Positions 1 through 64,000 of a stretch of DNA of 64,000 nt are shown one piece after another. The stretch spans positions 865,923 through 929,922 of the forward strand of contig ML996698.1 of the NCBI GenBank assembly GCA_010356995.1, in the 5' to 3' direction. Numbering within the stretch: the stretch's first letter is position 1; every line of letters starts with the position of its first letter. Source of the DNA: Trichodelitschia bisporula (lineage: Eukaryota). The notes beneath the pieces are model-generated. The model saw nothing but the letters and a program-made list of their open reading frames with translations. It made no database searches and was not told the origin of the DNA. The position numbers were made by a program, and so were the translations under genes.

Positions 1-819
1 CTCGCCCGGCCTCGGCACCCCACGAGTCAGCCGCATCCCCGCCGTCCGACGTCCTGCACCACCGCAACAAAAAAGCGCCACATCCGCCTGCGCGAGCGTG
101 GCGAGCCGCCAGATCTCGGCGGCCCAGCATTCAATGGCGCCGACAGATGCTGAGTCGTCAAACGCGCGTGAGACTGCGCTGACATGCCTATATCGCGTGC
201 GTTATGCGCATGCAGGCATGCAGCCGAGGTAGCATGGCGAGCTGAGTATGTACGTCGCATGCGGCGTAGTGCAGTGGGGACCCGAAAATTGCATTCACGA
301 GATATTCCCTCCGCACGTCCGAGAGCAGAGATCAGGGACTTCATTTCATGGCATTCATGCTCCCCTCCAAGCCTTATCTCGCTCCCCAGCCCCTGCCCTA
401 CCCCAGCGCCGATCGCGCCCACGACTCAGCCCCATCCCCCGATCCACGCTATCAAAAGGCCTAACCGCCCGCAGGACTAGTGCTATATATCATGACGACG
501 GGAGCGGAGACATGCACGGCGCTTTCAAGATACAAGCGTGAGTCGTGGCCGTGCAGATTGGCATGCGATGCAGAATCTTCTGCCATATGTAAGGCGTGCG
601 TTCCCCAGGCTCGGGATTTTGGGATTATGGGTTTGGATCACGAGTGACGCGGTTACGACAATACGAATACCGAAACACCGACGAGCGTTTTTGCACTGTG
701 CGGGCAGTGGGTTCGCCGTGCGCCGAAAAACGGACGCCTACTATCATCGCGGTAGTGACCACGCAACCGCACCACAACCGCTGAACGGACGCGCTCAGCG
801 CACCGCACGAACCGCGACC

Positions 820-1941
820 ATGGCCCCGACCCGCGAATCCGAGACCATGATGCCCGCCTACCTCGGCGTAACGACATTTCTCTTCCTCCTCTCCCTCCTC
901 ACCTACGCCCTGCGCCTCTGGAACCGGCTCAAACCGCACCCCTCCCTCGGGTGGGACGACCTGGCCATCTCACTCGCCATGGTGCTTGCAATGGCCACAT
1001 GGGGCTGCAGTACCGCGCTGATAATGTTCACTGGAGGAAAGCACGTCGAGTACGTGGATTTGGACAAGATGATGCGCGCGGCACGGCTTGGGTTTGCGAT
1101 TATGCCGTTGTGGATTTGGAGCGTGACGATGGTGAAGATTAGTGTTTGCCTCATGTTGTTGAGGATTAAGAGGGAGAGGATGTGGCAGCGTGGGTTGCTT
1201 GGGTTGATTGGGGTGTTGTTGGTGATTGCGGTCGCGGGAATGGTGAGCCAGTTGCTGCAGTGTCGGCCTTTGAGGGCGAATTGGAATATCTACCTGAAGC
1301 TGGAGGGCGGGCATTGTTGGGATAATTCGGTGCTGGAGACGGTTACTTATGTCCTGAGTGGTGAGTCTTCTGTCTGTTTCTTCGCATTGATAGGGGTGGG
1401 GATGTTAATCGGGACAGCCCTCTTCGGCACCACGGACCTCGTCTGCGCGTTCCTCCCTCTCTTCTTCATCCGCCAACTCAACCGGCCCCTGCGGGAAAAA
1501 ATCGTCCTGGCGCTGCTCATGGCCCTCGGACTTCTCGCCGCCGCGTGCAGCATCGTCAAGGCAGTGCTGCTCAAGAAGTTGCTGAACAGCGCCGACCCGC
1601 TCTGGGACGGCGAAGCGATCGGCATCTGGACGTACAGCGAAGTGTACATTGGGATCATCGCAGCCAACATCCCTTGTCTGCGGTCGCTGCTCGAGAAGGT
1701 CTTCACCCTGATCGCGGGCTCGCAGGCCATCAGTCGGAAAGCGACGATTGGGCCGATTGCGTCGGCGGAGGCGGGAGTGTTGGGACGCGGTAATGGGGGC
1801 ATGTATGAGAATCGGAGTCATATTTGTGCTAATACGGGGAGTCGGGGGACGAGTGATGAGCATATTCTCCTTTCGGAGAGGGGTGAGAAGAAGGAGGGGA
1901 TTGTGAAGGAGGTGGAGGTACGGTGGGATGATAGAGGGTGA
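820..1941 (+). CDS. PTH11-like integral membrane protein (fungal rhodopsin domain, no CFEM)
   Basis: About seven hydrophobic segments with the family motifs LGWDD, 'VKISVCLMLLRI', 'QCRPLRANW...C' and 'EVYIGIIAANIP'. ATG at 820; in-frame 57-nt intron 1361-1417 (GTGAGT...ACAG). Confidence 0.88.
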   Translation: MAPTRESETMMPAYLGVTTFLFLLSLLTYALRLWNRLKPHPSLGWDDLAISLAMVLAMATWGCSTALIMFTGGKHVEYVDLDKMMRAARLGFAIMPLWIWSVTMVKISVCLMLLRIKRERMWQRGLLGLIGVLLVIAVAGMVSQLLQCRPLRANWNIYLKLEGGHCWDNSVLETVTYVLSGESSVCFFALIGVGMLIGTALFGTTDLVCAFLPLFFIRQLNRPLREKIVLALLMALGLLAAACSIVKAVLLKKLLNSADPLWDGEAIGIWTYSEVYIGIIAANIPCLRSLLEKVFTLIAGSQAISRKATIGPIASAEAGVLGRGNGGMYENRSHICANTGSRGTSDEHILLSERGEKKEGIVKEVEVRWDDRG

Positions 1942-4167
1942 TGGATGTGGTGGGTGCGGAGCATGGCGTCTTCTCGATGTGCCCTTGGGGACAGGCGTTC
2001 TGTTGTAAGACGGGTTGCATGTAATGGATGAGAGACGTTGTTCCGCCATTTATAAGGATAGAGCGTTTAATCGTCCTGCCTGGCGTCCCACATAATGAAT
2101 GATGGACGTTGTTCCGCCGTTTAGAACTATGAGCATAGAGCGCTTGATTGTCCAGCCGAAGCTCCAGGTCCAGGATTCCAATGAAGGGTGTCATGACATG
2201 GTAGGAATTTTGTTCGGCGCATGGAACTGAATCCAATCTTTATCGCTGGATGTTATCGGATCCGCTTTTGACATAGCTTATGGAGACGAACGGATCGGAG
2301 ATTATCGGCCATGTCAATGTCGACGTACATCGTGTCCATCATTTGCGATACCTCACCTTGCTCGGTGAAGTTCACCTCCTTCGCATTGTAATGCAGAGCA
2401 CGTACAGTAGTACGTACCACATCTTACGCAGCACAACCCATCCCGCCCAACCCCAACACCCAGCACGCATATGACGTACCGCCATCCCAGCCAAGCTCGG
2501 CCTCGCCGACGCAGACCTACCACAGTCCCGATACGCAAAGCATCGCAGACCTCGGATCAGTCCATTTCAGCCCCCACCCAAGGATTATATTGCCCGATGC
2601 ATGTGTCCCACGGCTTAAAGCGACGTTGCTGTGCTGGCGACGTTGTGGCCGGTTGACGATGGCGCAACTGGCGGGTGAGGCGTGCGGGGTGAACGGTTGG
2701 CCGGCGCGGGATGCAGAATGCAGAGAGGAGGTGAAAGGGAGGGATGATATAATGGAGGGTTCCTCGTCAGGGTTAGAGCGGCTTATGATGAGAATCTAGC
2801 GTCTTGCTAGAGCTATTTGGTTGAGAGCGAAGATGAACGGCTGGTCGCTGGCTCGGAGTCTACCGGTATGGCGGGTGCTTTGGGAGTGGGTTGCCAAGGC
2901 ACCGATGCGGTGCGAGAACACGGCTTGGGAGGTCTTTGTCCTTTGAGGGCCTTGAAGATAGAGACGGAAGATGATGATTGGGATGGAAGATGACAGGGCT
3001 GTGGAATGAAGGATAGAAGCGGCGTGATAAGTTATGAGGTTCGGGGGGGATAGCACGGGGTTACTGCGGGGAATACACTAAACGAGTTTGGAGGGGAATG
3101 GCATGAGATTTGTGGGGTTAGGTGGCGGTGCGAAATTCTCGCAGGGAAGAGTTGTCGCATATTGAAGCAGACCCCTCACCTCCCTCATTATCGTATATCC
3201 TGCTTTCTGCATCTGGCAATGCGACGGCATTGTTCCAAGAGTTTTGTTAGTGAAGTTGCAGGAGTTTGTAGGTTTGTTGATGCCATGGGCTTGGCTGCAG
3301 CAGCAAGCGGGATAAGAGAGGGGGTGGGGAGCTTGTTCAGGCACCAGCCAAACACTCAAGAGACGCCGCCTATCGTTGTAAGGACAACCAGGCGAGAAAG
3401 ATATGTTTCGGCTCAGTGACAAGTGAATTGGAAGAGGAACTTGCAAGAAGAAGAAGAACGACAGTAAAAACAACAGAGACAGCAATTGACAGCAGTGTTC
3501 CTGTGACAAAGTGACGTCCTCAACCCCAACAACAGGCGACAACAAACAAACAAGAATCACACGGACTTTGCCTCGTCCCATTGTGCACCGCCTCCTCTGT
3601 TAGTGGCCCAGCTGCTGACGGACCAACCATTTGCGTGGGGCGCACAGCCGGCTGCGCCACTTCTTGTCTCTCTCCTCCTCATTCTCTCCGCCTCTCCGCT
3701 CTCCGCCGCCTCTCTCTCTCTTCCTCCCTCCTCACACTCCTCGCAAGCAAAATAAAAGTCGTAGGACAACTTTTGCCTGCAGTGCCAGCCAAGGAAGCCC
3801 TATCACATATCGCACTAACCACCCCAAAAGCCTCGCTCGCCCACCCCCCCCCCCCTCCCCCCCCCCAAAAGCAGAAGCAACGGCTGTTGGTCCAGGCGCC
3901 AGAAGCTCGAACCTCCTCTTCCGCATCCATCACTCACCACTCTTCTTCTTCTCTTCTCCTCCCCTTCCTCAAGCCATTCTCATCAACAACCAAACCACTC
4001 CTCCCTCTTCCCATCGCCTCTCATCTCGTCATTCGCCCTCCCCTATCCGCCAGCAGCGACACACCTCATTCTCTTCGCTGCTACCAAATCTTCCTTAATC
4101 TTACCCACTCCTCACTCCTGCACACGCCCACTTTCCCACGACAACCACACCGCTCCATCCACTCGCC

Positions 4168-5052
4168 ATGGCCGAGCTCCGCAGGAAACTCGTCATCGTC
4201 GGCGACGGTGCTTGCGGTAAAACCTGCTTGTTGATGTACGGATCTCCGAATATCTCCATTCCTCGTGTGCATCGCTAATCTGTGTCGTCTGCAGCGTATT
4301 CTCCAAGGGAACCTTCCCCGAAGTGAGCTTCCAGCCCTCCCTTTTTCCCGTCCAACCTCCACCCTTCCCCTCCCATCTCCGAATCCTTCCACAACCACAA
4401 CAATCAAACTCTATCACCTAGTTTGCAGCAATCACTAAATTCCCGCGCAGGTCTACGTTCCCACCGTGTTCGAAAACTACGTTGCCGATGTCGAGGTCGA
4501 TGGAAAGCATGTCGAGTTGGCCCTGTGGGATACGGCCGGCCAGGAGGATTACGACCGGCTGCGCCCGCTCTCATATCCCGACTCGCATGTAATCCTCATC
4601 TGCTTCGCCATTGACTCGCCCGATTCGCTCGACAACGTGCAGGAGAAGGCAAGCTCGGCCCGTTCACTCATGTCAGCTTCCGCTAACGCTCCACTGTAGT
4701 GGATCTCTGAGGTGCTGCACTTTTGCTCAGGCCTGCCCATCATCCTGGTTGGCTGCAAGAAGGATCTGCGGTTCGACCCCAAGACCATTGAGGAGCTGCA
4801 CAAGACGTCGCAAAAGCCCGTCACGACGGAGCAGGTGGGTGTTCTTCGGCCTTTAATTCTGGTCCACGACTAACAGTTTCCTAGGGTGAGGAGGTAAAGA
4901 AGCGCATCGGCGCCGTCAAGTACATCGAATGCTCGGCCAAGACCGGCGAGGGCGTGCGCGAGGTGTTTGAGCACGCAACGCGTGCTGCCTTGACTAACAG
5001 CAAGACACGGGGACGCAAGAAGGGCAGCAAGAAGGGCTGCGTGCTGCTATAA
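4168..5052 (+). CDS. RHO1: Rho1 small GTPase
   Basis: [48 protein letters not shown], and a C-terminal polybasic tract plus CaaX box (CVLL). Exons 4168-4235, 4295-4322, 4451-4648, 4700-4834, 4885-5052. Confidence 0.97.
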
Positions 5053-5658
5053 ATGTGATACCAATCGGCTGGGGGCGCGATCGTACTGTCTTGTTGCACA
5101 TTTCGGAGTAAAGTCCACCATCCCCGCTCGAAGCTGCTGGCCGTCGGACGCTCTTCTCGACAATTGCCGGTTGAAAGGGACGCCTCTTTCGTCGACGATT
5201 GCGCACGCGCTCTCTTTCTCTATGGCTGCTTGGTCCGGGGCGGTTGGCTCTCTTTTGAACGGTAGAAGGTGTCGCTAGGAACACATAGCATGCAACGCAC
5301 ACACGGCACACTAGTAAAGGTTCTTTCTCCTCCTCTCTGGGCGTCTTGACGGAGAAGCCATGGCTCCTGTGCGTGTGCGTGTGCATCTTGTTGGGTTTCT
5401 GGGCAATCTACCTTTCTTCTACAGCACGTTTGTCTCCGTTGATGTGGTCAGGCTTGAGCAGAAGGGTTGCGCCTCGTGTGGGAAGTGATGGAGTGAACTT
5501 TGAATTCGGCAAGGCTTTTTTGGAGGAAAGTTGTTTGTCCCCGGCCCCCCACCCCCGCTCTCCCCCCTGATCTTCTTCGTTTCTTCTTTTACAAGTTGCT
5601 GTTTGTGGTTGTCATAGGCTGTTCCTGCTCTCTTGTGCGCATTGAAATGTAATATTGA

Positions 5659-5679
5659 GTCTGTCTGTCTGTCTGTCTG
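5659..5679. repeat. (GTCT)n microsatellite, about 5 units
   Basis: gtctgtctgtctgtctgtctg downstream of RHO1. Confidence 0.8.
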
Positions 5680-6802
5680 CAATGTCGAGGGTTGTGCTGT
5701 GTGGTTGCTGGACGGCCTCGAAACTGTGCTGCTGCTCTTCTCAACTGCTCTATGCTTCGGGTCCGTCCGCCTTCTCTCGTTTTGGGAGCCATGGAAATGC
5801 GAGTGAAATATGAGCACGTGTCTATGACTGCGACGTGGTGATATGTAAGCTGCGGTGTGAGGGCACGTGCTCTGTGAGCTGATTGACTCGAGTGACGTTG
5901 AATTGTTGAGTGTTCAGGCCTCCAGGCCTCCAGTCTCAACTACTGCCGAGCGGGGATAAGCAGACAATGCGTCCGTCCTTCGGTTCTCGCGGCTCTACAG
6001 TGAGAGTTGGTGTAGGTGAGAGATGTTCTAGGTATGTCGATCGGGGCTGGATATGCACATATGATGCTCACCGGAACTTATGGTCATGCCATTGGATGGT
6101 TCGTGACGGTAGTTCTGTCAACGACTGGCTGATTTGAGGTCAATAGCGAGGGATACGAGATGAATCCACTGTCGCAGTCTCAAAGAAAGCTGCAAGTGGG
6201 TCACTCGTAACTCCAACCGGGCCGGTAAGTATATTGTAAGGTTGGAGAGGTTTACGCGGCATAAGTTGAAGATCGGCGAGGCTAAAGAGGACTGTGACTG
6301 CAGGACTGAATTGAACAGGTCATGCATACGACGCCACGATGGTCGGCGGTTTGAGCGGCTTCATAGGCTATCTATATCATGTACTCTTGCTCTTCGGGAG
6401 GAAAGGCTCGGCAAGATCTCGATCTTGTGAGTAACGGCCGTTGATAAGGCTAGCAACTACGGCCGGTGATGTCGACGAAGCAGGAGCATTGTTATGAAGG
6501 AAGGAGCATCCTTACTATTCGAGGAAAGGACAGTTGGACACTTGCAAGTACGAAGTTATATCTTCACGACTTCGCCCTTCCCTCTTCTTCTCATCTCTTC
6601 GTCCTTTTACAATCTTCCACTTTACTCTGTTTCCATTGCACATGTCAAGCATATACTTACATTAGCCGTCATCACAGGTGATGGTGCTGTCTTGCAGTCC
6701 CGCAGGCTGAACATTATGCATTACCCGGCTAATTCCCATCGCAGTCCCAGCCTCATCACCCATCCTCCCAAGCCATGCACCCAAACGCCTTGCATGCCCA
6801 AA

Positions 6803-8376
6803 TCAATAACTAAACCTAAACGCCGGATGCGCATCCCCAAGATTCTCAACCTCACTATCCCTCCTCCTCAACCGTCCGTTCCTCCCTCCCCTCTCCCTCA
6901 CTTGATTCTCCCTCCTCAACCCCCACCAAAAGCCCCCCGCCACCAACCCTACCACCCCAAGACAACCCAGCATAACCGCAAAACCAGCCGTGAACCGCGG
7001 GCCGCTGCTCCTGGGGAACACAAGCGCCGCCAGTATCCCGCCCGCGTTACCACACCCGGCAAGTACTCCAGCCGCGACCGCGCGCTTCCAATGCCCACAC
7101 TGGTTGTTCAAGACCCAGGCATACACCAGCGGCTGCGCGGTGTAAAAACCCGCCGCCGCCAAAAAGAGCGCCGCGTACCGCGCTCCCGCACCCGTGTCCG
7201 CGAGCAGCACGCCGTACCCCGCGACACCTACCCCTACGCCAGCGAGCACGAAACCCGCGCGGTGCTTAGCGCGATCCGACGCCCACGCCGAAGCCAGGAC
7301 CAGCGCGAAGGCAACGACGTAAATGGGTATGGAGTGCACATGCGCGCGCTCGCCTACGTACCCTTCCGCAGCTAGTATCGTCGGCGCGAAGAAGACGATC
7401 CCGTAGCCCGCCGCCGCGAGCGGGATCGCCATGAAGGCGGCGGTGTAGAGTTTCCAGTCCTTCAGAATGAGACGTAGAGCGCGGGAGTCGAGCGTGTCCA
7501 TCCGTGCGTCCTGACCATCGGCCCGGAGGCGCCGGCCGAGCGTGCGCTTCTCCCCTTCACTGAGGAAAGTGGCGTCAGCGGGAAGGTCCGGGAGGGTGAA
7601 GAAGGCAAGCAGGGCGGAGAGGAGCGTGCCCGCGCCCTCGAGGACGAAGATCCAGCGCCAGGGCGCGAGGTTGCCGCGGTTGCCGAGCTTGGCGCATGCG
7701 TAGGCCAGCAGGCCGGAGAGTGCCCCGGCGAGCACGGTGAAGGCGAAGATCAGACTGAGGCGTTTTTGGAGCTCGAACCGCGCGTAGTATGCGCTGCAGA
7801 CGAGGAGTAGGCCCGGGAGGAAGCCGGCTTCGAAGAATCCCAGGAGGAAACGACAGGCGAGTAGTTGGGGGTGTGTGCGCGCGAAGCCAGTGCCGAGGGT
7901 TGCGAGGCCTGTCTCTATTAGTGAGGGGGATATGGGGAGACGGAAGGAAGGGACACACCCCATCCAAACGCCAGCCCGGCGAGCCACCGGCTGGGCCGCA
8001 CGCGCTTGAGGGCTAGGATACTGGGCAGCGCGAAGGCCGTCTGCGCGAGGAGCGGGATTATGAGCGCGAGGGCGAAGTCGTGCGATCCTTTCATGTGCAG
8101 GTCAGCTTCTAGGCCGGCGAGGCGCGCGTTGCCGATGTTGAGCCGGTCCGTGGACATGACGAAGTACAGCCAGCCGAGCATCGGGATTACGTGCCAGTCG
8201 CATTTGCGGAGGAGGGCGGCTTCTGCGGCCTGGGATGTGAGGGTTTGTTGGGGAGAGGGCGGGAAACGGTTCCAAGGCCGCCATCGTGAGCGGGTTAGAG
8301 GGGGGGAGGCTGTTGGTGGGGGGGTGTGGAGGGGGAGTTGGGAGGGGGTGGATGAGGGGCGTGTCTTTTCGCGCAT
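6803..8376 (-). CDS. MFS transporter, anion:cation symporter family (Dal5/Tna1-like)
   Basis: Motifs 'LLRKCDWHVIP', 'DRLNIGNARLAGL', 'RFLLGFFEAGFLPG', 'WRWIFVLEG', 'LGDAHPAFRF'. Intron about 7909-7958 joins ORFs 7918..8427 and 6803..7987. The start could alternatively be 8427. Confidence 0.92.
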
Positions 8377-9826
8377 GGTGCTTGTGAGGCTGTGGCTGCT
8401 GTCGTAGTCGTAGTCATAGTTTTGCATCGTGACCCGGTAGTTACGAGGGGGTCGTCATCCGCGGTGTTGCGATGCTTAGGATGCCGAAACGCCTGAAGTC
8501 CTGAATCCGATCGAAGTGTCAAAGTCCGTTCAATTGAATATTGTGTCAGTATCGTCCAAAATTGCCAAAAACACCTCCGACCCGCTGGGCGAGCCCAGGC
8601 TCATATACCATCTCCCCCTTCGGCCATCAATATCCACCGCGCGCACATCCCTCTCGCACGGCCCCGTGATTCAGATCGTCGGCCGGCTGAGGAAGAAAGA
8701 TGCCCAGCCGGTCGAAGATGCCAACCCGTGCCAACACTCGGAATGGACTTGGCAGCCGCGGTGGCACTTTGGGGATGTGGGGCCGCGATGGGAGAGGCAT
8801 TGCTTGGTGCTGGGAGTTGGGGAGATCGTGTCTTGCCTCGTCCGCAGCATCGTCTTGACCCAGAGAGACGAAGGGGAGGAGGGCGATGCTGCTGGCCGCG
8901 TACGGGTACCTCTCCACCCAAGTTCCGCGTCGTGACGTTGATTCTCAAGGCAGACGGCCATGGCGCCGAGCACTCGATAGGGAATCAATACCTGCGCCGA
9001 TCTGCTCCCTTGGCGTGCTCGTGATGTCCAGATCTGGCGCTGCGGCCTCGCCCTCACTCAATCACGACGAAGCGCGTGAGGTGCATCCGGAATACTGATT
9101 CCTAATTCCCGATCCCGATGTACGATTCGCGAAGATTGGAAGAGGAGAAGTGTCAACATGAAGGCAATCACCGCCAGCGTTGACAAAAAGCGATCTCCAC
9201 AAAGCCAGCGCATGAGACCTACCCAAAACTCCATCTCCCAAACGCACAAGCAATGCCACACCCGTCGCCCCAATCAGGCAACGATGCGCGCTGCAACCTC
9301 CCCACTCCTCCACATCACTAGTACGCGTCCTCCTCCCTTCCACACTCCCCGTATCAGTACCTTTCTGCCAGCACTGCCTCTGCCTGCTTATCATGTACTA
9401 TCCACCACGCGCCGCGCATCCCAAAGTGGCAATCAACCTTCGGTCGGGGATCAGCCTCGCTGAGTTGATGTGAGGTTGCTCGGCCTGGCTTGGCGCTGAG
9501 GGCCAAGATCCGACCAGGGGGATCGGCGAGGCGCGGATCGGGAGGCAGACGCGGGCTATGAAAAAAAGCACCGCACCTGAAGGTGGTGGATTGCCGGTCA
9601 GCACGACACGTTGGATGGACAAAAATACGTTGTACATCCGTACACGTTGAGATAAGCATTGCGAATAGCGGAATTAGTGCAATGAACAGAACTGCCGAAA
9701 CGTCAATCTATATCGCTCAACCCGCTCTCCCGCATCTAGCTCTACGTCTAGTTGCATCCAGGCTGCCCACACACACAAGCAAAACACCCAACACCATTTT
9801 CCACTGTACAATCACCCCATCACCCC

Positions 9827-11053
9827 CTACGTGCTCGACACACGCGGCTTAAACGTCCACCGCTGATCCTCCGCCACCGTGAACGGCACACCCAGCTCAA
9901 AAAGCCTCAACACAACCGCACTAAAATCCTTGAAGAACGCATCATTATCCTTCGCATACTTCTCCACCCACGGCCTGAACCCCTTATCCTTCGTCAGGAC
10001 CATATCCGTCGGCAGCATCATCAAGGTCTTGGTGCTAACATCCTCGTACTGCTTAGGGCCGTTCCACTTCCGCCACTGCCACTTCTCATCCAGCAGGAGG
10101 CGGAAATAATCATTCGTCAAGACAGTCGGGGAGAATGTCCACGGCCCGTCGTAACCCGAACGGTCCGTGTGGCACCGGCCCAGGGCGTGGGCTCCCGACA
10201 GAGCGACGATTTCCTGGTCGTTGAACCCCATGCGCCCGAAGATGGCGCGCAGGTGCTTCTGCTCCTTGGATGCGTCCGGGAGACGACCGTCGGGCGTGCA
10301 GAAGGACATGTCACGGTCGGAGCGGCCGGGGCGGTAGGGGATGATGGGGCCTTGCATTTCTTGAATGGCGGCGACGCCGGCGAGGATCCAGAGGTCGGAG
10401 TAGGTGATCCAGGGGAATTGGGCTGTAGGGATGGTTAGCTGTGTGTTTTTATTTTATTTGGGGGGAATTGATAACGCACCCTTGATGGGCTCGAGGAAGT
10501 CGCGAGCCGTCTTCAGACCCGCATTCGCACCGTGATCACCCTCGGGGGCGAAGCGCATCGTCGCGCCATTGGACCCGCCAGTGCCAGTTTCGGCATCGTA
10601 CCTTACTTCGTCAGCCAATTGCCTTTTATACCCAAATTGCATATTCGCCACTCACGTCCCAGACGCATGCCACGCCAGTCTCAACAACACAGGCCCATAA
10701 CTCCCATCCTCATACTCATCATGCTCCTCCAACGCCTTCGCAACCGCATTATACACCTTCTCATAATCCTCATACTTGGGCACAAACGGGCCTGCCTCTT
10801 TCTTTGCCGCGCCCAGATCGTTCGTGGCCAGGTAGTACCCGCCGCCGCCGAGCACGGCAGCCCCCAGGAGGCCCCAGATCAGACCGCTGGAGCCCGACTT
10901 CGGCGCTGCATCGCTGGCATACCCACGACGTGATTGCTGGCGGTACGCAGGGCGCGAGAGCGTGGCGAGGCTGGACCGCGTGGCCGTGGTGCGGAAGGAG
11001 ACCGGGCGGGCGGTGGCGCGGGCGAGGGCGCGGGCTGCTGCTGCGGTGGCCAT
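9827..11053 (-). CDS. CCP1: Mitochondrial cytochrome c peroxidase
   Basis: Mitochondrial-type presequence plus TM segment, '[15 protein letters not shown]', '[13 protein letters not shown]', 'LMMLPTD'. Introns 10655-10602 and 10479-10423. Confidence 0.96.
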
Positions 11054-12124
11054 TTCGAGGATCTGGGGAGGGGGTGATAAGGGATTGAGGCACGGAGATG
11101 CGCTGGGGAGGCGGAGTATTTAGGCACGAGAGGTTCGATGGCCGAGCGGAAGATGGACGCGGCTACGGACGTGAGGCGTGGGGTTGAGGGGAGGTGAGAG
11201 GAGGCGGAAGGAGCTGGAACGGTGAAAAGGGACGGATTTTTCGGGCTCGGCGCGCTGAGGGCCGGGGGTGGCGCCATATCACGAACTAATCCGTAGATTG
11301 TGATTGGATGAGGGCCGGTATGTGGCCGAGCGGGATATCTGCCGCGGTCGAGACTTTGGGAATCTGTCAGCCATCGTTGTGGGCTTCATTAGAGGATGCA
11401 ATGGGCGATGGGTTGCTAGTTTGGAGGCAAAGGGGAAGGCTGAAGGAGCTTCCGTAGCTCCGTAGATGATGCTGGGCTCTAGGTCTCTTTTTATGCTCTG
11501 CGGCGTCGCTTTTCCCCTCTTTCTTGCTTGCAAGGCCTTGACACACCGCTGCTGCTTACTGGCTGTGCGGTACTGTGTATCCGTGATGCTTGCAGTAGCT
11601 GCGGTGGCTACCCATGTTTTCTTCGTTCGGTGTGGGGACGAGCACGAGGGATTGCGGAGACCCACTGCCCGCTCTTTGACGAGGCTATTAGCTGTGGAGT
11701 GCACTCCGTAGCGTCTTAGATTGCCATATCATATCAAAGCATTGCCGGAGCCTCAAGCGAAATTGCCAATTGCCATGTCAATCAACAGTGCCGGGATGCT
11801 ACGGAGACGGACCTGTCCAATTTTGTCTACAATATGTGCAGGGGATCAGCTCGACTTCATCACATGTCGGCCACAGCTATACGAACTGCACATCGTGATT
11901 GTGAGCTCCCTTTATCATTGATAGCAACGCGCAATTGTATCAACGTTGACCGCAAACTTCAATTGTCCAGTCACCGCTGGTGATGGCGCTATCCCCAGTC
12001 AGAATGACGCATCACACTCACCCAGCCACGCAGCGTCCATCCCGCGCGGCATTCCCCCCGCGCCCGCCAACATCGTCACTTTACTTAAAGCCCAGCGCAC
12101 GCCGCCTCGCACTTGCGAATGCCA

Positions 12125-12966
12125 ATGGCTTCACAAGACACGAGCGAGAGCGACCACGAGCAACGCTTCGATGAGCGCAAAGGCGGGCTGGGAGCCTACC
12201 TCCTCCGCCCGATCGACACCTCACTGACTTCCATCCCCATAATCCTCTGCTGCTTCTGCAGCGGGCTCATCGACTCCACCGTCTTCAATGCCTGGGGCGT
12301 CTTTGGGACCATGCAAACAGGTCCGTAATCACGTCTCCAACCCGCAAGATCTAACCGTTGTCCCCAGGAAACACCGTAATCCTCGCCCTCGGCGCCTCTT
12401 CCCAACCCACCGGCCACCCGCACGCCTGGCTCCAAGCACTGTCCGCAATAACATTCTTCTTCCTCGGCTCCTTCTTCACAAACCACCTCGGGCACTTCCT
12501 CTCCCCACTAAAACGCCGCACGCTCATCCTCTCCTTCTTCCTGCAAACCGCGCTCATCATCACCGCCGCAGCACTGATACGAAGCGGCGTCGCGCCGGGC
12601 ATAATCCCCTCGGGCGAAGAGCACTTCATCCAGCTCGTCCCTTTGCCGATGCTTGCTTTCCAAGCCGGACAGCAGAGCGTGACAGCGCGCCAATTGGGGT
12701 TGAACGAGATACCGACCACGGTGCTGACGAGCGTGTATACTGACCTGGGGAACGATCCTAAGCTCTTCGCCCCGCTGAACGAAAACTGGAAGCGCAATCG
12801 ACGGGCCCTGGCTGCGGTGGCATTACTCCTCGGGGCGATTATCGGGGGCTGGTTGAGTCGAACGAAGGAGGGGATGCCCGCTGCATTATGGTTTGCGGCT
12901 GGGGTGAAAGCGGTGTTGACGGTTGCTTGGGCGTTATGGAGGGAGGAGGGCAAGATACCCAGGTAG
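12125..12966 (+). CDS. DUF1275 (YoaK-like) membrane protein
   Basis: 'CFCSGLIDSTVFNAWGVFGTMQTGNTV' across intron 12321-12367, 'LAFQAGQQ', 'EIPTTVLTSVYTDL'. Confidence 0.9.
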
Positions 12967-13206
12967 AGTTATAGGTTCGTTATTTGAATGGAGTGCTGTT
13001 TATGGCACTGTCTAATTGAGCGGACTTGCTGTTCATAGTGGCTCTCTGATCGCATCGTCCGCTGTTGCTGGCCTCTCTCAGATGCCTCACGACAACTATA
13101 TACCACTGGAAAAGCTGATTCACCGCTACAAACGAAACTAGCCTAGTACGCCGCGATTGAGAAGGGCGGTACGTTGTGGAATTCCACGGAAAACTCTAAG
13201 GGGGTG

Positions 13207-13344
13207 ACTGGTGCGCGTTCCCGAAGCTCTCGCCGAGAGTAACGAGGCGGTCCGTCTCGGCAATTCGGAAGAAGTCCAAGAGGGCAACTGGTGCGCCTTC
13301 CCGAAGCTCTCGCCGAGAGTAACGATGGCGGTCAGTCTCGGCAA
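13207..13344. repeat. Direct repeat, 2 x about 57 bp, period 80 bp, with an internal palindrome
   Basis: actggtgcgc(g/c)ttcccgaagctctcgccgagagtaacga(-/t)ggcggtc(c/a)gtctcggcaa at 13207-13263 and 13287-13344. Confidence 0.9.
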
Positions 13345-13514
13345 CCGCACGGTGAATTCCAAAAAGGCGACCAATGCTTTATGCAAAAGTGAAAGGTCAA
13401 CATGCCCTTGACCTCTCCACCTCCTCTTTGCGAACCCTTCCTCCAGCTTCGTACCTAGCCACAATTATTTCACGTTCGTCTCACGACATCGATACCGCTG
13501 TATCTGATTTCGCC

Positions 13515-14880
13515 ATGAACAAACGTTCCTCAGCCGCCTCCTGGTGGTCCTCAACGGCCTCCTCCTAGCTCAACAAACTCGCCACTCGTTGAGTTCCTGA
13601 AGGAGATCGATACCAAGGGGGCGCAACTCGCCGCGTTCTTCGATTCGAAAAAGATTCCACCGCCCGGCTTTGGACCAGATGCGCCTACATACGGGTATTA
13701 CGAAGCCATCTTCAATCACCCATTTGCCAACAACCTGCGCTACAACGTCATGACAGCATGAAGTTGCAACATCTGCTCCTGGGGCACGAAGATATCGTCC
13801 TCAGGAGCATGGGTGTTGTAAGTCACTCCCCCCCCCCCAGGGAAACATAGCAGCTAGTAACCGTCTCCAGGAGGCTTACACCCTAGGTGCACTATATACC
13901 CTATGCGGCATAAAGTCCCCAACACGGTTCCCTCGGACGGGCCCATCGCGCTCCGAGAACTCGCCTCCGAATGCTGCATAGACCGCGACGCCCTCAATAA
14001 TTGCATGAGCTTTGCACTCAGCAGTTTTTTCTTCGCCTCACCCCAAGAGGGTCATAACGCAGCGTCCCCGCCCCCTCCGCCCCCACGCAGCCGCGGCGTC
14101 GCGCCGAGCAGCTGTGGAAATTCTTAGGAGTAAGGCACTTCTCTTTCTTACCGTACCCTACTAAGCCCTCAGTCTATATATGTTCACGCCGGCCTCACCA
14201 GCACTATCCTTGTTTTTGCAGCCATGATGAAAGGGCTTTGAAATCGGCGACACCTATTTTTTCCTTCCAAAATTCTGGGACGACGTCTTCAAAGTCACAT
14301 CATAGCATCGTTTATCCAATTCGCGTCATTGTATAGCGCCATCATTACTATCTGTCGTAGTCCGCGCAGCAGGACCAACTGGGGCGTCATATGCTGGATA
14401 CTAGCCCGTTCAATGCTCCTCCGCCGCGATGGCGGCTCCGTAAGTCACTCCCGCCTTCCCAGCCGCTCCACCCGTCCCTCATTAACACCCCTAGGACGCA
14501 GTCACCTTCCCCGTCTGCGGCGTGATGCCGTGATGGACCGCATGGCCGTCGAAGCAAAAGCCAGGATGATCGGCACGCCATACGCAACTCACATCCCCAA
14601 GCCCGAGTCGCTGCTGGATAGCCGCTGGACGGACCCCGAATTCAAGGCCGTGATGATCGGGCAGCGAAGCCCGACGATTGTGCCCGAGCCGCTCGTGTCG
14701 GCCGTTAACTGGAGCCAGGTTGATTCTATGGTTGTGGTGGGCGGAGGGGTGGGCCACACGAGCGTTGTACTGACCACCCAGACCTTTTACAGACGCAGCA
14801 CCTACTGGCAATTGCATACTTCAAGGCCAGTCAGATTGACAAGGCGACTGAATTAATGGATAACGTTGTTTCGATGCAAA
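13515..14880 (+). pseudogene. Fungal secondary-metabolism-type O-methyltransferase pseudogene
   Basis: Fragments: 'LVEFLKEIDTKGAQLAAFFDSKKIPPPGFGPDAP' (OMT N-terminus), 'VPSDGPIALRELASEC...FFASPQEGHNAAS' (dimerisation region) and 'NWSQVDSMVVVGGGVGHTS' (decayed VDVGGGxG SAM motif). Stops and frameshifts separate them. Boundaries are approximate. Confidence 0.72.
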
Positions 14881-16459
14881 AGGGGACCCTTCCACTGGGA
14901 GACCGTCGCCGAGAGGTATTTCGACGGCAGGTGGTATCTAACGGGGTCACTTCTGCTGTCTCCGGTGTCAACCCACGCCTGCCCGCATTAGCATGGCAAT
15001 CGCCCTACACGGACGAAGGCACTGCCACCCACTGATATGTTGAAGCAGGAACTGAAGGATATGCAGCAGGAACAGGTCATGGCAAGCAGAAAGTACATAG
15101 CATTTGTTTGGTCACGTGGTAGGGTCATATGTATTATATAATCAGCAGTGGGGCGGAACCTACCAACAACATAACACTTCACACACACTCTCGTACTGCT
15201 CAAACACCGCTGTCGCGATACGATAAAGGGTGGAACTAGTAATGCGAGCATAAGAACGGCACGTGTGGAAATCAACGAGTGCATGTTGGAAGCGAAGACG
15301 AAAGTTGAAGAACAAGAGAGGTGAGAGACGGTACGACTCATACCGATATACAATGCAGCGTATCCTCCTTCCACGCCCGACCCATTTGTCTTCTGGTCTT
15401 GTCCTCCGTGACTTCCCCAGGTACGTATGTTTCTCCCAGGGATATCAATGCTCCTTCCTCAGTTCCTACCGACACCACAAGGCGCCATTGATATGCCAGA
15501 TATCGCCGTGAAATTTGACGACTGATGTCGTCAAAATGCTTCGACCATGATACGGGTACGTAAAGGGCTGACTATCGGGTTGACTTGCCAGTTACCATCC
15601 GGCCTTCATGCAATTCGAGTCTCTTCCTCTCTTCCTCTCCTTGTCTTTACTTCAATCTTCAGTTTGTTCAGTTGCCGTTGCACCTGTTAGCGCCTTTGCT
15701 CTAATCAGTTGTTCCCTGCCTCGATATAGCATGCCCCCACCCCCACTCAGACGTTGCCGTTTCGAACCCCACGACATCTGCATACCCCCCGCACAGCTGT
15801 CAATCCCATCACCGCAAGGCTGGTTACGCATTGCCATTCAACCGTAGCTGAGTTCTCAGCCCCTCTCGCATCGCCAAAAATTTGCATTCAGCTCACCAAC
15901 ATCTCTATCCTTAACCTTTCCCTACTGGTCCGATTCACGTTACGCGAGACACACTCATGTCTTTCGTTAAGCATGTAATTCGCCCGTATTTCGTCCAGGC
16001 CCAGCCGGGGTGATCGGCAAGCAGGCACGTCAGGCCCACCAAGTTTCAAACTGCTACCCGAAGAATTCATGTCCCCCATTTGAAAATTTCATGCCCAGCC
16101 TTTACCCACATTTTGCAGGGCGGAGAGGCAGGGACTTTCTGCTTGCGCGGCAACATCCACTTCGCCCAGCCCTCATCCCGCCCGAAGCCAGGGCCACAGG
16201 CACGCCCCGCACCCGCACCATTGGCCTAGCCCCACGCACAGACGCGCCTTGTTCGAACCTCCTCCAACGTCGCGCTGCATGGCGTTACGGGGGTGAGCTT
16301 TTGGGCTTAACGGGATGGGGTAGAAAGAGGGACGGGGCGCCGCGGCGCGCGGCGCCACGGGAGATTCTCGTGCTCTGCTTACTGCACCTCTTCTCTGTCT
16401 TCGTTGCTCGCCGCGCCGTTTACCTTCCTCGTACTCCTCTACTCGCTTCGTCTCGCGCC

Positions 16460-17333
16460 ATGGCCGACGCGCCCGAAGTCGTCGAATTCGTCCCCTCGCC
16501 TCCTGCTCCTACACCTTCCCCCTACCCACCGGAGAAGCAATCCGTCCCGCCGTCCATCGCGTCGCCCCCGCCGCCCTCGGTCGGAGCCTCGCCCTCGCCC
16601 TACCCGGACGAGAAGCAGCACGCCCCCATCGAAACCCCCGTGCCGACGTACTCAACCCTCGACGCGAACCGCTTTGACACGAAGGAAGTGGTGAGGGACG
16701 AGGCGGACGGATTGCAGGTTGTGCCCGGGCAAAACGTGTCGGCGCCTATGGAGAGGGGGCTGGATTGTGGAGGGAAGGAGATGGAGAGGGAGAGGGGGCT
16801 GCCGGGGGAGGAGAGTGGATGGATGGTCGGGTTTTGGGATTGTTTTTCTCCGGTTGGGCTGTGTGAGTTTTGAGTGTGTGAAGTGGGGGAAGGAGGTTAA
16901 TGGTGATGCAGGTATCGAGGCGTTCACCTGCCCGTGTATCCTCGCGGGCCGCACGTATCAGCGCATCCGTGACCCGGACTCAACGCACTGGCCGAGCACG
17001 AACAGCTACGTACGTCCTCCTCCCTATCAAACCTAACCCCTCTAACGCAAACAGTGCTGCGGGTGCTGCGGCCTCAGTCTCCTCACGCTCGCGGCTCTGC
17101 CGTGCTGCTGGATCATGACTGTAGCCAATCGCCGCGAGATCCGGTACAGGTACCATATCAAGGGGTCGAATAAGGCGGATTGCTTCCAGGCGACGTTGTG
17201 CTGCTGTTTGGCGCTGATTCAGGAGGAGAAGGAGACGGTGTTGAGGGAGAAGAGGAGGAAGGAGGAACAGGGGCAGGCGGGGTATGGGAGGCAGGATAGT
17301 AATATGGTGTATGCGGCGCCGGCGGAGAGGTAG
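16460..17333 (+). CDS. PLAC8-family cysteine-rich protein
   Basis: Pro-rich N-terminus, then 'WMVGFWDCF', 'CPCILAGRT', 'RREIRYRYHIKGS..DC...CCCLALIQEEKE'. Introns about 16863-16911 and 17010-17054. Confidence 0.9.
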
Positions 17334-18093
17334 GCGGGCGGAAGGGTGATGGTACTGCGCGGTTGAGCTGGTAAATGGGCTGGATGTTGGCGAAGGTTTG
17401 CGGCGATTCAGGCCGGTTGAGGGCTTCATTCTCGTCAATGTATCACTGGCGGTTTACTCTTTTATTCTACTGCATTTCCCCTCTGTCTTCCGGTACTCGC
17501 GTGTCGTGTGTGGTGTGGATAGGCGGGCGACTTGTTGTGGGGGATCGTGGTGGGTATCGACCCGGGTTGGGACTGGAGACTGTTTCCATGGCTGACTGTC
17601 ACATAGGCTGTACTGAGCTCTTCTCTCATCTCTCTCACGATACTAACAGCGTATCGATAGGCGATTTCGCCCTCGCCATAACCTTTTTCCGCGACGCTGG
17701 GAAATTCACGATGCTGGCGGCCCCGCGGTTCTTCTTTGCCTTTTCCTCCCCCACAACCTTCTCCTCCACATTTATCTTTCCAAACAGAGCACCACCGAGC
17801 AGCCGCTGATCAATTCCTTGGTTATCAAGTTTCTTTCGAACTATCTCTCACTTGCACACCGACACCATCAATCTTTTCGCTCGAGCGCCGCTCCATTCGG
17901 TCTCCAGCACATCAGACGCAAAGGGAGTATCTTCGACACCGAATTTGCAACCTCTCACCTCACTCCACCATACCCGGCAGCCAATTGCTTCGGTCTTGAA
18001 GCTAAAGCGAGGCCCGTTCACCTTTACTTCCTCTCTCTCGTTTGTGTTTCATCCGGAAATCACATCGCCAGCGAATCCTCCTGCAGCTTCACG

Positions 18094-18925
18094 ATGCTGT
18101 CGTATCTCGTCAAGGCTTGTCTTCATCTCGTATCGTCATCCTCAGTCCAGCTAACCTCCCAGAAAGACCGTGACCGCTGTGCTCCGTGTCCTTCGTCCGC
18201 GTCCTGACGCGCTGGACTTAGAAGTGAACTCGGGCTACCACGAGATCGAGCCGGAGCGCGCCGCTAACGCAGCCGCTCGTGTGATCGCGACCCCGAAGGC
18301 CATGGCCAAGTTGGTGGTCGCCATGGTAAAGTCAGTGGTCGCCATGCTCAAGTCAGTGGCCGCCAAGGTCTCGTACTTCAGCAAAACCATGTTTGCAATG
18401 GTCTATGACAACCCAGTCAACGCGGAAGCCAAGATTCGGGGCCTTCTCGAAATGCGGCATGCTTTCATCAACTCCCTGAATTCATCGGCAACTCAGCTTT
18501 CTCATGGCTGTGCCAATCGTTCGGAGCGTTACGGCAACATTACTCTCGACCTGTTGGTCTTAAACCACAACTTCCTTTCCGTGCACTACGATGACCTCCT
18601 CATCACGTTCAAAATGTTCTACGGCGTGTCGGTCGATGACGCCGAGACCATCATTCGCGACTCTCCGGAGAAGGACAAGCTGGTGTACATCCTCAATATG
18701 GTGGCACACACGGTCATCGCGCCTGCTTGGATTCAATCGGACATCGGAGCCAACATTCGCAAACTTGTCCGGCGGGCTATCTGTCAGTACCTTCGTATCG
18801 ATAACATCCCTGCCTGGCAGGTACGCGAGTCATATATTAGGTGGGAGGTGTGGATGCCGGCGGATGAGGCCATTCAGCTCTTCCGGGCTGGGCCTGACGG
18901 GCAGGGTGTGCACGGTCGCCAGTGA
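18094..18925 (+). CDS. Hypothetical (orphan) protein
   Basis: ATG CTG TC|GTATCT intron 18102-18162 (CTAAC branch point, CAG acceptor) joins in frame to the 251-codon ORF, giving MLSKTVTAVLRV... No domain recognised. Confidence 0.6.
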
Positions 18926-19979
18926 GGAGGTTGATGCAGGAGCTTGACGCAGGTTGGGATCTTTTGTGATGCTGGACGGTTTCTTATTGTCGAACCAGTG
19001 CTGGGCTTTGTTATTTCTCGGGACAGCGAGGAGTTTGGCGATGGTAAGGGCGGAAGGATACCCATGATGATCCATACTTGCGCGACTTTTTAGTGTGTTC
19101 ATAAATTCGGCTGGGAAGCGATACGGCTCGATTGAAGACGAGTGAGGCTACTTTCCTCTTTGGAGCTAGTCATCTGTATCGTTAGTACTGGACCAAATTT
19201 AGTTGATGAAGCCTCAAGCACAAGTGAAGTACACTCAGCTCAAGCTGACAAAGTATCTCGTACTGAGTGGATGTGATCCGTTCTTGTCAGTGTACCATTG
19301 TCGAAGGTATTGTAGGGGAAAGCATCAATTGAGGCAGCTCACGCAGCGACCCATCCCTACGGATATTTCGGAATACAATCGAAGTAATATGCATCCTCTT
19401 GAGCTAATACCTTCCAACTTCTTTGTCATACGAGCCTGTGTTTGCCGTCTCTGAAGCTCTCAGCCTCATGGTCACGAGCGGTGAGTTACGGCCCATTGCG
19501 CTCCAACGGGCCCAGGCTCCTGCAGATTATTTGCGTGTTTACAGTCGCTCTTGCTTTCTTGAGTCCCGCTGTTCTAACCTGGAAAGTCGCAAGACAATGA
19601 CGTCCTAGTTATCAAGGGCTTATCTGGAGGGCACGACCGAGCATGCAGGGTTTAGGTTCGCCCTTGCCAAACCGAAAGGCTGAGTCACGGGTTGTGCTTT
19701 CCCCAACCAAACTGCTTTCATCTGAGCGGACAAAACCAACGACATCCCACGACATCCAACCATCAACGACATCACTCAACAACTCCATCAGCTTCAGTAC
19801 CCTTCAATACCATCTCAAACCTGTCAAATGTTGTCTTTCACTCCATGTGGGCCTTGCATTCATAGAGCTTGATGCTTTTCCTTTACTTTTCCCTTTCGCT
19901 GATGACTGCACTGTTCGACTGCGTTCTTCGTGGGACTTCGTGAGATACAGCTCACCTGCATCATCGCCCGTCACCAACT

Positions 19980-21040
19980 ATAACCAGCCAATGCGTCAGA
20001 ACCCGGATTTAATGAAGGCTAATCATCTCACTTACCTCATGTTCCTGCGCGATTTGGCCGAGCAGCAGAAATGCCTCTGTTACGACCATATGTGCATGGA
20101 CTGAGCGGTCTATCTGCTTCGGGCATGATGAGCACACCATTGAGAGCTTTCGAAGTCCCGCAACTGCGGACGGAGTAACTCGGTATGTACTGGACACTTA
20201 TACAATGGGGATAGTGTACTAACGGAAGGAGTACGTGAAAAGCAGGCTTGACGAGCTGTCCCCCGGCTGGGCCGTCCGACGACGTGAATGACTCAGATTC
20301 TTTGATGGGCTCCTCCCAAGGCTCCTCCCAAGACTTAAACTACTTAACAGAGGACCCTGACTCTCTCGACTCGAGAATAAAGCAGGAGCAAAGCACGGTG
20401 GTCATGGCCTAGTGTTTCATCACCAAGGTCCTTTCATGCTACATGGAAGAACACGAAAAGAAAGAAATCCCATGCCTCTACAAGCTGAGGACGACTTTCA
20501 AGCATTCACGGACGCCTCCTTCGGGGATCTCCCTTCGCGGCCGACCTCTGCTCTGCTGTCATATCATCCTCCTCGCCTCGGAATCTGGGACTCAGCATGT
20601 CCGACAAACAAGCTCCGACAGTTTCCTCGTACATCTCTTCGGCGGACCAGGTATGTGGTCAGCCTCACGGCAGAACACCGTCACGACGTTAACGACAGAG
20701 GCTGAACTCCTCTCTCGCGGAGCCGGCAAAACGCCTTTGAGGAGGACGTTATCATGCTCATAGCCTTCTCTCTACTACAAAGTAGAGGAATAAGAGGCTT
20801 CAACATGTGTCATGTGGTACGGCTCGCAACTTGACGGCCTGGAGGCTGAGGCGTACTGATGTGTGCATGAGGCATGCATCGGGTCCGGGGTATCACCTGG
20901 CCCGCTTGGCCGGCTCAGGTTGTATTTATAGAGTACCTTGGAGGATTATCCTCCAAGTCAGAGCTTCACACACCATTACCATTCACAATCTACTCACGAT
21001 CTCCTTTGCATTCCACAATGCTGACAATGTACCTTGCTAC
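19980..21040 (+). mobile_element. Degenerate Ty1/Copia LTR-retrotransposon remnant
   Basis: RNase H motifs 'AFTDASFGD' (about 20500) and 'LFGGPGMWSASRQNTVTTLTTEAELLS' (20635-20715) in different frames. An LTR-like tract TGTCA...CTACA (about 20808-21040) contains TATTTATA and a 10-bp hairpin. The 5' limit is uncertain. Confidence 0.75.
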
Positions 21041-21229
21041 ATGCGGTCCATCGTGAAAGGTTGTGTAACCGGTAGCTTGTGGTACACAGGAGGAAAAACT
21101 TGGAAACAAACGCGTAGGCATCATATGAGACTCACTCAGCTTTACTCATAGCATGAAGCGCTCCGATGACGAATTGAGTGTTTGATAACATGATTCATGT
21201 AGGAGAGTTACTTGGGAGGGACCAAGTTC

Positions 21230-21530
21230 GGAGCAGTCCCACTCGTTCAACTCCTCCAGGAGCTCCAAACCGAAGGCGCAAAGCTTGATGGCTACTTCAA
21301 CGAGCACAATAAGCTACCCCTCGGCTTCGGGTTGGAAGCCCTAACCGACTATAAGGCGGTCTTCAACAATCAAGATGCCAATAACCTGCGCTACAACCTC
21401 ATTACAGCATCAAAGAAAGTTGCAGTACCTCTTAGGGCACGAAAACATTGTCCCCAGGAGCATGGACGTCGTAAGTCCCCCCCTCCCCCCAGGCAAGCCC
21501 AGCAGCAATTAATAGCGTCCAGGGAGTCTG
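21230..21530 (+). pseudogene. Second, truncated O-methyltransferase 5' fragment (paralog of 13.6-13.9 kb)
   Basis: 'PLVQLLQELQTEGAKLDGYFNEHNKLPLGFG...NNLRYNLITA' aligns with the 13.6-kb copy, including the first intron (gtaagtc...ccccc...ccagg). Confidence 0.75.
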
Positions 21531-22084
21531 CACTCGAACACCAGGTGGATGGTCCGATTCGTATCATCGACCCAGACAGCGTGCGGGAGCCGGAACCCAT
21601 CCACAGTCTGCGCGTGCCGTATCCAGACCTCTCTTCGCCTCGCATCTCGCTAGGCTCTGTGTTCTGCAGTTCGCAGTCTCTGACTCTGAGGCTCTAGGAT
21701 GGGGCTGCAGCTTTGTCCTGGTGGGGACGGGTGGCAGACAGAAATTGAAGTGGCTTACTCTCACACCTTTGTTACGAACTTCGCCGCTATCAGATTGGCC
21801 GGGCTGAGCTCCTAAAGTTCTATGACGGGATTGCCCTGCTGCGGGAGTTTCTGGGCATCAAACGCTCACATTTTTGTGAGATTGAATGGTTTTCTAGAGG
21901 GCCGTGTCATGAGAGATCCTGCTGCCTCTTGCAAGAACAAGCCTCCGTGGACGAACGCCGAATACACGCAGGAAATCAAGCCATTTGCCAACAAATCGGC
22001 CAGCGTGAAAGTTTCGGAGTCGGAAATATAGAGCCCTCGGCCAAAAGACCTCTGCCAGGGGGCAGCCACAGTCGTGGACGCGAA

Positions 22085-22222
22085 GGAGCGTGGAAGGCCT
22101 GCGAAGTTGGATACTTCCAGCCGGACATCGGCGGCAAATGGGGCACTGGTCTCATGGTCACCTCGGGCAACGGAGACTCCTACTATGGCGATATAAACCT
22201 CTTCATCGATAGGCTCTACTGA
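22085..22222 (+). mobile_element. Possible gag-like relic of a fungal LTR retrotransposon
   Basis: 'WKACEVGYFQPD...VTSGNGDSYYGDINLFIDRL' resembles the recalled motif W..E[IL]G[FY]F.P...GKD.Y[YF]RDV..FI.R of ascomycete retroelement gag-like ORFs. Confidence 0.4.
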
Positions 22223-24738
22223 GTTGCTGCAGCACGCTCCTACCGTGTACAGTGACACCTTTCACTACACCTCCAAAGAGAATGCCCGGGCTGCAGAAAG
22301 ATATCGATGAGACCATTCTTTCCTGCCAGGAATTCATTCAATCCGGGAGTCTGAGCTCGGCTGCGGCTAGCGAGGAGGAGCACTCACTATGGACGCTCGC
22401 GGAGGAGACGGATGCAATTGCAAAAGACATATCAGCATTCCTGCAACGGCTGAGTTCAACGAGCGGGGATCCTCAAAAGCGGGCTCTGGCTCCTCGTTCA
22501 AGTACCCTAGTAATTGTCTTCACAAGTGCGTTGGTATCGTCTCGGATCATGAGATGTTCAAACCTGAATCCGAAGACCCAGGACCAAGACAACATCTCAC
22601 CCTCGACGGACTGATGGGCTATATCCAGACCCCGCTCAACCGTGGAATATTCCTCCGTCTTCTAGTAAACTCTTGGGATTAATTCTGAAGGGAGGAAACG
22701 GAGGCCATTTGCCAGGCCTTGGCCGATGCAGTTGGGGTTAGATTTAACTACGTCTTCGACCGAAACATTGATATGAGCCGACCTTCATGCGGAGGGTTTA
22801 AGTTGAGGTGAGGTGGGACAGGTGCCAAGGCTTAGGGCCGGTCGCGTTTTGTGGGAAAAGCTGGGGGCGGGGCACGAGGCTGAGTGGCGAGTGTTGTACA
22901 ACGGGCGTGGGAGAAGATTTTGAGGAATTTGTGAGTGGAAGATGAACGGTAGAATATCCATTAGAGGCCGTTGAACGTCTTCAACCTCTACCCATCATTC
23001 CATGCTGGTTCCTTTCCCGCCCTGACCATTGTCGATCGCCGGTATCGCTGGTGCGGAACTTAAAAGAGGATCTGTGGTAACGTTCGAAGCGGTATCTGGG
23101 GAACGCGCGAGAGTGATAGTATTACAGCAGTTGACGGTGATACATTAACGGTCGGAAGTGCAGACACGGAGTGGGGGGCGGAGTTTAATATCTTAAGGAA
23201 TTTGACTAACTGCGACGCCGAAGAGGCATCATTGGTCCGATAGTATTCCCAGCGGTTCCTCGAAGCATCTGACGATCATTGCCGATCAGAGAATCAGCCT
23301 AACCCCATTTCACTTCCCGCTTCACTCAATGTCTTGAGGAGTATGCCAGCAAGCCGTATCACATTCAAACGGTTCCAACGCGATCATACTTCAACTCAAA
23401 ATTTACATATAAATCAAAGCTATCCTATATCAAACCCGTTAACCTTCACACCTCTTATCTTGACACCGCAAGCCAACTAAGAGGCTGCAAAGCAGCCCAC
23501 GAGGCAAGAATAGCTCACACGGCCTAGGGCTCTCCTGCGCCCCACTGCATCATCCCACCCAATCAAAAGCCCCGTGGCGCTCCTCAGCCTCCGGCCCATC
23601 CTTTTTCCACTCGCCGACTGGAATCTCCACTCCCAACCGCTTGCCTCCAAAACGCCCACCCAGCCCTTTCCCCCACGAACCAACTCATACCATATTCTTT
23701 TAGGCTTATACTCCGTAATGCCCGAACTAATTGCAGCTCAGGTCGCGATTTGGAACCCCGATGAATACGCCGCAAGTGCGGTCCGTCGACGGCTTTCGGA
23801 CCACACGGCATCGCGCCCAAGAAACCGCTGCGCCGAGGTCAACCCCTGGCCCGTGCATCCACAGCCTTCCTGCACGAAAAACGCCGAAGGATTTACTCCC
23901 CTGCATCGAGAAACAAGCGAGCGTGCAGGTTCCGCAGTATCGAATGGGGCTCAGATCCTTAGTCTCAATACTGCCGGGCGTTTTTGGAGTGAAAGTAGAC
24001 AAACTTTTGGGAGCATGATGACGGCAACGTATATGCGAAGATAAAGAGTGCAGAATCGTATGTGAAGAGGAAGACGTGGGCAGAAGAACGTGTGCGGCTG
24101 AACGGCTTGAGGCTAAGTACATGTTCTGCTAAGCTTGTGATAGGATACTTTCCCAAATGAGTATATTCGTTCCCTAGCAAGTTATATTCCTGGCCTTGTC
24201 GACAATTGCGGTGGATGTGTCGCGACCGCTCGGAGGTTGACCTTTTCGGTGCGCGGCTAAGCATTAATTACGGACCATAAGATTCGAGGGACGTTGTGAA
24301 TTGGGGAGGCTGAGAGTGGAGCGCTTGTCGTGGGTCGGGCCGTCCATATTTCAACAAGGCAAGCCTGTGACTTCATGCGGGATGCTAACGGTTAGATCAG
24401 GCCGGCACCCTTCAATACGGTACTCATGTGCGAATCTGGACAAGCGACAAGCAGCCCACGCTCATCGTATTACCCAGTTCCCATTGGCATTCCCTGTTCC
24501 TGCCACTTTTCCGCGCCGTCGTGCTCCGGATTGGCTGCGTACGTCTGTAGGTGCCTTCTGTGCAGTAACTAGTACCTTGGCCTGCATTTGGTCAGGCTGT
24601 GTGGGGGCAGAGTTGCCAACCCTGCAAGAAACCCGCCTCTGTGCTGGGGAAATGGACTAAAAGACCGACGGCCGCCATCAGCCTGACAGGCGATCCTCTC
24701 GCGAACTACTCCCCCCATTTTCACACTCGCTACTCGCC

Positions 24739-26102
24739 ATGATCTTACTAGCTCCTGTTATCGGGGTCCTCGCGATCGCCGTGATGGTACGCGCTTCCGG
24801 AGTCACCAGGCTCGAGGACCGGCAGGTCGCTGCCGCCACTACCACCACCACCTCCACCTCCACAAGGACCCAAGGGCAGCCCTTCACAACAGTCAAGAAC
24901 AACAACAGACCCGGCTACGTCGAATTCGACACCAATTTTACCTCTGTCACGCTTCTCGGTACCTGGGGAATATCGAATGACTACTGGGTCGCGTACTTCA
25001 CGTCGACCATGGGCTGGTCAAGCGGCATCGCGCCGCTAACAACGAGATTCACCCCCCCCACCTCATGCGCGACGGAGTATATCATCCGCGAAACTGCCCC
25101 AGCTGTGACCTACGTCTTTGTCGGCAGCACCTCATCTTGCTACCCGCCAGGCTACCTCTCCATCACATACTACTCCCCCGGTATCTGCCCAATTGGGTAT
25201 ACGATCGCCGAATCGAGCACGCAGACAGTCTTCAACCGCCCTATCACCGAAACCCAAGCCTATTGCTGTCCCACGTACGTCTCTCTACCTTATTCCCCCA
25301 TCCACACCTAACCGTAGATATAGTGGCTATGGCGTCCGACCCGACTCCTTAACCCCTAGCTCCTCCGGCTGCTTTTCCTCTATCAACTTTCCCGACGCCA
25401 CATCAACAAAAGTCTCATGGTCCGTCCCCGCACTCTTTCGCTCCTATTACACCCCCAGCCCGAGCCAAGGTACACCGTACTCGGCCATACGCACGGCAAT
25501 GAGCGGCACGGGCCCAGTACAATTTGTTGTAACCCCCGTGTCCATCCGCTGGCAAGCGACCGATAAAGCCGTTATGGACTGGCTTTCCACGACTATGAGC
25601 TCTGGTAGGAATAGCAACTCGACCGACGCTACCCCCACCAGCGCGCTAGCCCACAACACCGGCCTCAATACCGGTGCCCTCGTCGGGGCCATAATCGGCG
25701 GACTCGCGGTGTTTGGGCTCATTATCGCGGGAGCGATAGTTTTCCTCGTGCGGCGGCGTGGAGGACAGCCAGTACCATCTCGTTAGTTTCTTCCCACATC
25801 GAAGACGTCTTGTCTAATGCAGAGCAGGAGACCCAGAATTCGAGCATGCGTCCCCGGCTCCGGCCCCCTACCATGACAGCCAGGGAATGTACTCCGTGCA
25901 CGGCGCCTCGAAATATGAGCTCGATGCGCAGCAGGCCGCGCGGGCGGGGGTGGCTCACGAGCTTGCGGCTCAGCAACAGGAGGGTACACCGATGCTGTCC
26001 ACTGGGTATTCGCCCAACGCGCCGTACTCGCGCTCGCATTCTTCGCTAGCAAGGGATAGGCTGGATAGGGAGGGCGAGAGACCGAGAGATGCGCCGAATT
26101 GA
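24739..26102 (+). CDS. Signal-peptide, Ser/Thr-rich, Cys-motif single-pass membrane protein
   Basis: Signal peptide, 'PLTTRFTPPTSC', 'CYPPGY...YYSPGICPIGY...AYCCPTGY', TM 'GALVGAIIGGLAVFGLIIAGAIVFLV-RRR', cytosolic 'YELDAQ'. Introns 25275-25323 and 25782-25827. Confidence 0.85.
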
Positions 26103-26531
26103 GTGTCGCTGGTATCTCGGTTATACAACATGGGATGCGTGCCAGCAACCGCGGCAAAAGGCGCGGTGTTGCAACCATGGCGGATGCGGCTTTGTGGATC
26201 ACTCTCGTCACATTTTCCCGTTCTGCCTCTGTGATAACTTGCTATCACGTCGAACGGCAAGCGTTCTAGATCCGGGTGTAACCCTAGACATGCAAGCCCG
26301 GTCCGAGTAAGCACTCGGCTTCCGCGGTCTCATCCAGTAAGGTATGGCCAGCACGACTGGCTATTAATGTCCCCGATGCTTTCAGCACCAGCATCACCCG
26401 TAACACCACCGCCCTGGTCGCCTGCTTCCGAGGCATCTCTCTCATCGCCCACAATACAACCGCGACCTTCTGGCCACTTTACCCTCGGCCACCACCATCG
26501 CACACCCCCCCTCCCTCACTCCAGCGGAACA

Positions 26532-27660
26532 TCACCAGCCAGCGAGCGAGCTCAGAAGTAGACCAAAGTCCGCAATGCTCCTTTTACGACTTCTGACAGC
26601 CGCGGAAGGGGTGAAGCGAGAGATCTTGCGGAGCTTTGGAGGCATCAGGAGGCCGGAATTGTGGCCGAAAGGGGCGAGACTGAGTGTCAAGGCCTCCAAA
26701 TTTTGAAACCCCCGAAAGTCTACCACATTCGCAGGAGGCCTGTATAGAAAAAAGAGCGCAAGATCCACCAGGGAGTCTCGGTGCGGCTCTAGTGCTTCCC
26801 GAAACTCATCTCCGTACTCAAAATCATTATGTATTGATTTGAACTCCAGGTGCCGGAGTTGCTTCGGCCAGCTTATTATCTCGTGAAAGTAGTTATAAGA
26901 GCCTGTAAATTGGGTTATGTGGAACTCTGAAAAGGAGTCGCTGCCGGCAGGAAGTCCACGCTAGACACTTATCAGTAGAGCTCACTCTATGAGATTGATG
27001 CTTGGATAGGGGAAATCGTGACGTATTTACGGATGGCGATGCGTACCAACGGAGGGTGCCATCGCATGCTGTCGAGAGTAAGGGATTCAAGACTCGCTGC
27101 ATTGATGCAGTTCGATACATGCGGATGTCCTCCTAGGATATCCCCACGTCCCCTAGGGAACGACGCATTGTAGTATTTATACATTTGGCGATGAGCGACG
27201 CAGGGACGGTCAAGGAGTTTCAGGTCGCTGAGGTTCGGAACCCAGTTGATAAGCCCAGTCAGGAGAACATCCCAAGGCTTCCCCGGGATGGTCAGTAGGG
27301 TACCGTTGGGGCCCTTGCATTCGTGGATGCTTAGACGCAGTTCTCGGCAGAGAGGACGGAGGTTCATGTTTTCTTCCATAGTGCGGTGAAACAACAAGAT
27401 GCTTTGCCCACTGAAGGGCTTTGTAACCCGTCCGGGTGCTGCTTGTTCTCAGCGTCTGGGTGCTGCTCGTTTTCAACGGCCCGATATAGTAGCCACGTTG
27501 CCACAGGACGAAAGAGACGACAGGTGAGCGCAAGATGTTGGTATGCATTTTTCCGCCGTTCTGGGGGACACTCCGGATCGTGCGCCAGTACGAAGATTTC
27601 TTCCAAAAGCTCGTTGGGCAGCTTGAAGACAGGCGGTATGGCGGAGCCAAGAGCTGCCAT
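26532..27660 (-). pseudogene. F-box protein, array copy D (frameshifted)
   Basis: MAALGSAIPPVFKLPNELLEEIF (F-box). Frameshift at about 27400-27450 into 'LFHRTMEENMNLRPLCRELRL', further breaks near 26.9-27.0 kb, and C-terminal 'SLVDL...VDFRGFQNLEALTL' matching copy C. Confidence 0.8.
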
Positions 27661-28639
27661 TTCGTCGGGAAGTTGTGTATTCACTTGAGTGCATTGAAGA
27701 GAGGGGTTGTAAGTTGAGGAGATGGTCGGAAATGTGGGAGTGGACATACTGGGGGACGCAAGTACATTGGAATATATATAGTGCGCTGGCTCCGCGTGGC
27801 AGGCTCGGGACTCGGTGTCTGAATGGAGTGGGCGAGTTTACACTGCTTTTTAGCAAGCTTGGAAAGGGTATAGCTAGCGAACCATACCATACTCAGTGGA
27901 AGATGAACACGTGTATCAGGTAAATCTTGCGTGGGAGCTCCTCGGGATGATGAAGCTTTCGCGTGTGGGGAAGATCAGGCTACGGAACATAGCGAGGACG
28001 CAAACCACTCAGATCTAGACGAGCACCAGGTGGATGGTCCGATTCGTATCATCGACCCGGACAGCCTGAGGGAGCCGAAACCGCAGAATCGCTGTCTCAG
28101 CCAGCCGCCCACAGAGGCGGGTATCTGATTGCCGTGCTCCGCAGGTACCGAAGCGGAGGCGTCGAGCGTGGGGAGGGATGTGGCCGCAGCAAAAGTCGTA
28201 TATTTGTATGCTCTAAAACTAAGACTCGGGCGGAGCAACGGGGACGGTCTGTTGTTCATTTATTTAGGAGAAGGCATGGTAGTACACATATTCTTACCAC
28301 GCGCCGGCAGGGGACACGGTGAAGTTGACAGGTTAACATGGAGGTATATGATTTGAATGGAGTGTGCTAGAGATTTATGACTCGGTCAAGACTAAGGTAC
28401 ATATGCAAACGAGACTTAAAAAAACATGGCGCTGTTGGGTTGAGAGTACATCAGTGAACGCAGCAAAGATATACGCCCTGGGTATTCCAGGAAGGGCGTC
28501 CTTTTCCGCGTACAATTCCTTTGAAATCATAACGGTTGTGGTTTTCTCCTTCCTCTCTGCTAAGGCCCCACCACAACTCATGGAGAAGCGAGCAGCTGTT
28601 GGTTGGCAGATTGCTAAGTCAAGACAATCTGGCGCTATA

Positions 28640-29611
28640 TTAGTACCCGCGGTGCTCGCTCAGAATCTGCTCCAGGAACTTTTTGTCGTCCTCGATGTCC
28701 GACAAGATGACCGTGAGACCGCTTCGTTCTGCATACTTCCTCAGATCGGTCAGAATGTCCGTCGGATAGTCTACTTCCTGTACCGTCGGCACGTCCGATT
28801 CCAACAAATACTCGAGAGCTTCATCCATCCCTTGTTCCCAATCGTCCAAGTCTATGCGAACATCGAGCTTCGGCGGCCGGTAGTCCCTTTCAATCAGGTG
28901 ATTGACCAAGGAGAACAACCACGGCCTTGCTTCCCATCGGCGGACATTGGCAGTACCACGGAGGTAATCCCATCTGACGTCCAGAGAAAGCTTGCACAGC
29001 TTTGGAGGGACCAGGCGCTCGGGAGCCAGACCGGAAGGGACCACAGTAAGTGTCAAGGCCTTCAGGTTTTGGAAATTCCGAAAGTCTACCATGTATGCAG
29101 GAGCGATTGGTAGAACGTGTTCTTTTGGAGAAACACTAAGCGTAAGATCCACCAGAGAATTTCGGTGCAGCTCTACAAGCTCAGTAAGGATGGGGGCCTC
29201 GCCATCGTAACTGTCTAGACGCATTTCTCGGCAGAGAGAACGAAGGCTCACGTTTTCTTTCACCGTGCGATGAAACAACAAGATCCTCTTCCACCTGGTG
29301 TGCTTGTGTTTTTGGGACCGGTGATGCCTGCCCGAAAAAGTCCGATAGAGAAGCCGTTCTGTCACAGCATGAAAGTGGTGACAGGTGAGCGCAAGAGATA
29401 GGTATGTTGTTTTCTTGCGACGCATATTGTTCGCCAGCATGAAGATTTCTGTCAAGATCTCGGGGGGCAGCTTGAAGATAGGCGGTATGGCAGAGTTAAG
29501 AGTTGCCATGTCGTCGGGGGGCCTGAGGATAGGCGGTATGGTAGAGTCAGGAGTTGCCATTTTGTCGGGGGGGCTGTGGATAGGCGGTATGGCAGAGTCA
29601 GAAGTTGCCAT
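28640..29611 (-). CDS. F-box protein, array copy C (triplicated N-terminus, internally shortened)
   Basis: Open 323-aa ORF with 'IPPIFKLPPEILTEIF', 'YLSLALTCHHFHAVTERLLYR' and leucine-patterned repeats. Confidence 0.82.
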   Translation of the reverse strand: MATSDSAIPPIHSPPDKMATPDSTIPPILRPPDDMATLNSAIPPIFKLPPEILTEIFMLANNMRRKKTTYLSLALTCHHFHAVTERLLYRTFSGRHHRSQKHKHTRWKRILLFHRTVKENVSLRSLCREMRLDSYDGEAPILTELVELHRNSLVDLTLSVSPKEHVLPIAPAYMVDFRNFQNLKALTLTVVPSGLAPERLVPPKLCKLSLDVRWDYLRGTANVRRWEARPWLFSLVNHLIERDYRPPKLDVRIDLDDWEQGMDEALEYLLESDVPTVQEVDYPTDILTDLRKYAERSGLTVILSDIEDDKKFLEQILSEHRGY

Positions 29612-29620
29612 TTTGTCGGG
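29459..29620 (-). repeat. 51-bp tandem repeat x3 spanning the start codon of F-box copy C
   Basis: ATGs at 29611, 29560 and 29509; units MATSDSAIPPIHSPPDK / MATPDSTIPPILRPPDD / MATLNSAIPPIFKLPPE. Confidence 0.92.
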
Positions 29621-31280
29621 GGTTTGTGCATTTGCTTTAGTGTGTAGTGAATAGAGGGGTCATAAGTTGGTGAAATGATAGGAAAGTCGGGAGTGTAAGA
29701 TGATGGGGGGTGGTGGAGAAACCGGAGAACGCAAGCACACTACAATATATATAGTGCACTGTCACCGGTGGCAGTTCTGAGAATCTGTGTTTCGATCGAA
29801 CCGGAGAATTTAGGCTAGCTTTTAGCAAGTTGGGGAGGAACGTAGTTAGCGAACCATGCCATACTCGGTGGTGCCACGGGAGGATATTGGTTAGGAAGTA
29901 TGAGGCCGGCGGTGCGAAACCGGGGAAAAGACGCAAATATATGCTCTTCCCAGACCAAAGCATTTTCAGCGAGTATGGTGCCGTGTCGAGCACAGCTGCC
30001 GGGTCGCCGAAGCCCTTCCTTTTACAGTGCTAAAGCGTCAGCAAAAGTGGTTCATGAAGGGCGCCTCCGTCATACCGTTTTGCCAGATTGCTTCCAACTG
30101 CGTGTCAACCTTTCCGCTCCTCCCAACATCCGACTCAAGGGAATACGAGCGGCGAAGAAACGCACTCCTTGGGACCTCTACGGACATAGGCTTATACGCA
30201 ACCCTCAATAGGCACCCATTTTGCATTAGTTGAAGCCACTCATCATTTTTTGACTGTGTCCCGTCGTCGTATGGTATCATGAGTCCGAAATTTCACGCGG
30301 AATCCTAAGACGAATGAGACTTCTTACGCGCGGCCATCATGTCCCGAGTCCCAAAAACCAGTTCGTGCCGACCTCCCGAGCTTTCCGTCTCGTCATTAAA
30401 GAAGCTGGGGTTTCGGTCCCAGTTTCAAGTTGTTGTACCAGAATGAAATGATAACAACGGAGTTGGCGCTGTTGGGCGACTGGTTATAGGGTCCATAAGG
30501 TCTCCAACGGCTCCAGATTCCATCAAGGCACCCGGTGGCAATTTTTACTGATTCCGGCTCAAAGGGTCTCTGCTGATGCGTAAACACGTGGTCGGGTAAT
30601 GAAGCGGAGATCTGAGCAATGCCTGTAACTGATATCAGTATCAACCTGATGTTCCGGGACGACAACGCGTGATGAGCGGGTGACGTACTCGTAGGAGAAT
30701 TAAGCAAGCTTGCAGCTTGTAGTGCGTGGTAACAACGAGGAGCGGGGAAAGAACATGTCGGTCCTTCCGATCCGCTGCTTTTGCATCTCCGCCCGTCGTG
30801 CTTGCCTTCGGCCTACGGTAGAACAACCGGCCGGGCATAAGTCGTGGCTGCTCTCTACCCAGCTTTTACTGCGTCATACGCAGAGGCTAGCGGGTGGAGG
30901 CGGCCACGACTTCTTTACCCAGCAATTTGGACCCTTCAGTCCTGCATCGGCGTCGTCACCCCGACCACTGGATGGTTCGACGCTTCATGGCCGCGCTAAA
31001 TGTGCTTCGTATGTGAATTCTCAAGCGCCGAGTTGACGTGCATCAGGAGCCACTATAATTCTAAGCAGATATTTCAGGACGGTTCACGTTATGCCGCCTG
31101 CCGCATTCACAACGTGCAGGATATTTTCGGCAAAATCTCAGTGTATGCCGTCAGTCACCTGGTAAGCGGCTCGGAGGATGTGAAGAGAATGTCATTCTGC
31201 AGTTTGTAACTGTGGGTCATTGAGTGCTTCGCGCCGCCTTGATGGAGGGCGATGATGCTGACGCTGCTAGAGAATGGTCT

Positions 31281-32909
31281 TCATCTGGAAATTGGATGCA
31301 AAGAGAGCTGACAGAGATCCTCGTTTCGATGAAACCAGTCTCTTCTGCACCAAGATACTGGATTCAAGTGCTCCTCATGCTTCAAATTGCAACGATGTTT
31401 CGCCCCCACCTCCATAGAGAAAAGATGATCGGGCACTGCCGGGGAAGCCTCCTGCTTCGAAAACCCCGGATCGTCGAAAATTGGCTCCATGCCTTCCTTC
31501 GCTGCTTTCTCCTGAAAGACTCGGAGTGTATCCCACGGAAAGAATGGATCACTTGCACGCTCCATCTGAAGAGGCAAAGTGCGGAGCCAGCATTCCGGAC
31601 ACAGCCTGAGCCTGAGCGTTGACATTTGTGGGCGGATACTCCTTAGATGATCGAGAAACCCAGTGAGCCAGTCCTCTCCCTTTCCAGAGATATCAGCAAA
31701 AGGGGGCCACCAATCATTCTCCCAATCATCGACAGGCATCCAGTATGGTCTATCGTTGTGAAGGACAAGAGTACGCAGAGATGGAGGCAAGAGTGTGGCG
31801 TAAGAGTGATGGTCACGAACCGGAAGGGCGAGCGTTTCCAGTTTTGAAAAAGCCGAAAGGTCGATTCTCGGTAGCCAGTTCCATTGGCTTCCCGGGCCCT
31901 CCGTATCAACATCTGGTCCAAGTACCCAAAGCCTAGAGCTGGCAGTCAGGAGAGTCTTCAGGGACCCTCGGTGCAAGTTCAGGGCAGCCTGCATATACTT
32001 AGAGTCGTCCTCCGCCCATGGTACCTCCATGCAACGAGGATGCAGAGAAAAGGCAAGATGTTCAAGTACCTTGGGCCACGATAAAAGTTTGTGAAATTGG
32101 GAAGGAGTCCCGCTAAAATCAGGTAGACGGAGTGTCGTCACAAACCTGGCACCCCCGCCGATCGGCAGTATCCAAGACCAGTTCGTCATGGAGTCTAGGG
32201 TGAAGCTTCTGAGATTTGGCATTTCGAGGACGACGAAATATGACGGAGGAGGTACTATCCATTGGTCCGATACGGACCCTGTGCCATAGTAGAGGTAGAG
32301 ATGTTCGAGGTGCGGCAGCATATGCTGACATGCATGACGAAGGAGTGTATAAACTTCATGGTATTCAAGACGGTCGGGTATATTCATCAACCAGTTTGCG
32401 TCCCTCAGTGAAAGGCTGCGCACGTTTGGAAGCCAGGAGAGCAGATCCCTAACAGTGTCAAACTCCAGCTGATATTCAGGCATGTACCATTCCGGGCACC
32501 ACACCTCTACAGCCTTGCAGTACTGTCGGAGACCAGGGCGTTTGGTCAATGTCCGATGGAGATGCTGCGTACTTGAAAAGCGTTCACTGCCGAAGATCCA
32601 TAGCCGTTTATACAGCAGAGGCAGAGCAATGCGGTAGAACGTTCGGCAGACCGCGGCGATAGCGGCATAGTTGTTATGGGCCTTGACTGTGCGAATCACG
32701 GTTTCGAATAAAGGGAAACTGCATGCCGCTTGGCTGAAGATGAGAATGAGGAGTTCGTCTGGCAGCTTCAAGATAGCTGGGATGGGAATATCTATGGCTA
32801 GAAAGAGGTGGGGCGTCTGCTGTGGGGATTGTGTTGCTCTGCTGACCCAGACCACCTTTATGTTCGAGAGAGGCTGAGAGAGGGTGTTGTAGCACAGGCT
32901 CACTGGCAT
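31281..32909 (-). CDS. F-box protein with LRR-like body, array copy B
   Basis: 542-aa ORF with 'PAILKLPDELLILIFSQA', 'NYAAIAAVCRTFYRIALPLLYK', 'LLSWPKVLEHL', 'DLSAFSKLETLAL'. Start uncertain. Confidence 0.85.
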   Translation of the reverse strand: MPVSLCYNTLSQPLSNIKVVWVSRATQSPQQTPHLFLAIDIPIPAILKLPDELLILIFSQAACSFPLFETVIRTVKAHNNYAAIAAVCRTFYRIALPLLYKRLWIFGSERFSSTQHLHRTLTKRPGLRQYCKAVEVWCPEWYMPEYQLEFDTVRDLLSWLPNVRSLSLRDANWLMNIPDRLEYHEVYTLLRHACQHMLPHLEHLYLYYGTGSVSDQWIVPPPSYFVVLEMPNLRSFTLDSMTNWSWILPIGGGARFVTTLRLPDFSGTPSQFHKLLSWPKVLEHLAFSLHPRCMEVPWAEDDSKYMQAALNLHRGSLKTLLTASSRLWVLGPDVDTEGPGSQWNWLPRIDLSAFSKLETLALPVRDHHSYATLLPPSLRTLVLHNDRPYWMPVDDWENDWWPPFADISGKGEDWLTGFLDHLRSIRPQMSTLRLRLCPECWLRTLPLQMERASDPFFPWDTLRVFQEKAAKEGMEPIFDDPGFSKQEASPAVPDHLFSMEVGAKHRCNLKHEEHLNPVSWCRRDWFHRNEDLCQLSLHPISR

Positions 32910-33998
32910 GTGTGTACAATATGGTGATTGTGAAAGAGTCGATAAAAGACAAGGAGAGTCAGAGAGTCAGAGACTCTCGAGGTATAAATACACGATGCCA
33001 AGTATCATCCTTTGCTCCTTCCTTTCTATCATACTCGCATTACATCACGTCCCAGCTTACATAAGAATGCTCCTTCCATAACTAAGTTCGTACATCAGAG
33101 GGGTGGCGTGGGTGGCTTGGTTGGAGCATGTGCTAGCCACTGATCTCAGGCATCACCACATAGTCGAACGTCAGACGATGAAAATCGCAGGATCTATACT
33201 GCCCTCGGAGTGGTAACACATCTCCATGAGCTGGAGGCGGCTTACCGACTAACCTGAGCTACCGTAGGCACACCCACGCTGATAGCCCCGCGATGCAGTT
33301 CAATTGGCGACTCAAGAGGCCGTCAAGGGGTAGGCGAACGGCTGCAAATGCGCTGAACGTTGCGACGAGTTTTGTACGGCTGGCTAAAAGGCTCTTGAGG
33401 TGTTGTTCGCCTGGTATCACGGTTGGTCCAGTATGCCTGACGTTTCCCGGGATCCAGCTTGCACAACGTCATCTCCAAGCCACGGTCGATCCTGCCGAAA
33501 ACCTAATGAGACACGCTCAGCAAATGAGCGAATGGCGCTCCTGAATACACACCTGCTAAGAAAATTCCCAGCTCCGGTCTAGATATGGGTAGATATCAAG
33601 GCGAAGGCATCACTGCGAAAGCGCGCGGGGATGTCGCCGAGGAGCTTGTCAGGAAGCTTCGAAGTGGGCGCAGTTCGGAGGACTAAAATTGTACAGGCAC
33701 CGACGACTTGATGGGTGGGTGAGGTATTTGTACCGGAAAGATGCAGTACGCAGTCGCGCTGATTGCCGTTGATTGAAGCCTGGGTGAAGGAAGAGGTCAT
33801 CAAAGCATTAACGTGAGGGCAAGGGACACATGCAGCTTCCACGTCCACCCCAGTTCAGAAGAGAAGAACAGGGGTTTGGCGATCTAAAAGTGTATGGAGC
33901 ATCAAAAACCCCGAGACGCCGTTGCATATAGTCTACTTCATCTACTCCACGGACGGAGCGCGGGCCCAGGCTTTCAGCGAAGCTCCGGGTCGCATTTC

Positions 33999-35727
33999 TC
34001 ATACCCATTCATGGCCTTCTAAATGCGAACCCTCACAACCCTCTGCGATGTCTGTCTCTCCTATGTCCTTCGCCGATATTTCATTCCTCGTGAACGGCGG
34101 AGGGTCGAAGACCACGTCTATGCCGTATGTCGCGGCCTTGCCCTTGAGGTAGTGGAACGTCTCCCACGGGAGTGTGTAAGGCCATCCCGGCACATACGTA
34201 GCCTTGATCCACCAGCGCCAGCAGGCTGTACAGGCCTTCATTCGTATGGTACGCAAAGAGGCGGAGTGACCGTCTCCAAGGGTGTCAACGAGCATATCAA
34301 GCCAAGGGGCCTTGAGCTGAGGCCTTTCCGCCAAATCTGCAAACCTTTTGTGGCGCCAGGTCCGCTTGTCGCCTTTCAGGCTGTAATCGATGACGAGAGT
34401 GTGTTGCACTGGACCCACAAGTTTCTCGAATTCTGGCGGTGTGTGATGCGAAGGGATAGTCAGCGTCTCCAACCTCGGGAATTCCGACACGTTTATGTTG
34501 AAAAAATATTGACCTTCGTCATAACCCTCCTCAGGTTGGCGTCCTTTGATGATCTTGAGATTCCTCAGTGACTTTCGTTGATGTTCGAGGCCCTTCTGCA
34601 ATTCAAATTGAAGGGTGTCGTACCACAGATACTCCTCCTCCACAATGGGAGTGATTGAAAGCGTTAGGTCTTCGAGAGCCTCTGGCCACGATAAAACAGG
34701 GGGCAAGTCCTGGGGTTGACCAAAAAATGCGCGTAGCTCGAGCGTTGTCAAGGCCTTGCATGCTATCTTGTTCGGTAAAAAGCCCGCTGGTTCCTTGTCC
34801 TGCATCTCTGGTACACAGTCCACTCTTAGGCGTCTGACTTGCGGAATTTCAACAACACCAACTTCTTCTTTCCAGTTCCACGCGCGATAATCGTCTTGCT
34901 TTTCATAACCGTGTTCTTCAAAAGTCGTGTATGGCAGGGGTGGCGCGCCCGTCAGTGTAAGATGGAGCTCTTCGAGGCGCCGCATATGTTGAGTTGCATG
35001 CTGAATCAGGCGATATATCTCACCCGGCTCCAGTGCTCCGTCTGGTTCATTGAGACACAGCGAGCGGACGTTTGGGTGCCAAGAAAGGAAATCTACAATC
35101 ATCGTCATCCGCCGGTCGTAATCGTCGAGCGCGACGCTCGGGATGTTAATTTTGAGACGCCGGGTGTGTTTTAGAAGATGTCGATTCATCCCCAAAGTGT
35201 TGTAGAGGTTCAAAGATTTCTCGAATATGTCCCCTGGGTAGTAAAATCTAAAATCAAAGACTGCGAGGTTTCGGTACAGCAGAGGCGTCGCGACCTGAAC
35301 GAACCTTCGGCAAACAGCTGCAATGGAAGCGTAGTTATTCCTGAAGTCGCTACAGGTCCCGACAGAGATAATGTGAAGCGCCTTCACCCACGGCAGCCCA
35401 ACCAACTCCAGCATGCGCGCCGTTGCGGGCAGCTTATGCTCGGCATTGTGAGCAGCACGTGCATCAGGTGATCTATTCCTGATAAGGCACCCGCACATGT
35501 GTTCACCTCCGGCAAGAGTGAAGATCTGGTCGAGGAGCTCGTTTGGAAGCCTAAGGATGGGCGCGAGATGGGTCGTTATGGTAGAGGGAGCAGGATCCTC
35601 GTAATCGGGGTTGCTCTTGCGGCGGCGACGGTTCTTACCGCCCTAGATTGCCCTCATCAGCAAATGCGCGTACAAACTCAAGGGACACGCTCAAAGACAA
35701 ACATACCTTGCCGTTATTCTTAGGCAT
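33999..35727 (-). CDS. F-box protein, array copy A, with an eIF1A-like N-terminal peptide
   Basis: Exon 1 35727-35707 (MPKNNGK); intron 35706-35643 (GTATGT...GCTGAT...TAG); exon 2 reads GGKNRRRRKSNPDYEDPAPSTITTHLAPILRLPNELLDQIF in frame with the 499-aa ORF ('NYASIAAVCRRFVQVATPLLYR', 'VLSWPEALEDL'). Confidence 0.85.
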
Positions 35728-36137
35728 AGTGGATCGTTGCAGAAGTTTCGAATCAGTGGATGATCCGGTTCTGCGGTCCAGAATCCCAGGACCGGGTGTC
35801 GGTGTTTGCTGGAGGACGGTTTGACTCGTAGCTTTGCAATGTTCCACTGTCTTCTTTTCGGCGTACGACCTCACAGTTGGTTGTAGAGGTTGTCTTATCC
35901 TGCTTGAAGGATATTCGTACCTGAGGGAGTGGCGAAGTCATAGGGAGCAGGAGGGGTGACGGTCGTGACGTTGTCACGGTGTTTCCAGGGCCCCGCCCCG
36001 CGCCTCCCCGGCACACGCCTGGTCACGTGAGGCGTGCCATCGATCTCAGCCTCAGATCTTAGGCTCTCCCAGCGATCTCAGCCTCCAAACTTCAACTCCA
36101 CCATGGACACCCACCTTCTCGCGCTATCCCCTCGCAA

Positions 36138-37480
36138 ATGCTCCTACCCCCACGCTGCATTGCCGCCGCCCGCAATGCCGCTCATCTAAACCACACCTTC
36201 TACCGCCACATCGCTGCCGTCCGCAATGTCGCCTTCCGCAATGCCGCTCAACTAACCCACACCTCCTCCCGGCTTCTCTCATGGCCCGCCCGCGTCGCCG
36301 ACCCGCACTCCCGCCTCCAAGCCTACATCTCCACCTCCCCGAACCCAGTCCTAAACCTCTCCATCGAGCACTTCCTCTTCCAGACCTCCCCCCCAGGCAG
36401 CCGCATCCTCTTCCTCTACACCAATTCGCCCAGCATCATCCTCGGCCGCAACCAAAACCCATGGTCGGAAGTCAATCTCTCGCTCCTCTCCGCCGCACCG
36501 CGGGGCCCGCAGACCGAGCCTCCGGATTTGGGGGCCGTGGCGCTGGTCCGGAGGCGGAGTGGTGGTGGGACAGTGTTTCATGATGGGGGGAATGTGAATT
36601 GGAGTGTGATTTGTGATTTGGGCGAGTTTACGCGCGATAAGCATGCGGAGATGGTTGTTCGGGCTTTGCGTGAACTGGGGGTAGAGCGTGCGCGGGTGAA
36701 TGAGCGGCATGACATTGTGCTCGATCAGGGGGCGACGAGACGCCAGTCGGATACTGAAGATACGCATCGGACGCCGTGGACGGATCCGGACGCCCCACCG
36801 CCGCTTAAGGTCTCCGGGTCGGCATATAAGCTTGCGCGGAATCGGGCGCTGCATCATGGGACAGCGCTGCTGGGAAGTCCGAATTTGCATGTTATCCCGG
36901 ACTACTTGCACAGTCCGGCGAAGGGGCTGATTACGTCTAAAGGCGTTGCGAGTGTGAGTAGTCCGGTGGGGAATATTGGGGTCGAGAATGGGGCGTTTGA
37001 GGATGCGGTGCGGGACGAGTTTCTACGGATGTATGCCGCTGATGTGGAGGCGGAAGTTGTGGGTGAGCAAATGCTCGAGGTACCGGAGGTAAAGAAAGGA
37101 TATGTGGAGTTGAAGAGTCCCGAGTGGACGTATCTTCAAACGCCGCAGTTCACGTTTTCCACGCCGGTGCTTGAACGCATCGCGTCGGGACAGCTGGTAA
37201 GTCTCCCCCTGCTGTCTTCCATTGCTACATGCGCTGACAACCTCAGCGGGAGGGTGCCTTCACAATGAGCGTGCGCTACGGCGTCATCACCAGCATCTCG
37301 CTGGAGGGGCTTCCCGGGACGCTAGAACTCGCCAACTTTGCCGATCGGCGTCTGCACGAGGTCCAGTCGTGGAAGGACTTCCTCCATGGCTTGGACCTTG
37401 AGGTTCCTGTCTCGCATGGGCACGTCTCGCTGCCGTCTTTCCTCACCTCCGCGTTCCCTCCAACTTCCATGTGCATCTAA
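36138..37480 (+). CDS. AIM22: Mitochondrial lipoate-protein ligase A (Aim22/Lip3-like)
   Basis: 'NLSIEHFLF', 'IILGRNQNPWSEVN', 'RRRSGGGTVFHDGGNVN', 'KVSGSAYK', 'HHGTALL'. Intron 37197-37246. Confidence 0.93.
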
Positions 37481-38440
37481 CCAGCACGCCGCACTGCGCA
37501 CAATCCGATAGGTCTGCGCTGCACATCGCTCACCCGAGGATCTCTTCCAAACGCGGCAACCGCACCTTGAGAAATAACCAATTCAGCAACTGCAAAAATC
37601 TGGATAGAGCACGATGGTATTGCTCGCTGGTGCGGGGCGCTGAGATCTCCGCTAAAAGTTTTGACTGTCGTCACGATGATTTTCATGGCTGGTTGACGGC
37701 CGCATGCGGTCGAGGAAGGAGCGTATGCCGCCTTCGGTGGGCAAGAGAGCCTGTCGGTATGACCGGTGCTGACGAACCCGACTTCGGGCTTGGCTATGCC
37801 AACGAGGTATAAGCCACGATCTTGATGACGAAAAGGAAGCAATCAAAAAGAAGATGACGAACGAAATCACCTCTTTCTCGAGATTTGTTCCTGTGACTAT
37901 TGTACCCTCCGAATACCGGCGCGCAAGGATTGACTCGTCCTATGCAGAGCAGGCATCGAGAGGGCAGGATAGTGGTGGAGGACTCACTTCAGGACAGGGT
38001 GGTCACATCACGCCAGCAGCATCGCACCTCAAACCATAATCAATGCCATATCCCCAACCTCGCCATGCCCCAAATCCTCCTCTCCGTGGAGATTACCACA
38101 AAGCAGCCGTCACGCATGCCACCCACACAACGCACTCAAGGCTAGCAAAAAAAAAAAACCATAGACCATAAGACAATACGCAGATGAAATAACAAAAGCA
38201 GCTTCAAGTCGTCCATCGCTGTGATACTTGCAACGCCGCCCCCATGCTTCGTAGCCGTAGCCGTAGCCTCAAGGTCCCCAAAGTCTATCGACACTTTGCC
38301 GTCCGTCCGTTCCGTCGCTGATTGAATGGTCCCAACATTGTGCCGACTCATCGCTCGCTCACTCGTCCAGTATGTATGCCCCAGTTCCTCCTCCTCGTTC
38401 CTTCCCTTCCACCTCTTCACGCCAAGCAAACCATCCTCCA

Positions 38441-39424
38441 CTACCACGGCCCAACCGTAGCAGCAGCAGCCCCATACGACCCATTAAACAACTGCTCGCG
38501 TATGCTCCCCGCATCACCCTGCGTCTGGCCCCCACTAGCCATCGTCCCCATCCACCCCAGACTAGCCCTCAACTCCCCCATCGCCTCTCCCATCTTCCCT
38601 CCACTCTCGGCATGATGTCTCGCCAGCTTCCCATCCCACCCTCCGACCTGTAACTGAATGCCTCCGCCCCGCTTACTCGCCTCGCGCACCACTAGCGCCC
38701 ACGCCCGCGCCACCTCATCGTACGCTTCCGCTTTGTGCCTATTATTCGCATATGAATCCCAGGCGGGGAGACGATGAATCAACTCCGTCACGCCGTCGAG
38801 GAACGAGAGCGATACGGACGGCTGCGTTTCGTGGGGGGGCAAAAAGTGCGGCGTGTAATCCCTTAACGCGTCAAGCAGGGAGAGCAATTGCGGCCTAACG
38901 CGGTTAAACGCATAATCGCTGCTCACCCTATTCCCAAACGGAAAAGCCGCCCGTAGCGCAGACTCGTAGTTATTCAGCACGGCGAGCGCGGCGTGCACGC
39001 TTGGCCTTGGAGCGGAGGATTGTACTTCGGCGGCGACCGTCGGGTGGCGGTCGCACATGCTGCGCAGCAGGGAGCGCATGTCGTCTTCGGAAAGCGTTTC
39101 GAGCAGCCGGGATAGGGGCAGCGGGCGGCCTGAGAGGTTTTTGCGTGCGCGTTTTGTGTGCCGCGGGGGGAGGGCGCGGGCGGGGAAGCTGGGACTGGCG
39201 GAGGGGGAGGCGGACATGCGGATGTCGTCGTCGGGGGGGGTGGAGTCGGATACTTTGCGCTTGCGGGAGGACATGGCGTTGGTGTTCGAGGGGGCGGTCA
39301 GAGCTGGGACGGTTAGCGCGATGCTTTGGGGGTGGGCCGGGGGATACCGACTGCGGGAAGGGGAATGGCGGTTTGGGAGGAGATGGGGGGCGAAGAGGGG
39401 TTGTTGGCTTGGGAGGACGTTCAT
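38441..39424 (-). CDS. STS1: Tethering factor for the nuclear proteasome (Sts1/Cut8)
   Basis: 'SSRKRK' NLS, 'GRPLPLSRLLETL', 'SDYAFNRVR', 'YTPHFLPPHE'. Probable in-frame 48-nt intron 39351-39304. Confidence 0.92.
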   Translation of the reverse strand: MNVLPSQQPLFAPHLLPNRHSPSRSRYPPAHPQSIALTVPALTAPSNTNAMSSRKRKVSDSTPPDDDIRMSASPSASPSFPARALPPRHTKRARKNLSGRPLPLSRLLETLSEDDMRSLLRSMCDRHPTVAAEVQSSAPRPSVHAALAVLNNYESALRAAFPFGNRVSSDYAFNRVRPQLLSLLDALRDYTPHFLPPHETQPSVSLSFLDGVTELIHRLPAWDSYANNRHKAEAYDEVARAWALVVREASKRGGGIQLQVGGWDGKLARHHAESGGKMGEAMGELRASLGWMGTMASGGQTQGDAGSIREQLFNGSYGAAAATVGPW

Positions 39425-41018
39425 GGTTGGTGATCGGGCTGAGTTTGGCAGCCTGGAAGATGCTTCGGTGTTCGCGATGAGGAGTGAAGGGGTGGAAGAT
39501 TGTTGTGGGGGTTGTGGTGGGTGTTCTTGCGTTGAGGATGGAGGTGGTGGGTGAGGTTGTGGTGCGCTGTGTTGTCCTCGTCACTGAGAAAGAGAAGAAG
39601 AATGGGCTTGGCGGGCGACGGGGTAGGCAGCGGCCAATTGGAGGGGGGGAGAAAACGCCACTAGCGACAAGCGACGACGGGTGAAGCGACGAGTGGACGA
39701 CGGAAGACGACGGACGACGGGAGCAGAGGAGTAACAAAGAAGAAGAAGACGCAGAGGAGCGAGGAAGGAGAAAAGAGAGAAGAGGTCTTGCAGCACTTTG
39801 TGTCAATAACACTGTTGAGACAGGATCATAACACTCTGATAGAACATTTGCAGCGCTTGGCAGTCTGATGGCTACCCCCTTCACCCATCACCCCTTGTAT
39901 CAGAGACCACTCTCTGCCACTCTCTGCTCCTCTTCACCAACTGCACATCAACCGCCATATGCACCCGAATCACTCATCCCCATACCTACACCGCCGTACC
40001 CGCATATCCAGTATATCACAGCCTGCGACTCGCACTCCACCCATCCCCTCCCGCATTCCGCCACTGCAAGCATCAAACGTCACACTCCACACTCACCCAC
40101 CCGACCAACGGTCAACCGACCAGCAAGCAGCCACATCATCCGCCCACCTCGTGATATTCACCCATCCTCCCATTCCCAACCACATCCGGCACATACACAC
40201 ACAAGCCATTCACCCCCATCCTCCCCCCAGGCCCTGATACCCTCCCGCTCTTACCGCCCGTGCCGCACCCCCCACCCCCCTCCCAAGCCCCAGAAGATCT
40301 CAAACCGCCCCGGCCCGAGCACAGCCGGGCATTGCAACCGTTCGCGAACCGAAATGCCCTCATCACGGAATCCCAGCGTATATAGCCCGAACCCCCAACG
40401 CTTCCCATCCCTCCAGCGCCGCATGCTTCTCATCTCATCTCCTTTCCGCACGGAGATGCCGACATGACATGACGGCGAAGGCCATGGCGGCGATACAACG
40501 CCGAGCCCCGGATCGTCCGCCAGCGCATACGTCCCTTACATCCAGCAGCACGCAGGTCCAGCTCACCGCATCAAGTACCTAGTCGAGCATCCCTTCACTA
40601 TCGTCTGCTACTCGATATGAATGTCTCCATCGTACATGCACCATACACAACCACGCCAAGCCCCTTCATACCCACCGCCCTCCTGCAATTTCACCGCTTC
40701 ATGTGGCCAACCATCAAATAGACGCCAGTGCCAGCGCACGCCCTACCCATTAATCCATCCCATCCCATTTCCACCTGTACCGTAGAACAATGATCACAAG
40801 CGCGGTTCAGTCCGCGCCCAGGCCAAAACGTGATATCCGCACCCACAAAGCCAGCCCTCATCACCGACCATACCCAAAGCAGCAAATCAACGAAACAATA
40901 GTCCACTTCATCAATATCTACAACTACTGTAGCACCCCCAACCCCATCTATGCATTTGACCATCCACCCAACGCCCGAGTCCATAAACGCCTAGCCCACC
41001 ACGCCTGATCAACAACAA

Positions 41019-44000
41019 CTACAAGTACAAGGACTGCGCCGCCACCAGATCGCGCTTAATCCGCAACAACGCCGTCTCAAACTTCTGCCCCAACTCCTCG
41101 CTCCCCATCGTCTTACTCGCCTCCGCCATCTGCCGCATCAGCTCCTCCAGCCGGCGGAACAGGCGAATAAGCGAGCCCTCGTAGATCTCCGTCATTTTAC
41201 TATAATCACATTAGCGCCCACACCATATACCAACGAAAATCCTCCCATAAACTCACCAAATCTCCGCAAAGCTCGCCCCCTTGCTCCACGCATGCACCAC
41301 GGTCATCAAATCCGGCTTAAAGCTCTTGACATACTTCTCCTCATCCAGCGCCAGCTTGCTCTCGAGACTAACCTTCGCAACCACGCGCGCCTGCGCCTGA
41401 ATGTCGCGGAACGGCTTCGCGAGCGCCTCCTCCACGCGGAAGGCTTCGTTGCTCTTCTCCTCGTAGATGAAACAGCTCAGACACGCCGCGCACTGTTCGG
41501 GGGTCAGTTCGTTGAAGAAGCGGTTGAAGAGCAGCTCCGTCAGGACGAGTTCGTCCCCAGTGTTGATTTCGCAGGCTACGCGCGCTTTGAGTTGGACGAC
41601 TTCCGCGGCGTCGATGAAGCCTAGGCGACGCAGGACGCGCTTGCGGGCTGCGAGCTCGTCCATTTGGATCACGGATTGCGCGACGCTGATCGCTTTCTTT
41701 ACGGCCTTGATCTCAGTCTTCGTGCGCACCTTCGCCGCATACTGTTCATACACTGCCTCAAGGCGCGGCGAGCGATGCAGTGGATTAGCAAACATGCGCG
41801 CCTCCAGGACTTCAATTTTCTTTGCCGTATTAGTACCCAAACCCTTGTTAAGCGTGTCAGGGGGAACTCCTACCCGCAGCAGCTTCTTGAACGACTCGTC
41901 CGTGATAAGCTGGTTCTCGATAGGGTCGATGAGGGCCATTCCGTCGGGGAAGCGCTTCATTACTTCATCCATTGCCTTGCGCATCGTGTTCTTCTGCTCG
42001 GCTGAGCCGCTGAAGTTCTTGGGCACGAGCATGCGCACGCTCGAAATGCTCTCCAGCGCCGTCAGCATCACGGGCACAACCTCCATGCGCCCCGGATCGC
42101 CAGTAGGCGGCGGCAACACACCAGGCGGCAAATCGGCATTAGCCTGCGTTCCGACGCTCGCATCGCTCGCCACACGCAGCAGCACATCAATCATCCAGCC
42201 CTCCTGGGGCTTCAACTTCTGTCCCTGCTGGGGCTTGCGCTCGCGAAACCCAATAACCGCGCCCCAGCCAAAGTCATATTCCATATACTTGATATGCACC
42301 AGCCGGCCATCCTGCAGAAACTGTAGCGCGTACTGCGGGTGCGTCGTGACCTCGCGCACCTCCTGCCTAAACCCATCCAACTGCGCACGCAGCTCGTAAT
42401 AATCACGTATCGTAGCCTCGTCGTCAATATGCATGTCCTCAAGCTCCATCTCGAGTTCCTGAAGCCGCTTCTCGTGCGTCGACACGGAAGCCGTGTTTTG
42501 GAACTGGTAGAAGCAGCGCTCGAGCATGTACTCCGGCGACACGCCCTCGACGCGCATCAGGTTCAGGATCATGTTGTAGCCGAGGTAGAAGGCGGAGTTG
42601 AGTTTGTCCTGCTCGCCGCGCACGATCTCTTTGGCGATTGCGGGCTCCATTTTCTCGTTGATCATGAGGATCACGACGCCGCGGTCGTCGAGGCCGCGAC
42701 GCCCGGCGCGTCCGGACATTTGGATGAATTCGGAGGGTGTTACCCAGCGCTGGGTCACGCCGTCGAACTTGCGGACACTCGTGAAGACGACTGTTTTGGC
42801 GGGCATATTAAGTCCGATGGAGAAGGTCTCGGTCGCGAAAAGGACCTTGATCAGCGACTCCTGGAACAGGATCTCGATGGTCTCCTTAAGAATAGGGAGC
42901 AGTCCAGAGTGATGTACACCGATGCCGCGCTTGAGAAGCGGCAGAATGTGCTGCACCTGCGGTAGGCTGCGGTCCTCTTCCGAGAGTGACTCGACGGCGC
43001 TCTCGAAAACCTTGACCACCATAGCCTTCTCTTCCTCGCCGTTGAACGACAGTTGGCTCATCTGCAGGGCGTAGTCCTCGCACTCGCGCTTGCTGAAGCT
43101 GAACACAATGACCGGGTTGTAGTTCTTGAGCATGATCATCTTGACCACCTTGTAAATGTCTGAGCTCTGCCCGTTGTTGCCGCCCTTGCTGATCTGCTTG
43201 TTCTTGCCCCGGCCCTTCATCTTCGCGTTCGGATCGTTCGAGTCGGCGCCAGTGCTGTCGGAAATGGCGGCCATTGCCTTTTGGAAATTCTCCTCGCGGA
43301 ACTGGCCCTTCTCATCGACGATGAGGTGAATGCCGTTTGCGCCGGCGGGGAAGAAATAGTGCTGAAGAGGCGTCGGCCGGAAATCGGTGTACACAACGTG
43401 GCAGGGCTGGTTGTGTGTCTTCGTGATCCACTCGGCGAACTGCATAGCGTTGGGGATAGTGGCAGAGAGAAACACATAGTGCACCTTGTCGGGCAGCAAA
43501 ATGATAGTCTCTTCCCATACCACACCGCGGGACTTGTCACGCAGGTAGTGCACCTCATCGAAGATGACCCACGCCACCTCGCGCATAATCTCCGAGCCAC
43601 GGTACAGCATAGACCGCAGAATCTCCGTCGTCATAACCAGACATGTTGCCGTCGGGTTGATGGTCACATCGCCCGTCATCAAGCCGACATCGCCAAAGTC
43701 TGCAGTGAACTCGCGGTACTTTTGGTTGCTCAGCGCCTTGATCGGACTCGTGTAGATGACGCGCTGGTTATTCTTTAAACACTGTGCGATCGCGTACTCC
43801 GCCACCACCGTCTTGCCGGCACTGGTGTGGGCCGACACCAGCACGCTCTCATTCCGCTCAATCGAGGCAATCGAGACTTGTTGGAAGGGGTCGAGAGGGA
43901 AGGGATATGTCCGTGCGGGCTCTGCGGGCGCCTTGTGCTTGGAAATGGGCGTGTAGTCGTAGTCGGGTGGGAGAGCAACTTGATGCCGGACTTGATGCGA

Positions 44001-44330
44001 GAGCACTACAGTGGCATCTTCATTTAGTGTCTGCAACCCTCCCGACGCTGCCATCTCACGCGACTGCTCTGTCTCAAATGTGTCCGTCACCACAGGATCG
44101 ACGTCCACATCCCGGCGCTGACGCTTATGGTCCGGCTCGCCCATGGTAATGTCGCCATCGTGATCAGGCTTTGAAACAGGTACAGACTCCGGCGCCTGGC
44201 TCTTGTCGCTGCCATTCTGCTGTGTTGCTTTCGGTTGACCGCTGGCGTTCCGCTTGCTGGCTTTCTTTGATTTTGTGGGAGGTTGGGCAGCGGGCGGCTC
44301 CTCGTCGAAGACGTCAAAGAGGTCGTCCAT
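41019..44330 (-). CDS. MTR4: ATP-dependent RNA helicase Mtr4/Dob1 (Ski2-like)
   Basis: [25 protein letters not shown], arch/KOW region, C-terminal AQSLYL*. Introns about 41823-41876 (in frame) and 41256-41200. Confidence 0.97.
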
Positions 44331-44665
44331 GGTTTGTAGCCAGTAAGAGAAGTAAAAAAATGAGAAACCAAGTTGTGTAGAGGTGGAGATCCTGTGCAGA
44401 GATCGTAGTTCGCGTACAAGGGTTGTCAAAAGTCAAGCTCGTGAAATGTTCAACCGGCAGAACGAGGCCAAGGCGGGGCCCGGGAAAACCTGAGGGGCAC
44501 GGACCCCTTGAGCCAAGGGCAAGCTTGGCGCTTCGATTCCGCACAGCTCTGCCGGAACATCACGCAACATTCCGACTCCACCTCTCCTTCCATCTCCGCT
44601 CCACCACCGCAACCGTACGCAATTGACTCTCGAAGCTTAGATATCGCAGGAACTGACGTTGCTAG

Positions 44666-44996
44666 ATGCTTGCCCGGCCCGTCCTGCGCTCTGCGTCCTC
44701 CGCTGTTGCCCGCCGCGGCTTCACCTCCACCCGCGCGCGCTTGTCCAGCCCGTACCACTATCCCGAGGGCCCGCGCAGCAACATTCCCTTCAACCCGTTG
44801 ACGCGCTTCTTCGCTCTGCGTTACTGGGGCTTCATGGGTTCGTGTGCATGGCAATAGGTGTGGCGAGCATAGAGCTAATGTGCGCAGCTACCGGCTTCTT
44901 CGCGCCGTTCGGCATTGCCTGTAGGTTCCAGCTTCTGTGTCATATTCTCCTACTGACGTCTCGCCAGGGTGGCAAATGTACAAGAACAAGCCGTAG
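44666..44996 (+). CDS. COX8: Cytochrome c oxidase subunit VIIc (yeast Cox8 family)
   Basis: Presequence plus 'HYPEGPRSNIPF', spliced to 'TGFFAPFGIAWWQMYKNKP*' across two coding introns. Confidence 0.9.
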
Positions 44997-45535
44997 ATGG
45001 TTGGTACCGATTCTGCGCGACTTGGAGCGATGATGAGGGCGGGATCAAGCCCACACTGTACACAAGCCAGATAGACTTCATTGACTCTTGTGAACTGAGT
45101 GCATTGGATGTGGAAGTTGTGAGCTTCCTATGGTGCTGGCCCGAGCTGAATGACCTGCAACCTTACTACAGCTTTGCTCCGCTCTGCCGAGGATGGAGCT
45201 GTCGAGCCGAGCCCTGCAAGACGACACATGCACCCGGCTATCCAATTCCTTTTCTTTGCACGACTGTGCTCCCCGTGTATCACTTTTGAAGCATGTTCTC
45301 TCTGGGGGCATCAATTGACGGCCATTCTGAAGTTGACTGTCGGCATGGAGGATGTGGTGGTCCCACCTTCTCTGAGGCTTGACCCATGTTGATGCCAAGA
45401 ATGACCGCATTTATGCCTGCACTTTTCGTGTGCCTCTGCAGCCTGTGACTGCTAAACACCACTCAAGTCAAGCTCCGTCCACCCCACCTCTTGATGCTCT
45501 GATCGTCTTCTCGTCAATTGGGGAACCCAAGAAAA

Positions 45536-48500
45536 ATGAGGAATTTACGGAACATCCAGAGGTCGGCCATCACGTTCCCCGAAGAAGGCCTGCCGCCCTC
45601 CGCATGCACTTGGGATGTCGAAAACAACTCTCTCATATGCGTCTTTGGCCCCGCGCCATGCAGCACACTCATCGAACTTAAACGTGTAAAGTTCTATCCC
45701 AACGATGACGAGCGGCACCATATGATTGCCTCATGGGACGCCCCATGTCCGAACCCGGATACGGCCTGCGACAAGGTCTTAGATGTCCACTACTTCCCGG
45801 ACACGGCCTCGTACTGCCTGATTCTGGCGGGCGGGGATATCGTCGTTGTGAGAGAGGATCCCCTGGCCGGAGAAGAGTTGCTGGAGATTGTGGGCTCTGT
45901 CGACGCCGGGATCACTGCCGCCGCCTGGTCCCCAGACGAAGAGCTCCTGAGCATATGTACCAAAGCGGGCACCTTCCTTCTCATGTCACGAGACTTCGAG
46001 AATGTGGCCGATGTTTCCTTTTCTCCCGAAGACATCAAGGCGTCAAACCATGTCTCTGTCGGTTGGGGCAAGGCGGAAACGCAGTTTAAAGGCAAGCGAG
46101 CTAAAACGCTGCATGATCCCACCATGCCCGAGAAGGTGGACGAAGGTGTACTCAGTGAATTCGACGACATGAGAGTAACCATCTCCTGGAGGGGCGACGG
46201 GGCTTACGTCGCCGTCAACGCCGTCGAAGGTTCTCGCCGGATGATCCGCGTCCTCTCGCGCGAGGGCGTCCTCGACAGCGTGAGCGAGCCAGTTGACAAC
46301 CTCGAAGGGGCACTCAGTTGGAGACCCGCCGGCAACATCATCGCCGGCATTCAGCGCCGCACAGACCAGACCGCTGTGGTCTTCTTCGAACGCAACGGCC
46401 TCCACCACGGCTCCTTCCCCTTGCGGCTCTCCGATGCCGAGAAGGTCGATTGGGGTAGTAAAATAGAGCTGAAGTGGAACGTAGACTCCACCGTCCTGGC
46501 AGTCTGTTTTGTGGATAGGGTCCAGTTGTGGACGATGGGCAACTATCACTATTACCTCAAGCAGGAAATACGGCTTCCCGGTCCCCAGGATCTATTTGGA
46601 GGCTTGATCTGGCATCCAGAGCGGCCGCTTCAATTGGCTATTTTTGGCACTTATGGCAAAGGTATGCCCTCGGGTGGCCTGTCGGCGACTACTCATGTGG
46701 CAGATATTGTCCTCTTACTGGATTACACCACGGTTGTCGCCAAGGGACCCGTCACTCCCCCTGATGACTATGGGGTCGTATCAGTAATCGATGGCCGTAA
46801 GTTTCCCAACCGGTTCCATATATAGCTAAAAGCGTAGGTAACCTCTTGCTCACCCCGCTCCGCCATGGAAACGTGCCGCCGCCTATGGCTCTCCATGAAC
46901 TGCACCTGGAGCACAACATCGTCGACGTGGCGATGGACCCCCTCAGCAGCTGTCTGGCCGTCCTGGACTTCGCCGGCTTCAGCGTCTACGAGTACAAGAT
47001 CTCGTCCAAGAAAGCCCCTGCACCAAAACTACTTGAAAGGCGATACTTTGAGGAACCGCACATGGTTCCGTATCAGCTTGTCATCGGGGGTCAGGATGAA
47101 CTGTATATCCTTGCGCACGACTGGAAGAACAACCGAGATGCCATTTTTCTCATCGACAAAGAGATATACGGCTACACCGAGCCGCGAATCTCCACCATGT
47201 TTCTAGCTATTGGTCACAAAGAGCTCTGCGTTGAGAATGTTGCCGGCCATGTCAAGCTTATCCCGTCGGTTTCGGGCGTTGACATTCCGCAAGACGTGAC
47301 AAGTCCGCCCGTTTTCTGTCCGCAGGTCGAGCAAATCAAGCGCGGAGAAGAGGTACGTGGGTTTCTATTTGACGTATTATGCTCATCTGGACAGCATATT
47401 ACTATCGGGCTGTCTTCCAGTGGTCAGCTGTACGCCAATGACCGCCTCTTGACCTCTAGCTGCACGTCGTTCCTCGTCACTCCGGCGCATCTAATCTTCA
47501 CAACGACTCAGCACCTTCTCAAATTTGCCCACCTTACCGCGGTTGAAGGTGAGTGCCGTTACCTGTGTTTACCCATCTAACTTTGCAGAACTCGAAGTCC
47601 CACCTGACGAGCCGGAGACCGATGAGCGATGCCGCAGCATCGAACGTGGGGCCCGACTAGTGACGGTAATCCCGTCGGCATCGTCTCTGGTACTTCAAAT
47701 GCCACGTGGAAACCTGGAGACGATATACCCCCGTGCACTTGTGCTCGCCAGCATCCGTAACGACATCGCCGAACTGAACTACAAGGCTGCATTCCTCACG
47801 TGCCGGAAGCAGCGGGTGGACATGAATATCCTGCACGATCATGCCCCACAGCAGTTCATGGAGTGTGTCAATGTTTTCATTGAACAGATCAGGAGTGTTG
47901 AACACATTGACTTATTTTTATCCCAACTTCGGTAAGTCCTACCCGCCTGGAAGTTGCCTCTAACATTAAGTAGGGAGGAAGATGTCTCTAAGACCATGTA
48001 CAAAGAGACTTTGAGGCAAGCAGGTGCAGCCACTGCCACCGCGGAGGAGGCTCAGAAGATCGCGACGCTAGCAACAGTCGCATCAGAGTCCAAGATAAAC
48101 CGTATCTGCGACGCATTCCTGAAAGCCCTCGAGGACCGGCGAGCCACTAACCTCCAAAACATCATCACTGCAAATGTCTGCAAATCCCCCCCGGATCTAG
48201 AAGGCGGGTTGACCGTCGTTGCCAAACTTCGAGGTAAGTATTCCACACACTACCTGCATCTCTAATCCGCCCAGCGCTAGATGAATCCCTGGCCGAAACG
48301 GCAGCCGAGCACATCTGCTTCCTCGCCGACGTGAACAAACTCTACGACACCGCACTCGGGATGTACGACCTCGACCTCGCTCTTGTCATAGCCCAGCAAT
48401 CCCAAAAAGACCCACGGGAATACCTCCCCTACCTCCAAACACTCCAGACCCTCCCCCCCCTACGCCAGCACTTCACAATCGACAACGACCTCGGCCGCCA

Positions 48501-49659
48501 CTCCAAAGCCCTGTCCTCCCTCCACGAGCTCGACGCCTTCGACGAACTCGCCGCCTACGCCGAAAAACACGCCCTCTACGCCCCCGCCATAGATCTGTAC
48601 AAGTACAACCCCGCCCGCCTCGCAGCCCTCACCCGTCTCTACGCCGCGCACCTCGCGTCCAACAACCGCAACCACGAAGCCGGTCTTGCCTATGAGTCGC
48701 TCTCTGATTACGCCGCTGCGCTCGCCGCTTACCGCGCCGCTGCGTCCTGGCGCGAGGCCCTCTCCTGCGCGACGCTGATCCCGCTTCCGGAGGCTGAGAT
48801 TGCAAGTCTAGCGGAGAGTTTGGCCGAGGGCCTGGTCGAAGCGAAGGAGTACACCGACGCGGCGACCGTGTACCTGGATTACCTAGACGCCCCCACCTCG
48901 GCTGCCCGCGAGCTGTGCAAGGCGTATGCGTTCGCCGACGCGCTGCGCCTCGTCGGACTCAAGCGCCAACCCGCCTTGCTCGAAGTCGTGGACGCGGGGC
49001 TTGTGGATGGCTTTGGTGCTATGACGGAGTTGCTGGCTGAGTGCAAGGGCCAATTGCACGCGCAGGTGCCGCGGCTGCGCGAGTTGAGGGTGAAGAAGGC
49101 GGCTAACCCGCTGGCGTTTTACGCGGGGGATGCGGAGCCGGGTGAGGGGGGGGATTTTCCGGATAATGTCAGTCTTGCGCCGACGGATGCGAGTACGTCC
49201 GGTGGGACGTTTTTGACTAGGTATACGGGGAAAACGGGCGGGACGGCGGGGACGGGGGTTAGTCGGCGGACGAGTAAGAATCGGCGGAGGGAGGAGAGGA
49301 AGAGGGCACGGGGGAAGAAGGGGAGTGTGTATGAGGAGGAGTATTTGATTAAGTCGATTGGACGGCTGGTGGAGAGGGTTAATGCGGTTAATGGGGAGGT
49401 GGGGCGGTTGGTTGAGGGGCTGGTTAGGAGGGGGATGAGGGAGAGGGCGCAGGCGGTTGAAGGGGGGATGAGGGATGTTGTGGGGATTTGTGAGGGGGTT
49501 GTGGGGGAGGTTTTCTCTGCTGCTAAGAAGATGGGAGAAGAGGAGGGGGAGAGGCCTGTGGGGGCGGATGGGGTGCTGTGGGATTCGTTGGAGGAGACGA
49601 GGACGGGATCGGTGGCGCCGGTTGTGAAGGCGTTTGAGAGGTTGAGTTTGCTGGAGTAG
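45536..49659 (+). CDS. ELP1: Elongator complex protein 1 (Iki3)
   Basis: MRNL start, 'AAAWSPDEE', 'VGWGKAETQFKG', 'ISWRGDG', 'VVFFERNGL', 'LQMPRGNLETIYPR', 'QKDPREYLPYL', 'KNRRREERKRARGKKGSVYEEEYL'. About 6 introns. Confidence 0.97.
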
Positions 49660-50559
49660 TTCTAGTTCTAGAGGGGAGTGGATGAAGGTTAATAAAAGCG
49701 AGCACCATATTTTCGCGCATTGCTCAACTACTCGACTGGTTGGTGTTACACGCCTACTCACTGGGAAGCCCACCAGTAGGCAAGCCAGCTCAGCCGATAT
49801 AAAGACAACTCCTGGTGGCAATATGCTGCTACTCTCACGGTTGCAGATGACCTGGTTATGGAAAGCGCATTCTTACGTAAGCCAAGGACACGACGCAATG
49901 CGAGTATGATAGAAAGGAAGGAGTAAATGAGAATACTAGACATCGTGTATTAAATTCTCGAAGTCTCTGACTCTTCCTTTCCTCGTCTTTCATCAAATCT
50001 TCACCATTTCCATCTTGTTTCCACGTTCCCGTGAGCCCTGCAGTATATCCGCGGACATGTCCGTTCCACGATGATTTATCACGAGCCGGGCATGTGAGGG
50101 GCGGCAATCGTCATGAAGCCAGCATGGCGCGCCCGTCCATGTTGTAAGAACATTATTGTCTTACAAATCTTCCGACCCGTTTCAACAAACGCCTTCCCCT
50201 AAAGAACGACCAGTCGGGCAAGCCCGCTAAGCCAAAGAGAGAACCAAATCCTCGAAATGATATGTTGCCGTCCTTACCAAAACGTCAAAGCAATCCAGCA
50301 GAAAAGCCGACTGTAACCCTACGGTAAACAACATCCAATGGGAACCTCCTTCAACCTCCCCACACGGCAGACCCCAAATTCCACCTCCCCAGATGGCCGT
50401 CTGGGGTGAGACTCTTAGGCGACCGGTGTGGTCATGATTTCTTCGAAGAGCCCTCAGACACGAAAACCAGATCCAATACACCCCACCTCATCCAGCCGCC
50501 GCTCAAGAAGGTGATGCAGACAAGGCATTCGAATCCTTTGCAGGAAGAATCCCACTTAC

Positions 50560-51200
50560 TCCTCATTCTCTGTCTCATTTTTCCTAAACTGGAATTTTTT
50601 AGCATACTCCGCAGGTGTGATGCTGATGTTTTTATCAGAAGAACGCTACAACGGCGAGGGAAGGGGAGTTCTCACCGTGGCAGGAGGGCCATTTTCGACA
50701 GCTCCTGCACAACATCTCTCAAGGGTTCTTCCGCAGCGATGCGGGCTATTTCCGTCTCGAGGGCATCGAGGGCTTCTTGGATGCTGCCCAGGGCGGTATT
50801 GGACGTGCTGATCGCCCTCTGGAGGTTGTCCGGCGAGGTCCTGAAAATGAGTAAGACCTGAAGGGCAGTGACAGGGGAAAACCTACGCAGATGGAAGGGC
50901 ACGAATATCACTCAAGGCCGTTAGGAGCGACAAAGTTCCGCGGTGGAACTGTCCTAGGATGCGGTGGATTTTGGCGGTGGCCTGGTAGCTGAGTTGCTGG
51001 GACAGGACGCTGGCATGGAGGTTTTGGCTGAAGCTGCTTAGGAGTTTGTGGTCGTAGAACTGGAATTCGTTGAGGATGCGCTGGAGGGGTTCTTTGGCCT
51101 CCTGGGGGAGTGCATCCCCGATTAGAAGGACGAAGCCAAAATCGGTATAGCAGCCGCTTGTGCGGAAGCACTCGTGGAGGCGCTCGTTCAGTGATACCAT
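50560..51200 (-). CDS. Hypothetical multi-exon orphan protein (coiled-coil-like segment)
   Basis: Successive minus-strand ORFs 50883..51200 and 50672..50911 with coding-like composition, separated by intron-like sequence. 3' end not resolved. Confidence 0.35.
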
Positions 51201-51233
51201 TGTATCGAGATGTTTGGGAGTGTTGAGTGCGAG

Positions 51234-51324
51234 GATGGGAGACCTGAAGATGAGAGACCTGAAGATGAGTGACTTGAAAATGAGAGACCTGGGAATGAGA
51301 GACTCTGGAGATCAGAGACCTGGG
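51234..51324. repeat. 15-bp minisatellite, about 6 degenerate copies
   Basis: gatgggagacctgaa gatgagagacctgaa gatgagtgacttgaa aatgagagacctggg aatgagagactctgga gatcagagacctggg. Confidence 0.9.
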
Positions 51325-53414
51325 GAGCTGAACCATGATTAGGTTGTGAAAGCGTGGAATCGATATCACTCTGGGTCATGATTTAGGCCGGACCCAAGAT
51401 ACCTCAGAGCTTACCAATGGCACCAGACTCGGGCTTCGGGGTTCCGTAGCTTGAGGAGGGTTTAAAGTCGTCCCTCCGACCACCGTTCAGCTTTCGTCGT
51501 AATGATGAGTTCTGGGGGGATACTAACGACGAACGATATTCAGATGCTGACGAAATTTCGTCAGTTGGACCGGGTCGAGGAAGCATCACATACCCACTCC
51601 AAACGTCTCAGATGTACCTTCTCTTCGTGTTCAGCAAAGCAGAAGGCGGCAAGTTCCTGCATGGTGGCAACGAAGGGGAGGTACAACTCCGACATTTTTG
51701 GAGCAGGTAAGTGCTGTTTACCCGGCCTGGTCCAACGGTCCACTCTGACTGAGTCTCCTAGATCGCCAGTTTTTACGATTGCCTCACGCACATGTCAGCG
51801 GCCTGACATCCTTTCCTAGACCGCTTCAATCAAAGAACAGAACTCGACACGCGTGGCTAGCCTGTGCCCACTCAGCTTTGGGGAATCAGGCCATCTATAC
51901 GCGGTCGCTGAACGGAGTGATGAGCAGTGAAAACCTGGTGACCAGAATATTGGCTCCCAAACTTCGAGGCCATTCCCTAAGGTCACTCCCACAGACGGGT
52001 TAGGGGTGGGTTAGGGCGATACCGTCAACATTCCTACTGTGGCGGATACCGATCGGCTCTAGTGGAATTTCACTGATGAAATTTAGATGGTATCGACTGT
52101 ATTCCTTGATCTGAACTGGCTTTGCTTGACCCAGATCGTGGAGATGCTCCCGGCCTCAAATCGGCTGCCGTTAGCGGACACCGCCATAAGTTTACGCCGA
52201 AAGGCCCTCCGGACCACCGAAGACGTCCAGTCTCGCGTGTTCTTCTACATTATACTTCTGGTACAGATCTCCCTTCTCCATGCAGTCGACCTTGCGACTA
52301 TGAATCGGGAAGAAGCGAAGAACACTCGTCAGGCGAGATGTTCGATGTCAACAGTCGGTATCTAAGGAACTTCGATTTTTGAACTGATTAGATAGTCCTA
52401 CTGAGCTAGTGCCGGTTTATGGCAACATGTTGAAGCTCAGATGTCAAGCGTTCCACTTGCTTGATGTTGTTACATTTGGCTGTGAAGAGTTGCCGACCGG
52501 GCCGACGTTGGGACAGGCGGACCGGAATAACCCCGACCCGTCTGGAGAACGACACCACCAACAAGGAGAGGAAAAACCGTGATAGCTTCCATCGGTCGAT
52601 CTTGTACAGCCGAGCCATCATGACTGACATTCGTGCAAATTATCTACTGCATCTCCCTCCAGTGGCCTCGGTGTTTTGACACGGACCGAGGGAGATTCCG
52701 GAAGGTCGTGACGCCGCAGCCCCTACGAGTAAGGTAAATGGCGTTTCAGCGAACGTCGCACCATCCCGGGCGTCGCTCAAACGCCCTCCCACGAGGAAAC
52801 ACATCGCGACAATTTCGCTATTCAGCCCTGTATCTAACATCCCAACATCATCTTGACAGCTGACCTTATCTCGTCTGAACAGCCGGTGACGATCTGATGC
52901 TCATACCCAACAACCTCCCCATCTTCGCCCCGTCTGCATCTCAGCAAACCCGAAACTCCAAGATCCCACCTGGAACATAGCTGCCCTCCCCGTCCTGATG
53001 CCACCTTTCAAGAAGCCCACGATCGCGAACATGGGCCCTGGCGCCCACGGCTCGCCCAGTGTATCCGACTCGTTTTACCGCAGTCTCACGCCCACTCTGC
53101 CCCCCGCCCCGCGCTCCACCTGACAGTCCATCCGTGCCTGCGACCAACGTGAATCACTCCGCGCGCACACACCATGATCTCTTCCGTCGCGACACTTGCA
53201 GGCCAGAGCTTCCCAACGGTATGTCCTAGCAACATCTAGTGTGCTCGTGGCCGTTTGGTTTCGCGCGGCCTATCCTGTCTCGCCCAAGCGCTTGTACCTG
53301 CATCCCGGATTCGGGGCTAGCCGAGTCGAGCACAATGCTTCGCGTTTCAATGGTTTTATAAGAGTGCGGTGTGCGCGTGGTGTTGGCGACCGGTTGCGCG
53401 CTTTTCCTTTCAAG

Positions 53415-54708
53415 ATGCGATCGTCGGTTTTGAGCGTGCTTTTTGCGGCGGCTGGTTCCGCGTGGGCGCAGACGCCGGACGGGATATTTCCGCAGGTGCC
53501 GAGTGGGCTTACGGTGCAGTTTGGGGAAACGATTGTGCTTGCGGGGGAGACGATACCGATTGATGGTATGGCGCTTTTTTGCTTCTAGATTGATCTGACA
53601 ATTGCAGTGGCGCAGAAGCAGCCAACGATCGGCCTCCCGGCAGTGTTGCCGGGCGATAATGAAGGCAAGAAGTTTGTGCTGGTTATGGTTGGTGAGTAGA
53701 CGCGCCCGAGTTCCTTACCAAGCTGACGTGAAAGATCTCGATGCGAATGGACCCAGCAACACGCGCCGCAAGCGCCAGAATAATGAACAGCAGCCAGACG
53801 ACCCGCAGCATAAAAGCGGACAGTCTACCTACCTACACTACCTGGCTGCAAACCTGACTCTCACCGGCCCATCTTTCAATGGCTCCACCCGCCTCGACTC
53901 GACCGGCGACCCGCTGGCACCGTACGTCGCGCCCAAGCCCATCACTGGCGGCTCCCACCGATACATGTCACTCGTATTCGCGCAACCAGATACCTTTACC
54001 GTCCCCGATGCCACGAGCGCAGCCATCAAATCCCGCGCAGCATTCGACCTGCGTAAATTCCTCACCGACACCGGCCTACAGCTGCCGCTCTGGGGCAACA
54101 ACTTCATCGTCGTCAGCAGCACGCCCAGCTCCTCCGCCTCCACAAAGGCCTCCATCACCGGCGGGAGCACCCGCACGTCGCTAGTGACAGACCACAGCAC
54201 CACGACCTTCCCCGACGGTGTAGAAGCTACGTACCTCATCACACGCACAACCACCGAAATCGTCCCTACCAACGCTGCCGCCGCCGGCTCGCGCTCCAGC
54301 TTCGACGCCAAGACTTTCCCCGCGGGGATCATCTTTACCACCGGCATCAGCGGTCTAGTCACGCAGACCACCGTCAGCCGGAGTACGTACACCACCACAC
54401 TCACTGGCGCCGACGGCGTAAGCTCTTTCGTCACGACCGGGACGGCGACGCTGGTGGTTACGTTGACCGGGGTGCCGGCGGTCGAGCGCAGTACGCTGAG
54501 CACGAGCGGTGTATTTACTAGCACCGGTGTATCGATCGGCGCGGATGGGAAGCCGACAACGTTTACGAGTACGTTTACCAGTGCGGGCGTGACGACGGTT
54601 ACCAGGCCGGCGTTTGCGACGACGGCGGCGGCGGCGGGGCGGGTTGGCGATGGGGTAGGGGAGAGGGCTGGGATGGCGGTTTTGGGGGCGTTGTTGGTTT
54701 GGTTCTAA
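53415..54708 (+). CDS. Secreted PEBP-domain protein with Ser/Thr-rich stalk and probable GPI signal
   Basis: Signal peptide MRSSVLSVLFAAAGSAWA; PEBP motifs 'FVLVMVDLD', 'YLHYL', 'YVAPKP..GSHRY.SLVFAQP'; hydrophobic C-terminus. Introns 53566-53607 and about 53692-53734. Confidence 0.88.
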
Positions 54709-55264
54709 TGTATTATTATGGGTTTGGAGGGGGGATTTGGAGTTGGGATGATACCTCGTGTGGGCGAATTATGGATGGCTTATGTTTGGTTTCGTTGGGA
54801 TTGTGGTTGTGTACGTCAGCGAAAGCTTGGTAGGAATGACTGTGCCGAGGGGACGTGTGTCTGGTGTCAGGCCACTCATATTCGGATGCCGCCTCATGCC
54901 CATGTGTAGACGATGAGACAGTGTCTTTGATCGAATTGATTGTCACACATTTCTCTATATCAGGCAGGGAGCTTGAACAGTGCTAGCTAAAGAGCATGGT
55001 GATTCGATGTTAGTATATATAGCGGTCCCACCACGCTCCAGCGTCAGGAATCATCACACATCAGTCAAGCTTTCTGAACCCGTGGGACGCGTCACCGAGC
55101 TTACGATGATACCAATAAGGCTTGCAGCATTCCTTGAGTGCCAGTGCTTTTCTTTGCTGCCCTACATGTCGGTCCCGAACGCACTCACCGCCAGGAACTG
55201 ATATATAAATCAGCTGGCACCCATCGGGCAGCAGATAACACCTTAGCAAAATATTTAGAACCAA

Positions 55265-56249
55265 ATGGGCCGTTTCTCCAAACTGCTGGCAGCTCTTTCA
55301 ATCGTTTTCGAGAGTCTGGCGTGCATCCTTTTGATTTTGGCGATCTGCGTTTAGCTCGTGGCTCCGGCTTTTCTCAACAGCATATTGCTAGACACCAGAG
55401 GTAGACACCAGAGGTAGCGTGCTTTACATTCCTCCTTTGGCGATATCTCACGTTGCGTAGCACCGTTCTCCCGTCATTCCACCCGTTGCGGATCACTCCT
55501 CATGTCCGATCTTCCTCCCTAGAGCGAATTCTAGCCTTACTGGCCAGACCACACCTAGAGGTGGCATCCCAGACCTCCAAGGAGCTCGTTCTCACTGAGG
55601 AACAGCGATCCGTCCGCGATTGGGCAATTGCCACCCTCGAAGAGGGCAACCGGCGTCTGGATTTGAATGTAGCGCCTCCGAGGGTGCGCGTAGGTATGGG
55701 GACGGCCGAAAAGGAAGAAGAACTGAGGTGCCTGGAGAGTGAGTTCTCAAGGTACCCTAACAGCTGACATAAGATGCCTTGCAGACGTCAAAGCCGAGTT
55801 GAAGAAGGCAAATGACGCTTTTTCCAGATACTTCAGTTGGTTGGAAGAAGGCGGCGATGAGCAGTATATTCCCCACTCCTTCCCCCGGCAGGGGGATCTC
55901 TGGTCCGAGACGAGGACCGTCTTCCTAGAGCTGGAAATGGGGGGCCACTCCGGCATCCAGGAGGCCTTCGAGAGGGTGTACTGTATCGGCTTCGTGGATG
56001 CGCAAAGGGTGGTCCTGGCCTTTTCATACCCGTTTTGTGGGTGAGGTAGATTACCTGGTCACTTGCAGGATGGAGGTCCTGGGGCAGAATTCCTGGGTGG
56101 ACGTCATCTGTCAACAGAGGCTGGCGGCTTATGTCCAGAAGTACCTGAACACGCTGGAGGCCGAGAGGGCCCATGTGTTCCGCTGGGAATCGGGCACTCT
56201 GTTCTGCCATATGGACAAGCTTGTGAGGGAAGTCCTACCCGCAACGTAG
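55265..56249 (+). pseudogene. Possible degraded orphan gene
   Basis: TATATAAA at about 55202 and ATG at 55265 with a short hydrophobic ORF ending in an early TAG. A 13-bp tandem duplication lies at about 55389-55414, followed by several coding-like ORF pieces in different frames. Confidence 0.3.
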
Positions 56250-56754
56250 TACGAGTGCAGCGACGTCCTTGACTATAGCGCCGATGTTTTCCAGCCGGGG
56301 GGTACTCGTGGGCGTGCGGAAGGTTTGGGAGTTTCTACCTTAAGTGTTGTAATTATTACTGCTCACGATCCAATAGTTCTCACATTGGCTCAAGAAGGTC
56401 TGAATATCAACCTAATCAAGCTCATCCCCATCCCGCTAGCCGTCGATAAGCTCTCCTCCCCTGCCCAGCCCACATGCAGCCTTGCCCCCTCGCCAGCCAA
56501 TCACCCCCGCTCCCACCCTCCGGACTAATAACCACCACACCTTTCCACCATACAACCTCGACCCCGGCACGAGCCTTGCCGTACCCTAATCGCGCACCCA
56601 CCGCCCGCGCGGGACCACTGCGGGGTCCTGCGTCTCCCTTGCGAGGTCGCGGTCCTTGGTCGTACCGTTCTACAGTGCGTACAAAGGAGATCTGAGTCCC
56701 ACCGTCGCGGCCCACAGCTTCTCCCCCCGCTGTCTCCTCCCCCGCCTAACGAAC

Positions 56755-58381
56755 ATGGCCATCGACCTCCCCCTCCCGCTCCCCGCGCTCCTCGCCCTCG
56801 CCTTCGGATTCTACGTCCTCACCCGGCGCATCGCGGCCTACTCCCGGCTCTCACACATCCCCGGCCCCCGCTGGCACGCCTGGTCCCGCCTGCCGCTGGC
56901 ATGGACGTACCTCTCCCCCACCCAGCATCTCGAAATCTACGGCCTGCACCGCAAATACGGGCCCCTAGTGCGTCTCGGGCCGAACATGGTTCTCTGCAGC
57001 GACGCGCGGGTCTCAGCAATGATGAACGCGCCGGGCTCGAAATACATCCGGAGTGACTGGTTCAGCACGTTTAAGCTCAAGCCGCGGTGTGATAATATAT
57101 TTAGTGTGCGGGATGAGAAGAAGCATAGCGATTTGAGGCGGAAGATGGGGTTGGGGTATGCGGGGAAGGAAGTTCCGGGATTGGAGGGGAGGATTGATGT
57201 GCATGTGCAGAACTGGGTGGAGATGGTGAGGAGGAAGTATGTTGTGGGGAAGGAAGGGGTGCGGCCGGCGATGGATCTGGCGCAGCAGGCGCAGTTTTTT
57301 ACGCTGGATGTTATTTCGGACCTGGCGTTTAATGCGCCGTTTGGGGATATTCCCGCGGAGGAGGATAAGTTTGCGTATGTGAAGGTTAGTCAGGAGGCGA
57401 TGAGCAGCATTAATATGCTGGGGATCTTTCCGCATGTGTATCGCTGGATTGAGCAGAGTCGGTTGATTGATTTGATTGCGCCGAGTTCGAAGGATAAGAC
57501 GGGTATGGGGCCGATTGTGGGGATTGCGAAGGAGCAGGTGGCGAAGAGGTTTGAGAATCCGGAGTTGCGAAATGAGATGGATATGCTCGGGTCTTTTCTT
57601 CGCCATGGGTTGAGCCAGGAGGAGGCGGAGTCGGAGACGGTGCTGCAGATGTGGGTCCCTCCCCCCCCCCCCCCCAATATCCCCTCGCGTTCGGGGCTGA
57701 TAAAGCAGACTGGCGGGCTCAGACACCGCCGCCACGGCCATCCGCACCATCTTCCTGTATCTCCTGACTAACCCGCGCATCCTGAACACACTCCGCGCAG
57801 AAATCGATAATGCGGTCAGGGAGGGCAAGTGCTCGGCCCCCGTTACGGATGTCGAGGCTCGTGCGATGCCGTACCTGCAGGGCGTGATTAAGGAGGGGCT
57901 GAGGCTACATCCGCCCGTCGTGGGACTCGCGCTTAAGATCGTGCCGCCGGGGGGGGATACCGTGTGCGGGAAGTTTTTGCCGGGGGGGACGAAGCTTGGG
58001 TGGGTTTGCCTCTCTGAGGAAGTGTGGGCGCCGCTAATGGGGTACTTTAGGCCGTGCTGGTGGGCCTTCGGCCGCAACGAAGAGGTCTTCGGGCCGGACA
58101 TCGAGGTGTTCCGCCCGGAGCGGTGGATCGAGGCGGCTGCGGCTGGGGACCCGGAGAAACTAACCCTCATGGAGCGAGCAGTGGATTCGATTTTCAGTTC
58201 TGGCCGGTTTAAGTGTCTGGGCATCACGGTGGCGCTGGTAGAGCTGAATAAGGTGTTTGTGGAGATGGTGAGGCGGTTTGAGATGGAGGTTGTGGATCCA
58301 TTGAGGCCAATGGAGTCGATTTGTAATAGTGTGTTTTTGCAGCATAAGTTTTGGGTGAGGGTTATGGAGAGGGAGATGTAG
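56755..58381 (+). CDS. Cytochrome P450 monooxygenase (pisatin demethylase-like)
   Basis: N-terminal TM, 'HRKYGPLVRLGPN', I-helix 'LAGSDTAAT' across intron 57651-57708, EGLR, PERW, heme motif FSSGRFKCLG. Second intron about 58000-58051. Confidence 0.95.
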
Positions 58382-59750
58382 GGGGTTCGTTTGGGTGAGG
58401 GTTTCTTGGGCCGTGAGAGCAATGATGTTGCGTCCGGTTTTGGTATGCTGATTTCGGATGCAGTTTAGATTGCTAGTACCGATAGGATGGACGTCATGAG
58501 ATGCCCGCGTGGAAGCATCCCAATCACCAGCGATCCGATGCCTATGCTGTGACCGGGTTCCGATGGAAGGTGTTGCCGGTTGATGTCTTCGGTATGCCGA
58601 CATCCCCGACTGCGAACTCGCTCCGCCCACCCTCGGTGGGCTTCCATCGCGACTTCGTTTTCAAGGCCTTGGCTCATGTCACATCTTCTACCCATAAAAG
58701 GGCGACAGACAACGCTGTTTTTCCATCTCAGCTTCCTCCTACCTCACCTCACCATCACTTCGACAATCTCACGCTCTCAACACCCCCACACTTCATTCAA
58801 GGCAGTGATGCCGAATCCGCACAGAAACTTGCCGATGCCGGCCTCCTGGCTTAGAACAATGGAAGAGCGAGTATTTTGACCTGGTCCGGCTTCGTTCATC
58901 CGCGATCAGCCGGAAGCGGGGCCAATGGGCCCGGAATAATACCAGTGCCTGGCCGCACACGGTATAAAAAATCCGAATCGTAAGCTCTGTTCGAGGGCCA
59001 GCGTTTTCTTCTCTTCCTCCTCGAGCCATAACTTGCCTGCCCACCATATCTTTCATTACCAGACACAAGAACGGAGGAGAATAAAGTCGCTCTTATTCTA
59101 AGACATTAGACACTCCGAGGCTTCCAGACATTGCTGATGCGATCCTTGACCTTTCCCGAACTTGTCTGGCAGATAAAATGGGACAGATCTAGGGCCGCCT
59201 TTGCAACATCTGAGAGCCTCCGAATGCCTCATTGCATGGAACAAGAGTGGTCTTATCACTTCCGTTCTTGCGCCTCGTAGACTCTTTACCTTCAATTCGG
59301 ACCGCTATTTAGTATACTACAGTAGACCAGAAAGGCTTGGACATATCGTTGTCTGAAGGTAGATCGGGAATTCTGGAGACTGACGGATTTCGGACAGCAG
59401 GCAGACATTTGTACAGTCTTAGCGTACGCCGTCGGAGTGATGATGGACACGGGCAAATCAACGGTGCTGACGCTCTCCTCTTCGTCATCTTGGGCTCGAG
59501 CAGAAATACAAATTCAACTGCGTACCTTGCTTGATGGAATTTGCTGTGACTTGCCCCTAGACAAATTGGCCCGAGGCTGAATGAGGCCGCCTCTTACGTT
59601 CATAGGGCCTTCGCATTACGGTATGTGGAGCGCAGAGGCTCAGATTTCATCAGTACATACGAATGCAAGAGGACAGTGCACCCACATTCATCCAACCTCT
59701 ACCCAAAAAACACCTCCATTGTCTACTGTAGTACTTTCCATATTCTATAC

Positions 59751-61361
59751 CTAAGCGGGAGCCTTATACCCAACCTCCCCCAACGCCTCCCCCAACGCCT
59801 TGACCGCCTTATCGGCATCCCCCCTCTTAGGATCAGTAACACTGACCCCCATATGCCCAATCCGAATATACCTCGTAGCACACTCCCTATGCAACCCCCC
59901 CGCAAACACCACCCCCCTAGCCAGAATCTTCGGCAAAACATCCGGCGGCGCAATCCCCTCCGGCAACCAAATAGCAGTCATCCCATTCGCCTGGTCCTCC
60001 TCCCTGGCCGCAAGCTGCTTCAACCCGAGTGCCGCAACCGCTTGCTTGATTTTCTTACTCGCGGCAGCGTGGACGGCGAAGCGCTCCTCGAGTGGCTTGG
60101 ACAGGATTTGGGTTAGAGAAACGTGCAAAGCCCGCACGAGCTGCGGCGACGGCGTCGCGAAGTACATCGGCTTCTTCGCCTCGTACGCGCGCATGATCGG
60201 GAGCCAATTGGCCCAGCTCGCGAAGTAGGCCGCGGGCGGACTCGTGCGGTTCTCGAAAGCCGCAATAGCACGACCCGAGGTCATGAGGATGGACAGGCCC
60301 GCGGGACATCCGATTGCTTTTTGGCTCGCGGTGAGCACGACGTCCAGGCCCCAGGCGTCGAAGGCGATGGGCTCGCACCCTGCGCTGCAGACGGCGTCGA
60401 CGACGATGAGGGTCTGCGGGGAGACGCGGTGGACTAGGTCTGCGATTGCCTTCACGTCGGAGAGGACGCCGGTGGAGGTGTCGACGTGGGTTATGGTGAT
60501 TATTTTATATGGCTTCTCTGTAAGCGCGGCCTCGATTTCGGAGAGAGAGGGGCGGGAGCCGATGGGGGCTTTGAGTTGGGTGGGCACGGCGCCGTAGGCG
60601 GACAGGCAGTCGGCGAAGGAGTCGGCGAAGTAACCTGTGTGGAGCACGAGGATTTGGTCGCCGGGCTGGGTGAGGTTGGCGGCGACTTGGTCCCACCCCA
60701 AAGTGCCGGAGCCGGAGATGACGAAGGGCTGGGCGGTGGGGTCGGTGGATTGGAAGAGCGACCGGAGTTGCGTGAGCGTGTCGCCGAAGACGGTGACGAA
60801 GGGGGCGCCGACGTGGGATTCACTTTTGCGGTGTTAGTGGGGTTGGGAGGGTGGGAGGGGGGGGGGGGGGGGAAAGTACCCGAAGTGACTCATGGCGGAG
60901 AGGACGGCATCGTCGAATTCGATGGGGCCTGGGATGAGGAGGGTGGGGTGTTCGGCTTGAGCGGACATCTTGGGCTGCGGGGTTTGCGTTGGTTTGGTGA
61001 CGGCGGGGGAGGGAGGGACGGCTTCAGTAGAAGCAGTCGCCGTAGTAGCAGAGTCGTGAACAACCGTATCCTTGCCCTCAAACGCACGAATCTTCGCCTC
61101 AATATCTGGCGACAAGCGCAGCTGCTTGAGCAAATCCTTTTCGTCTAGTTCTTTCTCCCCGCGATCGACCTCCGGTTTCGGACGCTGGCGGCGGAAATGC
61201 GGAGTGTGGGTCTGCGCTGTGACAATCTGGACGTCGTCGGAGGGCGATGAGGAGCGCTCGGTGCTAAACGGCGTGTTGAGTTCGATGACGGGTGCGGCGT
61301 CCTTTTGCTCGCTGAGGTGTCGTGAGAAAAGACGCAGGCGGGGTAGGGCGCGGGATGCCAT
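59751..61361 (-). CDS. AGX1: Alanine--glyoxylate aminotransferase (class V PLP enzyme) with N-terminal extension
   Basis: 'LLIPGPIE', 'SGSGTLGWD', 'THVDTSTGV', 'VDAVCS', 'ASQKAIGCPAG', 'YFATP', 'YIRIGHMG'. Intron 60879-60823; second in-frame ATG at 60968. Confidence 0.93.
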
Positions 61362-61986
61362 GCCGGCGGCGGCCGAGGATGACGGTCGGGTCGGCGGGAT
61401 GCGGCGGGCCAGGGTGACGAGGATCCGGGGGGCTTGCAGGGTGTCGGTTTTCGTGTGTTTTGGCGACGGGTTGCGCGAGGGATGTTTGGGCGGTTGGTGA
61501 GGGTTTGCTGTTAAAGACGAGATGGATGAGTCTTTAAGGAACTCTTTTGTCGGTGGAGGGTTGTTGGGGGGCTTACGGCCTGCTTTCTAAGGAATTGTGG
61601 ATTCGGGAAGGGGACGCGGCACGGGTGAGAGGACGAGACGCGAAAGTTTGCAGAGGAGGCGAGATATGAAGAGCGCGATATGTCCAACGGTGAGCGAGAC
61701 AAGAAGCGATGACCACGGCCAAAACGAACGGCACAGTTTAAGAGATCGAGAGAACGAAAGACGCGACGAAACGCGAAAAACACTCTCAGCTTCGAGCCTC
61801 GCTGCCTCATCCCCCCCCCCTGAGCGCTTATCCTAATCGAGACAGCACGCGCACAGCCACCACCTCCACCCGGTACTACGTTATCCCGCCCCGTGCATCC
61901 CGCATCCTCACCTCCCCATGAGGCTGTCACCAGCCAGCGCATAGCAAGCTCACCACCGCCCAGTCCTCCCCGAAGCCTACCTAGCC

Positions 61987-62773
61987 ATGTCGTCCCGCCT
62001 CGTCCTCTGCCTGGGCGACCTCTTCATCCCCGACCGCGCCGCGGTAAGCCGTCCACCCGCCTCGGACCCCCGCCCTCCATAAGCACAAGCTCACACGCGC
62101 AGGACATCCCGCAAAAGGTACGCCCCGCCTTCCACCTCCTACCTGTCACCTAGCCTACCCTCCTAACCCGTCCGCCCTATAGTTCCGCAAACTCCTCTCC
62201 CCCGGCAAAATCTCCCAAATCCTCTGCCTGGGGAACCTAACCGACAAACCAACCCACACCTTCCTGCGCTCCCTCGCCCCAGACCTGCAACTCGTCAAAG
62301 GCTCCTTCGACACCGACTCCTCCCTCGCGCTCTCCCGCGTCGTGACCCACGGATCGCTCCGTATCGGGTTCACGCACGGCCATACCATAATCCCCCCAGG
62401 AGACCAAGATTCCCTCCTGATCGCGGCAAGGCAGATGGATGTAGATGTGCTGCTTTGGGGCGGCACGCATAGATTTGAGGCGTATGAGCTCGAGGGGAAG
62501 TTTTTTGTTAATCCGGGGAGTGCGACGGGGGCGACGGCTACGGGGTGGTGGCCGGAGGGAGAGGATCCGGTGCCGAGCTTTGTGCTTATGGACGTGAGTT
62601 TATGAGTGTTTTGTTATCAGTGTTTGGCTATGGGTTTGGGGGAAGAGGCTGACACGCGCTAGGTCCAGGGCGATGTGCTGGTGCTGTATGTGTACCAGCT
62701 GAGGAAGGATGCGAATGGGGTGGAGAATGTGGGGGTGGAGAAGGTTAGCTTCCGCAAGGGGGGGGTGCAGTGA
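61987..62773 (+). CDS. VPS29: Retromer subunit Vps29
   Basis: MSSRLVLCLGDLFIPDRA, 'KLLSPGKISQILCLGNL', 'GFTHGH', 'LWGGTHRFEAYE', 'NPGSATGA'. Introns about 62044-62103, 62118-62182, 62594-62662. Confidence 0.96.
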
Positions 62774-64000
62774 GCACTGCGCTCTGGTACGCGGCGAGAC
62801 GTAGCGAGGGGAGCCGTAACGTGGAGCCTGAGCTGTAGCATACGCCTTTACGGAGAGTTGGGACGCGCCGCATCCCGGGCGTTTGATATGGGTTCTTTCT
62901 TGGACCACACTTGATATCCAATTGCGGGCTTGCAAGCCGTTTTTCCTATCTTGCCGCCTTGTGGGGCTCCATGGACCTTGAATACAGGTCGCCAGCGCAT
63001 CTCGCCGTACATCAATCCTGCATCGAAGCCTTTCGACCCGCCAGATCACTTCGTGTGCCCCACACTGGGTCACCATTCCGGGCAAGATGCACGAGCGCAC
63101 CGAGTACGCCCGGAGCATACCGTTCCATCTCGCGCATCCGCATGGTGTACGATAACCACTACGGCAACAATCCAAGGCAAGTTCCCTCCCCCCGGCGTCC
63201 CTCATTCCCCTCCTCCGCCGCGCCTCGAAACGCAGCACACCTCCCGCAGGAGCAAAGTCGTATCGCGCCGGCAGCCAGCACAATGATCGTAAACAACGCC
63301 GGCATGGGCCGACGATGGTGGGCCCGAGCCGGCGATAATCACAATCATTGTGCTGCCTGCCGGCGTGACACGACCATGTTTCGTCCGAGTCCGAGAGTAT
63401 GCTGCGTTCCCAAGTCCGGAGCCCGTAACCGAGTAGGAACGCTGTAAGAGGTGAGCTTGCCATCCTGTCCAGTCGCCGCAGTAAGTTACTTACACCAATG
63501 CCGTCTCGGGCCCGGCACCATCAGCACATACCGTCTCGCCCCGTTGTCCCCATCCTCCTCCCCGCCCCCAACCGAGACTCGGATCGAAATCAGCACACGG
63601 ATGTACGTCGCCCTGCGTGCTAAAACCAAAGAACAAGTGCACCACCCACATATTCGGCAGTGCTCTTGCTATGTGGTTCTAGCGCGTAAACCGACGTATA
63701 TGCGGATGTTGACCCCGATCCAATTCTGAGCCGGAGGGGGGAGGATGGTTGGGGAGGACGAGGCGAGCTGTGTTGGTCGTAGAGTCCCGTGCCGAATGTT
63801 GGATGTCCCACCCCCACTCAATCCCTATTTTAAACCGATCACCGCTCAGGATATATATACCCCCGCCCGTCAGACACAAGCGATACCAGAACCCCTTCCC
63901 TACTACCCCCAAACCCTCTGGCACGTCGGGCTGGCACTGCGAAGCAGGACGCGAAGCTTCCCGTCCCGCGCCCCCCCCCCCCCCCCTTGGCCCTCTCTCG

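Follow-up and report, generated by a model that had tools for sequence, protein, structure and literature searches.

An F-box/LRR gene of Trichodelitschia bisporula with a putatively eIF1A-derived 5′ end

The F-box gene and its surroundings

The window (by which we mean the whole stretch of 64,000 nt analysed here) comes from the Dothideomycete Trichodelitschia bisporula and carries four tandem F-box-type genes on its minus strand, at positions 27621, 29470, 32765 and 35549. The two genes at about 27.6 and 29.5 kb are shorter and of a different type (a 323-aa ORF lies at 28640-29611), with the N-terminus MA(A/T)L. The subject of this report is the fourth gene, which encodes 554 amino acids and is transcribed divergently from a lipoate-protein ligase gene (Table 1).

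Table 1. Features of the F-box gene at 35549 and of its divergent neighbour (positions in the window)
Feature	Position	Strand	Remarks
Whole gene	ATG 35727; 21-nt exon; 64-nt intron 35706-35643; exon 2 35642-33999	-	encodes 554 aa
5′UTR, minimum extent 182 nt	35728..35909	-	X1 contig reaches 35909; contains no ATG
Exon 1, coding part, 7 codons (MPKNNGK), eIF1A-like	35707..35727	-	equals eIF1A codons 1-7 except K5N
Intron 1, 64 nt, phase 0, GTATGT..CTGAT..TAG	35643..35706	-	skipped in X1 and X2 contigs
Exon 2, whole: 547 codons and stop; F-box with ~50-residue insert, then LRR-like solenoid	33999..35642	-	
Start of exon 2, codons 8-22 (GGKNRRRRKSNPDYE), eIF1A-like; similarity ends here	35598..35642	-	tblastn, 10/15 identical
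First F-box helix (APILRLPNELLDQIF)	35520..35564	-	falls on the LPxELL motif in an alignment with 16 relatives; predicted helical at residues 35-38 and 41-52, pLDDT 81-91
Second half of F-box-like domain (PF12937 profile positions 21-44)	35265..35333	-	P0001 residues 104-126, E 0.039
First exon of lipoate-protein ligase gene, divergent neighbour	36138..37195	+	PF21948, E 9.9e-43; 410 nt upstream of the ATG

A mechanical ORF search starts this gene at the ATG at 35498 on the minus strand. The frame of exon 2 remains open upstream of this codon up to 35642, where it is closed by a TAG at 35645-35643, and the F-box motif APILRLPNELLDQIF, noted upstream by the initial annotation of this DNA, lies within this open stretch with no in-frame ATG before it. 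That annotation also proposed a first exon of 21 nt and an intron of 64 nt, and this structure was confirmed; the intron has a GTATGT donor, a branch-like CTGAT and a TAG acceptor. The spliced product begins with MPKNNGKGGKNRRRRKS, the exons being joined as MPKNNGK/GGKNRRRRKSN, and it is identical in every letter to a public 554-aa model (7 + 547 aa), P0003, the hypothetical protein EJ06DRAFT_583229 of T. bisporula, which a protein search had returned with 100% identity to the translation of exon 2. The gene model including exon 1 is already public under this name.

Splicing across the predicted junction, which had been named as a check on the gene structure, is seen in the contigs of two sequencing runs, X1 and X2. 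Both omit exactly 64 nt at 35641/35706, and the CT..AC ends of the skipped segment on the plus strand correspond to GT..AG on the strand of the gene. X1 and X2 stem from one sample of one study, which may be the same data as those behind the public gene model, and their records carry no RNA label; we read them as spliced RNA because they skip canonical introns both here and in neighbouring genes (37196-37245, in the lipoate ligase gene, and 39304-39351). One contig of 1881 nt covers 35909-35706 and 35641-33966 with no other letters, and thus connects the 5′UTR and exon 1 with the F-box body. On this evidence, the hybrid forms one transcription unit whose exons are spliced together. Word depth in the contigs, a measure unsuited to ranking genes by expression, is 220.5 (X1) and 508.8 (X2) for this gene, and ~0-27 (X1) and 2.6-194 (X2) for the neighbouring paralogue at 31281-32909, where it is low across most of the gene body. 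On this measure, the housekeeping-level expression suggested in the initial annotation is no more than a possibility.

With respect to its body, the product is an F-box and LRR protein; the fungal family to which it belongs is small and evolves fast. In an exhaustive HMMER search of 1.84 billion representatives, no more than 27 further relatives reached E<=0.001, and the neighbouring paralogue ranked first among them with 32% identity. Like the FBXL-type SCF receptors (FBXL3, Skp2, TIR1) and fungal PF12937 proteins, it has an LPxELLxxIF helix, a second F-box half and strand-helix repeats; it differs from them in its eIF1A-like tail, in an insert that splits the F-box and in a Pfam score below the cut-off. 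Specifically, P0003 matches no Pfam family at E<=0.01, whereas PF12937 is matched by 14 of the 17 aligned family members, and the F-box-like score is 14.2 bits, for the second half only, against a cut-off of 24.3 that the neighbouring paralogue exceeds with 26.4 bits. We attribute the sub-threshold score to the insert, a low-confidence segment of ~50 residues (35327-35479; P0003 residues 55-105) that follows the first helix and is longer than in all 16 aligned relatives.

The predicted structure (pLDDT 69.5, pTM 0.72) shows a disordered tail (residues 1-30, pLDDT <50), a confident F-box helix and alternating strand-helix repeats over residues 132-520 that would form an LRR solenoid. A fold search against the PDB returned 34 structures with E<=0.001, of which the best had E 8.2e-06; their TM-scores are low (0.19-0.45). 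FBXL3, TIR1, NLRC4 and MAX2 lead the list, and D3, COI1, Skp2, FBXL2 and Dia2 complexes are also among the best matches.

The neighbouring paralogue shows an irregularity at its own 5′ end (ATG 32909). The contigs have an extra G behind 32896, and in the surrounding region (32884-33079) they end loosely at several points and omit 77 nt between non-canonical borders (32981/33059). Either the paralogue is perhaps modelled wrongly at its 5′ end, or the assembly may contain an error at this place.

The eIF1A-like start and the position of its intron

The first residues of the F-box protein resemble the N-terminus of eIF1A, which in fungi and in human reads MPKNKGKGGKNRRRGKN. Fourteen of 17 residues are identical, the differences being K5N, G15R and N17S; leaving out position 17 gives 14/16, the value on which the initial annotation had based its proposal, and an extension to D20 and E22 gives 16/22. 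When the whole 554-aa protein was searched against the PDB, six of the seven matches at E<=10 were eIF1A, and all six aligned N-terminus to N-terminus (query residues 1-21, 1-20 or 2-21). The peptide match alone is statistically marginal, however, with a best E of 0.082 against the PDB, and of low complexity. ESM Atlas, queried with residues 1-30, returned no usable match by features, and its structural rows were unrelated bacterial proteins. Nor did a word-based comparison of residues 1-40 with shorter proteins give any candidate with three words in common, a result without bearing on whether eIF1A is present among these proteins.

Within eIF1A itself this start hardly varies. MPKNKGKGGKNRRRGKNE is present in all 16 fetched fungal eIF1A proteins, at the N-terminus in 15 of them and behind an N-terminal extension in P0146, and the exact 17-mer occurs in 121 of the 162 eIF1A-family proteins retrieved. 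Among the 41 proteins without it, there is one real substitution (K7R, in P0064) and one extra residue after the methionine; in the remainder, the start is missing or the gene model is disturbed at the intron. Judged by these sequences, K5N, G15R and N17S affect positions that are otherwise invariant in correctly started eIF1A, the K7R model being the sole exception in this stretch.

The similarity to eIF1A is confined to this end of the protein. Five fungal eIF1A proteins compared by tblastn with the whole 64-kb window gave as their sole match the 15 residues at 35642-35598, and Pfam found no PF01176 at E<=1 in the window protein, so that the OB fold (S1-like) is absent, as had been claimed from the first reading of the sequence. 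Furthermore, the C-terminal end of P0003 is unrelated to eIF1A, whereas the C-termini of the fetched fungal eIF1A proteins are rich in Asp and Glu. By these sequence comparisons, the F-box protein is not a member of the eIF1A family and carries an eIF1A fragment only. None of the 27 relatives of the F-box protein aligned to its residues 1-98, the tail is present in none of the 18 fetched relatives, and no intermediate form of it occurs in the family. The peptide is likewise missing from the three further F-box-type genes of the window, in line with the earlier reading, and the tail appears to be unique to this protein among the F-box relatives found.

The most telling evidence is the position of the intron. 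Metagenome contigs were scanned for a degenerate version of the seven-codon exon 1 of eIF1A, which yielded at least 120 loci and 122 listed matches. In 25 of these 122, a GT..AG intron of 54-209 nt stands exactly after codon 7 and is followed by GGKNRRRGKN; in 56 the coding sequence goes straight on with no intron, and the remaining 41 fit neither description. Among the matches listed, 28 have a GT next, and 25 of these are eIF1A while three are not. The 25 intron-bearing loci among the matches listed are nearest to named eIF1A proteins of Lecanoro-, Eurotio-, Leotio-, Sordario- and Dothideomycetes, i.e., of Pezizomycotina, and two of them (L066 and L069) match the eIF1A of an Alternaria cluster at 151/153 and 151/152 residues. 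Four Pezizomycotina-type matches in the list are intron-free; they lie on short contigs with uninterrupted ORFs, one with a poly-A, and look like transcripts. Thus, the proposal that eIF1A has an intron after codon 7 holds in these 25 Pezizomycotina-type loci.

The intron of the F-box gene lies at the same phase-0 codon boundary, directly before GGKNRRR, as in the 25 listed fungal eIF1A loci. The first intron of human EIF1AX is placed at codon 6 rather than after codon 7 in a passage of PMC5464544, and the window intron therefore matches the fungal gene structure specifically. In sum of its likeness to eIF1A (EIF1AX in human, PF01176), the F-box protein has 14 of the first 17 residues of the basic N-terminal tail, and its gene shares with Pezizomycotina eIF1A genes an exon 1 of seven codons and the phase-0 intron that precedes GGKNRRR; unlike eIF1A, the protein lacks the acidic C-terminal tail as well as the OB fold.

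The coding letters themselves do not add to this comparison. Over the first 51 nt, the F-box gene shares 36-43 identical positions with eIF1A loci, as against 34-48 among the eIF1A loci themselves, and this value is uninformative, since constraint on the protein alone would also yield it. The eIF1A of T. bisporula was absent from the best 120 of 4836 matches and from the members of 10 Dothideomycete clusters.

One other listed match (L019:274-296) reads MPKNNGK, with the same Asn at position 5. It is the only one to do so, has no eIF1A-like sequence after it and is probably a chance match.

Origin of the 5′ end

The best explanation for these findings is a chimeric gene, in which an eIF1A-derived 5′ end was joined to an F-box/LRR gene by capture at the level of DNA, and we put the probability of this reading at about 0.8. 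A genomic piece of eIF1A comprising the start codon, the seven-codon exon 1, intron 1 and approximately the first 10-15 codons of exon 2 would have become fused, in frame, with the 5′ side of an F-box/LRR gene within the tandem array. The donor similarity is limited to one contiguous end of the gene (codons 1-17, perhaps to 22, and the intron position), and the agreement of the peptide match with equal exon length and equal intron phase and position points to one capture event. The direction and mode of the capture are inferred. Because the intron was retained, the event would have taken place by partial duplication or ectopic joining of DNA and not through an mRNA copy, and retroposition is unlikely; the intron would have been inherited from eIF1A, and it is correctly spliced in a transcribed gene.

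The initial annotation had described the event as a fusion of an eIF1A promoter, exon 1 and intron to an F-box body. The chimeric nature, the eIF1A-derived 5′ end, exon 1 and the intron position stand, while two parts of this proposal need revision. First, the eIF1A-like stretch continues past the intron to codon 17, perhaps 22, which puts the breakpoint in exon 2, between codons 17 and ~23, and not in the intron. Second, promoter capture is not supported by the sequence comparisons: neither the region upstream of the ATG nor the inside of the intron has nucleotide similarity to the eIF1A loci of other fungi, and the 410 nt preceding the window ATG contain none of the 25 7-mers that are most frequent ahead of 22 eIF1A loci. 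The 5′ region has no second copy within the window. A further suggestion, that eIF1A lies head-to-head with the lipoate ligase gene in relatives, was not borne out by the eIF1A loci found, whose flanks (<=1.5 kb, from other fungi) contain no LplA match.

Among the alternatives, one keeps the eIF1A ancestry and reverses the history. The locus would be the ancestral eIF1A locus, whose exon 2 was interrupted by insertion of the F-box gene or of the entire array, with a working eIF1A elsewhere; the 5′ end would then be the remnant of a disruption and not a duplicated fragment. This would account for a working promoter, 5′UTR, ATG and intron standing together before an F-box body. We nevertheless consider it unlikely, for no OB-fold or C-terminal remnant of eIF1A is found in the 64-kb window, and the lack of LplA matches in the sequences flanking the retrieved eIF1A loci speaks against it as well. 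Moreover, a tblastx comparison of the eIF1A loci with the window yielded, besides the start of eIF1A, no more than one match of 25 residues (E ~1e-4), and apart from the latter there is no flanking gene common to the window and these loci, for flanks of 1.5 kb or 300 nt from other fungi.

One might also ask whether eIF1A is involved at all, since N-termini rich in Lys, Arg and Gly are common, the peptide match alone is no better than the E value given above, and nucleotide similarity is absent outside the coding letters. A basic, NLS-like N-terminus would then have arisen independently, and its intron position would coincide with that of eIF1A by chance. Fourteen of 17 residues are identical and in unchanged order from the methionine onward, though, and the exon has seven codons with a phase-0 intron directly before GGKNRRR, just as in the 25 listed fungal eIF1A loci. 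That 25 of the 28 listed pattern matches followed by GT are eIF1A, and that the F-box family offers no intermediate, also speaks against convergence, which we regard as improbable.

An artefact, in which a misassembly or a chimeric transcript contig joined the 5′ end of eIF1A to an unrelated gene, is very improbable even though the transcript support comes from one sample on which the public model was perhaps also built, because the genome and the contigs, apart from the intron that the latter lack, do not differ in any letter from 35909 to 33966, the frame is unbroken from the tail into the F-box, and the three differences from the true eIF1A peptide restrict any shared exact run to less than 31 nt. 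By our reasoning from the sequences, the longest possible identical run, between K5N and G15R, is ~29 nt, and hence an assembly chimera with a real eIF1A mRNA at k=31 is unlikely.

Chimeric genes that arise by partial duplication and fusion are a known kind, as Drosophila chimeric genes (PMC1463047) and human CHRFAM7A (PMC7949125) illustrate, and the F-box gene is a tidy, not an unusual example. As in these cases, a fragment of a conserved parent is fused to another gene, the hybrid is transcribed, and the exon-intron structure of the parent is preserved. In comparison with them, the donated piece is very small (~17-22 codons plus a single intron), and its donor is an essential translation factor. 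Literature searches that combined eIF1A with chimeric genes or partial duplication, or that looked for fusions of F-box genes in Dothideomycetes, listed no eIF1A-derived chimera, and in one of them eIF1A is absent from all of the ten best of 109 papers.

The gene is a clean instance of exon capture by a filamentous fungus, and one that is datable in principle. Its donor is identified by a shared intron position besides a short peptide, and the intron also indicates an event at the DNA level. It further illustrates how fast-evolving F-box arrays acquire new 5′ ends. The practical stakes are small, as the gene concerns one species and its public model already includes exon 1.

Possible roles of the tail, and eIF1A first introns

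The product is a predicted SCF-type substrate adaptor that would carry a disordered and strongly basic N-terminal tail, in which G15R creates five consecutive basic residues (RRRRK). Since K5N, G15R and N17S are changes at invariant positions, the tail would no longer be under the constraints of eIF1A itself. Its present role is most likely to supply a start codon and a 5′ end. Judging from the reading frame, no start other than the eIF1A-derived ATG at 35727 leaves the F-box complete, and this is the sole functional consequence evident from the sequence.

The tail may perhaps also serve in nuclear import, having been retained as a ready-made nuclear localisation signal. A passage in a 2026 preprint describes the N-terminus of the EIF1A family as a conserved NLS (10.64898/2026.10.26.761752), and the NLS prediction and mutation reported in a part of another paper gave unclear results (PMC9800903). 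A bolder idea is that the tail keeps its role in eIF1A and contacts the 40S subunit or the pre-initiation complex, or the transport factors of eIF1A. Targeting to ribosomes by such a tail is no more than possible, and we consider a preserved eIF1A role unlikely. If it were true, an SCF ubiquitin-ligase adaptor would be placed at initiating ribosomes, or would act as a competitor of eIF1A, and start-codon selection would become coupled to ubiquitination in this lineage. The gene is also a natural experiment on what the N-terminal tail of eIF1A can do when it is detached from the OB fold.

The comparison with eIF1A genes also yielded some observations on their first intron. Misreadings at the codon-7 intron occur in many public eIF1A models of metagenomic origin and in some of genomic origin. 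Seven of them read MPKNKGKV... into the donor (P0031, P0033, P0034, P0037, P0041, P0044 and P0098), and at least 12 have their start within the intron, so that ...QGGKNRRR spans the acceptor (P0035, P0042, P0046, P0053, P0058, P0059, P0063, P0065, P0066, P0074, P0081 and P0144).

A G-rich run (GGGGCGGGGCC, minus strand) lies at 35980-36010, in the 410-nt intergenic region from which the F-box gene and the lipoate ligase gene diverge. The run is distinct from sense-oriented CCCCGC[CT]A, a motif of eIF1A introns which is absent from the intron of the F-box gene in the window. In eIF1A, this motif is present in the sense orientation in 8 of the 25 listed first introns (L004, L008, L010, L021, L066, L069, L098 and L109), with 10 matches in 2982 nt. 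It occurs twice just upstream of the ATG (L039 and L107) and only once in 68,998 nt elsewhere in the same loci, and from this distribution it may be a conserved intronic regulatory element.
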